Part shown: piece after piece, positions 1-64,000 of the stretch
How positions within the stretch are numbered: the stretch's first letter is position 1
How the letters are laid out: every line of letters starts with the position of its first letter
From: Rebecca billardiae RCC1528
Taxonomy: Eukaryota > Protista > Haptophyta
NCBI GenBank assembly: GCA_965240325.2
Contig: OZ251237.1
Span: 1,178,001-1,242,000, forward strand
Reading direction: 5' to 3'
Length of the DNA: 64,000 nucleotides
Position numbers and translations under genes: made by a program
The notes under the pieces: model-generated
What the model saw: the letters and a program-made list of their open reading frames with translations, nothing else
What the model was told of the DNA's origin: nothing
Databases searched by the model: none

Positions 1-357
1 GGAAAAGACGCCGGCGTCGGCGGCGGCTCGGTGTCGGCGGCCGACCTCGTCGGTGGCTCGAGAAGACGGCCAATCACATCACACACGATCCGTCCGGCTG
101 TCCTGACGAGCAGCCGGTTCTTGCAAAGGTGAGCCGCGCGCGCGATGACGCCATCGTGGAATTCTTGACGTAATTTCCGCCAGCTTTCGAATCCAACTGC
201 CCCGTCACTCCCGTCGTCTGACAGCCGCCAGTCAAGCGGAGCCCGGAGGACGCGGGCGGCTCTCACCCGCGAGAACGGGCACGAGAACGGCGTGGCGCGT
301 GCCGAGACGCTGGCGCGCGAGACCGACCACACCCAGCCGCCCGTGCGATCCAGTGTC

Positions 358-1201
358 ATGCCAAAGCCCAAACCACTCGCGAGGGCCGGCTCGCTCTGGA
401 ACCACGCCCTCGCGATGTGCGAGAAGGAGTTCCCCGACGTGTACAACCTCCTCCGGCCCGTGATTAGCGCGGAGGTGCACGAGCTGCACGACTACTACAA
501 TCTCGCCTGTCTACCAGTCATCGTGGGCTGGGCGCTCTATTTCATCCAGACGGGGAGCGGCTTCACCACATTCGCGACGCTCACGTACGCCTACTTCATC
601 GTCGACTGTCTCTGGGTGATCCTCAAGCCGTCGTGCGTCAAGTCGCCGGGCGTGATTGTCGGTCATCACGTGCTCACGATGTTGTACATTCTGATCCCCG
701 TCGCGTATCCCGCGCTGCGGCTTTACATGGTGCGCGCGCACAACCCACACCCTCAACACACCCAGGCTTCAGTTGACACAGTTGAAGGAATAACACACTA
801 CACAGCCCAGGCACCCTCCAGCCCATGTGGACTGATCTGTGTGACCAACGCTGTCGCCCCGCGCGTGCCGCTGCCCTCAGGCGGAGTGCCTCCTCGTCGA
901 GGTGAACACGTTCTTCCTCATCCTGCGGAGACTATGGCACGTGCCGCCCGTGAGCGTGTGCTTCTACGCCACGTGGATCGGCATCCGCCTCGTGCTCTAC
1001 CCGTACCTCATCTGGGAGTTCTGGCTGCTCTACTATGGGCAGATGCGACAAGGGCACTACCTGCACCCGTTCATCTTCTGCCCGGTCTTCCAGACCATCC
1101 TCACGCTCTTGAACATCAAGTGGACAATGGATCTCGTGAAGCGCAAGCTCAAGACGATGCGCGACCCGAATGGCAAGGAGGCGGTGGAGAAGGGGCTGTG
1201 A
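358..1201 (+). CDS. TLC (TRAM/LAG1/CLN8) domain membrane protein; 2 exons (358-729, 881-1201)
   Basis: Hydrophobic helices with YFIVDCLW, VIVGHHVLT and spliced LYM|AECLLVEVNTFFLILRR plus TWIGIRL, typical TLC motifs; intron 730-880 GTGCGC...CTCAG joins ORFs 292..1368 and 902..1201 in frame. Confidence 0.8.
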
Positions 1202-2136
1202 GTCGCGTGTCGCTGCGACTCTGCGGCGGCTCCGGCCGCGGCGCGGGCAATGGGCCGGGAGTCGCCATATTGCCCGCGGCGGGTGCCAATGGCGGCTGCC
1301 TTTCCGTGTGTGCGGCGGCCGCGGCTGGAATTTCACACTGGTACCGCACAGGTCCCAGCAGGTTGTAATATTTGTAAACACACACCGGGCCCATCAGGGG
1401 GGCCTGGCCAGGCAGCAGCAGTGAGCAGACAGCAGTCCGCAGTGCGCCTGTGGCCTGGGTTATTGTTAATATTTGTTATTCCATGAGCATGAGCATAAAT
1501 TGAATAGTGATTATTGTCGTAGTATTTTAATTAAGTAGCTTTATATAATATAATATTTATATTAAATATCGCGACGCCGCCAATCTGAATCTGAATCGGG
1601 CACTATTGATTAACTATTGAGTATTGGCGCACAGGTCGTGTCTACTGCGCATTACAGATTGCGCGCGGAATGATTAGTGACCGCGTCAGCACGGCCGGCG
1701 GCCCCACGCAGCACGCTAGTAGTAGCTATATACTATCTATATATATATAGGCTCCCCGGGCCCGCTCTCCCGGTACTCGCTCGGTAGGCGACAGGCCGCG
1801 TTATAATACATGTCAGCTCCGATGACTACTAATATATCATGACGAACTCAGTCGCATCGAATCTAAATCTTACGAGTCGGCCGTGGGCCGCGCAATCCGC
1901 GCCTGATGACTCGGATCCGCCCTGGGCACCACCGATTAGTGCCACAATGCTGTCCGAATTACAATGTTGCTCAACGAAAGACGAATAATCTGCGCGCGTC
2001 GTCGTTCGATGCGCGATAATGTCACTTCGCGCGTCAGAAAGCGCGCGGCGCGGCTCGAACGGCCCGCAGACCGTCGCCACCGCACGGACCGCACCGCCGT
2101 CCTTGCGAGCGAGTAGACAGTAGTGATGGCGCCGCG

Positions 2137-2808
2137 CTACTGGGGCGGCAGCTCAGCAGACGCCTCGGGGAGCGTACCGCGCAGGGCCTTCGCATAGATC
2201 CAGCCAATCGACGTGGCCCCCCACGTGAGCCCGGCGACGACGCCCGCGTCCACGATTGCACGCCACGGGTAGCTCAGGCGCTTGACGGCGGCGACGACGC
2301 ACACCACGGCGAGCGAGACGGTCCAGCTGACGATCTTGCGCTTGCGTGTGGCGTGGAAGAGGCCCATGCTGTAGAAGGGGGCGAGGAGGCCGCGGAAGAA
2401 GCTGTTGTGTCCGCCCTCCTTGCCCAGCGAGAAGGCGCGGGAGACGACGAGCGGCGAGAACTTGAGCTGGAAAGCTTTGTAGCCCTCGACGTACGCCATC
2501 CCGATCACCGCGGCGGCGTAGGCAGCCCAGTGCACCGGGGCGAGGCCGCCTCGGCGGAGCGGCTCGACCGCGATCGGCGCGAGCCGGCCGATCGCATTCG
2601 CCAGGATGCTCATCACGCCGAGCACGCCCCAGTGCGTCGCCGCGCTCGCCGTCGCGGGTGCGCTGCTTGCGCGCGGCAATGCACGCGTCGATTTAGCGAG
2701 CGGCTTGCGAGCCTTCGCGGGGCACGCGGGCGATCCGAACTGGAAGGCGTCAGCCTCGAGCACACATGCCGAGATGAGGCACGCCACGATGAGCCGGCGG
2801 GCGAGCAT
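2137..2808 (-). CDS. Conserved hypothetical membrane protein, probably plastid-targeted
   Basis: ATG at 2808; signal peptide ending ...EADA-FQF followed by an Ala/Ser/Arg-rich transit-like stretch; several TM helices; conserved-looking motifs MAYVEGYKAFQLKFSPLVVSRA, LLAPFYSMGLFHATRKR, PWRAIVDAGVVAGL. Confidence 0.7.
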   Translation of the reverse strand: MLARRLIVACLISACVLEADAFQFGSPACPAKARKPLAKSTRALPRASSAPATASAATHWGVLGVMSILANAIGRLAPIAVEPLRRGGLAPVHWAAYAAAVIGMAYVEGYKAFQLKFSPLVVSRAFSLGKEGGHNSFFRGLLAPFYSMGLFHATRKRKIVSWTVSLAVVCVVAAVKRLSYPWRAIVDAGVVAGLTWGATSIGWIYAKALRGTLPEASAELPPQ

Positions 2809-2947
2809 GGGCCTGCAACGTCCAGGCCGTGCGTGTGTTGGGGGCGGCGGCCGAGCGAAGCGGCGAGCGGCGCAGCGCGGTTCGAGCTGCCACGCGGCGA
2901 CAGCGGTTCCTGAGCGCCGCACGCCGCGAGCTCTGGAGCAACGCACG

Positions 2948-4201
2948 ATGGCCACGGCCCTTGCGATGGCGGCGTCCGCCCTCGCCGTCATCTTAGGTGT
3001 CTCATTTGTCTTAGGTGCCGCGGCGGAGCCGGCGGACGAGGACCCGTCGGTCGTCTTCGCCATCGGCGACCTGCACGGCGACGTCGAATGCGCGCGCCAT
3101 TGGGTGCGTACGTCGGCGCTCGTGCGCAATCTCGACGACGAGGATCCGGCGGCATGGCAGTGGGCGCGTGACGACGCGCGCATCATCTTCATGGGCGACT
3201 ACATCGACAAGGGCCCCGAGGCGCGGCACGTTGTCGAGTTCGTGCGCAACCTGACCACGCGCTTCCCCGGCCGCGTCACCGCGCTCCTCGGTAACCACGA
3301 GCTCAATCTGCTTAACGACCGTGTCAGGCCGGCAGACTCTCCCAAGTACCTCGAGCTGGTGTGGGGCGCGGCGCACCCAGGGCAGTACGCCAGCTGGCTG
3401 CCCGAGCGCGAGCGCGGGGCGGCGAACGTGTCGGCGGCGCTGCAGGCGATCCACACGGCGCTCGTCGAGGTGTACGACCGCGGCCTCTTCCGCTCCACCC
3501 GGCTGAGCGCCGACGCCGGCCGCGCGTCCATCCTCAGCCTCGTGCCCGCGGCGACGCGGCCGCTTGTCGAGCGCGAGCTGCGCCGGTGGCAGCGCGCGTA
3601 CCTCGATGGCGTCGCCACGGGCTCGGTGCTCGGTCGCTGGCTCGAGGCCCGGCCGCTCACGGCCATCGCGGCGGACACGGCCTTCGTGCACGGCGGCATC
3701 CCGCGCGCGTTGCGCGGCGGCGTGCCGTTGAGCCGCGCGGCGCTGCGCGATCTGAACGAGGGGCTGCTGCAGCACAGCACCCAGGAGCTGCTCCCGGACT
3801 TTCTGGCACGCAACCCGGCGGCGCAGGAGCTCGTCGAGTACCGCGGCCTGCATACGGACTGCGCCGAGGTGGCCGACGTGTGCCGCGCTCTGAACGTCTC
3901 GCGCATCGCCGTGGGGCACACCCCGGCGGACGAGGTGCGCTCGCTCTGCGGCGGCAGGCTGCTCGCCCTCGACTCCGCGCTCGGCCGCTGGTTCCGCGCG
4001 TCGGGCAACAGCTACTGCACGGGCTCTGAGGACGGCATCGGCCCTGTGAGCAAAAGCATCGTGTGCCCGCGCAAGCATGCGGAGTGCGAGGGGCAGGTCA
4101 CGGTCTTCACGCGCGCTGCCGACGGCGGCTCGTGGAGCGTGCGCATTGTCGACTCCACTTTCGAGGGCGTGTCCGCCGGGCGCCTCGCAGACGAGCTCTG
4201 A
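2948..4201 (+). CDS. Calcineurin-like metallophosphoesterase, Shewanella-like phosphatase (SLP/Shelph) type, with signal peptide
   Basis: Motifs GDLHGD, GDYIDKG, GNHE, FVHGG, VGHT, LD; hydrophobic N-terminus; ends in ADEL. Confidence 0.85.
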   Translation: MATALAMAASALAVILGVSFVLGAAAEPADEDPSVVFAIGDLHGDVECARHWVRTSALVRNLDDEDPAAWQWARDDARIIFMGDYIDKGPEARHVVEFVRNLTTRFPGRVTALLGNHELNLLNDRVRPADSPKYLELVWGAAHPGQYASWLPERERGAANVSAALQAIHTALVEVYDRGLFRSTRLSADAGRASILSLVPAATRPLVERELRRWQRAYLDGVATGSVLGRWLEARPLTAIAADTAFVHGGIPRALRGGVPLSRAALRDLNEGLLQHSTQELLPDFLARNPAAQELVEYRGLHTDCAEVADVCRALNVSRIAVGHTPADEVRSLCGGRLLALDSALGRWFRASGNSYCTGSEDGIGPVSKSIVCPRKHAECEGQVTVFTRAADGGSWSVRIVDSTFEGVSAGRLADEL

Positions 4202-4438
4202 CGACTCAGTACTCATACAACGGCGGTGAGATTGTCACTGGAGTATAGACTCTGAAGGTGACGGCCGCCATCAGGCGGCCGCAGTGCGCTGATGCACCAA
4301 CGCTGACTACGATCAGTCACTATTTGACAGTCGTCTGCTGAAGCCTGCTGATGCTTTTTATTAGTTTTTATATCGTCAGCAGCATTTATTAGTCAGTGTC
4401 ATCAGGCTGTCTATATTATAAGCTGATGCTGCTGACAC

Positions 4439-4441
<3 letters not shown>

Positions 4442-4523
<82 letters not shown>
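4442..4523. repeat. (TA)n microsatellite, ~41 units
   Basis: Pure TA run. Confidence 0.98.
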
Positions 4524-4524
<1 letters not shown>

Positions 4525-4755
4525 GGTGCGTTATATTATATTCCTGGCGGGATGACAATATCCGCCTGGCGGCTGGCCTCGCCGTGCCACACGGCCCACA
4601 CGCCGCGTGGCCACTCCTGACTCCACGGTGCTGCCGAGGCCCAATCACGCGGCACGGACCGAAGCTGGCGCGGCGGCTGCTGCCCACTCGCCACGCCTGC
4701 GGCGGCTGCGTCGCAGCGGCTGATCGAAGCCGAAGCAGTGGCATGCCTCACAGCC

Positions 4756-7629
4756 TCAGTGACCCTTGGCGCGGAAGAATGCGCTGATCGCGGCGCACGC
4801 GTCGTCGACCGTCTCGAAGCGGCTGAGCGACGGCGCCATCCAGCCGGGCAGCTTGTGCTGCACGCGCGGCGTCGCGTACCGCGCGTCCAGCAGGACGACG
4901 CTCGCGTAGTCCGCCGCGTGCCTGATCACGCGCCCGACGGACTGGTTGACGGCGCGCATGCACAGCGCCTCGTAGTACCGCTGCGCGGGCGTCTGCGCCC
5001 CGCCACCCGCCCGGCCGCCTCCACGCGCGTTCAGGAACGCCATCCGCTCCATCAGCTCCGGGTCGCGCGGGTTTGGGAACGGCAGCCCGACCATCACCAC
5101 GCACCGGCCGAGGTCGTCCGCAAAGTTGATGCCCTCGGACATCTTGCCGCCCACGACGGAGAAGAGCGTGGCGCGGCCGAGCGGCGGGGCAGGCTGCGCC
5201 GCGGAGGCGGGCGAGGGCGCCGCGCCACCGGCGCCGAGCGGCTCGGCAGGCCGGTCGTCAGCGGCCGCCTCCCCGCCGCGCGGCTCCGGCCGGATGGCGG
5301 CGCCGTAGGCGTCCAGGACGGCCTCCACAGCGGCGGCGTCGCGCGGCTCGTCGAACACGGGCCCGTGCGCGCACAGCGCGCGCTCGAGCAGGCCGGTGGC
5401 CGCCCAGCGCGCGCGCGCCTCCGCCGCGTACCCGAACGACGGGAAGAAGACGATCATCCCGCCCGGTGTCGCGGCGCGGAGCCGTCCGAGCGCGCCGCCG
5501 ATCGCGTCGAGCACATCGGGCCTGGAGCGGTTCGCCGCGACGAGCTGCAGCGGCGGGCTGCCCGGCGAGGTGGCGCGCACGCACGCGCCGAGGAGGTTGG
5601 AGGGCGGCACCACGTGCCCGAACCGGCGCACGCGCACGCGCGCCGGCTGCACGGACGAGAGGATCGCGGCGATCAGCTCATCGACCGGCTCCATCGTGCC
5701 GCCCGCGAGCAGCAGAGCGCGCGCTCGCGCCAGCACGGGCGCAAAGTGCACCTCCGGGTTGAGGTGCACGTACTTGACGAAGCCGTGCGAGCTCGGCGGC
5801 TCGGCGGGCGGCGCCGGCCGGCCCGTGCACGGCGCGGCGCCGCCGCTTCCGCCCGCGGCGGGCGGCAGCTCGCGCGGCATGGCGGGCGCCAGGAGCACAC
5901 GCCCGTCCGCCTCGGCCGCGGTGAGCGCGCGCAGCAGGGCGATCACGCTGTAAGTAGCGGAGGCGGAGGGCGCGGCGGCGCCCGCGCCGCCGCCCGCGCC
6001 GACCACGCCCGCGCCGCCCTCCGCCGCGTCCACGAAGCCCTGCACCTTCTTCGCCAGCTCCGACACGGAGCAGAACTGCATGAGCTCGAAGAGGTTGATA
6101 TTGTCCACGCGCAGTTCACACAGGAAGGCGTTCACGCGCAGCACGCGCGTGCCCGCGCCCGCGCCGGCCGCGCCGGCCGCGCCGGCGCTCGCGCTGCCGG
6201 CGGGCGCCGCCGGCGGCGCGGGCGCGGGCGCGACGGCCGCGCGCAGCGCCGACACGACTCGGAGCAGCCGCTTGACCGCCTCGCGGTTGGCGGGGGAGAG
6301 CCGGTCCTCGTAAGTGCGCAGGTACCGGCTGAGCTGCGTGTGCGAGGTGGCGAGCTGCGCGGCGGAGAGCACGATCGAGTGCGCGTCGTTGATCGCGTCC
6401 ACCAGGTTGTGCGCCTCGTCGAAGATCAGCACGCTGCCGTCGATGTTGATCCCGAGCGCCTCGCGCGTCGGCGCGTGCAGCAGGCACGAGTACGGCACGG
6501 CGAGCAGCTGCGCGCCGCGCGACGCGGCGCGCGCGGCGTAGTAGGGGCAGCAGCGCGCGCGCCTGCCCAGCGCGCCGAGCTCCTCCAGATCCGTCGGCTC
6601 GACCAGGAGCCGGTCCCTGAGCGCGCGCGCGCTGTCGCGCGACGCGCCGCCTCGGAACTCGCAGCCGCCGCCGCCCTTGCCGCCGCTCGCCTTGGCGCGC
6701 TGCAGCGTGGCGCACGCGTCGTTGATGCGCGCGGCCGAGCCGAGCGAGCGCACGCGCTCGTTGATGCACAGCTGCTTGCGCGAGCCGAGGCTCACCGTCG
6801 GCACGACCTCGCCGTGCGGCGTGCGGCGCACCTCGGACACGAACTGCGAGAGCTGCGAGTGCGTGCGCGAGCAGTACAGCACCTGCAGCGGCGGCGGCTG
6901 CAGCTCTTCGTCCTCCGGCGCGTGGCGCGGCGCGTGCGCGTCGGCGTCGGCGTCGGCCGCGTCGTCGCTCTCGGCGGCGAGCGCGTCCGCGCCGTGAGAC
7001 CCCGCGCCGCGCCCCGCCCGCTCCACGTCGGCGAGCACGAAACGGTCGTCCGCCGCCGCGGCGGCGGCAGCAGCGGGCGGCCGACCGGCTGGCTCGCGAT
7101 TCGGGTGCGGCACGTTCTCAGCGCCGCTGCCGGCGGTGTCGATGGCTGGGCGCTCGAAGAGGGGGCGAGCCTTGCGCACGCGCTTGAGCTGCCGCGCGCG
7201 CTGCTCGGCCAGCAGCTCGCGCGCGTGCTCGCGCTGCCGCCGCTTCATGTCGCGCGCGGTGCTCTCCACCCAGTCCGGCTCCGCGGCGGCTGCCGGCGCG
7301 GACGAGTCAGCTGGGTCGGCGTCGCACTCGTCCTCGTCCTTCGCGAGCCGGTCCTGGAGCCAGGTGAGCGCCGAGCAGATGAGCGAGAGCGACTTGCCTG
7401 CGCGCAGTACCGGACGGGGATCGCACGCCGCGTGCGCGCGCGCGCCCCATCTGTCGCGCCTGGGGGCCGCGCGGGCAGGCGCCGCTCGCGCGCGCACGCC
7501 CGCACCCGTGCCGGTCGGCGACTCGAAGATGCCGACGCCACCTTCTTCGAAGAGCGCGTAAGCCTGGCGCATGAAGTCCTGCTGGATCTCGTACGGCTCG
7601 AACGGGTGGCCCCAGCCATTGGACGCCAT
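4756..7629 (-). CDS. DDX11: DDX11/Chl1 (XPD-family Fe-S) DNA helicase; one in-frame intron 7398-7505
   Basis: PFEPYEIQQDFM, GIFESPTGTG|KSLSLIC (Walker A split by intron), YCSRTHSQLSQF, CPYY, IFDEAHNL, LAGGTM, VFFPS, VVGGKMSEGINFADDLGRCVVMVGLPFPN, CMRAVNQSVGRVIRH. Confidence 0.95.
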   Translation of the reverse strand: MASNGWGHPFEPYEIQQDFMRQAYALFEEGGVGIFESPTGTGAGVRARAAPARAAPRRDRWGARAHAACDPRPVLRAGKSLSLICSALTWLQDRLAKDEDECDADPADSSAPAAAAEPDWVESTARDMKRRQREHARELLAEQRARQLKRVRKARPLFERPAIDTAGSGAENVPHPNREPAGRPPAAAAAAAADDRFVLADVERAGRGAGSHGADALAAESDDAADADADAHAPRHAPEDEELQPPPLQVLYCSRTHSQLSQFVSEVRRTPHGEVVPTVSLGSRKQLCINERVRSLGSAARINDACATLQRAKASGGKGGGGCEFRGGASRDSARALRDRLLVEPTDLEELGALGRRARCCPYYAARAASRGAQLLAVPYSCLLHAPTREALGINIDGSVLIFDEAHNLVDAINDAHSIVLSAAQLATSHTQLSRYLRTYEDRLSPANREAVKRLLRVVSALRAAVAPAPAPPAAPAGSASAGAAGAAGAGAGTRVLRVNAFLCELRVDNINLFELMQFCSVSELAKKVQGFVDAAEGGAGVVGAGGGAGAAAPSASATYSVIALLRALTAAEADGRVLLAPAMPRELPPAAGGSGGAAPCTGRPAPPAEPPSSHGFVKYVHLNPEVHFAPVLARARALLLAGGTMEPVDELIAAILSSVQPARVRVRRFGHVVPPSNLLGACVRATSPGSPPLQLVAANRSRPDVLDAIGGALGRLRAATPGGMIVFFPSFGYAAEARARWAATGLLERALCAHGPVFDEPRDAAAVEAVLDAYGAAIRPEPRGGEAAADDRPAEPLGAGGAAPSPASAAQPAPPLGRATLFSVVGGKMSEGINFADDLGRCVVMVGLPFPNPRDPELMERMAFLNARGGGRAGGGAQTPAQRYYEALCMRAVNQSVGRVIRHAADYASVVLLDARYATPRVQHKLPGWMAPSLSRFETVDDACAAISAFFRAKGH

Positions 7630-7842
7630 GGACTTGCCCCCCGCGCGTCTACGCCGTGTGCACGCGACGAACTTGACCAACGGTCTCCGCGTGCCGGAGC
7701 GCAAGGCCTCCCGCCGCCGCCCGTGCTGGTGAGTCGATCAACCGTGCTGTGCCGCCAATCCGGCGTACTGTAAGTGTCCGGGCGCGAAAAGCTGCGGCCC
7801 TGGTCTGATTGCGTGTGATCGCGCGCCGTCACAATCAGCGCC

Positions 7843-9391
7843 ATGCTCGCCGCACGCCGCGTGATCCGCGTGGTGCCGGCGGTGACCCGCCGCGCGCTGT
7901 CGTCAGCCGGGCAGGGGGCGTCGTCCTCCAGCTCGTCGGGCATCAGCGCGCCCATGCTCCTCGCGGGCACCGGAGTCGCGATGGGCGTGGCGGCGATTGC
8001 GGCGTCGGGTGTCGTGGGTGGCGGCGCGGACGCGGACGCAAAGGGCTCGCCGCAGCTCGAGGAGCTGACGAAGCGCCTCACGCAGCTCGAGGTGGACTTC
8101 GCGGGTAAGACCAACTCCGCCTTCGTCTTCGTCAAGCCGCACGCGTGCAACAAGGCGGTGATCGAGCTCGTCAAGGAGAAGCTGAACGCTGCCGGGATTC
8201 GAATCACCTCTGAGGGCGAGCTGAGCGCGAGCAAGATCGACAAGGACATGCTGATCGACACGCACTACGGCGCGATCGCGTCGAAGGCGGTGAAGCTCAA
8301 GCCCGCCGAGCTCAACGTGCCCGCCAAGGGGCAGGCCGACTTCCAGAAGATGTTCGGCATGTCGTGGGAGGACGCCCTCAAGAAGGGCGTCGTGTACAAC
8401 GCGGCCGACGCGTGCACCAAGCTTGGCGTCGACGCGTCCGGGCTCGACGCCAAGTGGTCGAAGCTCGCGCGCGGGACCAGCCTGCTCAAGTTTGGCGGCG
8501 GATTGTGCGCGCCGCCGCCGGCGCGGCGCGCGACCGCGACCGCTCCCGCCTCCCCGCGCCGCAGCCCAGCGCGCGCCTCCTCCAAGGTACTCAGCACGCG
8601 CGCCCCCCTCCCCGCCCCTCGGGCCCGCCTGGCGGCTGACCGGCCGGCAGCTACTGCGGCAAGGTGGACGACATCTACGTGATCAACGGGTTTTACATGT
8701 CCATGCGCGCCGCGTACACCACGCCGCCTGCCACGCTGCACTACTTCACCGTGCAGTGGCCCACCGACTCGCTGAGCTGGAGCGATTTCCGCAGCAACGT
8801 GCGTCGCGCCCAGCAGGCGACGCGCCGACACGCGTCGCGCCGCCGCGCCGGGCCCGGCTCGTGCGCATCGCAGGGGGTGCTGGCAGTGTTTCGCCGATCG
8901 TCGGGCGGCCACGAGTGCACGCGATGGATGGCGCCTTGGCGCACGCTCCGCCACTCACCACGCCGACCCCCCTCGCACGCTGGCGCCCTGCGCTGTGCCC
9001 TGACGGCCGCGCGCCCGGGCGGTGCCCGCAGGTGCTGGGCGCCACCAACCCGGCTGAGGCGGCGGTGGGCTCTGTGCGGAGAGAGATTCTGGAGAAGTTC
9101 ACGGAGCTCGGCCTCGCGAGCAAGCCGAACACCGGCGAGAACGGCGTGCACGCCTCCGCGTCGCCCTTCGAGGCGCTCGCCGAGCGGATCAACTGGACGG
9201 GCGCCACGATCAGCTCGGACCCGTTTGGCCGCGGGATGCTCGCCGCCGGCGTGCCCGCAGAGACGATCAAGGCCTGGGCGGACGACCCGCAGGTCTCGCT
9301 CGGCGGGCAGCGCGGCTCGCTCTTCGATCTGCTGGAGGACGTGGACGCGGACACGGTGCTCAGCATGAGCGCCAAGATCAAGCCGGCCTAG
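7843..9391 (+). CDS. NDK: Nucleoside diphosphate kinase (long, insertion-containing type) with mitochondrial-like presequence; exons 7843-8504, 8651-8798, 9032-9391
   Basis: NSAFVFVKPHA, LIDTHYGAIA, KFGGGF|YCGK, YVINGFY, W.DFR.N|VLGATNP, NGVHASASPFE (phospho-His motif); GT-AG introns 8505-8650 and 8799-9031 restore frame. Confidence 0.9.
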
Positions 9392-10348
9392 GCTAGCCAC
9401 CGACACCGCTCGCTGCGCCGCACACTGCGCTGTGCCGCACGGGCACACTGCCCACGGCCGCTGATCACGGATCACTTCTTCAGCATCCACATTGTCATAT
9501 GCAACTCACGGAATGCACCGGTGGCGGTGTTGGCAATGGAAACGTCACGACTGGACAACTCCCAACTACTCGTGCCTCGGGATCGACTCGTCCCGACCGG
9601 AGTCTCGCGATCTCGTCGCCGCCGCGCCTTACAGTTACGTGCTCGCTAGAGTTCTGCTGCAACGGCCGCGCTCCGGGCAGCACGCAGTACGGACGGTCGG
9701 ACGGATGATGTCACCATTGTCGCCAGTCGGCCGAGTCGGCGACGCCGACCATATATCACTACTAGCAGTCAGATTGATATCATGACTCATGTGGCGACGA
9801 CTCATGCCAAGACGCCGTACGTACTACGTACCGCGCTGTGGCACGGCGGGGGGCGGGGCGCCGCAGGCAGATATGGCCGCGCGGACCCGGCGAGCACTCC
9901 GGGTGTCATCGACATCAGTCGTGCGTCAGTATATATAGCGCTACATCCGATCATCACGACATATATATATATGCATCATCATCATCACAATTCGCGATCA
10001 TCACAATTCACATCATCGATCATCACGCAGCAGACAGACATCAGCACGACCGAGTCCGAGTCCCGGCTGAAATATATACGAACTCACTGCAATAATCGTC
10101 AGGCTGGCAATCTGAGCAGCCGCCATGCGCGGCCATGCGCTGGCGGTCACGCGTGACGCGACATCCGTGATCCGGCGGTATTAATTGGTACGACGGTAGC
10201 TAGTGATGAGTACCGTGACAGTAGTGGTCATCAATAATCAGCACTGCTACCCTGCTGTCCCTGTACTCTGTAGACTGCTCCGATGACACTGTACACTGAC
10301 GACCGGCAGCGCGCTTCGAGTCGTTTGGAGCTCAGGCAGCTCAGCCAG

Positions 10349-13300
10349 TCAGCCGAGGCCGGCGACGGAGACGTACTGGCCGTCCGTATGAGGTTCTCGC
10401 GTGCGCGACTTGCGCATGCTGCCGCTGCCAACACCGCCACCGCCGCCGCGGGGAGGCTTGGGCCGGCCGGCGTTGGCGGAGGAGAAGACGTTCTTGAAGG
10501 CCGTGAGCAGCCGGCTGTGCAGCTTGGGCGGCGCGCCGCTCGCCGACGAAGCGTGCGCGCTGCCGCGGCGTCGCCGCTCCGACGAGGGCGGCGCGCCGCC
10601 GCCCGGCGTCGGCCGAGCGGGCAGGCTGAGCCTGCGCACCTGCGCGGCCGACGGGCTCGCAGGGGCGCGCTCGTCGGCGTCCGCCTCCGTCGCGGCTGCG
10701 TCGAGCGAGGCAGAGACGGCGCCAGCGCCGCATGGGCTCAGGGCGCGCGCGACCGCGCTCGAGCTCGGCGCCGCCGCCGACCGTTCCAGCTGCGCGCGCG
10801 CTGCAGCCGGCACGCGCGGCGGCGTGGGTGCCGCCTCCGCCGCCGCCGCCGCTGCGGCCGCTGCGCGCGGCGGCGGCCCCGGCTGCTCGCGCACCGGCGT
10901 GGATGCGGTGGAGTCGAGGGCCTGGCCAGCCTCTGCCTCGGCGGGCGGCGGCGCGCCGTCCGAGGTCCGCTCTGCGCTCTCAGAGCTGTGCTCGCGCGCC
11001 GACGCCGCGCCCAGGGCGGACGGCGGCGCCAGCGGCGGCGCCGACAGGCTTCCTGGCTGCGGCTGTGGCTGTGGCTGTGGCGGCGCACCTGCCGCGCCCA
11101 CGGCCGCGTGTGGCTCGACGCTCGCAGGCGGCACGTGGGCGGCGGCGCGCGGCGGAGACACGCGGGTCTCCGCCACACTCTGCGCAGCACCACTCGACTG
11201 CTCGGCGACTGCGGCGGAGCCGCCGCCGCTCGCGGCCGCGCGCGCCTTGAGCGACGTCAGCTGGCGCGCCGCGGCCGTGCGCACGCGCGCCGGCTGCGTC
11301 AGCTCGGTCGGAGGCGCGCCCGTGCGCGCGCTATCGGGCGAAAGCTGCGGATGGCAGTGAGGCGGAGCGCCGTCGGCGCGAGCGGGCGCGGCGGTGAGCG
11401 GCCGCTGCGCGGCGCGCGGGACGATCAGCGGCGGCGTCGCGCCCGGTGGGAGCGTCGTCGTCGTTCGCACCGACGGCTGAGCCGCCGTCGCCTCTGCGGC
11501 CGCTGCCCCGGAGCCGGGCGCGCGCGCCGCGCCTTCGGGGTGAGCTGCGTCCTCCAGCGCTCGCGCGGGCGATACCGGCTGCGAGCCGCTGGCGAGGCTC
11601 GCGGCGGAGGACGTGGCGGCGGAGGCGAGAGCGCCCGCGCCGATGGCGGCGTCGAGCGCACCGCCGGCGGACGCGGCGGCAGCGCTCGCGGGCGAGGGCG
11701 AGCGCGGCGGCGCGCCCGCGGTCGCGCGCAGCGAGGCGTGCTGCTCGGCGCGCTTGAGACGCCACTCTCTCAGCATGGCCGCCGGGTCGTCCGGCGCGGC
11801 GCCGAGGCGCGAGGGGGAGGCGGGGGACGAGCCGGGCGGCATGTTCGCGGCGACGTTGGCGCGCGACGTGCCGCCGAGCCTGCCGCCGCCGCCACCAGCG
11901 CCGGGCGTGGCGGCGGCGGCACCCTCTGCGCGCGTGCTCGCCCCGCGCGCCGGCGGCGACGCGGGTGGCGGCTGGCCATCAATGGCGGCCGCGGCGGCCT
12001 CGGCGACGGCGGCGGCCTCCGCCGCGGCCGCTGCGGCGCTCGCCGCCTCGCGCGCCGCCGCCGCCGCGTAGATCTCCTCGAGTGCGCGCACGTCGTCCGC
12101 GCACGCGCAACCCAGCACGCGCGCGCCGCCGACGCGCGCGCGCGCACCCAGGTGCGCGGCCTCGCTCAGCGCGCGCGCGCACGCGCCGAGCGCGGCGCGG
12201 ACGAGGTTGAGGTCGTTCGTGTCTTCGATCTTAATGCGCATGAGCTGGCGGAGCGCGCGGGCGTCCGCCGCGCGGCGCGACGCCTCGGCGGGCGGGTCCG
12301 CGCCACGCGCGCACGCCGCGCGCACGATGGCGGCGGCGCTCGTGGCCGCCGCGACCGAGCGGCTGAGCAGCTGCTGCGGCGGCGCGGGCGGCGCGCCGGG
12401 CGGCGGCGCGGGCGGTGTTGCATCGAACGCGCCGCCGAAGGCGCCGGCGAAGCCGTCGTCACGCGCCGGCTCGGGCGCTGCGGCGGGGTCGGTCGCCTCG
12501 TACGCGCACAGCGCGACGAAGACGCCGCCCTCCAGCTCCTCCGCCGCCTCCGCCGCCCCCGGCAGCCACGCGAGCAGCCCCTGCGCGGCCGCGCACGCGC
12601 GCGCGGCCGCGTCCACGTCCGCGTCGGTGCCGAGAGGCGCGCGCAGCAGCGACTGAGCCTCGTGCGCCTCGCGGCAGAGCGCGGCGAGCTTGGACGAGAC
12701 GGACGGGCTCGGCGGGGCCGACGGCGCGGGGAGCGGGGCGGCGTGCGCGGCGTGCGCGTCCGCGGCGGCGGCAGACGGCGGCGGCGGCGAGGGCGACGGA
12801 TCGCGCGACGGTCGCGGCGGCGTGCGCGACGCGAGGCGCGGCGAGGGCGCTTCGCCGGCGGCAGGCCCGTCAGTGCGCTGGCGCGTGGAGCGCGGCTGCG
12901 CGGCGGGCGCGGCGGGCGCGGGCAGCGATGGCCGGCGCTGCGCGTGCGGGGCCGCCGCGTCTGCCGCGCCGCCCAACGCGCCGCTCTCGCCCGCCCCGCC
13001 GCCCGCCACCGGCCTGCTCGAGCCAGGCGGTAGGCTGGCCGCATGGCCGCGGCCGCGCGGCTGTGCCAGGGCAGGCTTGGGCACGGGCGGCGCGCGCTGC
13101 GCGGCGGCGGCGCGGCTCGGCGGAGCCGGCGGCGCGTCGGCATGCTCGGCAGCAGCGGCGCTCCTCGCGCCGCTCGCCGCCGTGTGCTGCGCGCCGTGCG
13201 CCGCAGCCGTCGCGGGCCGCGCCGGCACGCCGCCCGCCGCGCCCGCGCCGCGCGGCCGCTTGGCCACACCGTGCGCCCTCGGCGCGGGCAGCTTGGAAGT

Positions 13301-15466
13301 GGGCGTGGCCGGCGGCGCGGCGGCGGCAGCGTCCTCGGCCGGGGCGTCGGCGTCGGCGTGCACGGCGCCGCCCGGCGGCGCGTGACTCGGCGGGTTGGGC
13401 TGCACGCCGCTGTACCGCGAGAACACCGCGCGCCGCCGCTGCACCAGCTGCGCGCGCCGCGCCGCCGCGGCCGTGCGCTCATCCTCCGCCGCGAGCCGAG
13501 CGACCGCCTCCCGAGTTCGGCGCCGCGTCGCGACCGCGTTCGCGCGCCGCGCCTGCTCGCGGCGCTGCTTGGTCTGCTGCTCCGAGTCGCGGCGGTCGAC
13601 GCCGCCCGCGCTCGGGCTGGCGGTGGGCGCCACGCCCGCCGCCGGCGCAGGCGGCGCGGCCGAGCCGACCGCGTGCGCCGCCGCCGCCGCATGCGCCCGG
13701 CGCGACTGGGGCACGGATCCGCTCGGCTGAGCGCTCGCGCCGTGGCCGCGCGCGCCGCCGCGCGGGCTCGGGAGCGGCCGCGGGCTCCGCGGGCTGGGCG
13801 CGTCGCGCGCGGCACGCGCGGCGCGCGGGCTCTGCAGGGGCGAGGCCTGGACGATCGGGCCGGGCGGCGGCGCCGCCGCCGGCTCGTGGGCGGGCTCCTG
13901 CGGCGGTGCGCGCGCGCGCGCCGTGCGCGCGCCGCCCGGCTGTCGCAGGCTCGGGGACTGCGAGGCCGTGACCACCACCGTCGGCGGCGGCAGGGCCGCT
14001 CCGGTGGGGGCGGCGGCGGCGGCGAGGCCGCGGCTCCGCGCGCCGGGCGATTCGAGCCCTCCGTCGGCGCCCGCCGCGCCGTGCCCGCCGCCCGCCGCGC
14101 CGTGCGCCGCCTCGGCCTCCGCCCGCGCCCTGAGCGCTCGCTCGATGGCAAGAGCCGTGTCAAACGCGCCGCCGCCCGCGTCCGCGCGCGCGTCCGCCTC
14201 GTGCGCGCCGAGGTCGGCGATGCCGATGGCGGCGGCCGCCGCGCGCGCGCGCGCGCGCGCGTTCGCGTCGGACGGCTGCGGCGTCGCGCTCAGCGTCAGC
14301 CCGCCGCCGAGGTACTCGACGCCGGCGGCGGCGCCGATCGCACCGCCACCGGCGCCGGCGCGAGGCGTGGCGATGCCAGCACCCTCGACGCTCAGCGGCT
14401 GCGTCGACGGGGCCGGCGCGGCGGCGGCTCGCGGCGTGCCGCGCGGCGTGCCACGTGGCGTGCCGCGCACGCCCATGCCGCCCTCGCCGGGATGGCTCGC
14501 GCCGCCGCGGCCGCCACCGCCCGCGGCCGCGGCGGCCGCGGCTGCGGCTCCGGCCGCGCCGCGCTCGGCGGCGCGGCTGTTGGCGTGCGCGGCCGCCTCC
14601 ACGGCGAGCTCGTGCACGTACGGGCGGAGGAGCGGGCGCGACAGCACCTCGCCAACGGTGGGCCTGTCCTCGGGGCGCAGCGCGAGCAGGCTGCGCACCA
14701 GCTCGCGCACCTCCGCCGAGCAGTGCTTCGGAAGTGGCCGGAAAGTTCCCTTTGAGATTAGCAGCATCAGCTGCGCGTAGCCTCCAGCCTCGAACGGCCG
14801 GCGCAGGGCGCAGAGCTCGTACAGCACGACGCCGAGGGCCCACACGTCGCACTTCGCGTCGTACGGCTCCGCGTTGCACAGCTCGGGCGCCATGTAGTAC
14901 GGCGTGCCCACCTGCGTCGTCGCCATCTCAAGGCCGCCGCTGCCGGCCGAGCCGCCGAGGCCGACGCCCTCCAGCACGCGCGCGATGCCGAAGTCGCCGA
15001 GCTTGGCGCGGCGGCGGTCGGCGCTGACGAAGACATTGCGCGCCTTCACGTCGCGGTGCAGCACGCGCCGGTCGTGGCAGTGCTTCAGCGCGAGCGCGAG
15101 CTGCGCGAAGATGCGCATCGCGTCGGGCTCGGCGAGCGGCGCGCCGCGCACGCGCTGCCGGTGGATGAGGTCGGCGAGGTCGCCGCCGTCGGCGTACTCG
15201 AGCACGATGTGCAGCGTCTCGTTCGGCTCGTCGAACACCGCCTCGTGCAGCCCGATGATGTGCGCGTGCGGCGTGAGCGAGCGGTGCGTCGCGACCTCGC
15301 GGTCGAGCGCCGCGCGCTCGTCCGGGTCCAGCGTACGCAGATCGACCGCCTTGTCGGCGTAGTAGGCGTTGTCCGCCTCGGCCTGGACGAGAGTGACGCG
15401 TGCAGAGGCACCCGTGCCGAGCACGCGCACCGCGCGATAGCCCGGCGGCGCCGCGCCTCCCGCCAT
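10349..15466 (-). CDS. NEK: NIMA-related (NEK) Ser/Thr protein kinase with long Ala/Pro-rich C-terminal tail
   Basis: LGTGASARV, LHIVLEYADGGDL, VLHRDVKARNVF, KLGDFGIAR, TQVGTPYYMAPELC, CDVWALG; introns in the low-complexity tail cannot be excluded. Confidence 0.9.
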   Translation of the reverse strand: MAGGAAPPGYRAVRVLGTGASARVTLVQAEADNAYYADKAVDLRTLDPDERAALDREVATHRSLTPHAHIIGLHEAVFDEPNETLHIVLEYADGGDLADLIHRQRVRGAPLAEPDAMRIFAQLALALKHCHDRRVLHRDVKARNVFVSADRRRAKLGDFGIARVLEGVGLGGSAGSGGLEMATTQVGTPYYMAPELCNAEPYDAKCDVWALGVVLYELCALRRPFEAGGYAQLMLLISKGTFRPLPKHCSAEVRELVRSLLALRPEDRPTVGEVLSRPLLRPYVHELAVEAAAHANSRAAERGAAGAAAAAAAAAGGGGRGGASHPGEGGMGVRGTPRGTPRGTPRAAAAPAPSTQPLSVEGAGIATPRAGAGGGAIGAAAGVEYLGGGLTLSATPQPSDANARARARAAAAAIGIADLGAHEADARADAGGGAFDTALAIERALRARAEAEAAHGAAGGGHGAAGADGGLESPGARSRGLAAAAAPTGAALPPPTVVVTASQSPSLRQPGGARTARARAPPQEPAHEPAAAPPPGPIVQASPLQSPRAARAARDAPSPRSPRPLPSPRGGARGHGASAQPSGSVPQSRRAHAAAAAHAVGSAAPPAPAAGVAPTASPSAGGVDRRDSEQQTKQRREQARRANAVATRRRTREAVARLAAEDERTAAAARRAQLVQRRRAVFSRYSGVQPNPPSHAPPGGAVHADADAPAEDAAAAAPPATPTSKLPAPRAHGVAKRPRGAGAAGGVPARPATAAAHGAQHTAASGARSAAAAEHADAPPAPPSRAAAAQRAPPVPKPALAQPRGRGHAASLPPGSSRPVAGGGAGESGALGGAADAAAPHAQRRPSLPAPAAPAAQPRSTRQRTDGPAAGEAPSPRLASRTPPRPSRDPSPSPPPPSAAAADAHAAHAAPLPAPSAPPSPSVSSKLAALCREAHEAQSLLRAPLGTDADVDAAARACAAAQGLLAWLPGAAEAAEELEGGVFVALCAYEATDPAAAPEPARDDGFAGAFGGAFDATPPAPPPGAPPAPPQQLLSRSVAAATSAAAIVRAACARGADPPAEASRRAADARALRQLMRIKIEDTNDLNLVRAALGACARALSEAAHLGARARVGGARVLGCACADDVRALEEIYAAAAAREAASAAAAAAEAAAVAEAAAAAIDGQPPPASPPARGASTRAEGAAAATPGAGGGGGRLGGTSRANVAANMPPGSSPASPSRLGAAPDDPAAMLREWRLKRAEQHASLRATAGAPPRSPSPASAAAASAGGALDAAIGAGALASAATSSAASLASGSQPVSPARALEDAAHPEGAARAPGSGAAAAEATAAQPSVRTTTTLPPGATPPLIVPRAAQRPLTAAPARADGAPPHCHPQLSPDSARTGAPPTELTQPARVRTAAARQLTSLKARAAASGGGSAAVAEQSSGAAQSVAETRVSPPRAAAHVPPASVEPHAAVGAAGAPPQPQPQPQPGSLSAPPLAPPSALGAASAREHSSESAERTSDGAPPPAEAEAGQALDSTASTPVREQPGPPPRAAAAAAAAAEAAPTPPRVPAAARAQLERSAAAPSSSAVARALSPCGAGAVSASLDAAATEADADERAPASPSAAQVRRLSLPARPTPGGGAPPSSERRRRGSAHASSASGAPPKLHSRLLTAFKNVFSSANAGRPKPPRGGGGGVGSGSMRKSRTREPHTDGQYVSVAGLG

Positions 15467-16121
15467 GGGCTCTCGGGCGCGCCCCTCGCGTGCGTGCCTC
15501 GGCAGCAGCAAGCCGCCTTTGGCGGAGGTCACCGTCTAGCTTCCGTTGTGCTCGGCCGAAAAAACGCTCGCGCGGCCGGGGCGTCCACGAAAAGCTATTT
15601 CCGGCCGGAAAATTCCGAACGAGCCGAAATCTGCCGAACAGCGGCCCGGACTTGCGAGCGCCCGGGTAAATTGGCGGGAGGCGCGGGCCGGCCGAAGATG
15701 CCGCCGTGTAAAGATCCCGGCCTTCATCAACATACGTACGATAGAGCCAAGGGCGGTAGATAGAGCAAATGACCGAGGGAAGGCGACCAAACATTCGAGC
15801 GACGAATGGAAAGCCAGTAAAAAACGACCGGTCCAAGACTCCAGAGCAGCTGGCGGTTGTGCGCCTCGCCCGGAGTGCCTCGTGCCACGGGTATGCTTGA
15901 TTCGCATCCACGTGCCCCGCTCCAAGCCTCCGTCCGACGCTTTTCGGCATGATTCGGGCCGCGCGAGCGGTGCTGCTTTGCGCGCGTGCCTTGGACGTGC
16001 GTCTTGGGTCGTCGGTCGCCGCTTGGACGCCCGCCACGAGGCCACCCGGCGCCGCTAGGCGCCGCACCAGCCAGGGCCAACGCGCACCCGACGCGCTCCC
16101 GCCGGCGCCTCGCGCGCCAAG

Positions 16122-17211
16122 ATGGACATGCAGCCGCCCCTCGCGCAGGAGGAGATGAGAATACGCGAGGCGGCTGACGCCGACGCTGCGGCGCCCGCCG
16201 GCGTCCAGAGCCGCTCGGCCGGCGCGGCGCCGCCGCCGCCCTCGCTGGCGAGCACTCGCTCGCCGCGGCGCACGGCTGGGTCGGCTGGATCGGCGGCCAA
16301 CCCCACGCCGGCCCCACCCAGCACGCGCACCCCGCGCGCCGCCGCCGCCAAGGCGCGCGCCGCGGCGCTGGCGGCGATGGGCAAGGCGTCGCGGACGCCC
16401 ACCGCCGCCGCCGCCACCGCGCCCGCGCCCGAGCCGGCGGCAGCGGCGGCAGGCGAGGCGCCGGCCGCCGAGCCGCCGAGCTCGACACCTGCCCGCCCGG
16501 CACCCAGCGCCGCGCCCAAGGCGGACCTGCCCGAGGAGGTCACCCCGTCTCAGAGCCCTGTCGGCGCGAAGGCGCTCCCTCCGCCTCCGCTGCCGCCGTC
16601 GACGGTCGTGCCGACGCCCGCGGCGCACGAGGCGGTGGCGACGCACGCGGCGGCGCACGAGGCGAGTGCCGTCGAGCCGTTGGCAAGTGCAGCCGCCGCA
16701 CCGCCGCACACGCCGGCCGACGTCGCGCCGGAGACGGCCACGGCGACGGAGGCGGCGGCAGCGGCGGCGGCAGCAGCCGCCGAGGCCGCCGCCGCCGCCG
16801 CCGCCGCCGCCACCGCGACCGCGGCTGCGACCGCGGCAGTTGTTCCCGAGGGCCTCGCATCGGCGCATGCAGAGGCGCCGCTCTCGCTGCCGCCACCGGT
16901 CGCGCCGACCACCACGCCGCCAACGGCGTTCTCGCTCGCGCCGCCGGACGCATCTGCCGCCCCGCACGCTGCCACCCTGCAGCAGCCGGAGGCAGCACAG
17001 CCGCAGCCGGCGCCGCAGCCGGCGCCACCGCAGCCGGCCACGGAGCAGCCGGCTGCGTCGGCTGCGCAGCCGACGGACGTCACGGCGCCGACGACTGCTC
17101 CTGTGCTGCAGCCGGAGGCCGTGGCTGCGGCGGCGCAGCCGGCGCCGACGCACCCAGCCTCGACGCAGCCAGCGGCAATTGTGCCGTCGCTGCCACCGCC
17201 GCCGCCCCCGG

Positions 17212-17247
<36 letters not shown>

Positions 17248-18942
17248 CGGCGGCGGTGGACGCACCTCCAGCGCCTGCTGCACACGCCGTGGCGGTGAGC
17301 GCAGCGCCGCCGCCGACGACGCCCGCTGATCCGCCGGCCGCGCCTGCGGGGCTGGCGCCGCCGACACTAGCGCCGACGGCGCTGACTGAGCCGCCGCCGC
17401 CGCCGCCGCCGCCGCAGCTGGCGCCGCATGTGCAGCCGGGTGCGGCCGCGCCCGACGCGCAGCCGGCGCAGCCGGCGCAGCCTGCGCCGCAGGCGCAGCC
17501 GGACGCGCCGGACGCGCAGCCGCCCGTGCCGCCCGCGCCGCCCACGGCGGCGCCCTGCGCAAGCGCCGCCCAGTCGGCAGTTGTCCCGAGCTCGGCGGCG
17601 GAGGGCGCGCATGCGACGGCGCACCCACCGGCGGCGCCGGCGTACCAGCAGCCTGCGCCGGCTCCTGTTGTCGCAGCGCAGGGCTCGGATGACGCCGCCG
17701 CCGCGGCGGCGGTGGCCGCCGCCGCCGCTGCTGCCGCCGCTGCTGCCGCCGCTGCTGCCGCCGCTGCCGTCCCGGCTGCAGCCACGGCGGCCGAGCTCAG
17801 CTCAGCAGGCGGCGCGGTGGCGGCGCCGAGCGCGAGCGCCGCAGCGGCGGTGGAGGGCGGAGCGGCTATGACGGTGCCCGCCGCGGTGCCCGCCGCGGTG
17901 CCCGCCGCGGTGCCCGCCGCGGTGCCCGCCGCGGTGCCCGCCGCGGTGCCCGCCGCGGTGCCCGCCGCGGTGCCCGCCGCGGTGCCGCCACCCTCTGAGC
18001 CAGCCGCGGCGCTCCCAGCCGCGCCCGCGCCGCCGACCGCGACTGCGGCGGCCGCGCAGCCGGTGCCACTTGTCGCGGCGGCGGCGGAGGCCGCGCAGCC
18101 GGTGCCACTTGTCGCAGCGGCGGAGGCCGCGCCGCCGCTGCTCGCGGCCGACGGCGCGGCGCAAGTCTCCGCTGCGCTGCATCCTGCTCACGCGGCGGCT
18201 GCTGAGCCCACGGCGGACTCGGCGGCAGCCGACGCTGCCGCCGCGGCGCACGCAGCCGCGGTGGCGCAGGCGGCACAGGCGGCCGCCGCTGCCGCCGAGG
18301 CGCATGCTGCTGCGCACGCCGCGGCGGCCGCCGCCGCCGCTGCGGCCGCCGCCGAGGCGGCGGCGCAGGGCGGCGAGGGCGCTGCGCCGCTTGACCCGGC
18401 GGCTGCGGCGGTGGTGCCGCCCGTGCCGCAGCCCGTGGCCGAGCAGCCGGCGGCGCCCGCTGGCGATGCGCACGCCGCCGCGGCTGCCGCCGCGCACTAC
18501 GCGGCCGCGGCGCAGCCGCATCCGCCGGCTGCGCAGCCGCAGCCGGCGGCCCCACACCCGCCGGCCGCGCTCGAGATCGCATCTCCCACGCCGCAGATTG
18601 CATCTCCGCCCTCCGCGCTCGAGGTGCTCACGGCGAGCTCGCCCGCGCTCCACGCGGTGTCGGCAGACCCCGCCAAGCTGTGCTCCGCGATGCTACAGTC
18701 GGCGTACGCGCGTCGGCTCGCGGAGGAGCGGGAGGCGGCGGCGCGGCGCGCGGCGGAGGCGGCGGCCGCGCACGCAGCGGCGCACGCGGCCGCAGCCGCA
18801 GCGCAGGCGGCCGCTGCGGCTGCAGCCGCAGCTGCGGCGACGGCGGCGGCGCCGGCGGAGGCGACGGCGCCGGCGGAGGCAGCGGCCGGCGTGGCTGCGG
18901 CCGGAGCGCCCGCGGCCGCAGTGACAGCGGCTGCTGCCGAGC

Positions 18943-18994
<52 letters not shown>

Positions 18995-21900
18995 GGTGCC
19001 GGAAGAGGCCACGCCATCGGCCTCGCCCGCCGCGCCGAGCGCGCCGGTGACGCCGGCGGCGCCGCCCGCGCCGTCCTTCTCCGAGCCCGCCGACCTCGCG
19101 CTCGCGCGCGCGCGCGAGCGCGAGGCTCTCGAGTACGGCGAGAAGCTGACGGCCGGCCTCGTGCTGCACGCGGTGGCGTGCGCGGACGGCGCGTGCCCCG
19201 TGCCGCGCTGCGCGAACATGAAGCGTGCGCACGAGCGCGCGACCGAGCACGCGCGCTCGGAGTGCCAGGCCAGGGCCCAGGGCCGGCTGTGCGTGCGGTG
19301 CAAGACACACGGGCTGCTGGCTGTGTTGCATTCGAAGCACTGCCGCGACCCCTACTGCCAGCTCGCGTACTGCGAGGCGCCCAAGCGGCCGCCGCCGCCG
19401 CCCAAGCCGGCGACGCCGCCGCCGCCCGCCGCGGCGGCGCCCGCCGCCGAGCACTCGCCGCCCGCCGCCGCCGCGCCCTCGCCGGCGAAGCAGCCCTCGG
19501 GCTCGGCCAAGCTGCCGCCCGCGCCCAAGCCGCCGCCGACGGAGGAGGAGATCGCGGCGCGGCGCGCCGCCGCTGCCAAGGCGCGCGCGGCGAAGGCGGC
19601 GAAGGCGGCGAAGGCGAAGGCGGAGGCCGCCGCCGCGCGCGCGCTCGCAGCGGGCGCGCCCGGCGCCGACGTGCCCGCGGACGCGGACGCGGACGCGGAC
19701 GGCGGCGCGGAGGGCGGCGGCGCGGAGGGCGGCAAGGGCACGCCCAAGCCTAAGCGGAGGCGCTCGAAGGGCGCGAAGCGCGGCGCGACCGCCGGCTCGC
19801 CCGCCGCCGCGGACGACGACGCCGAGGGCGACGACGGCGACGATGGCACCCCGCTCGGAGGCGGCGGCGGCGGCGGCGGCGGCGGCAAGGGCGCCAAGGG
19901 GCGCTCTGGCGGCGGCAAGCGCGCGCGCGCGGCCGCGGACGGCGACAGCGGCGGCGAGGGCGGCGAGGGCAAGGGCGGCAAGCGCTCGCGGCGGCCGAGC
20001 GACGGCGTCGGCGGCAAGGGCGGCAAGGGCAAGGGCGGCAAGGGCAGGGCCGCCGCCGACGCGGACGCTGAGGGCGAGGGCGGCAGCGGCGGCCGCAAGC
20101 GCTCGCGCGGCGGCGGCGCGGCCACGGCTGGCGCCGCCGGCTCGGGCTCAGCTGGCGGCGGCGCCGACGGCGCCGACGGCGTTGACGCGGACCACGACGT
20201 GTTCGAGATCGGCCAGCTCGTCGAGGTGCAGCGCGGCTCGATGCCGGGCGAGGCCCTGCCCGCCTCGCCCGCCGCCGCCGCCGCCGCCGCCTCCTCCGCC
20301 GGACCCTCCGCCCCCTCTGGCACCGTGCTTGCGGTCGTGGAAGCGATCCACGAGCAGAAACGGCGGCGGCGCACGTACAGCGTGCGGCTCGTGCACGGCG
20401 CGACGGGCGGCGGCGGCGGCGGCGGCGCCGCCGCGCGCGCCGCCGCGCCCGCCGCCGCCGACGCCGCCTCCTCCACCGAGCCGATCTCGGCTGCGATCTC
20501 GCCGGCCGCGCCCGCCGCGGGTGGCGAGCTGCTGCGGCGGCTGCCGGCGCGGTGCTTCCGCTCGGTGTGCACGACGTGCAAGACGCACCGCCTCGCGTTC
20601 AAGAAGCCGAAGCTCTTCTGCGACGAGTGCCTCTCCGTCATCCAGACGAAGGCGCGCTTCTGGGAGGCGTTCTCGAAGAGCGACGACGCTGGCGACGGCA
20701 ACGGCTCGAGCGGCGGCGGCGGCGACGGCGACGGCGAGGGCAAGGCGACGACTCACGTTCTGAGGCTGTGCGGCCTGTGCTACGCCAACTGCAAGCGCGG
20801 CGCGCTCACCGAGGTGCTCGGCCGCCCGCTGCGCGCGCTCTCGTTCGTCGAGCGCCACATTCGCGACAGGCCAGACCCCGTCGATGACTGGGTGCAGTGC
20901 GGAGGTGCGCGCGCGCGCCGCGCGCGCGCGCCGGCGCCGGCCGCCGAGCTGCGGGCGGGCGCGCGCACCGCCCACCGCGCGCGCCCGGGCTGCTGCGCTG
21001 CGCTGCGCTGCGCCGCCCACCGCGCGCGCCGCCGTGCACGGGCGCGCGCGTCGCTGAGCGCCGCGCGCGCCGCCGCCGCGCCTCCTCTCTCCGCGCGCGC
21101 GCAGGCTGCGGCGCGTGGAACCACTGGGTGTGCGCGCTCTTTGGGACGGTGGGAGTGCCCTCGTCTGCGCAGTGGTACTGCGCATGCTGCGTGCGCACCC
21201 GCGGGCTCAGCCCGCACCCGCGGCTGCAGGCGCCCTCCGCCTCGGCGCTGCCGCACTGCGCGCTCTCGCACAGCTGCGAGGCGGCCGTCCGCGCCGAGCT
21301 CGACAAGCGCCGCGTGCGCGCGCGCCCGGTGCACGTGCGGCTCGTCTCGAAGCTCGACGACTCGTTTGAGACGCCGCCGGAGCTGCTGCCGCACGGCTTT
21401 CTGCCCGAGGTGCCTTTCACGTCCAAGTGCCTCGTGGCGTTCCAGGAGGGCACGGGCGACGGCAGCGCCGAGCGCGCGGACGCCGAGGGCGGCGGCGCCA
21501 CGACCGGCGGCGGCGGCGGCGGCGGCTGTGCGAGCCGCACGGACATTCTCTTCTTCGCCATGTACGTGCAGGAGTACGATGAGCGCGCCGGGCCGGGCGC
21601 CGCGGGCCGCGTGTCCGTGTCGTATATCGACAGCGTGCGCCACTTCGAGTCGAGCCCCGCGGGGCACCGCTCCACCGTGTACCACGCGCTGATCAACGCG
21701 TACCTGGACGACGCGCGGCGGCGCGGGTACACGCACGCGCACATCTGGGTGTCGCCGCCCAAGCCGGGCGACGACTTCATCTTCCACTGCCACCCAGAGG
21801 AGATGTACAAGCGCATGGGGCTGCTCAAGCTCAAGGCCTGGTGTGCGCAGCGCTGCGCGTGCGTGCGTGCGCGCGGCCGTGCGGTCGTGCGTGTGTGCGC

Positions 21901-23351
21901 GCGTGCGTGCGCGTGCGCGTGTGTGCGGTCGTGCGCGTGTGCGCGCGTGCGCGCGCGCGCGGCCGCCGCCATGCCTGGCCCCTTCGCCTCGACTCTCACC
22001 TTTGCCCCTCCCCTCCCCCGCCCCCGCGCCGCCGCCGCCGCCGCTCAGGTACGAAGCGATGCTGCGGAAGGCGCAGGCGCAGGGCATCGTCGAGCGCTGG
22101 TCCGACATGTACGACCACTTCCGGGACGCGACCGAGCCGACCAGCCTCCCGCTCTTCTCGGGCGACTACTGGGTGGAGGCGCTCGCGCGGCACGCGGCGC
22201 ACGTGTGCCGCTCCGAGTTCAAGGGCGGCAAGCGCGGCGACAAGGAGAAGGGGGCCAAGGCGGGCAGCGCCGACGGCAAGGGCGGCGCGAAGGCCAAGGG
22301 CAACGACGGCGCCAAGCCCGTGCCCAGCTGCCTCGCCTCCGTCGTCGCGGCCGACACGCCGCCGCACACGCCTGTCCCGCTCTCGCGCGCCGTCTCGCTC
22401 ACACCGTCCATCTCGCGCGCCGTCTCGCTCACGCCTTCCATCTTTGGAGCGGGCGTGGGCGCGCCCGTGTCCTCGTCGGGCGCAAAGCTGCTCCACCAGA
22501 TCAAGGAGGAGATGCGCGCGATGCGCAACCACTTCATCGTGCTCACCTTCGCCAAGCCCGCGGCGCGCGCGCCCGCGAGCGACGAGGCCGCGCCGCGCGC
22601 GCCGACGCCCGCCGCCGCCGCGGCCGCGCCCGCGGCGGACGGCGGCGGCGGCTGGCTCCAGCTGGGCGCGGACTTGTCGGAGGCGTCGACGGGCTCGTCC
22701 GCCTTCAGCTCGCGCATGGCGCTGCTCTCGCTGTGCAAGACGCACCACTGGCAGTTCGACGAGCTGCGCTTCGCGCAGTACTCGTCGCGCATGCTGCTGC
22801 ACGTGCTCACGCACTCGCTCTGCTTCAGGCCGGACATGCAGAGCAACTACGTCGCCGGGCACGACTGCGATCCTGTCGTGGACATGGACGACGGCGCGGC
22901 GGCGGCCGAGGCGCCGCCCGCCGCGGACGACGGCAGCGGCGTCAAGCTGGAGGAGGCGCGGCCGGCGGACGGCGCGGCGGACGCGCCCGGCGCCCCCGCC
23001 GGTGCCGCGCCGAACCCCGCGCCGGAGGGCGGCGCGGCCGGCGCGCCCGCCTCGGCCGAGCGCTCGCTCTCGCCGGGGCCGACGACGGAGACGGCGGCGG
23101 ACGCGGACGATGCGACCGAGCCGACCGAGCGCTCGCGCAGTGCCACCAACTCGGGGGTGGACTCGGCGCACGCCGACGCGGCGGAGGCGGCGGAGACGGG
23201 TGCCGACGCGCTGGGCGCGCCCGCGCGCGCGGCCAAGCGCGCGCGCGCAACCCCGCAGCCGCCCCAGCCGTCGGCGGTGCCGCCAGCGGATCCTCTCCCG
23301 CCCGCGGCGGAGGGGCAGGGCGCGGCGACGGCGCCCATGGAGCTTGTATGA
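16122..23351 (+). CDS. CBP/p300-family (KAT11) histone acetyltransferase; introns 20905-21104 and 21841-22048
   Basis: TAZ-like Zn finger (LHAVAC...CPVPRC..MK...LHSKHCRDPYC), Cys-rich RING/PHD region (WVQCG|GCGAWNHWVCALF), KAT11 motifs FAMYVQEY, SYIDSV, RSTVYH, AHIWVSPPKPGDDFIFHCHP, LKAW|YEAML, PLFSGDYW, LCKTHHWQFDELR; ~1000-aa Ala/Pro N-terminus. Confidence 0.9.
17874..17981 (+). repeat. Coding 12-bp tandem repeat (GTGCCCGCCGCG)x9 encoding (VPAA)9
   Basis: Nine perfect units. Confidence 0.95.
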
Positions 23352-25649
23352 TGCATGGCCAGTGACATGATTCACCACGGAACGGTCTTGATTGATGACG
23401 TGATGCGTGATGCTGCCCAGTGCCTGCACGGCAGTGCACACCACTGAAGCCTGCCTCAGTCTGCCTGATGACTGCTGAGACGAATATAAATAATAAATAC
23501 GGAATAAAGCGCGACGCCCGGCTGGGCGGCTGAGCACTCAGAATATATATATATAGCAGAATCCAGCAGCGCGCTTTTAAATATTATTATGGCAGTGTCA
23601 GACGACGACATTATTATTATTTATGATAATATCATTATTTTGTTATCGCGAGCCCCGCTCGCATTGGTTGTTCTGTAAGAACAAGCATGCGAGCGGAGCG
23701 AGTTTTCCGGTAGGACACGCGAAGTCCGGTGATTCTTACAAAGTTGATGGCCTTCCAATAGGTATCCCGAGGAATACAGTTTAGTCAGATCCCAATTGGG
23801 GCCAACGGTTTTTTCGTGCAATCTGTCAGCAGTCGACTCCCCCAGCTACGTCCGCGGTAACAGCAAGAAATGTGATGATGATGATGATTCAAGGGATGGA
23901 GTAGCTACTGTACGGTCAGGGGCTGCCTTGGTGCGGTACCGCTTACATGTGTACTGGGCACAAACTGATCAAGTTCTGAACCGATGATGAACCAAAAGGA
24001 CCATCTTTGGATGAACAGCTTGCTGATGACACACGGAAGCCGATGATGAATCATGGCAGTACCGCTTACATGTACTGGGCACCAACTGATCAAGTTCTGA
24101 ACCGATGATGAACAGCTGCTGATGATGAACACACGGAAGCCGATGAATCATGAAAGGCGAAAGCGACTAATAAGCGAGCCTCCCCGTATGCTTCCAACCG
24201 GTTCCTCCCGGTTTAGCTTGGAAACCGGTCAACATGAAGCTGGAGAGAGCAAGGACCAGTGAAGGTGCTTCACACTGCTTTCAGCTTCCTCTCGGTTGCT
24301 TCCGGTTCCTCACGGTTCGGCAAGAGAGCAAGGACCGCCTTGCCACGAAGGTGCTTCAGCCTCCTCCGGTTGCTCGCTCCCTTCATGAGATCGGTGCGCA
24401 GTGATGATGAGCTGGAGTGATGAATGAGCTGAGGAAGCCGGACAACACCAAACAAGCAGTGCCGGACCGCCCCGGGCCGGGATGCGGGATCGCGGGCGCC
24501 CTCGCCAAAGGCGCGCGCTCCTTGCGGCCGCGGATCTCCCAGTGGATGCGGCGCGTGGTCGGCTCGCACTACGGCTACATCGCCCGCTGGCAATGCCCGC
24601 GTCGCGTCGCGCAAGGCACGTGCACGCTCGGCTGAGAGCTATGCCGAGCTTGCGGTTTGGCGGCGCACGCGTGCACGGCGGCCAAGGCGCGAGACAGGCG
24701 AAGCTAGGCAAGGCGCGCGCCGCGCTGCGGCGCGCGAGGCCATCGACAAGCCGCGAGCCCGCGCCGGATCGCTCGGCGTGCGCGGCAGCGGCCGCACGAG
24801 CCCACGCCGTGCACGCCCCGAGCGGCCCGCCACAGCGGCAGCGGCCCCGCACGCCGCGCCGCCGCAAAAAATCGGTGCTGAAGTTCCGGCGCCGGACTCC
24901 GCTGGAGTCGGCGACCCTGACCACCCTTGGCCTCCCCGTATGCTTCGGTTCCTCCCGGTTGCTTGGAAACCGGTCAACATGAAGCTGGAGAGAGCAAGGA
25001 CCAGTGAAGGTGCTTTACACTGCTTTCAGCTTCCTCTCGGTTGCTTCCGGTTCCTCACGGTTCGGCAAGAGAGCAAGGACCCATGACTAGGTGCTTCAGC
25101 TTCGTCCTCCGTTGCTCGCTCCCTTCAAGAGATCGGTGCACAGTGATCGGTGAAGGAGTGAGGACTGTGATGATGTCATGATGCTGAGGAAGCCGGACAA
25201 ACACCAAGCAAAGTTAAAGTGCCGGACCGCCCCGCCGGCGGTGCGGAAGCACTGCGCGCAGGCGGGTCTACGATGCTTCGCCCTCGCCAAGGCGCGCGCT
25301 TCTTGCGGCCGCAGATCTCCCAGTGGATGCGGCGCGTGGTCGGTGCCAAGGCGCATGCGGAATAGTGTGTGCCCCTCGTACCTGAACCTCACCCCGGCTG
25401 CTCGCCGGACCCAGCGCCATGACCGCTGCGCGCACCGCGTGCGCGTGCGGCTCGCAGTCGCGGACGCTTCGTCCGCAAACCGCGGGCGGTCAGAAGGATG
25501 CAGCAGCTTCGGGAGGTGCCGCATCGGAGTGCCTGCTGCTTCGAGCTGCTGCTTCTTGCTTCTCCCACCACCTGCGAGCACTCCCACCACCTGCGCGCTT
25601 GCTTCTGCTTGCTTCTCCCACCACCTGCGCGCTTGTTTCTTGCGTGCAC

Positions 25650-26315
25650 TGCAGTACGGCATACCATGCACGCAGCAGTACCGCCATACCATGCGCACAG
25701 CAGTGCCATACCATGCGCGCAGCAGTACCGCCAGTACCATACCATCATGCGTGCAGCAGTACCATACCATGCACGCGGCAGTACCATACCATGCGCGCAG
25801 CAGCAGTACATACCTGATCATGCGTGCAGCAGAGTACCATACTACCATGCGCACAGCAGTACCATACCATGCGCGCAGCAGTACCATACCATCATGCACG
25901 CAGCAGTACCATACCATGCGCGCAGCAGTAGGCCATAACATAGACCATGCAGTACCATACCATGCGTCACGCAATCGCATCAGTACTCCACACTAGCTAC
26001 AGTGCGCGCAGCAGTACCCACCATACCATGCGCGCAGCAGTACTGCATACCATGCGAGCAGCAGTACCATACCATTACGGCCATCATGCGTACTACATGC
26101 ATGCAGCAGTACCATACCATGCGCTCAGCAGTACCGCATACTACCATGCGCGCAGCAGTACCAGTTACAGTACCAATCATGAATGCGTGCACTCAGTACC
26201 ATACCATGCGACCATGTGAGTGCCATACCACGAGCCCAGCAGTACCATACCATGCGCGCAGCACGGTACCGCCAGTACTCTGTCACTACTGGTACCATCA
26301 TGCATGCAGCAGTAT
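25650..26315 (+). repeat. Degenerate ~22-25-bp minisatellite, consensus CAGCAGTACCATACCATGCGCG
   Basis: Many adjacent degenerate units. Confidence 0.9.
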
Positions 26316-28059
26316 TGATGAAGTCGTGGTGGCCTGTTTACAGCCTGTTATGTGGCGCGCGGCGCTGACTGGTCACAGAGCTGTAGGCCAGCGGGGCGAA
26401 CCAAAAGGACCATCTTTGGATGAACAGCTTGCTGATGACACACGGAAGCCGATGATGAATCATGGCAGTACCGCTTACATGTACTGGGCACCAACTGATC
26501 AAGTTCTGAACCGATGATGAACAGCTGCTGATGATGAACACACGGAAGCCGATGAATCATGAAAGGCGAAAGCGACTAATAAGCGAGCCTCCCCGTATGC
26601 TTCCAACCGGTTCCTCCCGGTTTAGCTTGGAAACCGGTCAACATGAAGCTGGAGAGAGCAAGGACCAGTGAAGGTGCTTCACACTGCTTTCAGCTTCCTC
26701 TCGGTTGCTTCCGGTTCCTCACGGTTCGGCAAGAGAGCAAGGACCGCCTTGCCACGAAGGTGCTTCAGCCTCCTCCGGTTGCTCGCTCCCTTCATGAGAT
26801 CGGTGCGCAGTGATGATGAGCTGGAGTGATGAATGAGCTGAGGAAGCCGGACAACACCAAACAAGCAGTGCCGGACCGCCCCGGGCCGGGATGCGGGATC
26901 GCGGGCGCCCTCGCCAAAGGCGCGCGCTCCTTGCGGCCGCGGATCTCCCAGTGGATGCGGCGCGTGGTCGGCTCGCACTACGGCTACATCGCCCGCTGGC
27001 AATGCCCGCGTCGCGTCGCGCAAGGCACGTGCACGCTCGGCTGAGAGCTATGCCGAGCTTGCGGTTTGGCGGCGCACGCGTGCACGGCGGCCAAGGCGCG
27101 AGACAGGCGAAGCTAGGCAAGGCGCGCGCCGCGCTGCGGCGCGCGAGGCCATCGACAAGCCGCGAGCCCGCGCCGGATCGCTCGGCGTGCGCGGCAGCGG
27201 CCGCACGAGCCCACGCCGTGCACGCCCCGAGCGGCCCGCCACAGCGGCAGCGGCCCCGCACGCCGCGCCGCCGCAAAAAATCGGTGCTGAAGTTCCGGCG
27301 CCGGACTCCGCTGGAGTCGGCGACCCTGACCACCCTTGGCCTCCCCGTATGCTTCGGTTCCTCCCGGTTGCTTGGAAACCGGTCAACAGAAGCTGGAGAG
27401 AGCAAGGACCAGTGAAGGTGCTTTACACTGCTTTCAGCTTCCTCTCGGTTGCTTCCGGTTCCTCACGGTTCGGCAAGAGAGCAAGGACCCATGACTAGGT
27501 GCTTCAGCTTCGTCCTCCGTTGCTCGCTCCCTTCAAGAGATCGGTGCACAGTGATCGGTGAAGGAGTGAGGACTGTGATGATGTCATGATGCTGAGGAAG
27601 CCGGACAAACACCAAGCAAAGTTAAAGTGCCGGACCGCCCCGGCCGGCGGTGCGGAAGCACTGCGCGCAGGCGGGTCTACGATGCTTCGCCCTCGCCAAG
27701 GCGCGCGCTTCTTGCGGCCGCAGATCTCCCAGTGGATGCGGCGCGTGGTCGGTGCCAAGGCGCATGCGGAATAGTGTGTGCCCCTCGTACCTGAACCTCA
27801 CCCCGGCTGCTCGCCGGACCCAGCGCCATGACCGCTGCGCGCACCGCGTGCGCGTGCGGCTCGCAGTCGCGGACGCTTCGTCCGCAAACCGCGGGCGGTC
27901 AGAAGGATGCAGCAGCTTCGGGAGGTGCCGCATCGGAGTGCCTGCTGCTTCGAGCTGCTGCTTCTTGCTTCTCCCACCACCTGCGAGCACTCCCACCACC
28001 TGCGCGCTTGCTTCTGCTTGCTTCTCCCACCACCTGCGCGCTTGTTTCTTGCGTGCACT

Positions 28060-28390
28060 GCAGTACGGCATACCATGCACGCAGCAGTACCGCCATACCA
28101 TGCGCACAGCAGTGCCATACCATGCGCGCAGCAGTACCGCCAGTACCATACCATCATGCGTGCAGCAGTACCATACCATGCACGCGGCAGTACCATACCA
28201 TGCGCGCAGCAGCAGTACATACCTGATCATGCGTGCAGCAGAGTACCATACTACCATGCGCACAGCAGTACCATACCATGCGCGCAGCAGTACCATACCA
28301 TCATGCACGCAGCAGTACCATACCATGCGCGCAGCACGGTACCGCCAGTACTCTGTCACTACTGGTACCATCATGCGTGCAGCAGTATTG
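28060..28390 (+). repeat. Second, shorter copy of the CAGCAGTACCATACCATGCGCG minisatellite
   Basis: Same units as 25650-26315 within duplicate copy 2. Confidence 0.9.
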
Positions 28391-28535
28391 ATGAAGTCGT
28401 GGTGGCCTGTTATGTGGCGCGCGGCGCTGACTGGTCACAGAGCTGTAGGCCAGCGGGGCGAGCCCTGCATTCCGGTAGGACCGGGGTGAATGCAGCATTG
28501 CCGGGTGCAACCCGGCAATGCCCGCCTGAATGGTA

Positions 28536-29343
<808 letters not shown>

Positions 29344-29950
29344 TTTAGCCAGTGGCACCGCACAGCGCACTGTTATAGTGACTGCTGTTAGTGTTACCCG
29401 GCACGGCACCGCTCACGAGTCACGCTGGCAGTGGCCGCACCCCCACTCTGCAGTCTGCACTCACCCCAGAGTTTGCCGCAGTCCGCGGCCCGGACGGTCC
29501 GCTGAGAGACTCTACTCAGAGACCTTCGGAGACGATTCCGTCGAACGGAGACTGCCCGTCGAGGTCGGGCGACGACGTCGTGATGTCGAGCAGATCGCGT
29601 AGTCCATGACTATAGTCGTATGATATACTGGCACTGATGGATGGACAGCCGCCGGGCGCCGGCCCCGCCGCGGTCGCGGCTGGCCAGATCGGTCCCGGTC
29701 GCCGACGGGCTTCCGCGATCTTGGCCTTGGGCAATTGGCCGCACTGAGAATTCGAAATGGTGCTGCCGCTGGCAGGCGCCGGTCGGCGGTCACGCAGCGG
29801 CCGCCGAATCATGTTGACTCTCCACAGAGCACCCGCAGCGGCTCTGCCAGACCGCGCCGCCCTGAATGAATATACCACCATCCTCGTCCTCGCAGCGCAG
29901 CTGTGCCATGTCGCGTGCAGCGCACGCACCGAGTGCGCGCGTGTGGTGGC

Positions 29951-30406
29951 TCAGAGCTTTTGGTCGGGGAGGCCGCTGAAGTCGAACAGATAGTTCTTAT
30001 CCTGCCCCATCTCCGCGATCGTGGCGACGACGGCGAAGACGGTGCTCATGGCGATTGTCGCGCGCAAGTTGCCGTGGGCGAACGAGCCCATGAACGCACC
30101 GGAGAGGGCACCAGCGGTCACTGGCGCCCAGACATCGAGCCGGCCTCGGGCGTTCTTGACCGTCGCACGGGTACCCCCGTAGATGGCGAAGCCCGCGCCG
30201 AACAGCCCGGCATGCTTCCCGACGTTGGCCATGGTCCGCGACAGCGACTGCGCCGAGTTGGTGGTCAGGTCCTTGCTGAAGGCGCTCCCGACCGCGCCGT
30301 AGACGCCACCCATGGCGCCTCCGCCGGCGCCGGAGACGACAGTCTGGTAGAGCGCCCCCTGCGTCTCGGGGTCTGGCTCAAGCTGCACCAGACGCGCGAT
30401 GGACAT
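29951..30406 (-). CDS. Tim17/Tim22/Tim23 (PRAT) family membrane protein (Tim22/OEP16/NDUFA11-like)
   Basis: Gly-zipper helix GAGGGAMGGVYG, then AGLFGAGFAIYGG, ARGRLDVWAPVTAGALSGA (R.K.D.WN...AG..G PRAT motif). Confidence 0.8.
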   Translation of the reverse strand: MSIARLVQLEPDPETQGALYQTVVSGAGGGAMGGVYGAVGSAFSKDLTTNSAQSLSRTMANVGKHAGLFGAGFAIYGGTRATVKNARGRLDVWAPVTAGALSGAFMGSFAHGNLRATIAMSTVFAVVATIAEMGQDKNYLFDFSGLPDQKL

Positions 30407-30720
30407 CGCTGCCTGCGAGTCTCGCCCCCCCTCCCGACGCTGCGGTCGTCGTCGAGCTCGGCCGACGAGTTGCCTCTCCAGCCCGCCCGGACACCAGCCG
30501 GAAAGGGGGCAAAGGGCGAAAGGCCCAAGCCGGATTAGCCGGGACCTCTCCGGACGCCGCCCAGTGATACCACTGCCGCTGGCCGCCACACCTGGTCCTG
30601 GCCTCCTGCTGTATAACTACCGACACAGTGTACGGCACATCAGGACTATCGGTCTATCTAGCTACTTCTACTACGATGACTGAGACGAATAATACTTGTA
30701 GTAGCAGCTTGACAATGTAC

Positions 30721-31863
30721 CTAGTAGAAGTGCCCTACTCCGCCGCCGGTCGCATTGGCCGCGCGCGCAGCTGCGCGCTCGTCAGCCGCCGGCGCCTGCG
30801 GCCGAATGTCGAAGACGTCGTCGGCAAAGGTCTCGTGGATCTCGCACGCCACCTTGCTCGCGCGCAGCGAGTACACGCGCCAGAAGTACCCGCCCACGCC
30901 CCTGCCCACCGCGTGCAGCGTGCACGCCGGCAGCACGCCGTGCTGCTGAAAGATCGAGCCAAGCGGCATCGTGCCCGCGTCGACCGCGCGGCACCACTCG
31001 GGGTCGAGCACGTGCACGCTCGAGCGCGCGACGAGAAACGGGCGCGAGAAGATCGACATGGTCACCTCGCGCTCGTACCCGCCCAGCGCCGCCGGACGTG
31101 AGTAGTTCACACTCACAGACACCTGGTGGCCATAGTATGCACTCACGATGCGGCCAACGTTTCCGTTCGCTGTGAGCAGCAGGCGCTGCAGGGGGCTGAA
31201 GTCGGACGGTGGCAGCTCGATGCGCGTGTGCGCAGCGGCCATGATGTCACCGAAGTGCGCCGCGCCCGCAGGCGCGGACAGCCGCGAGGCGGGACGCGGA
31301 GCCACGCGCGAGGCGGGCGCGCCCTCGGCGGCAGCACTCGAGGGCGAGGGCGCGGCCTCGGCGCGCGCGCGGAAGAGGCCCGGCTCGAAGTGCTCGCGGA
31401 TCGCACAGCGCACGCCCCGGCCACTCAGCTCGTACTCGCGCTCGAACGCGCCGTCCGCACGCCGGCCCACCGCCTGCAGCTCGAAGGCTGGCAGGATCTC
31501 GAAATGTCGAAACAGCTGGCCGAGCGCGACGCCGTGCGCCTCGACGGCGTCGACGAGCTCGGGCTCGTCGAGGTGCACGGTGGAGTGGGCTGTGGCGAAG
31601 CGCACGCCGCCGAGTAGCAGCTCGACGTCACGCTCGTACTGCCCGTGCGCCAGCCGGTGATTCCGCAGAACGCGGACAGCGACCTCTGCATTGTGATAAG
31701 CGCTCACCAGCCGCTGCAGGTTGCCGTTCGCCATGAGGATGATGCGCTCCTCGGGCGTGAACTCAGCGGGGATGGGTGCTGCCGGCGTGCGGCTCGGCAT
31801 CAGGTCTGCGAACGTCGGCGCCTCCGCCGACGTTCGCGACGCCGCGCGCGGGTCGCACGACAT
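30721..31863 (-). CDS. Protein with two tandem chorismate-pyruvate-lyase-like (UbiC/DUF98 fold) domains
   Basis: Two homologous domains: FTPEERIILMANGNLQRLVSAY...YERDVEL...A.S.V...LGQLF...FEREYEL...IREHF and FSPLQRLLLTANGNVGRIVSAY...YEREVTM...ARSSV...LGSIF...FWRVYSL...IHETF. Confidence 0.65.
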   Translation of the reverse strand: MSCDPRAASRTSAEAPTFADLMPSRTPAAPIPAEFTPEERIILMANGNLQRLVSAYHNAEVAVRVLRNHRLAHGQYERDVELLLGGVRFATAHSTVHLDEPELVDAVEAHGVALGQLFRHFEILPAFELQAVGRRADGAFEREYELSGRGVRCAIREHFEPGLFRARAEAAPSPSSAAAEGAPASRVAPRPASRLSAPAGAAHFGDIMAAAHTRIELPPSDFSPLQRLLLTANGNVGRIVSAYYGHQVSVSVNYSRPAALGGYEREVTMSIFSRPFLVARSSVHVLDPEWCRAVDAGTMPLGSIFQQHGVLPACTLHAVGRGVGGYFWRVYSLRASKVACEIHETFADDVFDIRPQAPAADERAAARAANATGGGVGHFY

Positions 31864-32055
31864 GATGCCGCGGCGCGCTCCGGGCGCCACCACGAGTTTC
31901 TGATGCGCTGGGCCAAGCCCTTGGTGGGCAGTCCAAACGGACGCAGCGCCGGAGCGCCCCCACCAACCAGGCAGCGCGGCACCGGACTCTCCAGCTCGGG
32001 CTTCTGGGCCGGCCTGCCGCCTGCAGCAGCAGCTGGGCAGGCTGACGGCGGAGGC

Positions 32056-35000
32056 ATGCAGACGGCGCACGGCCAACTCGTGCGCGCATGGAGGACGTCT
32101 TCGTCGGCTCATGGAGGAGACATAGCAGTGGTGGAGGACGGCGGCGCGCGCCTGGTCACGTACTCGGAGCTCGCGGCCCGTGCGAGGACGCAAGCCTCCA
32201 GGCTCTCGGCTATGGGCGTGCGCGCGCGCGACATTGTCGCCGTGACGCTCCCGCGCGGATCGGAGCAGATCGTTTCGATGCTTGCGGTCTGGGAGCTCGG
32301 CGGAGTGTACCTCCCCATCGACGCGGCCGTAATGCCACCCAAGCGTGTGGCCAGCCTCCTCGCGCATGCTCGGCCCCGCGCCGTCGTGGCGTCGGCCGTG
32401 TGCGCGCCGCAGAGTGGAGCGCGCGAGGGTGAGGAGCGCCCGCCGCCGGGCTGCTGCTACGTGCTCTTCACAAGCGGCTCGTCCGGGCTCCCCAAGGCCG
32501 TCGTCGGCAGCGAGGCCGGGCTGCTCGCCCGCTGCGCGTGGGCGCGCGGCGCGCTGCGCGCACACAGGGCGGGTGCGCGCGCCGTCGTCGCGCACCGCAC
32601 GTCGCTCGGGTTTGTCGACGCGCTCGCGGAGGTGGTGGCGCCGCTGCTGGCGGGCGGGCGTGTGGTCGCACTCCCCGAGCCTACCTCGCGCGAGCCCGCG
32701 CGCCTGCTCGCCGCGCTGCGCGCGCACCGCGTCACGCTCGTCACCGTGGTCCCGTCTCTGCTCACGATGCTGCTGCAGCAACTAGCCGCAGACGCGGCGG
32801 CGGGTGGCGGCTTCGAGGGAAGTCGCGCGCACGCGGCCGGCGAGGGCGCGTGCGTGCCCAGCCTCGAGACCGTCTGCAGCTCGGGCGAGGCCCTTCCCGC
32901 GTGCACCGCCGCGCGCTTCTTCGCCCCCGCCGCCGCCCCGCCCTCCGGCACTCGCGCTCGCGACCCGGCCGGTGGCGGGGCGCGACGCTCGTCCTGCTCG
33001 GCCCCTCCGCGCCTCCGGCTCGCGCCGCGGGCGTGCGAGCTGCTCAACCTGTACGGCTGCACCGAGGCGTCGGCGGACGCGTGCGCGCACCGCGTCAGCG
33101 CGACACGGCTCTCGCTCTCGCGCGCGCTCGTGCCCATCGGCCGCCCGCTCGGCCCGTGCGCGCGGCTGGCGCTGCGCGTGGCCTCCAGCCAAGCTGCCGC
33201 CGCGCCGCCGCGCGCGACAGCGGCCACTGCGGCCGTCGCAGCGGCCACCGAGCCGGCCGGCGGGCCGGCGGGGCAGAGTGTGTGGCGCTGGCTCGCGCTG
33301 CGCGCCGCGCCGCGCGGCTGCGTCGGCGAGCTCTGCATCGGTGGCAAGCTGTGTGCCCTGGGCTATCTGGCACCCGTGGCCAGCGGCAGCTGGCGGGACG
33401 GTCGCGCGGGCGGCAGCGCGCTGGCTGGCACGGGCGGCGGTGCGCCCGACTCTCGCGCTGCTGCAGCTGGGGCGGCGGGGTCGTTTGTGCGGCTCGCCGA
33501 GCGCGCGCGCGGCGTGCTCGAGCTCGCGCCGCCGGGCGCTCCCGCCTCCACCGACTACTTCTGCACGGGCGACCTGGCCGAGGTGGGCTCCGACGGGAGT
33601 CTGCACTTCCTCGGCCGGCTGCTGCCGACGGCGCCCGCGCCGACGCCCGATGGACGTGCGCGCTCGTCGGCGCCGCCCGGTCCACGCGGCGGGCACGAGC
33701 GCTCGGCCGGGGCGCGGCGCGCACGGCAGCCGGGCGCCGAGCCGGCCCTCGGCGCGCGCGCACCGAGCGCGCCAGCCAGCACCGATCTGCTCGTGCAGCT
33801 CAACGGGGCGCGCTGCGACCTCGGCGCCGTCGAGTCGAGCGTACGCGAAGGGCTGCGCGGCCGCGCGGCGCGCGGGCCAGCGGACGGCACCGCGGAGGGC
33901 GGCGCGGCTGGCGAGCGCGCGGCCCGTGTCGTCGACGCTGCTGTCGTCGCGTGCCGAGTCGTGCCGCTGGGCGAGCGCAGGCTGGAGCACACGGTGCTGT
34001 GCGCGTTCCTCCGGCTCGGCGCTGGCGCGGGCGCGCGCGCGGCCGACGAGGCGGCTGAGGGCGCGGCAGGCGCGGGCGCGGGCGCGGCCGAGTCGAGCGT
34101 GGTGCCAGTCTCGGCGCAGGTCGAGGCGGGGTGGCGTCGGGCGCTCGCGGAGACCCTGCCGGCACACGAGCTTCCGAGCAGGCTGTGTGCACTCCGCGCA
34201 TGGCCGTGCACGGCTGCTGGGAAGGTGGACCGAGCAGCTCTGCGCGCGCTCGCGTCGCGCTTGCTGACACGCACAGCCGAGCAGCATGGCGCACCGGCCG
34301 CCAAGCGCGCGCGCACGGCCGCGCACCCGCCCGCGGGCATGGGGGCGGGCAGCAGCATGCGCGCACGCGGCGCTTGGTCGGGCGACGCGAGGGCGAGCCC
34401 GCAGCCGCCAGGTCCGGCCATGCCGAGTCCGGTGGACGCGAGCGAGCGCGAGGCTGCCGAGCGATGCGTGCTTGAGCTCTTGAGCGAGCTCGCGCCCGGA
34501 CACGCGGACGCAGCCCTTCATGCGCCAGCAGGCCGCGGAGAGCAGCAGCAGCAGCAGCAGCTCACCCTGCGCGAGCTGGGCGTGGGCTCAATCGGCGCGG
34601 TCGCGTTGGCTCACGCGCTGCGCGCGCGCGGCTGGGCGGAGCCGGGCGGGGCCATCGATCCGCTCGCGCTGGCCGACGGCACAGCGCAGCAGATTGCACG
34701 GCGCCTCACGCGCGTGCGAGCGCACGCGAGCGCGTTGGGTGGCGGCCTGGGCGTGCAGCCAGGACCGCCGAGCGCAGAGCGCGGCGGGGCGGAGCCTTCG
34801 CGCTCGACGGCAGCGGCAGCAGACGTGACGGTGGCGGCGCCGGCGGCCGCTGAAGCGCACGGCGCTCTGTCTCCGCCGCGGCCAAGCACGCCGCGCGCTG
34901 GGTCGTCACGCGGTGCAGAGCCCGGCGAGGGCGACAGCGATGATGGCGGCGGCTCGGCTGCCACGAGCGCGCGCCCACCGCCGCCGCCTGTGGAGCCAGG

Positions 35001-36240
35001 GCTCTCCCCGCCGGCAGGACTGAGGCCGCACGGCCCGGCCTCACCGCGCCGCGCTGCCGCCGTGTGCTGGCGATCTCGAGCGAATCTCGCCTCCTCGGGC
35101 GCAGACGACCACCCAGCGGGCATTGCGGCGCTGGCGGGTGCCGCGCGCGTGGGCGCGGCGGCAGGCACGGCTGCGCGGCCGCGCCGGCTGGCGTGCGCGT
35201 GGACCTCCTGCCTGGGCAAGTGCGTCGACGCGAGCCCGCTGCTGGTCGAGTGGCGCGCGGCCTCGACGGCGGAGGGCGCCGATGTAATCGCGCTGTGCTA
35301 CATCGGCAGCCACTCGGGCGAGTTCGTCGCGCTCGACGTGTGCAGCGGCGCGCGCGTGTGGGCGCGCACGCTGCCCGGGCGCATCGAGTCCTCCGCAGCG
35401 ACGGACGCGCGGGGCGAGCGTGTGTACGTCGGCTGCTACGACGGGAGTGTGCGCGCGCTGTGCGCGCGCACGGGGCGGGAGGCGTGGGCCGCGCACACTG
35501 GCGCAGAGGTCAAGGCTTCCCCCTGCGTCGTCAGCCACCGCGGCCAGCACCCCACCGTCTGGGTCGGCTCCTTCGACCGGACTCTCACGGCGCTCGACGC
35601 GCCGAGCGGTGAGAATCTTCTCACGCTGCAGGTGGACGCCGCCGTGTACGCGGCGGCGGTGGCCGCGGAGGAGCGCGGGGCCGTGTACGCGGCCACGCTC
35701 GGAGGGCTGGTGCTCGCGCTCGACAGCCACGCTGTACGCCGTGGCGGCGCCGAGCTCTGGCGCGCGCGCGTCGGCGCGCCCGTCTTCGCCTCGCCACGGC
35801 TGTGCGCTTCGCTGCTGCTCGTCGCCGGCGTGGACGGCGTGCTCAGTGCGCTCGGCGCGCACGACGGCGTGCGCGCCTGGACAGTGAGTGCGGGCGCCGC
35901 CGTCTTCGCCACGCCGCTCTGCACGCACGCGCACGCGTACGTGGCCACGCAGGACGGGACGCTGCGATGCTTCGGCGTGGACGGCGAGGGCGCGGTGCCG
36001 CGCTGGGCGGTGCAGCTCGGCGTGGGCGGGCACTCCGCGCCGTGCACGCTGCGCGGCGGGCTGCTCGTGCTCGGCACCGCCGACGGGCACGTTGTCGCCG
36101 CGCGCTGCGCCGATGGCACTGAGGTGGCGCGCGTACGGCTGCCCGCAGGTGTCTTCTCATCGCCGGTCGTCACCTGCGGTGCGCGCATCGTCGTCGGGTG
36201 CCGCGACGACAACGTGTACGCGCTCGACATGTGCGGCTGA
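32056..36240 (+). CDS. AASDH: AASDH/ACSF4-like NRPS-like enzyme: adenylation domain - carrier (PCP) domain - PQQ-type beta-propeller
   Basis: TYSEL, GGVYLPID, YVLFTSGSSGLPKAV, FVD, SSGE, NLYGCTE, GELCIGG..GY, TGDL, GKVDR; phosphopantetheine site LGVGSI; propeller LGKCVDASPL, YIGSHSG, LPGRIESSA, VFSSP; alternative start at 31903. Confidence 0.88.
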   Translation: MQTAHGQLVRAWRTSSSAHGGDIAVVEDGGARLVTYSELAARARTQASRLSAMGVRARDIVAVTLPRGSEQIVSMLAVWELGGVYLPIDAAVMPPKRVASLLAHARPRAVVASAVCAPQSGAREGEERPPPGCCYVLFTSGSSGLPKAVVGSEAGLLARCAWARGALRAHRAGARAVVAHRTSLGFVDALAEVVAPLLAGGRVVALPEPTSREPARLLAALRAHRVTLVTVVPSLLTMLLQQLAADAAAGGGFEGSRAHAAGEGACVPSLETVCSSGEALPACTAARFFAPAAAPPSGTRARDPAGGGARRSSCSAPPRLRLAPRACELLNLYGCTEASADACAHRVSATRLSLSRALVPIGRPLGPCARLALRVASSQAAAAPPRATAATAAVAAATEPAGGPAGQSVWRWLALRAAPRGCVGELCIGGKLCALGYLAPVASGSWRDGRAGGSALAGTGGGAPDSRAAAAGAAGSFVRLAERARGVLELAPPGAPASTDYFCTGDLAEVGSDGSLHFLGRLLPTAPAPTPDGRARSSAPPGPRGGHERSAGARRARQPGAEPALGARAPSAPASTDLLVQLNGARCDLGAVESSVREGLRGRAARGPADGTAEGGAAGERAARVVDAAVVACRVVPLGERRLEHTVLCAFLRLGAGAGARAADEAAEGAAGAGAGAAESSVVPVSAQVEAGWRRALAETLPAHELPSRLCALRAWPCTAAGKVDRAALRALASRLLTRTAEQHGAPAAKRARTAAHPPAGMGAGSSMRARGAWSGDARASPQPPGPAMPSPVDASEREAAERCVLELLSELAPGHADAALHAPAGRGEQQQQQQLTLRELGVGSIGAVALAHALRARGWAEPGGAIDPLALADGTAQQIARRLTRVRAHASALGGGLGVQPGPPSAERGGAEPSRSTAAAADVTVAAPAAAEAHGALSPPRPSTPRAGSSRGAEPGEGDSDDGGGSAATSARPPPPPVEPGLSPPAGLRPHGPASPRRAAAVCWRSRANLASSGADDHPAGIAALAGAARVGAAAGTAARPRRLACAWTSCLGKCVDASPLLVEWRAASTAEGADVIALCYIGSHSGEFVALDVCSGARVWARTLPGRIESSAATDARGERVYVGCYDGSVRALCARTGREAWAAHTGAEVKASPCVVSHRGQHPTVWVGSFDRTLTALDAPSGENLLTLQVDAAVYAAAVAAEERGAVYAATLGGLVLALDSHAVRRGGAELWRARVGAPVFASPRLCASLLLVAGVDGVLSALGAHDGVRAWTVSAGAAVFATPLCTHAHAYVATQDGTLRCFGVDGEGAVPRWAVQLGVGGHSAPCTLRGGLLVLGTADGHVVAARCADGTEVARVRLPAGVFSSPVVTCGARIVVGCRDDNVYALDMCG

Positions 36241-36533
36241 GCGTGGCCGTGGGAGCGGGCACCCGGTGGTCGCTGCGTCAGCTGATGCACACCGCCCGAG
36301 AGCTGTAACAAGAGCCGTGACGCGAGACTCGTCGAGCTTGCAAGATTGTACAGTATTGTCATACGTACAACGGTCTATCGTGGTCCACTTTCAACTTCCT
36401 GCCACGCGTGGAGTGCGAGCCGCCATCGTTCTTTCTGCTGGACCCAGTGCTTTCAGCTTGCGCGGGGGGACGAATCGCGAAATTAAAGTGCCCATCAAAA
36501 CACGACGAGGACGGTGACGAACCGCGAACGACG

Positions 36534-37814
36534 ATGGCGTCGTTGTTGGTGCCCCGTGTGAGCGTGCTGCTGGCGCTGCTGGCCACATGCAGCCAAGTCC
36601 AGGCCGCGCAGATCGCGCGCACCACGTTCACCTGGCCGTCGCGTCCAGGCCTCAACATCCACTTCGCCAGCGCCGCGAGCCCTGCCGCTGCAGCGCGTGG
36701 CGCCGCGCCGCTCGTGCTTCTTCCCGGCTTTGGCGTCGGCGAGTTCCACTACACGGCGCAGCTCGCAGCGCTCGGCGACGAGCGCCGCACGTACGCGCTC
36801 GACTGGCTGGGCCAGGGTAAGAGCTGGCCCGAGGACGAGGCCGCCGAGCGCGGGCTCATCTACGACGCGGAGATGTGGACCGAGCAGCTCGAGATGTTCC
36901 TCGAGACGCAGCTCGGCGCAGAGCCGGCCGTGCTCGCCGGAAACTCGCTGGGTGGCTTCCTCGCAGTGCAGCTCGCGCTGAAGCGGCCCGACCTGGTGCG
37001 CTCGCTCGTGCTGATGAATGCCACGCCGTTCTGGTCGTTCGCGCCGCCGCGCCGCGCCGCAGACGCGTGGCGGCCGTTTGGCTGGGACGCGTCTCTGCCG
37101 GCTCCCGGCGTGCCGTATGCCATCGGCTCGCGGTGGTTCGACACGCTGCGCTCGCCCACCACGATCGAGACGATGCTGGGGACGGTGTACGCCGACGGGC
37201 GCGCGGTGCGCGACGTCGTCCACCCCGTGCACGAGCTCGGCGCGCACGACGACGACCTCGTCTCCGCGGTCGCCGAGGCGGCGGCACTCGCGGCGCAACA
37301 CGAGGAGCATGGCGGCAAGCTGCCTGAGGCCATCGCGAGCGCGGCGAGCCGGCGCGGCGGGCACTCGGCGTTCACGTCGATCCTCTTCTCGCCGCGCACC
37401 GAGGTGTCGTTCGAGGACGCGCTGCTGCGCGTGCGCAGCCGAGCTGACGCGCCGTCCGTCCTGCTCGCGTGCGGCGCGGACGACCCCTGGGTGACGCCAC
37501 TGTGGGCGGAGCGCGCGTACCGGCGCGTGGCGCTTGAGAGCAGCAGCGGGGTCGCTCACTACAGCCTGACGCCCGTGGGCCACTGCCCGCACCACGAGGC
37601 GCCGCTGCTCACGAGCGAGCTGCTCAGCCGGTGGACGGCGGCCGTCGACGCCGCCGATTCGCCGTGCGCGAGCATGCCGCAGGAGCTCCAGCGCGCCGAG
37701 GCGTTCGGCCGGCGCGTCGCGGCGGTGCGCGTGGATGGCGCGCCGCACGGGCTGATCGAGCGGCTCGCGGCGCGGCTGGACAGGCCGAGCCCGGTCTCGC
37801 TCACACGAGAGTGA
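36534..37814 (+). CDS. Pheophytinase (PPH)-like alpha/beta hydrolase with signal peptide
   Basis: LPGFGVGEFHY, ALDWLGQG, GNSLGG nucleophile elbow, LMNATPFW, DDPWV, GHCPHHEAP; the motif set resembles plant pheophytinase. Confidence 0.8.
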   Translation: MASLLVPRVSVLLALLATCSQVQAAQIARTTFTWPSRPGLNIHFASAASPAAAARGAAPLVLLPGFGVGEFHYTAQLAALGDERRTYALDWLGQGKSWPEDEAAERGLIYDAEMWTEQLEMFLETQLGAEPAVLAGNSLGGFLAVQLALKRPDLVRSLVLMNATPFWSFAPPRRAADAWRPFGWDASLPAPGVPYAIGSRWFDTLRSPTTIETMLGTVYADGRAVRDVVHPVHELGAHDDDLVSAVAEAAALAAQHEEHGGKLPEAIASAASRRGGHSAFTSILFSPRTEVSFEDALLRVRSRADAPSVLLACGADDPWVTPLWAERAYRRVALESSSGVAHYSLTPVGHCPHHEAPLLTSELLSRWTAAVDAADSPCASMPQELQRAEAFGRRVAAVRVDGAPHGLIERLAARLDRPSPVSLTRE

Positions 37815-38158
37815 GAAGCCGACGCGGCGGTCCCGCAGTGTCGGCAAGACGATGCGTGCGGGGAGTACGGTAGAATCATATCAATACTCGGTGACGGTCC
37901 GAGTCACACTCAAGCCCAAGGGCAAGGGCGGCCAAGGCGGTGAACCGCTGCTGCTGTATTGGTGTAATTATAATATATATTATAATATATTAATTAATTC
38001 GATTATATGGCTATATATATATTAACGACAGTAGTAGCAGACAGTGTCACTATATTGACACTATCGGCTGACGACGCGTGGCACCGCAACCACCGCGGTG
38101 GCGCGCGCGCGTCGATGACGCCAGACGGTGCGTCGAGCTTCCGCTCGGCGATGGACTA

Positions 38159-38673
38159 CAGGCAATCGCGGGCAATAAGAAGTCAGAGATCTCACGGCTA
38201 GCCTCGGTTTCTTAGCCGTTCGGTAGCCCGAGCGCCTACGGAGTCTCAGTTTCTTAGCTAGGTCCGCCCGCCGCGCAGGCGCGGGGGGCGCAGGGGGGCA
38301 GAGCCCCCCGCTGAGTCTTTAGGCCCGGCCGGCGAGGCCGACGAAAGTTTTGGGCCTTTTTGGAGCAAATCTGGCATGATGTTGCATGGATGCTGCGGTG
38401 CACTGGCCAGGAGTCAGTCATCAGGAGAAGTCGGGACTTGGCCTGTACTCGTAGTCGGGCCGCGCGCCGCGTCCCCGACGGGCCGACTGCGCCTCGCCGC
38501 CCGTCGCCCCTCGGCGGACCACTCGTCAGCCGGGACGACGTAGTCCCGGTTTCTTAGTGTGACTATGCGTATAGCGAACCAGCCAATCGCTAGCCTCAGT
38601 TTCTAGGCCAGATCCGCAGATAGCAAGCCCCAGTTTCTTAACGTGACAGCTCCTTATTGCCCGCGATTGCCTG
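38159..38673. mobile_element. MITE (family B), empty copy, 515 bp, TA-flanked
   Basis: TIR CAGGCAATCGCGGGCAATAAG; TA both sides; internal repeats of GTTTCTTAG; homologous to 48364-50730. Confidence 0.9.
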
Positions 38674-39157
38674 TATTGATGGAGTGATGGGCGACTACGA
38701 GGCCGGGGGGGACGACGGCGAGGAGCGCTGCGGATCCTGGTGTTTCGGTCTCCGCTGCTCGATCTGCTGCTACAGCTTGCTGACTCTGACGCCTGCCCGT
38801 TGCATACCACGTCGTCCACCCTCCCCCCGTCATCCACCCTCTGAGGCCTCTGACTCTGAGGCCCGCGACGCCGCGTCAACGACAGCTTAGGACCGCCGAC
38901 GCCGTCAACGACAGTAGCAGACAGTGTCACTCACAGTGTGCTGCTCAGTTCTCTGGTCTGCATCACCCTCCGCAGAGGGCAAACAGCGTCAGTTGGTTGT
39001 CAGTCCGTGTGCATCCGCCCGATGGGTGGCTCGCGCGCCTCAGTCAGTCAGGAGGGGGCCGAGTCGTTCGCGGCTGCAAGCAAGTTCACGGTGGCACGGC
39101 GGCATGTGGGATGCCCATGCGGCCATCGGCCTGGACCATCGGCGTGAGGTGTGGCCG

Positions 39158-39793
39158 TCAGGCACGCAGGCTGGTCATATCGGCTGGCTGCGGTGGGAAT
39201 GCTTTCGCGTCCAGGGCGAGCTGCGCGGCAATGGCCCGCTGCATCTCGCGCTCGAGCAGCAAGAGGAAGGACGCATTGGTGGGCATTGGGCAAAACGGGT
39301 TGTTGTTCGTCGGCGCGATCGCAGGCAGCCAGGGCATGGCTGGAGCCTGCGAAAGCTCAATGCCGAGGATGGGCAACCATGACGCGCGCATGCCCAGGTC
39401 GGTCGGCGTCGTGATCTTCGCGGGGGCCGGCACGTCCTCGGATCGCGGATTGAGCTGCTCGAGAGGCCGCGCGGCGGCGAGCATCGCATGCAGCGAGGGC
39501 TCGGAGGGCATGTGCTCGGCCTGGCCGGCGTGCGAAGGCGGGGGCGAAGATGGCGTCTCGACGTCCTTGCGTGCGCGCTGCCGGCGGTTTTGGAACCAGA
39601 TGCGTGCCTGTCGTGGTTGCACGCCGAGTGCCCGAGAGAGCGCATCGACGGTCGCCGCATTCGGCGTGTCGCACACGTCGAACATGGCCTTGAGGAGCGC
39701 CCTCTGCGCGGGGTTCGGCCTCCACCGGCGGCGAAAGGTCACGCCCCGTTCGGTTGTGGGCTGATTGGACGCCGGCGGCGGCATCGAGGGCAT
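39158..39793 (-). CDS. Homeodomain transcription factor (non-TALE)
   Basis: RRRWRPNPAQRALLKAMFDVCDTPNAATVDALSRALGVQPRQARIWFQNRRQRARK. Confidence 0.9.
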   Translation of the reverse strand: MPSMPPPASNQPTTERGVTFRRRWRPNPAQRALLKAMFDVCDTPNAATVDALSRALGVQPRQARIWFQNRRQRARKDVETPSSPPPSHAGQAEHMPSEPSLHAMLAAARPLEQLNPRSEDVPAPAKITTPTDLGMRASWLPILGIELSQAPAMPWLPAIAPTNNNPFCPMPTNASFLLLLEREMQRAIAAQLALDAKAFPPQPADMTSLRA

Positions 39794-40098
39794 GGTGTGC
39801 AGCGCCGTGGAGCGTACGAGCGTTGCGTGCGCGGGATCGGGTAGGCGTGTCTGTTCACGACTTCGTGGCGACGCGGCGGAATCCTTCGCCCTCGATCGGC
39901 CTCTTCAGGCTGTGCGAGAGTACACATTCCGAGCGCATCTCATCGCCTAAAATAGGACGTACAGGTATTCGTTTTGAGAGTAGAGCTCCAGCAGAAAGTG
40001 CTCGAACTCGGCCCTTGTTGCGTCGCTTGGCGACTCTGTTGGCGTCCTCCAGCCTGAAAAGGCGCAATCTTGATGACCCACGTGGACATTCGTTCTAT

Positions 40099-40132
40099 CA
40101 AGGGAGATAGCCGTAAACGGCTATCTCCCTTG
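40099..40132. other. Perfect palindrome/hairpin, 16-bp arms
   Basis: CAAGGGAGATAGCCGT-AA-ACGGCTATCTCCCTTG. Confidence 0.85.
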
Positions 40133-41317
40133 TGATATTATAGAGCCATTCCTCAATGTATAACCGTAAAAGTAATTGTTAGTGGGGGAAGTATTGTTCG
40201 TATTACCTACCACGAAATTCAGGGACTCACATTGTCAGCTCGCACCCGCAGTCCATAGTCTGGATTCTGGAATCTCTGGCCTTCCGATCTTGAGTTCAGG
40301 CCAGGCGAGTGAAGGAGCCAGCTGTGGCGGCCGTGTGGCGGTGCGGCCACGCCAGCCACCATCGCGTGCGCGGTACGTGGAGCGGTGGGCGCGGGTCGGG
40401 CACTCGCCTGGGTGGGGGCCGCGTAGCATGTCCACGCGTCAGGCCGCCACGCGCCGCCAAGCTGGCGCCTGCATGGATCGACGCGCACGCAGTTTTTGGC
40501 CGTCGAGCGCCAAACTGTAAATTTGAAACATGCTCAGTCACTTTGAGACGATCGCAGGAAGGCAGCGAAACGCGATAGACATGCGCAGACCATTGGCGTG
40601 CGGACACGGGTCAGTATCACAGCTCGCGAGACCCGAATGCGTCGCATTGCGCTTGCTCTGATGCGCCGTCACAGCCGCTTGTTCAAGCTCGTCATGCTCG
40701 TGACTGCACAGCGGTATGATGACGGCCCGCAAGTCTCCTGATTCGTCGGCGGCAGTGCTCGATCGTCGACAAGTCAGCGTTGGTGGCAGAGTACCGCCTG
40801 CACCGCGATCGAATAGCTTGAGCACGTGATGGCCGAGGAGCCGTGAAACGTGATCAAGCTCGTGAGCGGCGATGCGAGGCGGCCTGGCGCGCGACCAGCA
40901 TTCCTGATCCTTGCCGCGGGCGCGTGCCCGACCGGCGCCGACCGCTCCGCACATCGCGCGCGCGCTGGCGGCTTGGGCGTGCAGCCACGGCTGGCGCATG
41001 ACCAAGGTGAGGCGCGGTGCGTGTCCACGGCTGGCAGGACGCGCACCGCGGTGCGTGTCCACGGCTGGCAGGACGCGCACCGCAGCCTCCTCCTCGAACG
41101 CTGCTAACTTCATTCGGTGCCAAAGCGGGGTTTTGCTGCCGACCTTCTAATAGAGTTCCACGGGACACGGCGGGCGGTAACTGACGCGCGCTGGAGCTGC
41201 GCGCGAGACGCGGGCGTGGGCGCATTGTTGGTGCCCGACCGGTCAGTCAAGAGGGCCCGCTGCGCGCTGCGCGGTGGGCCACGCTAATGACGAACCCGAC
41301 GTCTTGCCCGGCTGCTA

Positions 41318-43722
41318 CTCGGGCCGGGGGTTTGGTGGTAAGGATTTTCCGAAAAATCGGCCGCCGGTTTTTCGGAAAATCGCGGGACTGTGGCGGACGC
41401 GATCCATGCCGCACGACGGTGATGGCCGCGCCGGGGGAGGACGCGGGACCGGAGGTGCAGCAGGCCGCAGCTGCGATTGTTGCGTTGATGGGACGGGCGG
41501 CGCGGCGGCCAATACCCCGGCCCATGATCCGGGCGATACCCGGATGTCGAGACCGGGGCACAAGTTCCCGAGCGGGTGCCGTACAGTAGGAGAATCAGCA
41601 CCTGCTCACACGTAGCGAGCATTGCCCTTGGTCTTGTTCGCACGGGGATCGATCTGGCCCACAGCTTCGCGATGCTGCGCGCTGTGGGCCAGGTGATGCA
41701 GGCTTTCCAGATCGCCGAACTCAAGAGGACTGCTCGCACTGCCAAGGCTTGGGCCTGTACCGCGGTGGTGCTTGGCGGACCTCGGATCCAAAGCCACAGC
41801 TGTGGTTTGACCTCGCGGGCGTACAAGGCAAGACTGTATGGTCGCAAGGCCATCGATGTGAACGTGTGCACGGCGCCACTCTGCCATGCTTCAACTCGCC
41901 TGGGTCGAGCTGAGGGCAATCATTCGTGCCCGGAGCATCTGTCAGGCGCGCGTGCATGCATGCGCGCTGCGCGCCGCTGCTGCGGCCCGCGGCTACAGCT
42001 CCTGTCACCTTAGCAGATATCTAATGTTGACCACCCCTTTGCGCATCCTGAAGTAGGCCGTGGCAGGTGGGCCTTCCGCGACTGCGCCCATCGTCATCAT
42101 GTCGCCGTGATCATCTGTCAGCAGCTGATCGTCTGAGAGTCGTCTGCAGCTTGTCAGACTGTCCCCCCGTCCGGGCCCGGGGCGTCAGGCTCAGGCTGCT
42201 TTCCTCAGCGCAGCGTCGCCTTGGCGCCCTCAACTGCAGGCCAATCGCGTCAGGTGGCAGCGGGGGCAGCATGACGAACGCTGAGTCGACGATTGCGAGC
42301 TTTCCTGCTGGCGCCTCGCCCGCCGCTTCGCCCCGCAGCACTCGCAGGGATGACTGCCGGCAGCGCGCGCAGCTCTGAGCTCACCGGCGATCAGCGCGCG
42401 CAGCTCATTCGCACGCTGACCGGTGAGCGTGCCCGCGCCCATCGCGCGGTCGAACGCGGCGTAGGCCGAGGGCAATGCGGCTTTCCGCACGCACGTGTGC
42501 GTCGCCAAGCCCCGCGCGAGCTCGAGCCACACGCCGCGTGCAACGGCAGCTCAACCGCATCACGCATGAGGCGGCACGCGATAGAACGCAGAGGTCGGTG
42601 AGGCTTTCAGAGCGGCGCTCACTGAGGCGGCTTGCGCAGGGCGTAGCTCGGCGAAGCGCTACGGTAGATGAATACCTGCCCCCGAGACGCAAGCCACGAC
42701 ATGTCTGTCAACTGGGACAGCACACTGAGGGAAGCATCAGCTGCGAGGTCAGGGTGTCTACTGCCAGACGTCTGCCAGTAGAACACCTCGCGCCCCACCT
42801 TCGTGCCAGCTGGGCGGAGCAGGTAGCAGCAAGAGTTCGCGCAGTACGGTATGGCAGCGTCCACGAACGGCGAGAGGGTCGCCCAACCGCCATGTACTTG
42901 GATTGAGAGCTCGGCGCATGCGTTGAACGATAGGAATTGTCCTCCTGCGTGGACGGCAGCTTGCGCGCCTGCTTCCCGGCGGCGGGAGCAAGCACGACGG
43001 TGGCGCACGCAACAAGGATCGACACCACGCTCATGGCGAATGTCTGCCGTCCTCCGCCTCGCCTCTCGCATCCGATTTGCGGCCGATTCGGCGACGTGCA
43101 GATGGGCGGCATAAAGACTGGCCGATGTGGCGACACTCCCATAGCTTTTCCTGACGGCCCGAGGTACGAGTGGTCGTTGCCCGCAAAACTGCACGAAAAG
43201 AAACATTTTGCCACGTTTGCGGAAATGGCGGGGCTCCCGGCCGCTCTGCCGCTAACTTCGCCCGCTGGCAGGCGCAGTGGGAGCCGACCACTCGTACCTT
43301 CGGCCGTCAGACAGGAGGTCGTGTACCGCCCGCGCGCCGCGGCCTCGCACGGCGCGGAGAGGCCGCTCCAGGGGGCGGCATCCGCTTGGGCGCGGTCCAT
43401 CTTGACGCCCTCGAGGGGCCCACAGCGCCTAACGCCCCTGCACGCTTCACCTCGCCGTGCGGGAGCGCGTTCAAAACGGCCTCCATCCTGAGGTCCATCA
43501 GCGGCCAGTCTTTATGGCGCAGCCTCGCGGCCTGGTGAGCCATATGAGCGCCCGCTCCCAAGTACCCGTAAGGTATTGACACATAGGAGCCGGCTTCATA
43601 GGCGACTCGCCTTTGAATAGCAGCTGCCTTCATAGGTGCGCGCTCAAAATAGCGCACGCCGACGAAGCTGAAACAGTTTGTCAAAGTGACAAACTTCGCT
43701 ACACCCATACCCCCGGCCCGAG
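41318..43722. mobile_element. TA-flanked TIR element (family E), ~2.4 kb, no recognisable transposase
   Basis: TA-CTCGGGCCGGGGGTTTGG ... CCATACCCCCGGCCCGAG-TA; near-perfect 39-bp palindrome at 41343-41381 just inside the left TIR; interior less GC-rich than the genes. Confidence 0.7.
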
Positions 43723-43806
43723 TAGCTGTGTTGGAGTGTCGAGATCTACATCATCACGGTTTGTTCTGCCGTGCAGTCCACAAGCACCATCAGCCCAGGC
43801 ATCGGG

Positions 43807-45893
43807 ATGGAGTCCACGCGCGGCGCGGCGCTGCGCGATTTCGCGCCGTCAGCGGCGTTCGTCTGCCTCGAGGCGTTCGCCGCCCTCAGCTCAGATGCGC
43901 TCCTCCACCACATCGTGCGCGACATCGGCGCCACACCCGCCGCTACGGCGGTCGCACTCGGCGCGAGCTACTTTGCGGGGCGCGGCATTTCGCAGCTGCT
44001 CGCTCCAGCCTACCTGGCAGCGCTCGAGCCCCACCGGCTGCTCGAGGTGAGTGCGCTGCTCTTTGGCGTCCTCGCCGTCTGGCTCGCGTGCGTGCCCTCG
44101 CTCTTGCAAGTCGCAGCCGCCCGCTTTGCCCTCGGCATCGCAGCTGGCTCGAGCGAGGCCAACCTTCTGGCCATGCCGACAGCGTGCGCGCACACGGGGC
44201 GCCAACGCCCGTACGCGCTGTACATCGCGCACATGAGCGCGCTCGTCGGCTTCGCCTTCGCGCAGGCGCCCTTCGCCGCGCTCTGCAGCTCCCTCGGCTG
44301 GCGGCACGCGGTCCTGCTCGCGTGCACACTGCCTGGTGTCGTGATCCTGGCCGCGACGCGCGTGCTGCGCGTGTGGATGCCGCCGCGGGGCCGGCCCGTG
44401 GACGCGACAGCAGCGGGCGGCACGGGCGGCGGCTCCCTCTCCTTCCCGTCCGACTGGGTGGGCGCCGCGCTCGCGCAGGCGCGGAAGCTCAACTTCGCCG
44501 TCCGGCCGGTCGCAGCCATGGCGGTGGCCACACAGACGCCCCTGCACCTGCTCGGAGCGGGCTGGGGTGTGCTCATGCTCCGCGAGGGGCTCGGTGCGCG
44601 CGCGCGCGCGCGCGCGAGCCGGCCTCTGCTGCGTCGTGCCTGCGCCGCCCGGCGCGTGCGCGCGTGGCGCTTTGCCCCGCCCTGCGCGCGCGCGCATCGA
44701 CTCACGCACACGCCGTGCTCGCTCCGCCCGCTGCCACCGGCTGCGGCTGCGCGGGCGCCCCGCCGCCGCGGCCGTCCGTGTGCGCTGTCACGTCTGCTCG
44801 ACGCCTCGGCGCAGGCTGGTCAGCGTTGCTGGCGCTGTGCGCTACCACGCTGCTGCCACTCGGGGCGGTGGCGGGCGCGTGCAGCGTGGTGGCGGCGCCG
44901 AGCACATCGCGCGCCGGCGAGCAGTGCATCCCGCTCGGTGAGAGCGTCGCGCAGCGCGCGCGGCTGCGACTGACTGCGGCCGACTGCAGCGCGCTGGCAC
45001 ACCGCCGCCCCGCCTCTCGCGCCTCTCGGGCGCCCACCGGCGTGGAGCCCACGCGCCCGCCCCCCTCTCTCGCCCTCGCGCACGCACGCCTGCCCGCCCG
45101 CGCGCCCGCAGGAGCCTTCCTGCTCTGCTCTGAGGTGGGTCTGATCTTGCTTCTCATCTCAGATGGCGGGCTTGCGGTCTGCGCTGGGCTGCTCGGGGTG
45201 GGCGCGGCGCACGGCGGCGCGCTGCTGCTGACGTGCATCGCCGCGAGCCTGGTGCTGCCCACCATGCGGCCGGCGGTCGCGGCGGTGATTGGCGCGTCCG
45301 TCTCGGCCGTCGACTGCGCTCTGCTGCTGCTCACACCGGCGGTGCTCGGTGGCATCCCACCTGTCGCTCACGGCGACGAAGCGAGCGTGCCGGTGTGGCG
45401 CGTGCGCGCGCCGAGCGCCGCTCCGCTGCTGCTCATCGCCCTGGTGGCGCTCGGCGGCGGCTGCGCGCTCGGCGCGCTGTGGCGGATGCTGCGCGCACCG
45501 GAGACGCTCGAATCCGCGCTGATCGCGAGCGCGGAGGTGGGCGACGCGCAGGAGGTGGACAGTGCGCGCGCGCGCCTCCTCAGCGCCACTGGCGAGGAGG
45601 GGCAGACTCGGCGCTCCAACACCGGCGCCGCGGTCGACCTCACGCTCGCCCCTGAGCTCATCGCGCACGCGCAGCCAGTCTCCTCGCCCGAGACGGCGCA
45701 AGATGTGCGCCAGAAAGGCTCGATCGAGACGATGAGCACAATCACCGGCGCCACGCCCCCGAAGCCGTACGACATCGAGAAGCTGCTCCTAGCCCAGCGG
45801 CAGGCGCGGCACAGTGGGCACGGCTCCGGCTCAGACAGCCCGCGCAGCGAACGTGCCTCGCCGATCCAGCCGCGCGCGCCGGCCGGGCGGTGA
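43807..45893 (+). CDS. Major facilitator superfamily transporter; introns 44594-44814 and 44938-45111
   Basis: Multiple TM helices; YFAGRGISQLL, AARFALGIAAG (MFS motif B-like), LGWRHAVLL; GT-AG introns restore frame. Confidence 0.7.
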
Positions 45894-46298
45894 GCCGCGT
45901 GCTACGTCGTAGTAACAGTGTCAGCACTCTACTAGTGTCATCAGTGCTGCCCGCGCTGCTCATCGTATAACGGACAACGGTGTGGAGCCGCAGCGTGAGC
46001 GTCCGTGACCGGTGACCCGGTTCGGACGGACAGTCGACACCGTCATCACTATACGCGGTCAGTGATATTGGCTCACTACTCGTCGTAACTCCGAAGTTTC
46101 AGGCCAGTCAACAGTGCCATGATGTCACACTGTCACTGAGTCACTACTCACAGACTATGTGTTCCGCTCAGCGCCGTCCCGTCGCCGCCGCCATGCGGCC
46201 TGCGGGCGCCTCGGCCTGGCGGGATTGATGCCGTCGGGTGATGGCAGCAGCTCACCATCGCGTAGCCGATGATGCCGGCGCGGCAAGTGCTCTCGAGC

Positions 46299-47162
46299 TC
46301 AGCTCACGGCACGGCCGTTGCCCACAGAAGCGGGCGCCTGACGCTTCTCCAGCTCGGCGCGCAGCGAGGCGTGCACGGCTGCAGCGTGCGCGCAGCCATC
46401 CCTCAGCACGAGCTTGAGCTCCTCGCGCGGGACGGATTCGGGCCCGGCTGTCACGATGGTGACGATCGCGCCGTCCGCATTGGTCCCGATGCTCACACTC
46501 GACGAGGCGCACCGCTCCTCCTGCGCCGTGCAGTCCACCACGCGCGCGCCGCCGATCATCGCGACCGTGCAGAAGAGCGGCACGCCCCGCGTGTCCAGCG
46601 CCGTCGACTCAGTCAGGTCCTCGTCGAGCTCGAAGGCGGTCTTCTCGCCGCCACCCTCGTCCGGCGCGGCGCTGACGCGCGGCAGCCTGGTGTCCGCAAG
46701 CGCCGCGGCCACCGCGAGCGAGCTCGCGTCGAGCAGCGCGCCGTCCGCGTGCTGCACGTGCAAGCTGATCAGCAGCTCCCAACACTGCTCGCCCTCCACG
46801 ATGCACAGCTGGTCGAGGCGCAAGCCGCACCCTTTGGGCGCGAGGAGCTGGAGCAGCGAGCGTTGCAAGCGCGCCGCGTCGAAAGACGCGCGCGCGCCGC
46901 CCGCCTCCACGTGGACGTCCACGCGCCCGTCGCGCGGCCTATCGGCCGGAGGCGAGCCGATCTGCGCACAAACCGCCGCAGTCACAGTCGTGCCGCCCAC
47001 GCGCAGCTCGGCCGAGCCACTCGCGTGGTACAGCTCGCCGAGGCGCAGGTGGGCGTATCGGCGGTCCAGGCATGCACGCCCGTCGCCGCGTAGCCCGCCC
47101 GCGCAGCCCGCGGCGATGAACTCCGCCTCCGCGACCGACACGTGGGCCTCGGTCGACGCCAT
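46299..47162 (-). CDS. RRP42: Exosome complex component RRP42 (EXOSC7), RNase PH family
   Basis: VSVAEAEFIAAG..GLRGDGR..LD.R, ASGSAELRVGGT.V, LCIVEGEQCWELLI, DGALLDA..LA..AAL.DTRLP, VVDCTAQEE. Confidence 0.88.
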   Translation of the reverse strand: MASTEAHVSVAEAEFIAAGCAGGLRGDGRACLDRRYAHLRLGELYHASGSAELRVGGTTVTAAVCAQIGSPPADRPRDGRVDVHVEAGGARASFDAARLQRSLLQLLAPKGCGLRLDQLCIVEGEQCWELLISLHVQHADGALLDASSLAVAAALADTRLPRVSAAPDEGGGEKTAFELDEDLTESTALDTRGVPLFCTVAMIGGARVVDCTAQEERCASSSVSIGTNADGAIVTIVTAGPESVPREELKLVLRDGCAHAAAVHASLRAELEKRQAPASVGNGRAVS

Positions 47163-47470
47163 GCTGCTGCTCGCGCGCAGGCACAGCGCAGTAGCGCACG
47201 CGCAGACGTCGGCTATTTCGGGCCCGCGCACGCGCACTGTCGCAGCCGATGACTGCCGTTCGTGACTTCAGACTATGGCGAAACGTTCCCGCAACGGATC
47301 TCAAGTGATCAACAGCTTTCCCCGCCGGCCACGGCCCCGACCGGTGCTGGCCGTGGAGCAGAGCTGCTGCAGTGGGCAGGAGAGCACCGTGGTGAGCAGG
47401 CAACTCCCGGCAACGCGCCGACGCTCAGCTTATCAGTCCCGCACGTGGGCGACGACCACCCGCAGCCGCC

Positions 47471-47906
47471 ATGGCGGACCGGCGTATGGAGGACCTCATC
47501 CCTAGCGGGCAGGACGTCCGGCCTGACAGCGACCTTCTCGACATCCTCTCGGCGACGACGGGCAACTTTGACGTTATGGCGGAGGAGGAGCGCCTGGCAG
47601 AGGAGCGCGAGCGCGAGGCGCGCCTCAAAGTGCAGGCGCTTGGGCGGTGGACCGAGATCGCGGGCGCCAGTCTTGGTACGTGCGCCTCGCTCACCGACGC
47701 GCCTCAGCCTCGCCGCCTGGGCCGGCACCGCGCACTCATTCCCGCGTCATCTCCATTTCCCAATGCGACTGCGCGGCCCCGCAGTGCAACAGGAAGCGCG
47801 GAACCCGACGCTCCAGGACCTCGCGAGCAAAATCCGCGAGCTGACTCGAGAGAAGCATCGGCTGTACCGGTCGATACACACGAGGCAGGCATTGCTCTTT
47901 GGTTGA
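47471..47906 (+). CDS. Small hypothetical coiled-coil protein (~108 aa); intron 47676-47784
   Basis: EEERLAEEREREARLK; GTACG...CCCGCAG intron joins to VQQEARNPTLQDLASKIRELTREKHRL...FG*. Confidence 0.5.
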
Positions 47907-48533
47907 GGCATGCGCACTCGGTGTGTCCTTTCATTATTCTTCATGTATTGATGCTCTGGTTGTCCAAGCTTGTCACGCTCTAAGTTCATCGCGGAGAAGT
48001 CCCTCACTGCTACTGGGACTTGCCGGCGCGTGCCACGCCCGACGGCGTGGAGCCTCGTACCAAGGGCCCTTGCTCGTACGGAGCCAACGAGGGAATAAGC
48101 CCCGGGTCCCGGAGCGGATTCGAGGTACTTGGCCAAGTTACTAATAATGAGTAATCATGGCTAATGGTTCATTGACAGTTCACTTGTTGTCTCACTCACT
48201 GTCTCATGTCTGTCCGTGATCGGACATCATCTATAGTATAATAATTAATATGAAGTTTGGCGCGCCGGTATTATAAATTTAAATTCTTCAGCTGCCTGCG
48301 GAACTTTTATTACTTTACGCGCCACGGACCGAGCCAGGAGGCGCCGCCCAGACGGCACGTGTACAGGCAATCGCGGGCAATAAGAAGTCAGAGATCTCAC
48401 GGCTAGCCTCGGTTTCTTAGCCGTTCGGTAGCCCGAGCGCCTACGGAGTCTCAGTTTCTTAGCTAGGTCCGCCCGCCGCGCAGGCGCGGGGGGCGCAGGG
48501 GCGGGCAGAGGGCCCCCGCTGAGTCTTTAGGCC

Positions 48534-49375
48534 CTGGCTAGTTCAGACCCGCCGCTCCTTTTGGGAGGCCGCTCCGCGGCCCCGCGGAGCGGCTAGCGAT
48601 ATCCAGTGGAAAAGCGTTTCGGTCTTCCCGTGCGTGAAATCCGGATTCGCGGAGTTCAGACCGCGTTGAACCTGATTTGCAGGCGGTTTGCCGTGTTCGC
48701 CGTCATGCTGGCAGGCATGCTGCCCGTGCCCATCGCGCCGCGCAGATCGCCGGTACCGCCCGCCCAGATTGTTGGCTGGTGGTGCAGCGCGGTGCGGCGT
48801 GGCACATGCTATCTTTGGGTCTCATCCGACGGCGATAAGGGCCGCCCACCCCGCCCTGCTCCACTTGTACGTGCACACGGACACAAGGTAGAACGGGCCA
48901 TGGAACAGTGTGAGACGTGTGGCCGAAAAAGAGGGCTGGCCCCTCCGCGCTCGCACACGGGTAGCCACTCAGCTCACGGTACACATTGTCACCCCCCATG
49001 CCAGCCACTCAAAAGTGTTGCCCGCGAAGGTTTTGCGAGGTGCCCGGCCACGCGTACGCGCGGTGCCCCACAGACCGCACTCTGGGACAGAAGCAGTGCG
49101 CGGCGAGCGCGAAGGGGGGGAGAGCACCGCTCACCAGGTGGAGGCGCCGGCGAAGAGGGATCCACGTCCATCCGACTCGCGCGAGAGCCGCGCGCGCGAC
49201 CGCCGACGCGTCACAGCCGCGAGCGCGACGGCGCGTCGGCACGCGGGCGGGCGGCACGCCGAGGCCCTCGTGGCCGGATCTCCTTTCAGGCCCTTGCTGG
49301 ACTTTCCCAGCCGCTCCGCACGGAGCAATTTATTGTTCGTGGGTACCACGAAACGGCTGGGTCTGAACCAGCCAG
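48534..49375. mobile_element. Nested non-autonomous TIR element (family C) with 9-bp TSD (Mutator-like)
   Basis: TSD CTTTAGGCC at 48525-48533 and 49376-49384, single in the empty copy; TIR CTGGCT(A/G)GTTCAGACCC. Confidence 0.88.
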
Positions 49376-49512
49376 CTTTAGGCCCGGCCGGCGAGGCCGA
49401 CGAAAATTTTGGGCCTTTTTGGAGCAAATCTGGCATGATGTTGCATGGATGCTGCGGTGCACTGGCCAGGAGTCAGTCATCAGGAGAAGTCGGGACTTGG
49501 CCTGTACTCGTA

Positions 49513-50509
49513 TCCCCTTACCGCAGTTCACTTTGCTTCGTATGGAAGCAAAGTTGACGGCGTCCGCTGAGGGCGCCCTGCGGCCAGTCAGGGCGCCTTT
49601 GGGCGCTGAACGCCGCATGACACTGTGCAGGCATGGTCTAGCTACCCTCAGACAGCCGCCAGACTGGTCCCTCCAGCTACAATGCCTCCACGATGGCATC
49701 GCGCGGCAGCGCGCCGAGCTGCCGTACGGGCGTGTCGTGCCCCGCCAGGCTGGCCGTGTGCCCGCGACACCCGGCTGCACGCCTTGCAGCTGCTTCAGGC
49801 AGGTAGGCGATCGGTCGAGATGGCTGTAGGCGGTGTACGTACTGCACGCGCTGGTCTGCGCGCGTTCACCTGACTCGTCGCGCTGAACTCACTCACCTGC
49901 CAGTCACGCGTGACACGCTTGGCGGCTTGCCGCACGCAGCAGCCGCAGGCCGCGCGCGCGGCGTGATTGCCGAGTGCAAGTCAGCCAGGAGCTCGGCGGG
50001 ATGGGCGGTCAGGTTTCTTCGTCTGTTTCGGTGTCGATCACATGCGCGACGCGCGCGCCCCGCTGCGCAAGTACACCCTCCTCATTGCCGACGTCACACA
50101 GGAAGCCGCATGATGGATCTCGAGCTCGGAGAGCAGCGTCCGAGCACCACAGGCACTGACTGGCAGCCCGAGAGCCGACCGGCGGGTGACGTCCTTCACC
50201 CCGCCTGAAGCGGTACCGCGTGCGGCACCATCCCGCAGCGATACGAGCACCTCAGAGGCGAACTGAGCACCCCTCAAAACTTTGCTTCTGGGCGTGCTCG
50301 AACACTCGTTTGGCACTCCGTTTGGACGCCGTGGCACCGGAGAAGGGGGAGGGCGGCGGCGATGAGGCTCGGGTGGCCCACGAACATGCTCACGAAGATG
50401 CCTCTCAGCCATCGCGCGCCCTCTCGCGGCGTCCACCTGCCCGCCGAGCACGCACCCGCGGGGGCGAACCCATCTTTGCTTCGTATAGAAGCAACCTGCG
50501 GTAAGGGGA
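49513..50509. mobile_element. Nested non-autonomous TIR element (family D) with TA TSD (Tc1/mariner-like target)
   Basis: TIR TCCCCTTACCGCAG / CTGCGGTAAGGGGA; TA duplicated relative to the empty site ACTCG-TA-GTCGG in 38159-38673; subterminal hairpin TTGCTTC-GTAT(G/A)-GAAGCAA at both ends. Confidence 0.88.
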
Positions 50510-51251
50510 TAGTCGGGCCGCGCGCCGCGTCCCCGACGGGCCGACTGCGCCTCGCCGCCCTCGCCCCTCGGCGGACCACTCGTCAGCCGGGACGACGTAG
50601 TCCCGGTTTCTTATTGTGACTATGCGTATAGCGAACCAGCCAATCGCTAGCCTCAGTTTCTAGGCCAGATCCGCAGATAGCAAGCCCCAGTTTCTTAACG
50701 TGACAGCTCCTTATTGCCCGCGATTGCCTGCCTAATAGCGTCTAACCGGCCCTGCGCGGCACTGACTGCTCATATTACTTATTAGTAATAACTCTATGAC
50801 GATTTAATACAGACACAGGCACGAGGGACAACTGTCAACGGGCGGCGCAGCGCTCGCTCCTGATAATTATTAATATTATATATTAGATTCGTCCGTGGCT
50901 AAGGCCGCGGGCCCCGCCGCCCGCCGTCGGGACACGGTCGGGTACTGCGCGGAGTCGGGCCGTCGGGTCGAAGCTTGCAGTGGCGCAGTGGTGTGCACTG
51001 GCATCACTGTCACTGGGTCAATGTCTGCACATGGCGTCTGAGCAGCCGTAACTCGGACCGGAATCCAGATGCTGCTGCTGCCAAGACAGTGTCTCAGACT
51101 ACGCCGCTGGCTCGGGCTGGCCCGGACGGTCAGATTCGGACGACATGCGCCCCGGGCCGTCGGAAGGCATGCACATGTCCTCAAGGCCCCAGCAAGCCGG
51201 CAGCACGGCGCTCGGCCGCTCTCCACACCGCTTCGCCAAGGCCGCACGCGC

Positions 51252-52643
51252 TCACATCTGCTCGATCATGCGCTCCACCAGCTTGAGCTGTGAGGGGTTG
51301 GACGCGTACGCAGCTTTGAGCTTGGTCACGGCGTGCTCGAACAGCTCGGCCGTCTGGCTCGCGCCGTCCTTCTCTCGCGTGCCCTTGCCCTTGGGCGCCG
51401 ACTGGCCGCTCAGGGAGGTGCCTGCGCTCATGGCGTGGCAGCACTGCGCGGCCGCAGCAGCGCACGCGCGCGAAGGACCAGTCAGCGGGGAGCGCGCACG
51501 AGCAGCTGGAGGGCCGCGCTGCGCACTCGCAGCGTGGCGCACGGCGCGGTGCGCACCATGAGTAGGCCGTACAGCGCGCGCGTGTTCCCGTGCGGGTTGA
51601 TGTTGAGCGAGTGCGCGAAGTACTTGCGTGCCGTCTTCACATCCGAGCCGCCGAGTGTGTAGAGCGTCTGCGACCGCCGGATGAGGCGCGCGCGCGCGAC
51701 AAGCGCCGCGGTGGCCGCGCGTGCGGCCGGCGTGGCATGCGAGCGCTGTCAAGGTGCGGCGCGCGGCGCGCGGCGGGCGCGCGCGGGCACGCGCACAGCA
51801 CGCGGCACGCCGCCGCCGCCCCGCGCGCCCGCCGCTCACCTCGGCGTACTTGCAGTGGAACAGCGCGTTCATCGGCGCGAGCAGCAGGATCTCCTCCCAG
51901 CAGAACGTCGCTTTCCTGTACTGCGCCTCCTGCGTGTACAGTTTCGTCAGCTCGAGCCACGCGTCGAGGTCGCCGGAGTAGGTGTCGAGGTACTCGACGA
52001 GCGCGGCAGCGGCGCCGGAGGTGTTGCCGCTCGACTGCATCACCGCCACGCGCCGCTTCATCACGTGCTGCGCGGCGCACGCGGCGGGTCCGTAGCTGGG
52101 CGTGAGCCACCCACGCAGCCAGCTCAGCGCACGTCCCCGCGGCTGTGGGCTCGCGGCGCGCGCACCGTGTTCGTGGGATCGTTGTCGATGATCGCGTCGT
52201 ATTTGACCAGGGCGTCCTTGAAGCTCCCGGCCGCCTCCGACATCATCGCCTCAAGGCAGCCCACGCGGTTCGACGACGGGAAGCGCGCGCGGAGCGCCTT
52301 CAGGCAGCGCTCGGCTGTGGGCATGTCCTTCAGATCGAGGGCGGCGGTGAAGACCTCCTCGTAAATGCTGTACACTGCGCGGCCGGAAGCGGCACCCCAT
52401 GCCCTCGCGTCGCGTGAGCCTCGCTCGTCGTCGCGTCGCGCGGCGCACACGCGTGCGCGCACTCGGGCGCATGCGCGCACATTCGATGGGTTTGAGGCCG
52501 GAGGCGTGCTTGCTCTCAAGGAGAGGCGCGCCAAAGCGCATGACCAAGTCCGGCCGCCGCTGCCGCTGCTTCCGCAGCTGCGAGATCGCCCGCAACGAGT
52601 GGCGCGCTCCCGCGAAGGCTTGGGACTCCAGCTCTTCCGCCAT
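51252..52643 (-). CDS. EMC2: ER membrane protein complex subunit 2 (TPR protein); introns 52375-52480, 52068-52165, 51668-51839, 51444-51556
   Basis: LYSIYEEVFTAALD, L.ARFPSSNRV..LEAM, DPTN, KRRVAV, YLDTY.GD.DAW.EL, A.FCWEEILL..P.N, YAE|TLYT, ARKYF, RALYGL. Confidence 0.92.
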
Positions 52644-52774
52644 CTTGCCGCGCGCCGCGATCCGATCGCGTGGGCGCCGCTGCGCCAGCCCTTGCACAGC
52701 AGCCCCCAAAAAGGAAAAGCACCGGGCGTGGAGAATTCACGAGTCACGACGCGGTAATTAGCAGCGCCATCACG

Positions 52775-53518
52775 ATGTTGGCGGTGCTCGTGGTGCTCGC
52801 GCATGCGCTCGTGGTGCCGCAGCCCCGCGTGGGCGCACGCCTACAGCCGGCGCGCTTACATCCGCCCGCCCAAGCCACCCCCCTGGCGGAGGCGGCATTC
52901 GCTCCTGGTGCACTCGCGGCGCTGTGTCTGCTGAGCGCGGCGCCGGCAGAGGCTGCTGACGCATTGCCGACGGCAGTGGTGGCGTACGGGCACTACCTCG
53001 GCGTCGTGGGCGCGGGCGTGTGCCTCGGTGCGCAACGCGCGATCATTCGCCAGGACATGTCCAAGGAGGACACCGAGCTGCTCGCACTCGCCACGAACGC
53101 GTACTCGCTCGCGCTGGTCACCACTGTGGCATCGGGGTATGCGCGTGTGGTCGAGTACGGCAAAGGCTGGGAGTTCTACTCGCACGAGCCGATATTCTGG
53201 GTCAAGATGGCCCTGACTGGCGTGCTTCTCGGCGCATCCGCCTTCCCTGCGGTGACGGTGCTCAAGAGCGCCTCCTCTGGAAAGCCTCTCTCTCCCGCGC
53301 TCGTGAAGCGCATGACGAGCGTCATCAACGCAGAGCTCCTCGCCATCGTCTCCATCCCCTTCGCGGCGACGCTGATGGCGCGCGGCGTACTGTACGCGCA
53401 GTGGTTTCCGTGGCCAGCTGGCTTGGCACCCGCAGCGCTCGCCTTCGCCGGCCTCAGCTTTAAGTATTCAAAGGAGGCGCTGACATGGACTGATCCCCAG
53501 TCGATGCCCAACGAGTGA
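52775..53518 (+). CDS. DUF2214-family membrane protein, probably plastid-targeted
   Basis: Bipartite-like N-terminus; AYGHYLG, SGYARVVEYGKGWEFYSHEPIFWVKM, S.FP, INAEL....IPFAATLMARG. Confidence 0.8.
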   Translation: MLAVLVVLAHALVVPQPRVGARLQPARLHPPAQATPLAEAAFAPGALAALCLLSAAPAEAADALPTAVVAYGHYLGVVGAGVCLGAQRAIIRQDMSKEDTELLALATNAYSLALVTTVASGYARVVEYGKGWEFYSHEPIFWVKMALTGVLLGASAFPAVTVLKSASSGKPLSPALVKRMTSVINAELLAIVSIPFAATLMARGVLYAQWFPWPAGLAPAALAFAGLSFKYSKEALTWTDPQSMPNE

Positions 53519-54406
53519 GATCGGCCTTCGGACGCCTCGACCCGCAGGCCGCACGGCCTCACTCAGAGCTCAGTCTCAGTCTTAGCACAGTTTTTGCGGG
53601 CGAGACTCGCCCGACGTTGGCTGACGTGTCCGTGACGGACCGTAGCAGGTACGGTAGTCGTACTCAGAGGCACTGAGTCTGAGCAGTGAGTACCGCGGTG
53701 AGCTAATTCAACCGACTGACTGTGTCTGTGATCTATCCGAGTAACTGTAACTGTAAGTCACGTCCGACTGAACTCGGTACTCTTAGAAGATAACTCTACT
53801 AATGACTAACTAAGTACTGGCCGTGTTACTAGTAGTAGTAGTCCCGCGACCGAACTCACAGCACTCACTGAGTCACACTGACACTGTCACACTGACTCAC
53901 AGACACAGTTAGTAGTTACGCCTTACACTATAACAATAATTCCGAGTACGAATGTCGTCACGGCCCCGGACCGCGTCCGGCGGCTGGCACTGAGTCAGAC
54001 GCCGCCCGAAACGGCCGCGTGACGCTGATGGGCCGCGCCGAGCCCTTGAAGTTCCATTTCACCCGTTTCACGGTTCAGTGCGAGAAGCCGCGTTTACCCC
54101 GCGGCGTTAAGTCGCCCTGCCGGCTCCGGCTCCACCGAGCGGCTTGCGCCGCGGCGCCACATGCGCAGCCGCGGCCGCTCCGCGGCCGGCGTCCGCTCAG
54201 GTCGTCCCATCCCGCAAGCGAGAAGTGATGCGAGCACGCCCGAGATGCATGGCGACCCCCCAGTGCGCATGCCCCAGCTCGGCCCTCCTCCCATGGCATC
54301 ACCCACCTCCGGTGAGTCCATGTCGTCGTAATCTAGCCCAAGCCCTTTGGCCCGATGCCCCGATGGCCTTTGCCCCCCTGTCCTTGGCTGTCTGAATCTG
54401 AATGCC

Positions 54407-55598
54407 TCACCGCCCGGCGAGAACGCGGTGCTGGCCCTTGTGCGTGTCGTTCATGCGGATGAACTCATCCTGCGCGTCGCGCGTCACACACGCACGTGCG
54501 CGCGTGAGCGTGTCAGATGCACTCGTGCGCGCGCGCGCGCGCGCGGCCCGTGGCCGTGCGTGCCACCCCTCGCGCGGCCACGCCAAACGAGCGCCGTGCG
54601 GCCCACCTCAAGGTTGCCAAGGGCGAGCCATGACCAATCGAGCTTCGCGTCGAGCTGCTGGACTCGGTGCGTGGCGGCCACGTCGTCCTGCGTCACCGCA
54701 CAGACTGACTGCAGCTCCACGTTCAGCGAAGACGCGACTGAGGGCGGCGAGCTGCCTGACAGGATGCCCGCGCCCGCCACCGCTGGTCGCTTCGGTGGGG
54801 ATGCGAGCTGCGGCGGCGGCGGCGCGGGCGTGGTGGGCGTGGCGCCAACGGCCGAGGCGGTGGTGAGGCCCGAGGCGGTCGGCGAGCGCGCGCGAGGCGG
54901 CGAGTCAAGCCCCATGCCGTACGCCTCCAGCTGGCCCGTGGTGATCGAGAGCGGCTTTGTGCTCAGGGCCGGTGGCGGTGCGGTCGGCGCCGGCACATCG
55001 TGCGCAGGGCCAGCGGGCTCCTCGGAATCGAGGTCAGTGGTGATCGTGCCCTCTGCGGAGTTCAGGAGGACGGCCGTCTCGATGGGATCCTCGCCTCGTG
55101 GCGTGCCGTACCCCGCGTCCGTCTCGCTCGCCGTGCCGAGCAGGTAGTCCGCGAGCGCGTGGTGGGACTCTGCAACCAGCGCCGCCTCATCAGCCGTCAT
55201 ATCCATCCCGGCCGGCCCAGCGGCGATTGCCGCGCCCGAGTCAGCGCGCTGCCGCTTGGGTGGGGGGAGCTGCTCTTTGCGCGTCTTGCACGGGGTCAGT
55301 TGCAAGCACTTGCGCTTCGAGCACGCCTGCTTCTTGTGCCCTGCGCATCCGCACGCGTCGCACCGCCGCGCGGGTGCGATGTGTAAATGATCAGATGAGT
55401 GGGGAGGAGTGCGCCCTGGCGCCGGCGTGAGCGGCCGTCCGCCGCACCTGGACCACCGAACTTGGGCATATCGAGGCAGTTCATGCACTCCCCACAGTCA
55501 GACGATGTGCACATGCTGCAAGTGCCGCATCTAATCTGCCGATTTGCTTTGGGGTCCGCCTTCGCGCCGCTGGACTGCGCCTGCTCAGCTGACATCAT
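54407..55598 (-). CDS. CXXC zinc-finger protein; introns 55341-55447 and 54470-54606; 3' end uncertain
   Basis: RCGTCSMCTSSDCGECMNCLDMPKFGGP|GHKKQACSKRKC is a canonical zf-CXXC with KFGG motif; NLS-like PPPKRQR. Confidence 0.85.
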
Positions 55599-56542
55599 CT
55601 CCAGCGAGAGGGTCGGCGCACGCCCAGGGCCCTGTGCACGGAGAGTGCGAATGGAGAGGCGGAAGCGAGTCAGCGCGCGAGCTGCCGCCGCCCCCTGCGC
55701 TCGCATGCGCCGGACGTGAGTGCGCGCACCTCGACCCCGAAAGTTGTCTCGCCGGCAGAGGGACTGCGAGATGACGAGAACCCTGTTTGCTCTGGTGCGC
55801 TCGGTCGTTCGCCACAGCCCTCGGTTTCCAGGCTGCACGTGGTGTTCGGCACTGCAACGCTGAATGTCCATTGGATGGTGATGTTTCGAGTGGGTACTCT
55901 AAGATCCTCCGCATCCAATCAGCTTGAGGCCGTGAACTAGGCGACTTCCTCGGCCGACCTGAGAAGTCTGGGACTGTAAATAGGGGCTTAGGCACCCAGC
56001 TGCTGCATTACCGCAACCCTCACAGAAAGGAGATGCGACATCTGACCCCAAGGCCGTACTGACTGGTAATTATAAGCCAGGCGGCGGACGTTCGCGCATG
56101 CAGGCCGTTGCAGATTCATCAACCCAGGACCTGCCAGGACATCACCGGGCCCTGTGATGGACCAATAGCCGCCGTCCGGACTCCTCCCCGCCCTGGCTTC
56201 TCATCAAGCAAAACGATGTTTAACCGTATGGGGGTATACGGTATATGTACAAAGGAACATCTATAAATACTCAAGTGCAAGTCGTAACGCCCCTGCAAAA
56301 AAAGGACGGCATGAAATGACGTTACGCCCGCGCCGCCCGATTATTCAACGACTAACGAGGCGGCAGCTCATGACGATCGGACGGAGTCGGATTGACGCCC
56401 AGCCGAGCCGGGGGCGCCCCGACCAGAGTCAGACGGAGTAACTCCGCGGGCTATGTCATGAACGTCATTTGAAACAATGAGCCCTGCGGAGTCTCAGCGC
56501 CCGCGTATGATCGGCGAACCGGCGAACGGCCTGACACCGGCG

Positions 56543-57925
56543 TCACCTCGATGTCTCAAAGAGGATAGCGTGGAGCGCCAGTGGGACGATCAGCACGCCG
56601 AGCAGCAGCATGCCTTGCGCAACGTACCGCTTGGCGTGTGGCTGCGGGTGCAGCCTCCAGTAGATCGCACCGGGCAGGATGTAACTCACCGACGTCGAGC
56701 CCGTCGCGCCCACCATCGCCATCACCTTGCCCAGGTCGCGCACGCAGAGCGCGACGAGCCACGAGCCGAGGACGAACGCGGCCGTGTACACCCAGTAGCG
56801 CGTCGAGAAGGGCGGCGGAGGCCCGCGCTGTGGCGGCGCGTGCGGCACCTCGCGCGCGCGCTTGTCGCCCTCCGAGATGAGCGTGTCGAAGGACGCGTCC
56901 ACCGCGCGGGCGGTCTCCGGCTGGATGCAGCCGCAGCGCAGGGCCACGGCCATGCACGGAGCGCGCAGCGCGCGCTCGGCGGAGCGCCACAGCGTGAGCG
57001 CGCACACGCGGCTTGGGTGGCACTGCAGCGGGTAGCTGAGCACGACGTTGACCGCGAGCCCGACGCGCGCGAGGAGGAAGAGCACAGAGTCGGTGGGGAA
57101 GGTGCGCAGGATGTCGGGCGCCACGCTGCTGCCGTACACGTGGTACCCGCACACCGCGACGGTCGCGTACAACGCGATGGCGATCCCGACCGCGCAGCCG
57201 ATCACGCCGTTGAGCCGCCCGCTCGTCGGCGTGTCGAGCTCGTTGACGACCGCGAAGAGGTTCTGCTGGCACGTGTACCCGAAGATGAAGATGGTGAGCA
57301 CGCGCACGACTCCCGCGCTCGGCCAGCCCGACACCTCGCCGTGGCACCCCTCCAGCGCGATCGGCTCCACCGCCCCTCTGCACGGCGGCAGCGGCGGCTG
57401 GAGCAGCAGTGTGTACAGCGCGAGCGCGGCCAGGTACGCGACGAGGCAGAGGGAGAGCGAGCTGGTGAAGCGCAGCATGTCGAGGCGCGAGACGCAGGCC
57501 AGCGGGCCGGCGATCGCGATCGCGATGCACACCCACAGCTGCCGGCTCTGCCACGCCGGCGGCGCGCCGAGCTCCTGCATGGCGGATGGCAGCATGTCTG
57601 CTGCGACGATCAAGTAGCTTGTCGCGACGCCAAAGCACTTGGTGGCGACGGCGAGGTCGATGAGGAAGGCGAAGCTCGGGATGCTCGCCATCGCGACGGT
57701 GTAGAACGACGCGGGCGTCTCGTCCGACGCGCCCACGGTGCGCGCGCTCTCCGCGAGCAGGTGCAGCGACGTCATGCAGCCGACCGCGCACGCGACGAGC
57801 ATGCCGACGCCGAGAGCAAAGCCGCACTGCACGAACGCGTACGGCAGGCCGAGAATACCCGCGCCGACAATGGTGTTGGCCAGGTTCGCGACGCAGCTCA
57901 GCGCCGTGGCTGACTGCCGCGGCAT
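56543..57925 (-). CDS. Amino acid/auxin permease (AAAP, SLC38/Avt-like) transporter
   Basis: NLANTIVGAGILGLPYAF, KCFGVATSYLIVAAD, LRFTS, IFIFGYTCQQN, SYPLQCHPSR, VGATGSTSVSYILPG. Confidence 0.92.
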   Translation of the reverse strand: MPRQSATALSCVANLANTIVGAGILGLPYAFVQCGFALGVGMLVACAVGCMTSLHLLAESARTVGASDETPASFYTVAMASIPSFAFLIDLAVATKCFGVATSYLIVAADMLPSAMQELGAPPAWQSRQLWVCIAIAIAGPLACVSRLDMLRFTSSLSLCLVAYLAALALYTLLLQPPLPPCRGAVEPIALEGCHGEVSGWPSAGVVRVLTIFIFGYTCQQNLFAVVNELDTPTSGRLNGVIGCAVGIAIALYATVAVCGYHVYGSSVAPDILRTFPTDSVLFLLARVGLAVNVVLSYPLQCHPSRVCALTLWRSAERALRAPCMAVALRCGCIQPETARAVDASFDTLISEGDKRAREVPHAPPQRGPPPPFSTRYWVYTAAFVLGSWLVALCVRDLGKVMAMVGATGSTSVSYILPGAIYWRLHPQPHAKRYVAQGMLLLGVLIVPLALHAILFETSR

Positions 57926-58203
57926 GGTCGGCTCGCTCAAATGAGCGTTTGGTCACGACGTCGACATGCCTGTAGATTCCTCTTGACAACGGCCTTGGTG
58001 GCAGCGCTTCCCACGGGTGTGAGCCCCCCTTTATTTCTTTGGTGTGAGACTGCTTATGAGATGAGATTCATGAGAAGCTACGTATATCTTAAAACTGTAT
58101 CGGTGCGTGATCGATGCCACTGTCAGAATCTGCATCATCCATTCCGGATCTGCATGGCCATGGGTTGTGCTGCTGGGCCGCGCTAAGAACCTCCGGCGGA
58201 CCG

Positions 58204-60102
58204 TCAGAATCGGAGTTGGAGGGCGCGGTGGCGCCGCCGCCGGCGCCGTTCGGCGACGTCAAGCCGGCCCAGCAGCTGCGAGTAAGGCACGACGCGGAAC
58301 GGATCTCGCTCCATGAAGTAGGGGTCTGTGCTCACGCCTCGCGATGCCACGGGCGCCAGATCTAGCCCCGCGGCGTCAGTTGTCGTCGAGCTCGAGCTCT
58401 GCGCGCAGCCATCCCCCAGCGCACGGCGCGTACAGGCTGGCGGCGGGGGCGGCGGGGCTGGCGTGTCGAAGCACAGCCGGAGGAACGCGTCGAGCAACGG
58501 CGGGTGCACGTGCACGTTGTCGTCGGCGTTGCGCCGCAACTCCTCGGTGCGGTAGCGGCAGGCGCGGTGCCCCGCGAGGTGCGCGAGGTTGTAGTAGCAG
58601 AACGGGCCTGAGCGCGGCGGCACGAGCTCGAGCACGGTCGTACCCGCCCGCGCGAAGAGCAGCCACGTCAGCGCGGCGCCGTGCACGCCGACGAGCACGT
58701 CCGCGCCGCGCACCAGCTTGAGCTGCTCCACCACGCTCAGCTCGCCGAGATCGACCGCGCGCACGTGTGCCGCCGCCGCCGCCTCAGAGCCGTTCCGCCC
58801 GGGGGGCGTGCGCGTCTGCGCGCGTGGCGCCACGGCAGGCGGAGACCCCCCGCTCTGCCAGCCGCGAGATGGGTACTCGAACGCGTCCTGGATCGCCTCC
58901 GGGTTGAGAATGCGCCGGTAGCTCTTGGCGGTGCGCAGCAGCAGGAGCACGCGCGCCGGCCGAGGCGCGGGCGCGCCGGCAGGCGAGTCGGCTCGCGGCG
59001 TGACGGGCGTCGGCAGCTCGCCGTCCATGGGCAGGCCGAGCCCGCGCACGACCGCGTCGCGGAAGCCGGCCAGTAGCGACGACGGCGCGCAGCGCCGCGC
59101 CATCGGCTTGTGGAAGTCGCGCCACGTGATCGCGAGGTGGCGATACGGCACGAGCAGCTGCCCAAAGCACTCGGGCGTAGACGCGTGGCCAAGGGGAAGG
59201 ACGCGCTGGAAGAGGGCGCGGAGCAGGACGGTGGACAGGTCGGTGCGCCGCACCACGTCGTCGGTGACGAGTAGCGTCGCCGACGCCGGGTCGACCCCCG
59301 CCGCGAGCGTCGACAAGTACGCGCCCACGACGGCGCTCACCGCGTGGAAGACGTTCCTCTCGCCGTCGTGCGCGAACAGCACGTGCGTCGTCGGCGGCGG
59401 TGGCGGCGCGGCCGCGTCCTCCGCACGCGGCGAGGACGATCGGTTTGTGGGGCACGCTTGGGCGCTGGCGCTGCCGGCTGGCACCAGCAACCAGCCATGC
59501 CGCTGGTACATGTGCTTCGGGATCGTGAGCCGAGCCGCGAAGCGGCCGCACGGCGCATGCACCGAGACGCCGCGGCGGTTGCGCTGCCTCAGGCTGGCGC
59601 GCGGGATGCGCGCACCGTGCACGCTGATCACGCCCTCAGCGATCGGCGTCGCCTTCCGGCCCGACCGGCTCCATTGCACCGCGAGAATGCTCGCCCGCTC
59701 GCACAGCTCGACGCGCGCCGCGCGCAGCTGCTCGAGCAGAGCACCCGAGTTCAGAGAGCGGCAGTCCTGGCCCAGCGCTGGCGGCGAACGCAGCCCGCCC
59801 CGATGCGGCCGATGCCCGGTACTCGCGTCGACGCGGGCGTGCACTGCCGTCCGAGTGCTGTTCCGCGCCCAAACGCCGCTATCGGCGCCTCGCGGGGCTG
59901 CTGCACTCGGGCCGGTGGCACTGCCGTTTTCGGTGCCGGTCTCACCGTTCTCACCGTTTCGCAGATCCGCCGCGCGCGGCTCTGATGCGGCTGTGTCGAC
60001 GAGCGTCTCGGCATTGTGGTGGCGATCGTACATTACGAGCGCCATGAGAGTGAGGGCCGTGCCCAGACTGAAGCTCGCGCTCGCACGGGACCACGTCGTC
60101 AT
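58204..60102 (-). CDS. Glycosyltransferase family 61 (EOGT/xylosyltransferase-like), type II membrane protein
   Basis: N-terminal TM anchor; NVFH, RRILN, EQLKLVRGADVLVGVHGAALTWLLF...VLEL, YYNLAHLAG. Confidence 0.85.
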   Translation of the reverse strand: MTTWSRASASFSLGTALTLMALVMYDRHHNAETLVDTAASEPRAADLRNGENGETGTENGSATGPSAAAPRGADSGVWARNSTRTAVHARVDASTGHRPHRGGLRSPPALGQDCRSLNSGALLEQLRAARVELCERASILAVQWSRSGRKATPIAEGVISVHGARIPRASLRQRNRRGVSVHAPCGRFAARLTIPKHMYQRHGWLLVPAGSASAQACPTNRSSSPRAEDAAAPPPPPTTHVLFAHDGERNVFHAVSAVVGAYLSTLAAGVDPASATLLVTDDVVRRTDLSTVLLRALFQRVLPLGHASTPECFGQLLVPYRHLAITWRDFHKPMARRCAPSSLLAGFRDAVVRGLGLPMDGELPTPVTPRADSPAGAPAPRPARVLLLLRTAKSYRRILNPEAIQDAFEYPSRGWQSGGSPPAVAPRAQTRTPPGRNGSEAAAAAHVRAVDLGELSVVEQLKLVRGADVLVGVHGAALTWLLFARAGTTVLELVPPRSGPFCYYNLAHLAGHRACRYRTEELRRNADDNVHVHPPLLDAFLRLCFDTPAPPPPPPACTRRALGDGCAQSSSSTTTDAAGLDLAPVASRGVSTDPYFMERDPFRVVPYSQLLGRLDVAERRRRRRHRALQLRF

Positions 60103-63100
60103 GCATGCGCCCTGAGTGTGAAGGCCTCCCCCCCTTTCATTCCTTTGATGCCGCCATCGTATTTCGTAGTATGGGGGTACCGTGACGGTATGTTTGACTC
60201 GCGTGAAGCCGGCATAGGTGGGTGCGGCCGCCCGGCGAAGCCGCACGAAGCCGGTGAAGCGGGCGCGCGGTGGCCACGGTCGCGGCGATCCGCGCAGTCT
60301 AGCGGGTGGCGAGGCGACAGTGGGCGCGTCCCAGTCGGTCGCCGACGTGCCGCGCCCTGCCGACCAGCCGCCTTGACGCAATGGCCCGCCGACCCCCGGC
60401 GTCCGCCTGGGCTACGTGCACGCGGCGATTTGAATGAGGCGCGCGCTGCCGGCTGGCAAGGAATTCGACGAGGGCGAGGACGAGGGTGATGAGGAATGGA
60501 TGGCCGTAGACACTGTGAGCGCTGGCCTCTCTGCTGACTCCAGAGCGCCGCACGCGCACACGTGCAAGCACCCGTCTGGCGCGCCTCCGCATGGCAGAAG
60601 GCGGATCGTCTGTGGTGAAGTGATCCGGAGATACCTGGCGTTGAGTCGCCCCCTTCGGCGGAGGCAAGTTGGCGAGGAGTGTGTGCCGACCCGTGCTTCG
60701 CCGCGGACCCGTCCGCGTGTGGCCCCGCGACGTGCGGTCTCGCTGCGCCCCCGCCCAGCACTGCTTGGTGCCTGGCTGCGGCGCAGGCGCAGGGCTACCT
60801 GGCCGCACGCTCGTCAGCAACAGGCTGACGCGGCGACCTGCGGCTCCAAATGGCAGCAGCGGCGGGGTGGTGGTGGAAGAGCGCCATGCCTTACATAGCC
60901 ACGGTGTGCGGTCGGCAGGTGCCATCGCCAGTGACCGCCGAGCGGCGACGGCTGAGCTGAGCTGCATGGCGACTGCGGAGCCCGCCGAGCGTCGAGCCGC
61001 GCGCCGCGCCCGGTCGCCCGAATCGGCGGAGGGCAATCGCCTGGACGGAGTCGGCAGCCTCAGGCCTGCTCGGTTGGTCCGCTCACCCCGCTGCCGCCAG
61101 CAAGGAGACTATGCGCTTAGGCTGGCGCACATGAGACAGTATACGTATGATCGTCGCCGTGCGGTGAATCTCTGGCTGCCCGCGCGCGCGGCGGTGCGCA
61201 TGCACGGTGGGCGGGCTGATCTGTGATCATCCGCCCGATGTTGCTCAATGGCGGCTGACCGTGGGGGTGACTGTGGAGCTGGGGGTGGGAGGTGGGGCAT
61301 GACGCTCTCCTACTCTTGCCGCAAGGTCCCTCGCGGTCGTCCCGCGCAGCGATTCCCGCACTCGCCCCTCGCCATCATCACGCGCCCTCAGCGGCGCGCC
61401 GCTGCGCGGCGGCGCGCCCAACCCAGCCGGGCGGGGCACGCGCTCGCGTTTGCTCCCACCTCGCCCTCGAGACGAGCGCGGGCGGCGGGGCTCCTCCTCC
61501 TCCTCCTCCTCCTCCTCCTCTTGCGCGCGCCGGCGCCGGCGGGGCGGCTCCTCCTCCTCCTCCTCCTCCTCCTCATCCTCGCCGGCGCCGCGGCCGCCGG
61601 CAGCGGCGGCGCCGCTGGCGCCGCCGCCGGAGAGGGGCCGCCGAGGGCCAAGAGGGGCGGGAGGGGCGGCAAGGAGCCGCGGCCTGGAATGACCTGCGCG
61701 AGCACGGGTGTCGCCGATGGCGACGGCTGTCGCCGGCTGTCGCCGATGGCGACGGCGCCGGTGCGAATGGCAGCACGGACGGTCGCGGGCGCGTCGTCCA
61801 TGCTGGCTTCAGCGCGGCTTCAGCCCGCTTCAGCGGGCTTCAGCGGGCGTGAAGCCGCGCTGAAGCCGCACTGCGCGTCGCTTCAACATTGTGCTGTATT
61901 GTTGCCCCAAACCGTATCTGGCTTCACCCTCTACTAGTAGTATATAGAACGTATACCGTATGGTACTGCGTAGAATGACCTGGAGACCGCAGGCTTCTGA
62001 GACAAACGCGTGAAGCGCGCTGCTTAGGAGGGGGGGGGGGGGCTCCTAAGCAGGGCCTGGAGTCCGGACGCGGCCGCCGCTGCCGCGGGCGCTGCGAGGT
62101 TTGAGTCCGGGTCGCCCTTCCCACGTCGCGCCGCCGCGCGAGAACGCGACGTAGGCCGCGAGGACGTCCCCCCGCGCGCGGCGCGTGGTGCGCCGAGCCA
62201 GAGCACGTGTACTGCCGCCCTCTGCCGCGGCTCGTCACCTCATCTCACCCGCGTTGCTCAGCGCGGGCGCCGTGCGACGCCGGCGACGTGACTCAGCTTG
62301 CACACGCCGGATGAGAAGCTGCACCCAGAGGCCGAGCTGCGCTCTAGCCCCTGGTGCGCCCGGTGGGCAGCGTGCACATGGATGTTATGCGTCTTCCCCG
62401 CGCTCAGTGGTCTGTCTCGAGGCGTCTCTAGAGTGAGTTGTTGGCTCTGCTACACGACTGCGTTTGAATTGCGCGTGTCGACGCACTCTGTCATGCCCGT
62501 GCGTGGGCAGTGTACGTCCTCAGGTTGCGGGCGCACGCGCGCGCCTGGTCGCAGTAATCATAGGCCTACCCGACACCAACGATTTTGGGTCCTGCACGGT
62601 CATCAGGTGGGCGCAGTGCACGTGCGTGCGCGGTGCGAGTTGCATCCAAGCCGCGACGCCTTTGCGCGCGCTGCTCGCGTTGGCGGAGAGAGGCGAGGAG
62701 CGACCGCCGACGCGTACCTGGGGACTACGTATGACCTTGGTCGACTACCAGCCTCGTCGCGTCCGCGCGCACGGGCCGTATTCGTCCGCACCGACGCTCG
62801 CGAGGTACGCTAGCAGCGGCACCGGGGGCACGGTGCCGCCTTTCACGGGTTTGAGTCACAAGCCGCAGGCAGACGGCGGCGGAACCTTCTGGACCTGGCT
62901 GGTACTCTCCGCCATCGCACTCGCTTCACGCGAGTGCGATGGCGGAGGGCTGCGCCCGCCGAGTAACGATGGCGGCGCAGTCCGGAGGAGAGTACCAGAC
63001 AGCTTCTGGACGCAAAACTGATCGACGAAAATGCAAATCCCACTAATTACCGAGAGCTCGCGCCGCCGCCGGCGCGATCCGCCGGCGAAACTGCGACTCT

Positions 63101-63156
63101 CCGACCTCCGACCTCCGCGGTCCCGTCTCGCCCGGCTCTCTCGTCCCACCACGACC

Positions 63157-63520
63157 ATGGATCTCTTCAACGTGCAGCCGCTTGAGTTCGACACGACCGT
63201 GGAGGTCGAGGAGAAGCGCCACCACCACCACCACCAGTGAGCGCGCGACTTCCACGCGCTGCGCGCCCCCCTTCGCGCGACCTTCCCTTTTACGCCGCAA
63301 GCGCGCTGACCATATTTGAATTGCGGCGCGCGTCACCTGCTGCGCCAGCCGCCACCACCACGCGGTCGAGACGGTGGAGCTCGATGAGAAGCGCCACCAC
63401 CACCACCGCCACCACCGTCACCACGAGGCCGAGAAAGTCGAGCTCGATGAGAAGCGCCACCACCACCACCGCCACCACCACCACCACGAGGTCGAGACCG
63501 TCGACATCGTGCCGATGTAG
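63157..63520 (+). CDS. Small histidine-rich triple-repeat peptide (83 aa); exons 63157-63236 and 63349-63520
   Basis: ACCATGG start context; intron GTGAGC...GCTGAC...CCAG; the spliced frame continues the repeat exactly and ends ATG TAG. Confidence 0.75.
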
Positions 63521-64000
63521 GCGTAAAGGCCCGTAGGCACGCTTCACACCGTGATGCATGGCTCTCGAGGACACCTTCCTCTGGGCTGTCGTCGGTGGTG
63601 CCTCGTCTCGCGTCGTCGACGTCGTTTGGCCGCAGTCAGCCGGCGCACTCACGGCCATTGCCTGAAATTGGCACGCGGACTACTGACTGCAGCGTCTGCA
63701 GCTGGTTCGCGCCGTCCGCCGCGCGGTTCGCGAGCCGTAGTCCGGCCCTGCGAGCTGCCAGGAGGAGTAGGTGTGTACTGTCTCGCCGGCTGCTACGACT
63801 TGACCGACGATCTCACGATGACGATCTGACATGCATCCGCGAGTATTCCGACGCGATGGCGTATTATGATCGGCTACGCCGATCTTCGGGTAGTAAACAA
63901 CGAAGTTGAGGGCGCACGGCCCTAGCTAGTTCCGCGCGTGGCTGCGTGCGCCAGCTGCGCGCACCCGCTGTGCCCGCGTTGAGCCCATGCGAGCGCCGCG

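Follow-up and report, generated by a model that had tools for sequence, protein, structure and literature searches.

Small histidine-rich proteins and histidine-rich protein segments are known from several settings in which they bind or manage metals. In Helicobacter pylori, Hpn and Hpn-like are small cytosolic His-rich proteins that act in nickel storage and detoxification. HRP2 of Plasmodium falciparum consists of repeats of 6-9 residues (AHHAHHAAD) and binds haem, histatins are short His-rich peptides that bind zinc and copper, and transporters of the ZIP and CDF families carry cytosolic His-rich loops that sense or bind metal. Histidine tracts also act in nuclear-speckle targeting and in pH-dependent interactions. 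Repeated cores behind a leader are found in the precursors processed by Kex2/kexin, such as yeast alpha-factor, the fungal KEPs and the ustiloxin/phomopsin-type precursors, all of which enter the ER via a signal peptide. Marine algae face vanishingly low and fluctuating concentrations of Zn, Co, Ni and Cu, and to our knowledge their intracellular buffering proteins for these metals are largely unknown. Here we describe a putative spliced gene for a His-rich mini-protein at positions 63157-63520 of the window (the whole 64,000-nucleotide stretch of haptophyte DNA that was analysed), and we compare it with its relatives in the same genome and with the systems above.

The gene is read from the forward strand and opens with an ATG at 63157-63159 in the context ACCATGG. 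The 123 nt before this start (63034-63156) are pyrimidine-rich, contain no ATG and probably form the 5′ untranslated leader. Exon 1 (63157-63236; 80 nt, equal to 26 codons plus CA; 86-90% identity to the paralogues described below) encodes MDLFNVQPLEFDTTVEVEEKRHHHHH followed by the trailing CA, and comprises the start codon, the leader MDLFNVQPLEFD, the acidic linker TTVEVEEKR and 5 2/3 His codons of the first His/Arg block. A phase-2 intron of 112 nt follows (63237-63348, GTGAGC...CCAG), in which a branch-point-like CTGAC (63306-63310) lies 43 nt before the 3′ end. It splits a His codon after CA, and the codon is completed by the first C of exon 2. Beyond the split His, exon 2 (63349-63520; 83-91% identity to the paralogues) encodes RHHHAVETVELDEKRHHHHRHHRHHEAEKVELDEKRHHHHRHHHHHEVETVDIVPM and ends with the stop codon TAG at 63518-63520. 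In order, it carries the remainder of block 1 (RHHH, ending at 63361), the linker AVETVELDEKR (63362-63394), block 2 with the sequence HHHHRHHRHH (63395-63424), the linker EAEKVELDEKR (63425-63457), block 3 with the sequence HHHHRHHHHH (63458-63487) and, just before the TAG, the tail EVETVDIVPM (63488-63517).

The predicted product has 83 residues (~10 kDa), including 26 His, 18 Asp/Glu and 11 Lys/Arg, and begins with a 12-residue leader, after which come three 21-residue repeats. These each consist of an 11-residue acidic linker of alternating Val and Glu that ends in (D/E)EKR and a 10-residue His block with 1-2 Arg. Tandem Repeats Finder reported a 63-bp unit present 2.6 times with 85% matches (63343-63504), which equals the 21-residue period. 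A first-pass annotation of this DNA had proposed the same model from the letters of the sequence, and our analysis reproduced its start codon, intron, second exon, product length and His count at exactly the same coordinates; its three 21-residue repeats agree with the 63-bp tandem unit and with the read-out of the exons, and the His codon is split as it had said. It had also stated that the open reading frame track misses the gene, and the listing for the window indeed yields only fragments of it (ORFs of 69 aa and 48 aa). Translation might instead begin at an ATG farther upstream in the same frame (63031), giving an additional Arg/Ser-rich stretch; this start was rejected, as neither the ATG nor the stretch is conserved in any paralogue.

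Three further loci were found by a DNA search of the organism's own 72-Mb assembly: a pair on C5 (C5a and C5b) and one on C29, which we compared with the copy in the window (C20). A profile built from exon 2 found exactly 4 loci in the genome and scored 99.5 bits on the C20 locus; an additional match of the DNA search on C3 proved to be a plain (CCA)n tract and not a family member. In the four-way alignment, the copies become similar at the ATG, lose this similarity within the intron and are alike again from the acceptor up to the stop codon. Between C20 and the other three loci the exons are 83-91% identical, versus 46-50% for the intron, 43-53% for the 5′ flank (100 nt upstream) and 28-39% for the 3′ flank, and the same pattern holds between loci overall (introns 46-58% and flanks 23-53%, versus exons 83-91%). 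The spliced frames are open in C20 (252 nt), C5b (252 nt) and C29 (261 nt). All five introns are GT..AG introns of 107-134 nt that lie in phase 2 within a His codon, and the block-1 intron occupies the same codon position, in the same phase, in 4/4 loci, with lengths of 112, 134, 134 and 121 nt and a diverged sequence.

The substitutions between copies also follow the proposed frame. Differences at codon positions 1/2/3 number 4/5/14 between C20 and C5b (23 coding positions) and 7/13/21 between C20 and C29. By the method of Nei and Gojobori (NG86), summed codon by codon with the exons left unjoined, dN/dS is 0.23-0.27 in the proposed frame (Fisher P 0.002-0.0002), compared with 1.6-19 in the other two stop-free frames (a Thr-rich sense frame and a Val-rich antisense frame). 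One antisense frame also has a low dN/dS; its wobble positions coincide with those of the true frame, and it is interrupted by 2-3 stops. A 122-residue poly-Val ORF on the antisense strand (63290-63658) was rejected as a competing gene, as it extends over the intron and the 3′ flank, neither of which is conserved, and dN/dS in its frame is 4-19. Because no orthologue was found in the organisms searched, these values describe selection between paralogues only, and the paralogue dS of 0.28-0.53, well below the saturated divergence of the introns, points to strong codon bias (the genome has ~68% GC) or to gene conversion limited to exons, either of which inflates the apparent constraint.

Conservation confined to the exons, the retained phase and position of the intron and a dN/dS of ~0.25 in this particular frame together make it very likely that the His-rich locus is a real, intact and spliced protein-coding gene of the nuclear genome. 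We infer that the C20 gene is transcribed and, from conservation alone, that it is spliced. The first-pass annotation had already claimed a spliced gene hidden from the ORF track, and three further loci that appear to keep the same spliced frame now bear this out. The opposite view is that the locus is no gene but a CAC-type microsatellite or minisatellite that is open by chance and was spread by a mobile element. Its (CAC)n-like blocks and 63-bp tandem repeat would fit such an origin, and pure (CCA)n tracts exist elsewhere. However, a satellite does not account for copies whose similarity is bounded by start and stop and drops in the intron, the copies have no common flank, which a mobile element would require, and the third-position excess of differences is found in the proposed frame only. 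CAC repeats slip easily, yet the block length is held at 10 residues. We consider this explanation largely refuted already and highly improbable.

As seen in C20, the signature of the poly-His/Arg family is the leader MDLFNxQPxEFD, three units of acidic linker, EKR and His/Arg block, and the tail ETVD(I/L)(V/L)PM followed by the stop. Block length is 10 residues in 8/9 blocks of the three intact copies, and the His content of these nine blocks ranges from 70 to 100%. Changes within blocks are nearly all exchanges between His and Arg, plus one His to Tyr, and it is block composition that appears to be preserved, not the exact sequence. The C29 paralogue (C29:993943-994431, minus strand; 86 residues) has two phase-2 introns of 121 and 107 nt at homologous sites in His blocks 1 and 2, and its third block has 13 residues (YHHHHGHHHHRHH). 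Its second intron would mean either that the repeat unit once held the intron or that the other units lost it. C5a (C5:2164552-2164939, minus strand) and C5b are convergent twins whose stop codons lie ~730 bp apart; their introns are 97% identical and their 3′ flanks are unrelated. Compared with C5b, exon 1 of C5a has an insertion of two nucleotides (AC), which puts the aligned donor out of frame; a GT four bases beyond that donor would preserve the frame.

The leader connects these genes to a second group. A degenerate pattern for its first eight codons (MDLFNxQP) matched exactly nine places in the 72-Mb genome, with no extra match at one mismatch and 0 for the reversed control. All nine open His-rich mini-genes: the 4 poly-His/Arg loci and 5 intronless His/Cys frames of 99-100 residues, four of them on C19 (44-54 kb) and one on C36. 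Each of the nine has a purine at -3 and a G at +4 and is free of ATG for 98-250 nt upstream. Searched with its own profile, the His/Cys family comprises six loci in the genome (C19:44509-53633 and C36:241421-241717), including a truncated one that lacks residues 1-21 (C19:52038-52271). The proteins read MDLFNVQPVAFELEK-HSTCASHGKHRAYHANGHYHCAHR-EADVVDLVP-(acidic spacer)-VEEKG-HTCASHGKHRAYHANGHFHCAHR, with two cores per protein of the C-x2-H...H-x-H-C-x-H type.

The two groups have in common the leader, MDLFN(V/I/M)QP(V/L)xF(D/E), a small size, repeated metal-ligand cores, acidic spacers and an N-terminus without a hydrophobic run. They differ in that the His/Cys proteins have no introns, a long acidic spacer and two cores of 24 residues, each with two Cys and 6-7 spaced His. 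BLASTP of exon 1 against one His/Cys relative gave 9/12 identities (E 2e-6), E-(E/K)-K stands directly before each core in both families and VD(L/I)(V/L)P after a core; in a profile-profile comparison (hhalign) nothing beyond the leader was matched, so that only these short flanking motifs are common. AlphaFold models the 99-residue His/Cys relative with a pLDDT of 48, each core forming a weak beta-hairpin (pLDDT 55-66). Judged from these shared motifs, the leader seems to join the poly-His/Arg and His/Cys genes into a wider ten-locus set of His-rich mini-genes. This link between the two families, together with the C20 and C29 members, is new.

Within the window, the C20 gene occupies a ~1-kb single-copy island between repeats. 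Upstream lie a ~460-bp dispersed repeat (61500-61965; at least 10 copies, 94-99% identity) and a ~873-bp repeat (61992-62864; represented on other contigs by at least 15 copies of 94-100% identity, of which several reach 100%), which ends ~290 bp before the ATG; downstream, a further dispersed repeat runs off the end of the window (63861-64000; at least 8 copies, 99%). A nested inverted repeat lies inside the island, 155-260 bp upstream of the ATG (62895-63002; 19-bp arms with 89% identity that carry GGTAC/GTACC), and contains a perfect 18-bp hairpin with a 5-nt loop (62907-62947; arms 62907-62924 and 62930-62947). It has no second copy in the genome. No 8-mer in the upstream regions is common to five independent lineages.

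The ~873-bp repeat is a recently mobile non-coding element, and its insertion may have cut the promoter of the C20 gene. This raises the possibility that the family is real while the C20 copy itself is silent or decaying into a pseudogene, its promoter lost to the transposon insertion 290 bp upstream. The near-identity of the repeat copies, the nearby repeat from 63861 and the frame-shifting insertion already present in C5a are in line with such a fate. On the other hand, C20 shows no damage to its start context, frame, donor and acceptor sites, branch-like motif or stop, and its divergence from the paralogues has a dN/dS of ~0.25, though most of these differences could be older than a recent insertion. 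On balance, we regard decay of the C20 copy as unlikely.

Searches for relatives elsewhere used the exons one by one as queries. A word search with exon 2 gave 2026 candidates, none with E ≤ 0.01, and one with the 99-residue His/Cys relative gave no match. The exon 2 profile found 0 hits at E ≤ 0.001 among 1.84 billion representative proteins; composition filtering is not the reason for this, since the profile recovers its own locus with 99.5 bits. Pattern scans of metagenomes for the leader and for the two-unit KRHHH...EKRHHH architecture returned 0, as did a pattern scan of viral contigs, and the ESM Atlas held no usable match. Among Pfam families, the sole alignment of any family member was to a ZIP His loop (E 8.2; 6 bits against a cut-off of 35.1), which is compositional, and among PDB sequences none was significant, the best being HIPP (E 0.96). 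The literature gave no account of such a protein, and the motifs appear in no paper. Haptophyte nuclear sequence is sparsely represented in these collections, so the blank should be read as "not detectable here" and not as "unique to the species". The earlier description of the peptide as possibly undescribed thus agrees with the lack of a relative in proteins, metagenomes, viruses, Pfam, PDB and papers, and is tempered by the scarcity of haptophytes in what was searched.

What the protein might do has to be read from its composition and from its relatives. Its N-terminus, MDLFNVQPLEFDTTVEVEEKR, is acidic and without a hydrophobic run; by inspection there is no signal peptide, as the first-pass annotation had noted, and a cytosolic location is therefore probable. 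The sister family has Cys/His cores in place of the His blocks, so that the common denominator of the variable part would be metal-ligand chemistry. This makes multivalent metal binding a better candidate than a role that depends purely on charge or pH. A cytosolic metal-binding mini-protein is thus the best reading, and we hold a physiological role in metal handling to be about evenly balanced between true and false. In such a protein the imidazole blocks would bind divalent transition metals (Zn, Ni, Co, Cu) in a multivalent and reversible manner, the apo form would owe its solubility to the acidic linkers, and the leader would serve a job common to both core types, for example partner recognition or turnover; the protein would act as a metal buffer, store or hand-over protein.

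The neighbours of C20 are a GT61 glycosyltransferase, an Atg22-like MFS transporter (L010:4406-6712, together with the next gene 4.4-9.6 kb past the window end; PF11700, 1.6e-15) and an EsV-1-7 array, an open frame of 1000 residues with 14 cysteine-rich motifs (L010:6580-9579; PF19114, 2.5e-174). Those of C29 are a malic enzyme, a formin and an RPGR1_C protein, and none of the neighbours at these two loci is metal-related. Only the C5 pair has a metal transporter nearby (1/3 loci), a ZIP-domain open frame at a distance of 2.4 kb (C5:2167369-2169504; PF02535, 2.9e-32), which is directly followed by a fragment of a copia-type reverse transcriptase (PF07727, 3.7e-17). No conserved neighbourhood was found among the family loci on C20, C5 and C29. 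The cytosolic metal buffer that had been favoured earlier is therefore supported by the absence of a hydrophobic N-terminus and by the His/Cys sister cores, while genomic context speaks for it at one locus in three.

AlphaFold predicts exon 2 as one long helix with a pLDDT of 61, which is uninformative, and the idea that the Val/Glu-alternating linkers form a beta-meander found no support in it. Low-confidence prediction is also what would be expected of a disordered or single-helix protein, and it has been counted in favour of a pH-switchable or condensate-forming disordered protein in which metal binding is incidental. At neutral pH such a protein would be net negative (18 acidic versus 11 basic residues), and acidification would protonate up to 26 His; the resulting block polyampholyte would associate with itself, with nucleic acid or with membranes. 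The strict alternation of acidic and His/Arg blocks in a fixed 11+10 period suits this proposal, as does the tolerance of Arg in the His blocks, Arg being no metal ligand. It sits poorly with the sister cores behind the same leader, whose paired Cys and spaced His are what one expects of metal sites rather than of charge switches. We consider a pH switch rather improbable and retain metal binding as the preferred interpretation.

The layout of the gene also recalls a multi-core precursor, as had been raised in the first-pass annotation with reference to the KR/kexin motif. A leader would recruit an enzyme, and a kexin-like or other protease would cut after (D/E)EKR and before the next linker, freeing His-rich decapeptides that could be metallophore-like or, as histatins are, antimicrobial. 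The leader is conserved over two families with different cores, the cores are repeated, and each core has conserved flanks (EEK(R) before it; E-x-x-VD(L/I)(V/L)P or AVETVE after it) with a core sequence that is free to vary. In the three intact poly-His copies KR precedes 9/9 blocks, and no basic site follows any core. However, inspection reveals neither a signal peptide nor a hydrophobic stretch, hence no route to a Golgi kexin, and the dibasic KR is unconserved in the His/Cys sister family, which has EK-H, EEK-G, EEK-H and EKK-H at this place. No protease or modifying-enzyme gene is common to the neighbourhoods, and we know of no such precursor system in the algal cytosol. The lack of a signal peptide and a dibasic site that the His/Cys genes do not conserve take weight from the kexin reading, and the whole chain of precursor, processing and released decapeptides strikes us as improbable.

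A broader proposal is that the ten loci represent a lineage-restricted modular system of cytosolic mini-proteins, in which one leader and a set of core-flanking motifs are combined with interchangeable metal-ligand cores. The members of this system would be either algal trace-metal buffers of a new class, tuned to different metals, or multi-core precursors that dispense with a signal peptide and rely on a leader-recruited partner for processing or loading. We offer this as a speculative scheme with a small chance of being correct as a whole. If it were true, ten tiny genes with ligand-rich cores on a common leader would be concrete and easily testable candidates for metal buffers. Standard ORF and domain annotation cannot detect genes of this kind, and the present case shows how spliced mini-genes escape annotation.

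Set against the described systems, the closest likeness of the C20 product is to Hpn and Hpn-like, which are likewise small and soluble, have no signal peptide, consist of about 1/3-1/2 His with consecutive runs, and provide a working model for function. No sequence match that would indicate a relationship with Hpn was detectable in Pfam, PDB sequences or the 1.84 billion representatives. Moreover, the Helicobacter proteins are bacterial, have Cys pairs (Hpn) or Gln-rich tails (Hpn-like), and are without the 21-residue acidic-linker period or the leader. Kexin-processed precursors are similar in having a leader and then several near-identical cores, each preceded by Lys-Arg; unlike the C20 product they have a signal peptide, whereas here the His/Cys proteins do not conserve KR and the neighbourhood holds no gene for a processing enzyme. 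HRP2 is likewise built of His-rich repeats in tandem, separated by acidic or Ala spacers, and histatins share the character of short His-rich metal binders, but both are secreted and unrelated in sequence. The loops of ZIP and CDF transporters have comparable His runs, while the mini-protein has no membrane domain and its Pfam match is compositional only. By analogy, then, the mini-gene appears to resemble small His-rich metal binders such as Hpn in kind and to be unrelated to them in descent, with a leader-plus-core design of its own.
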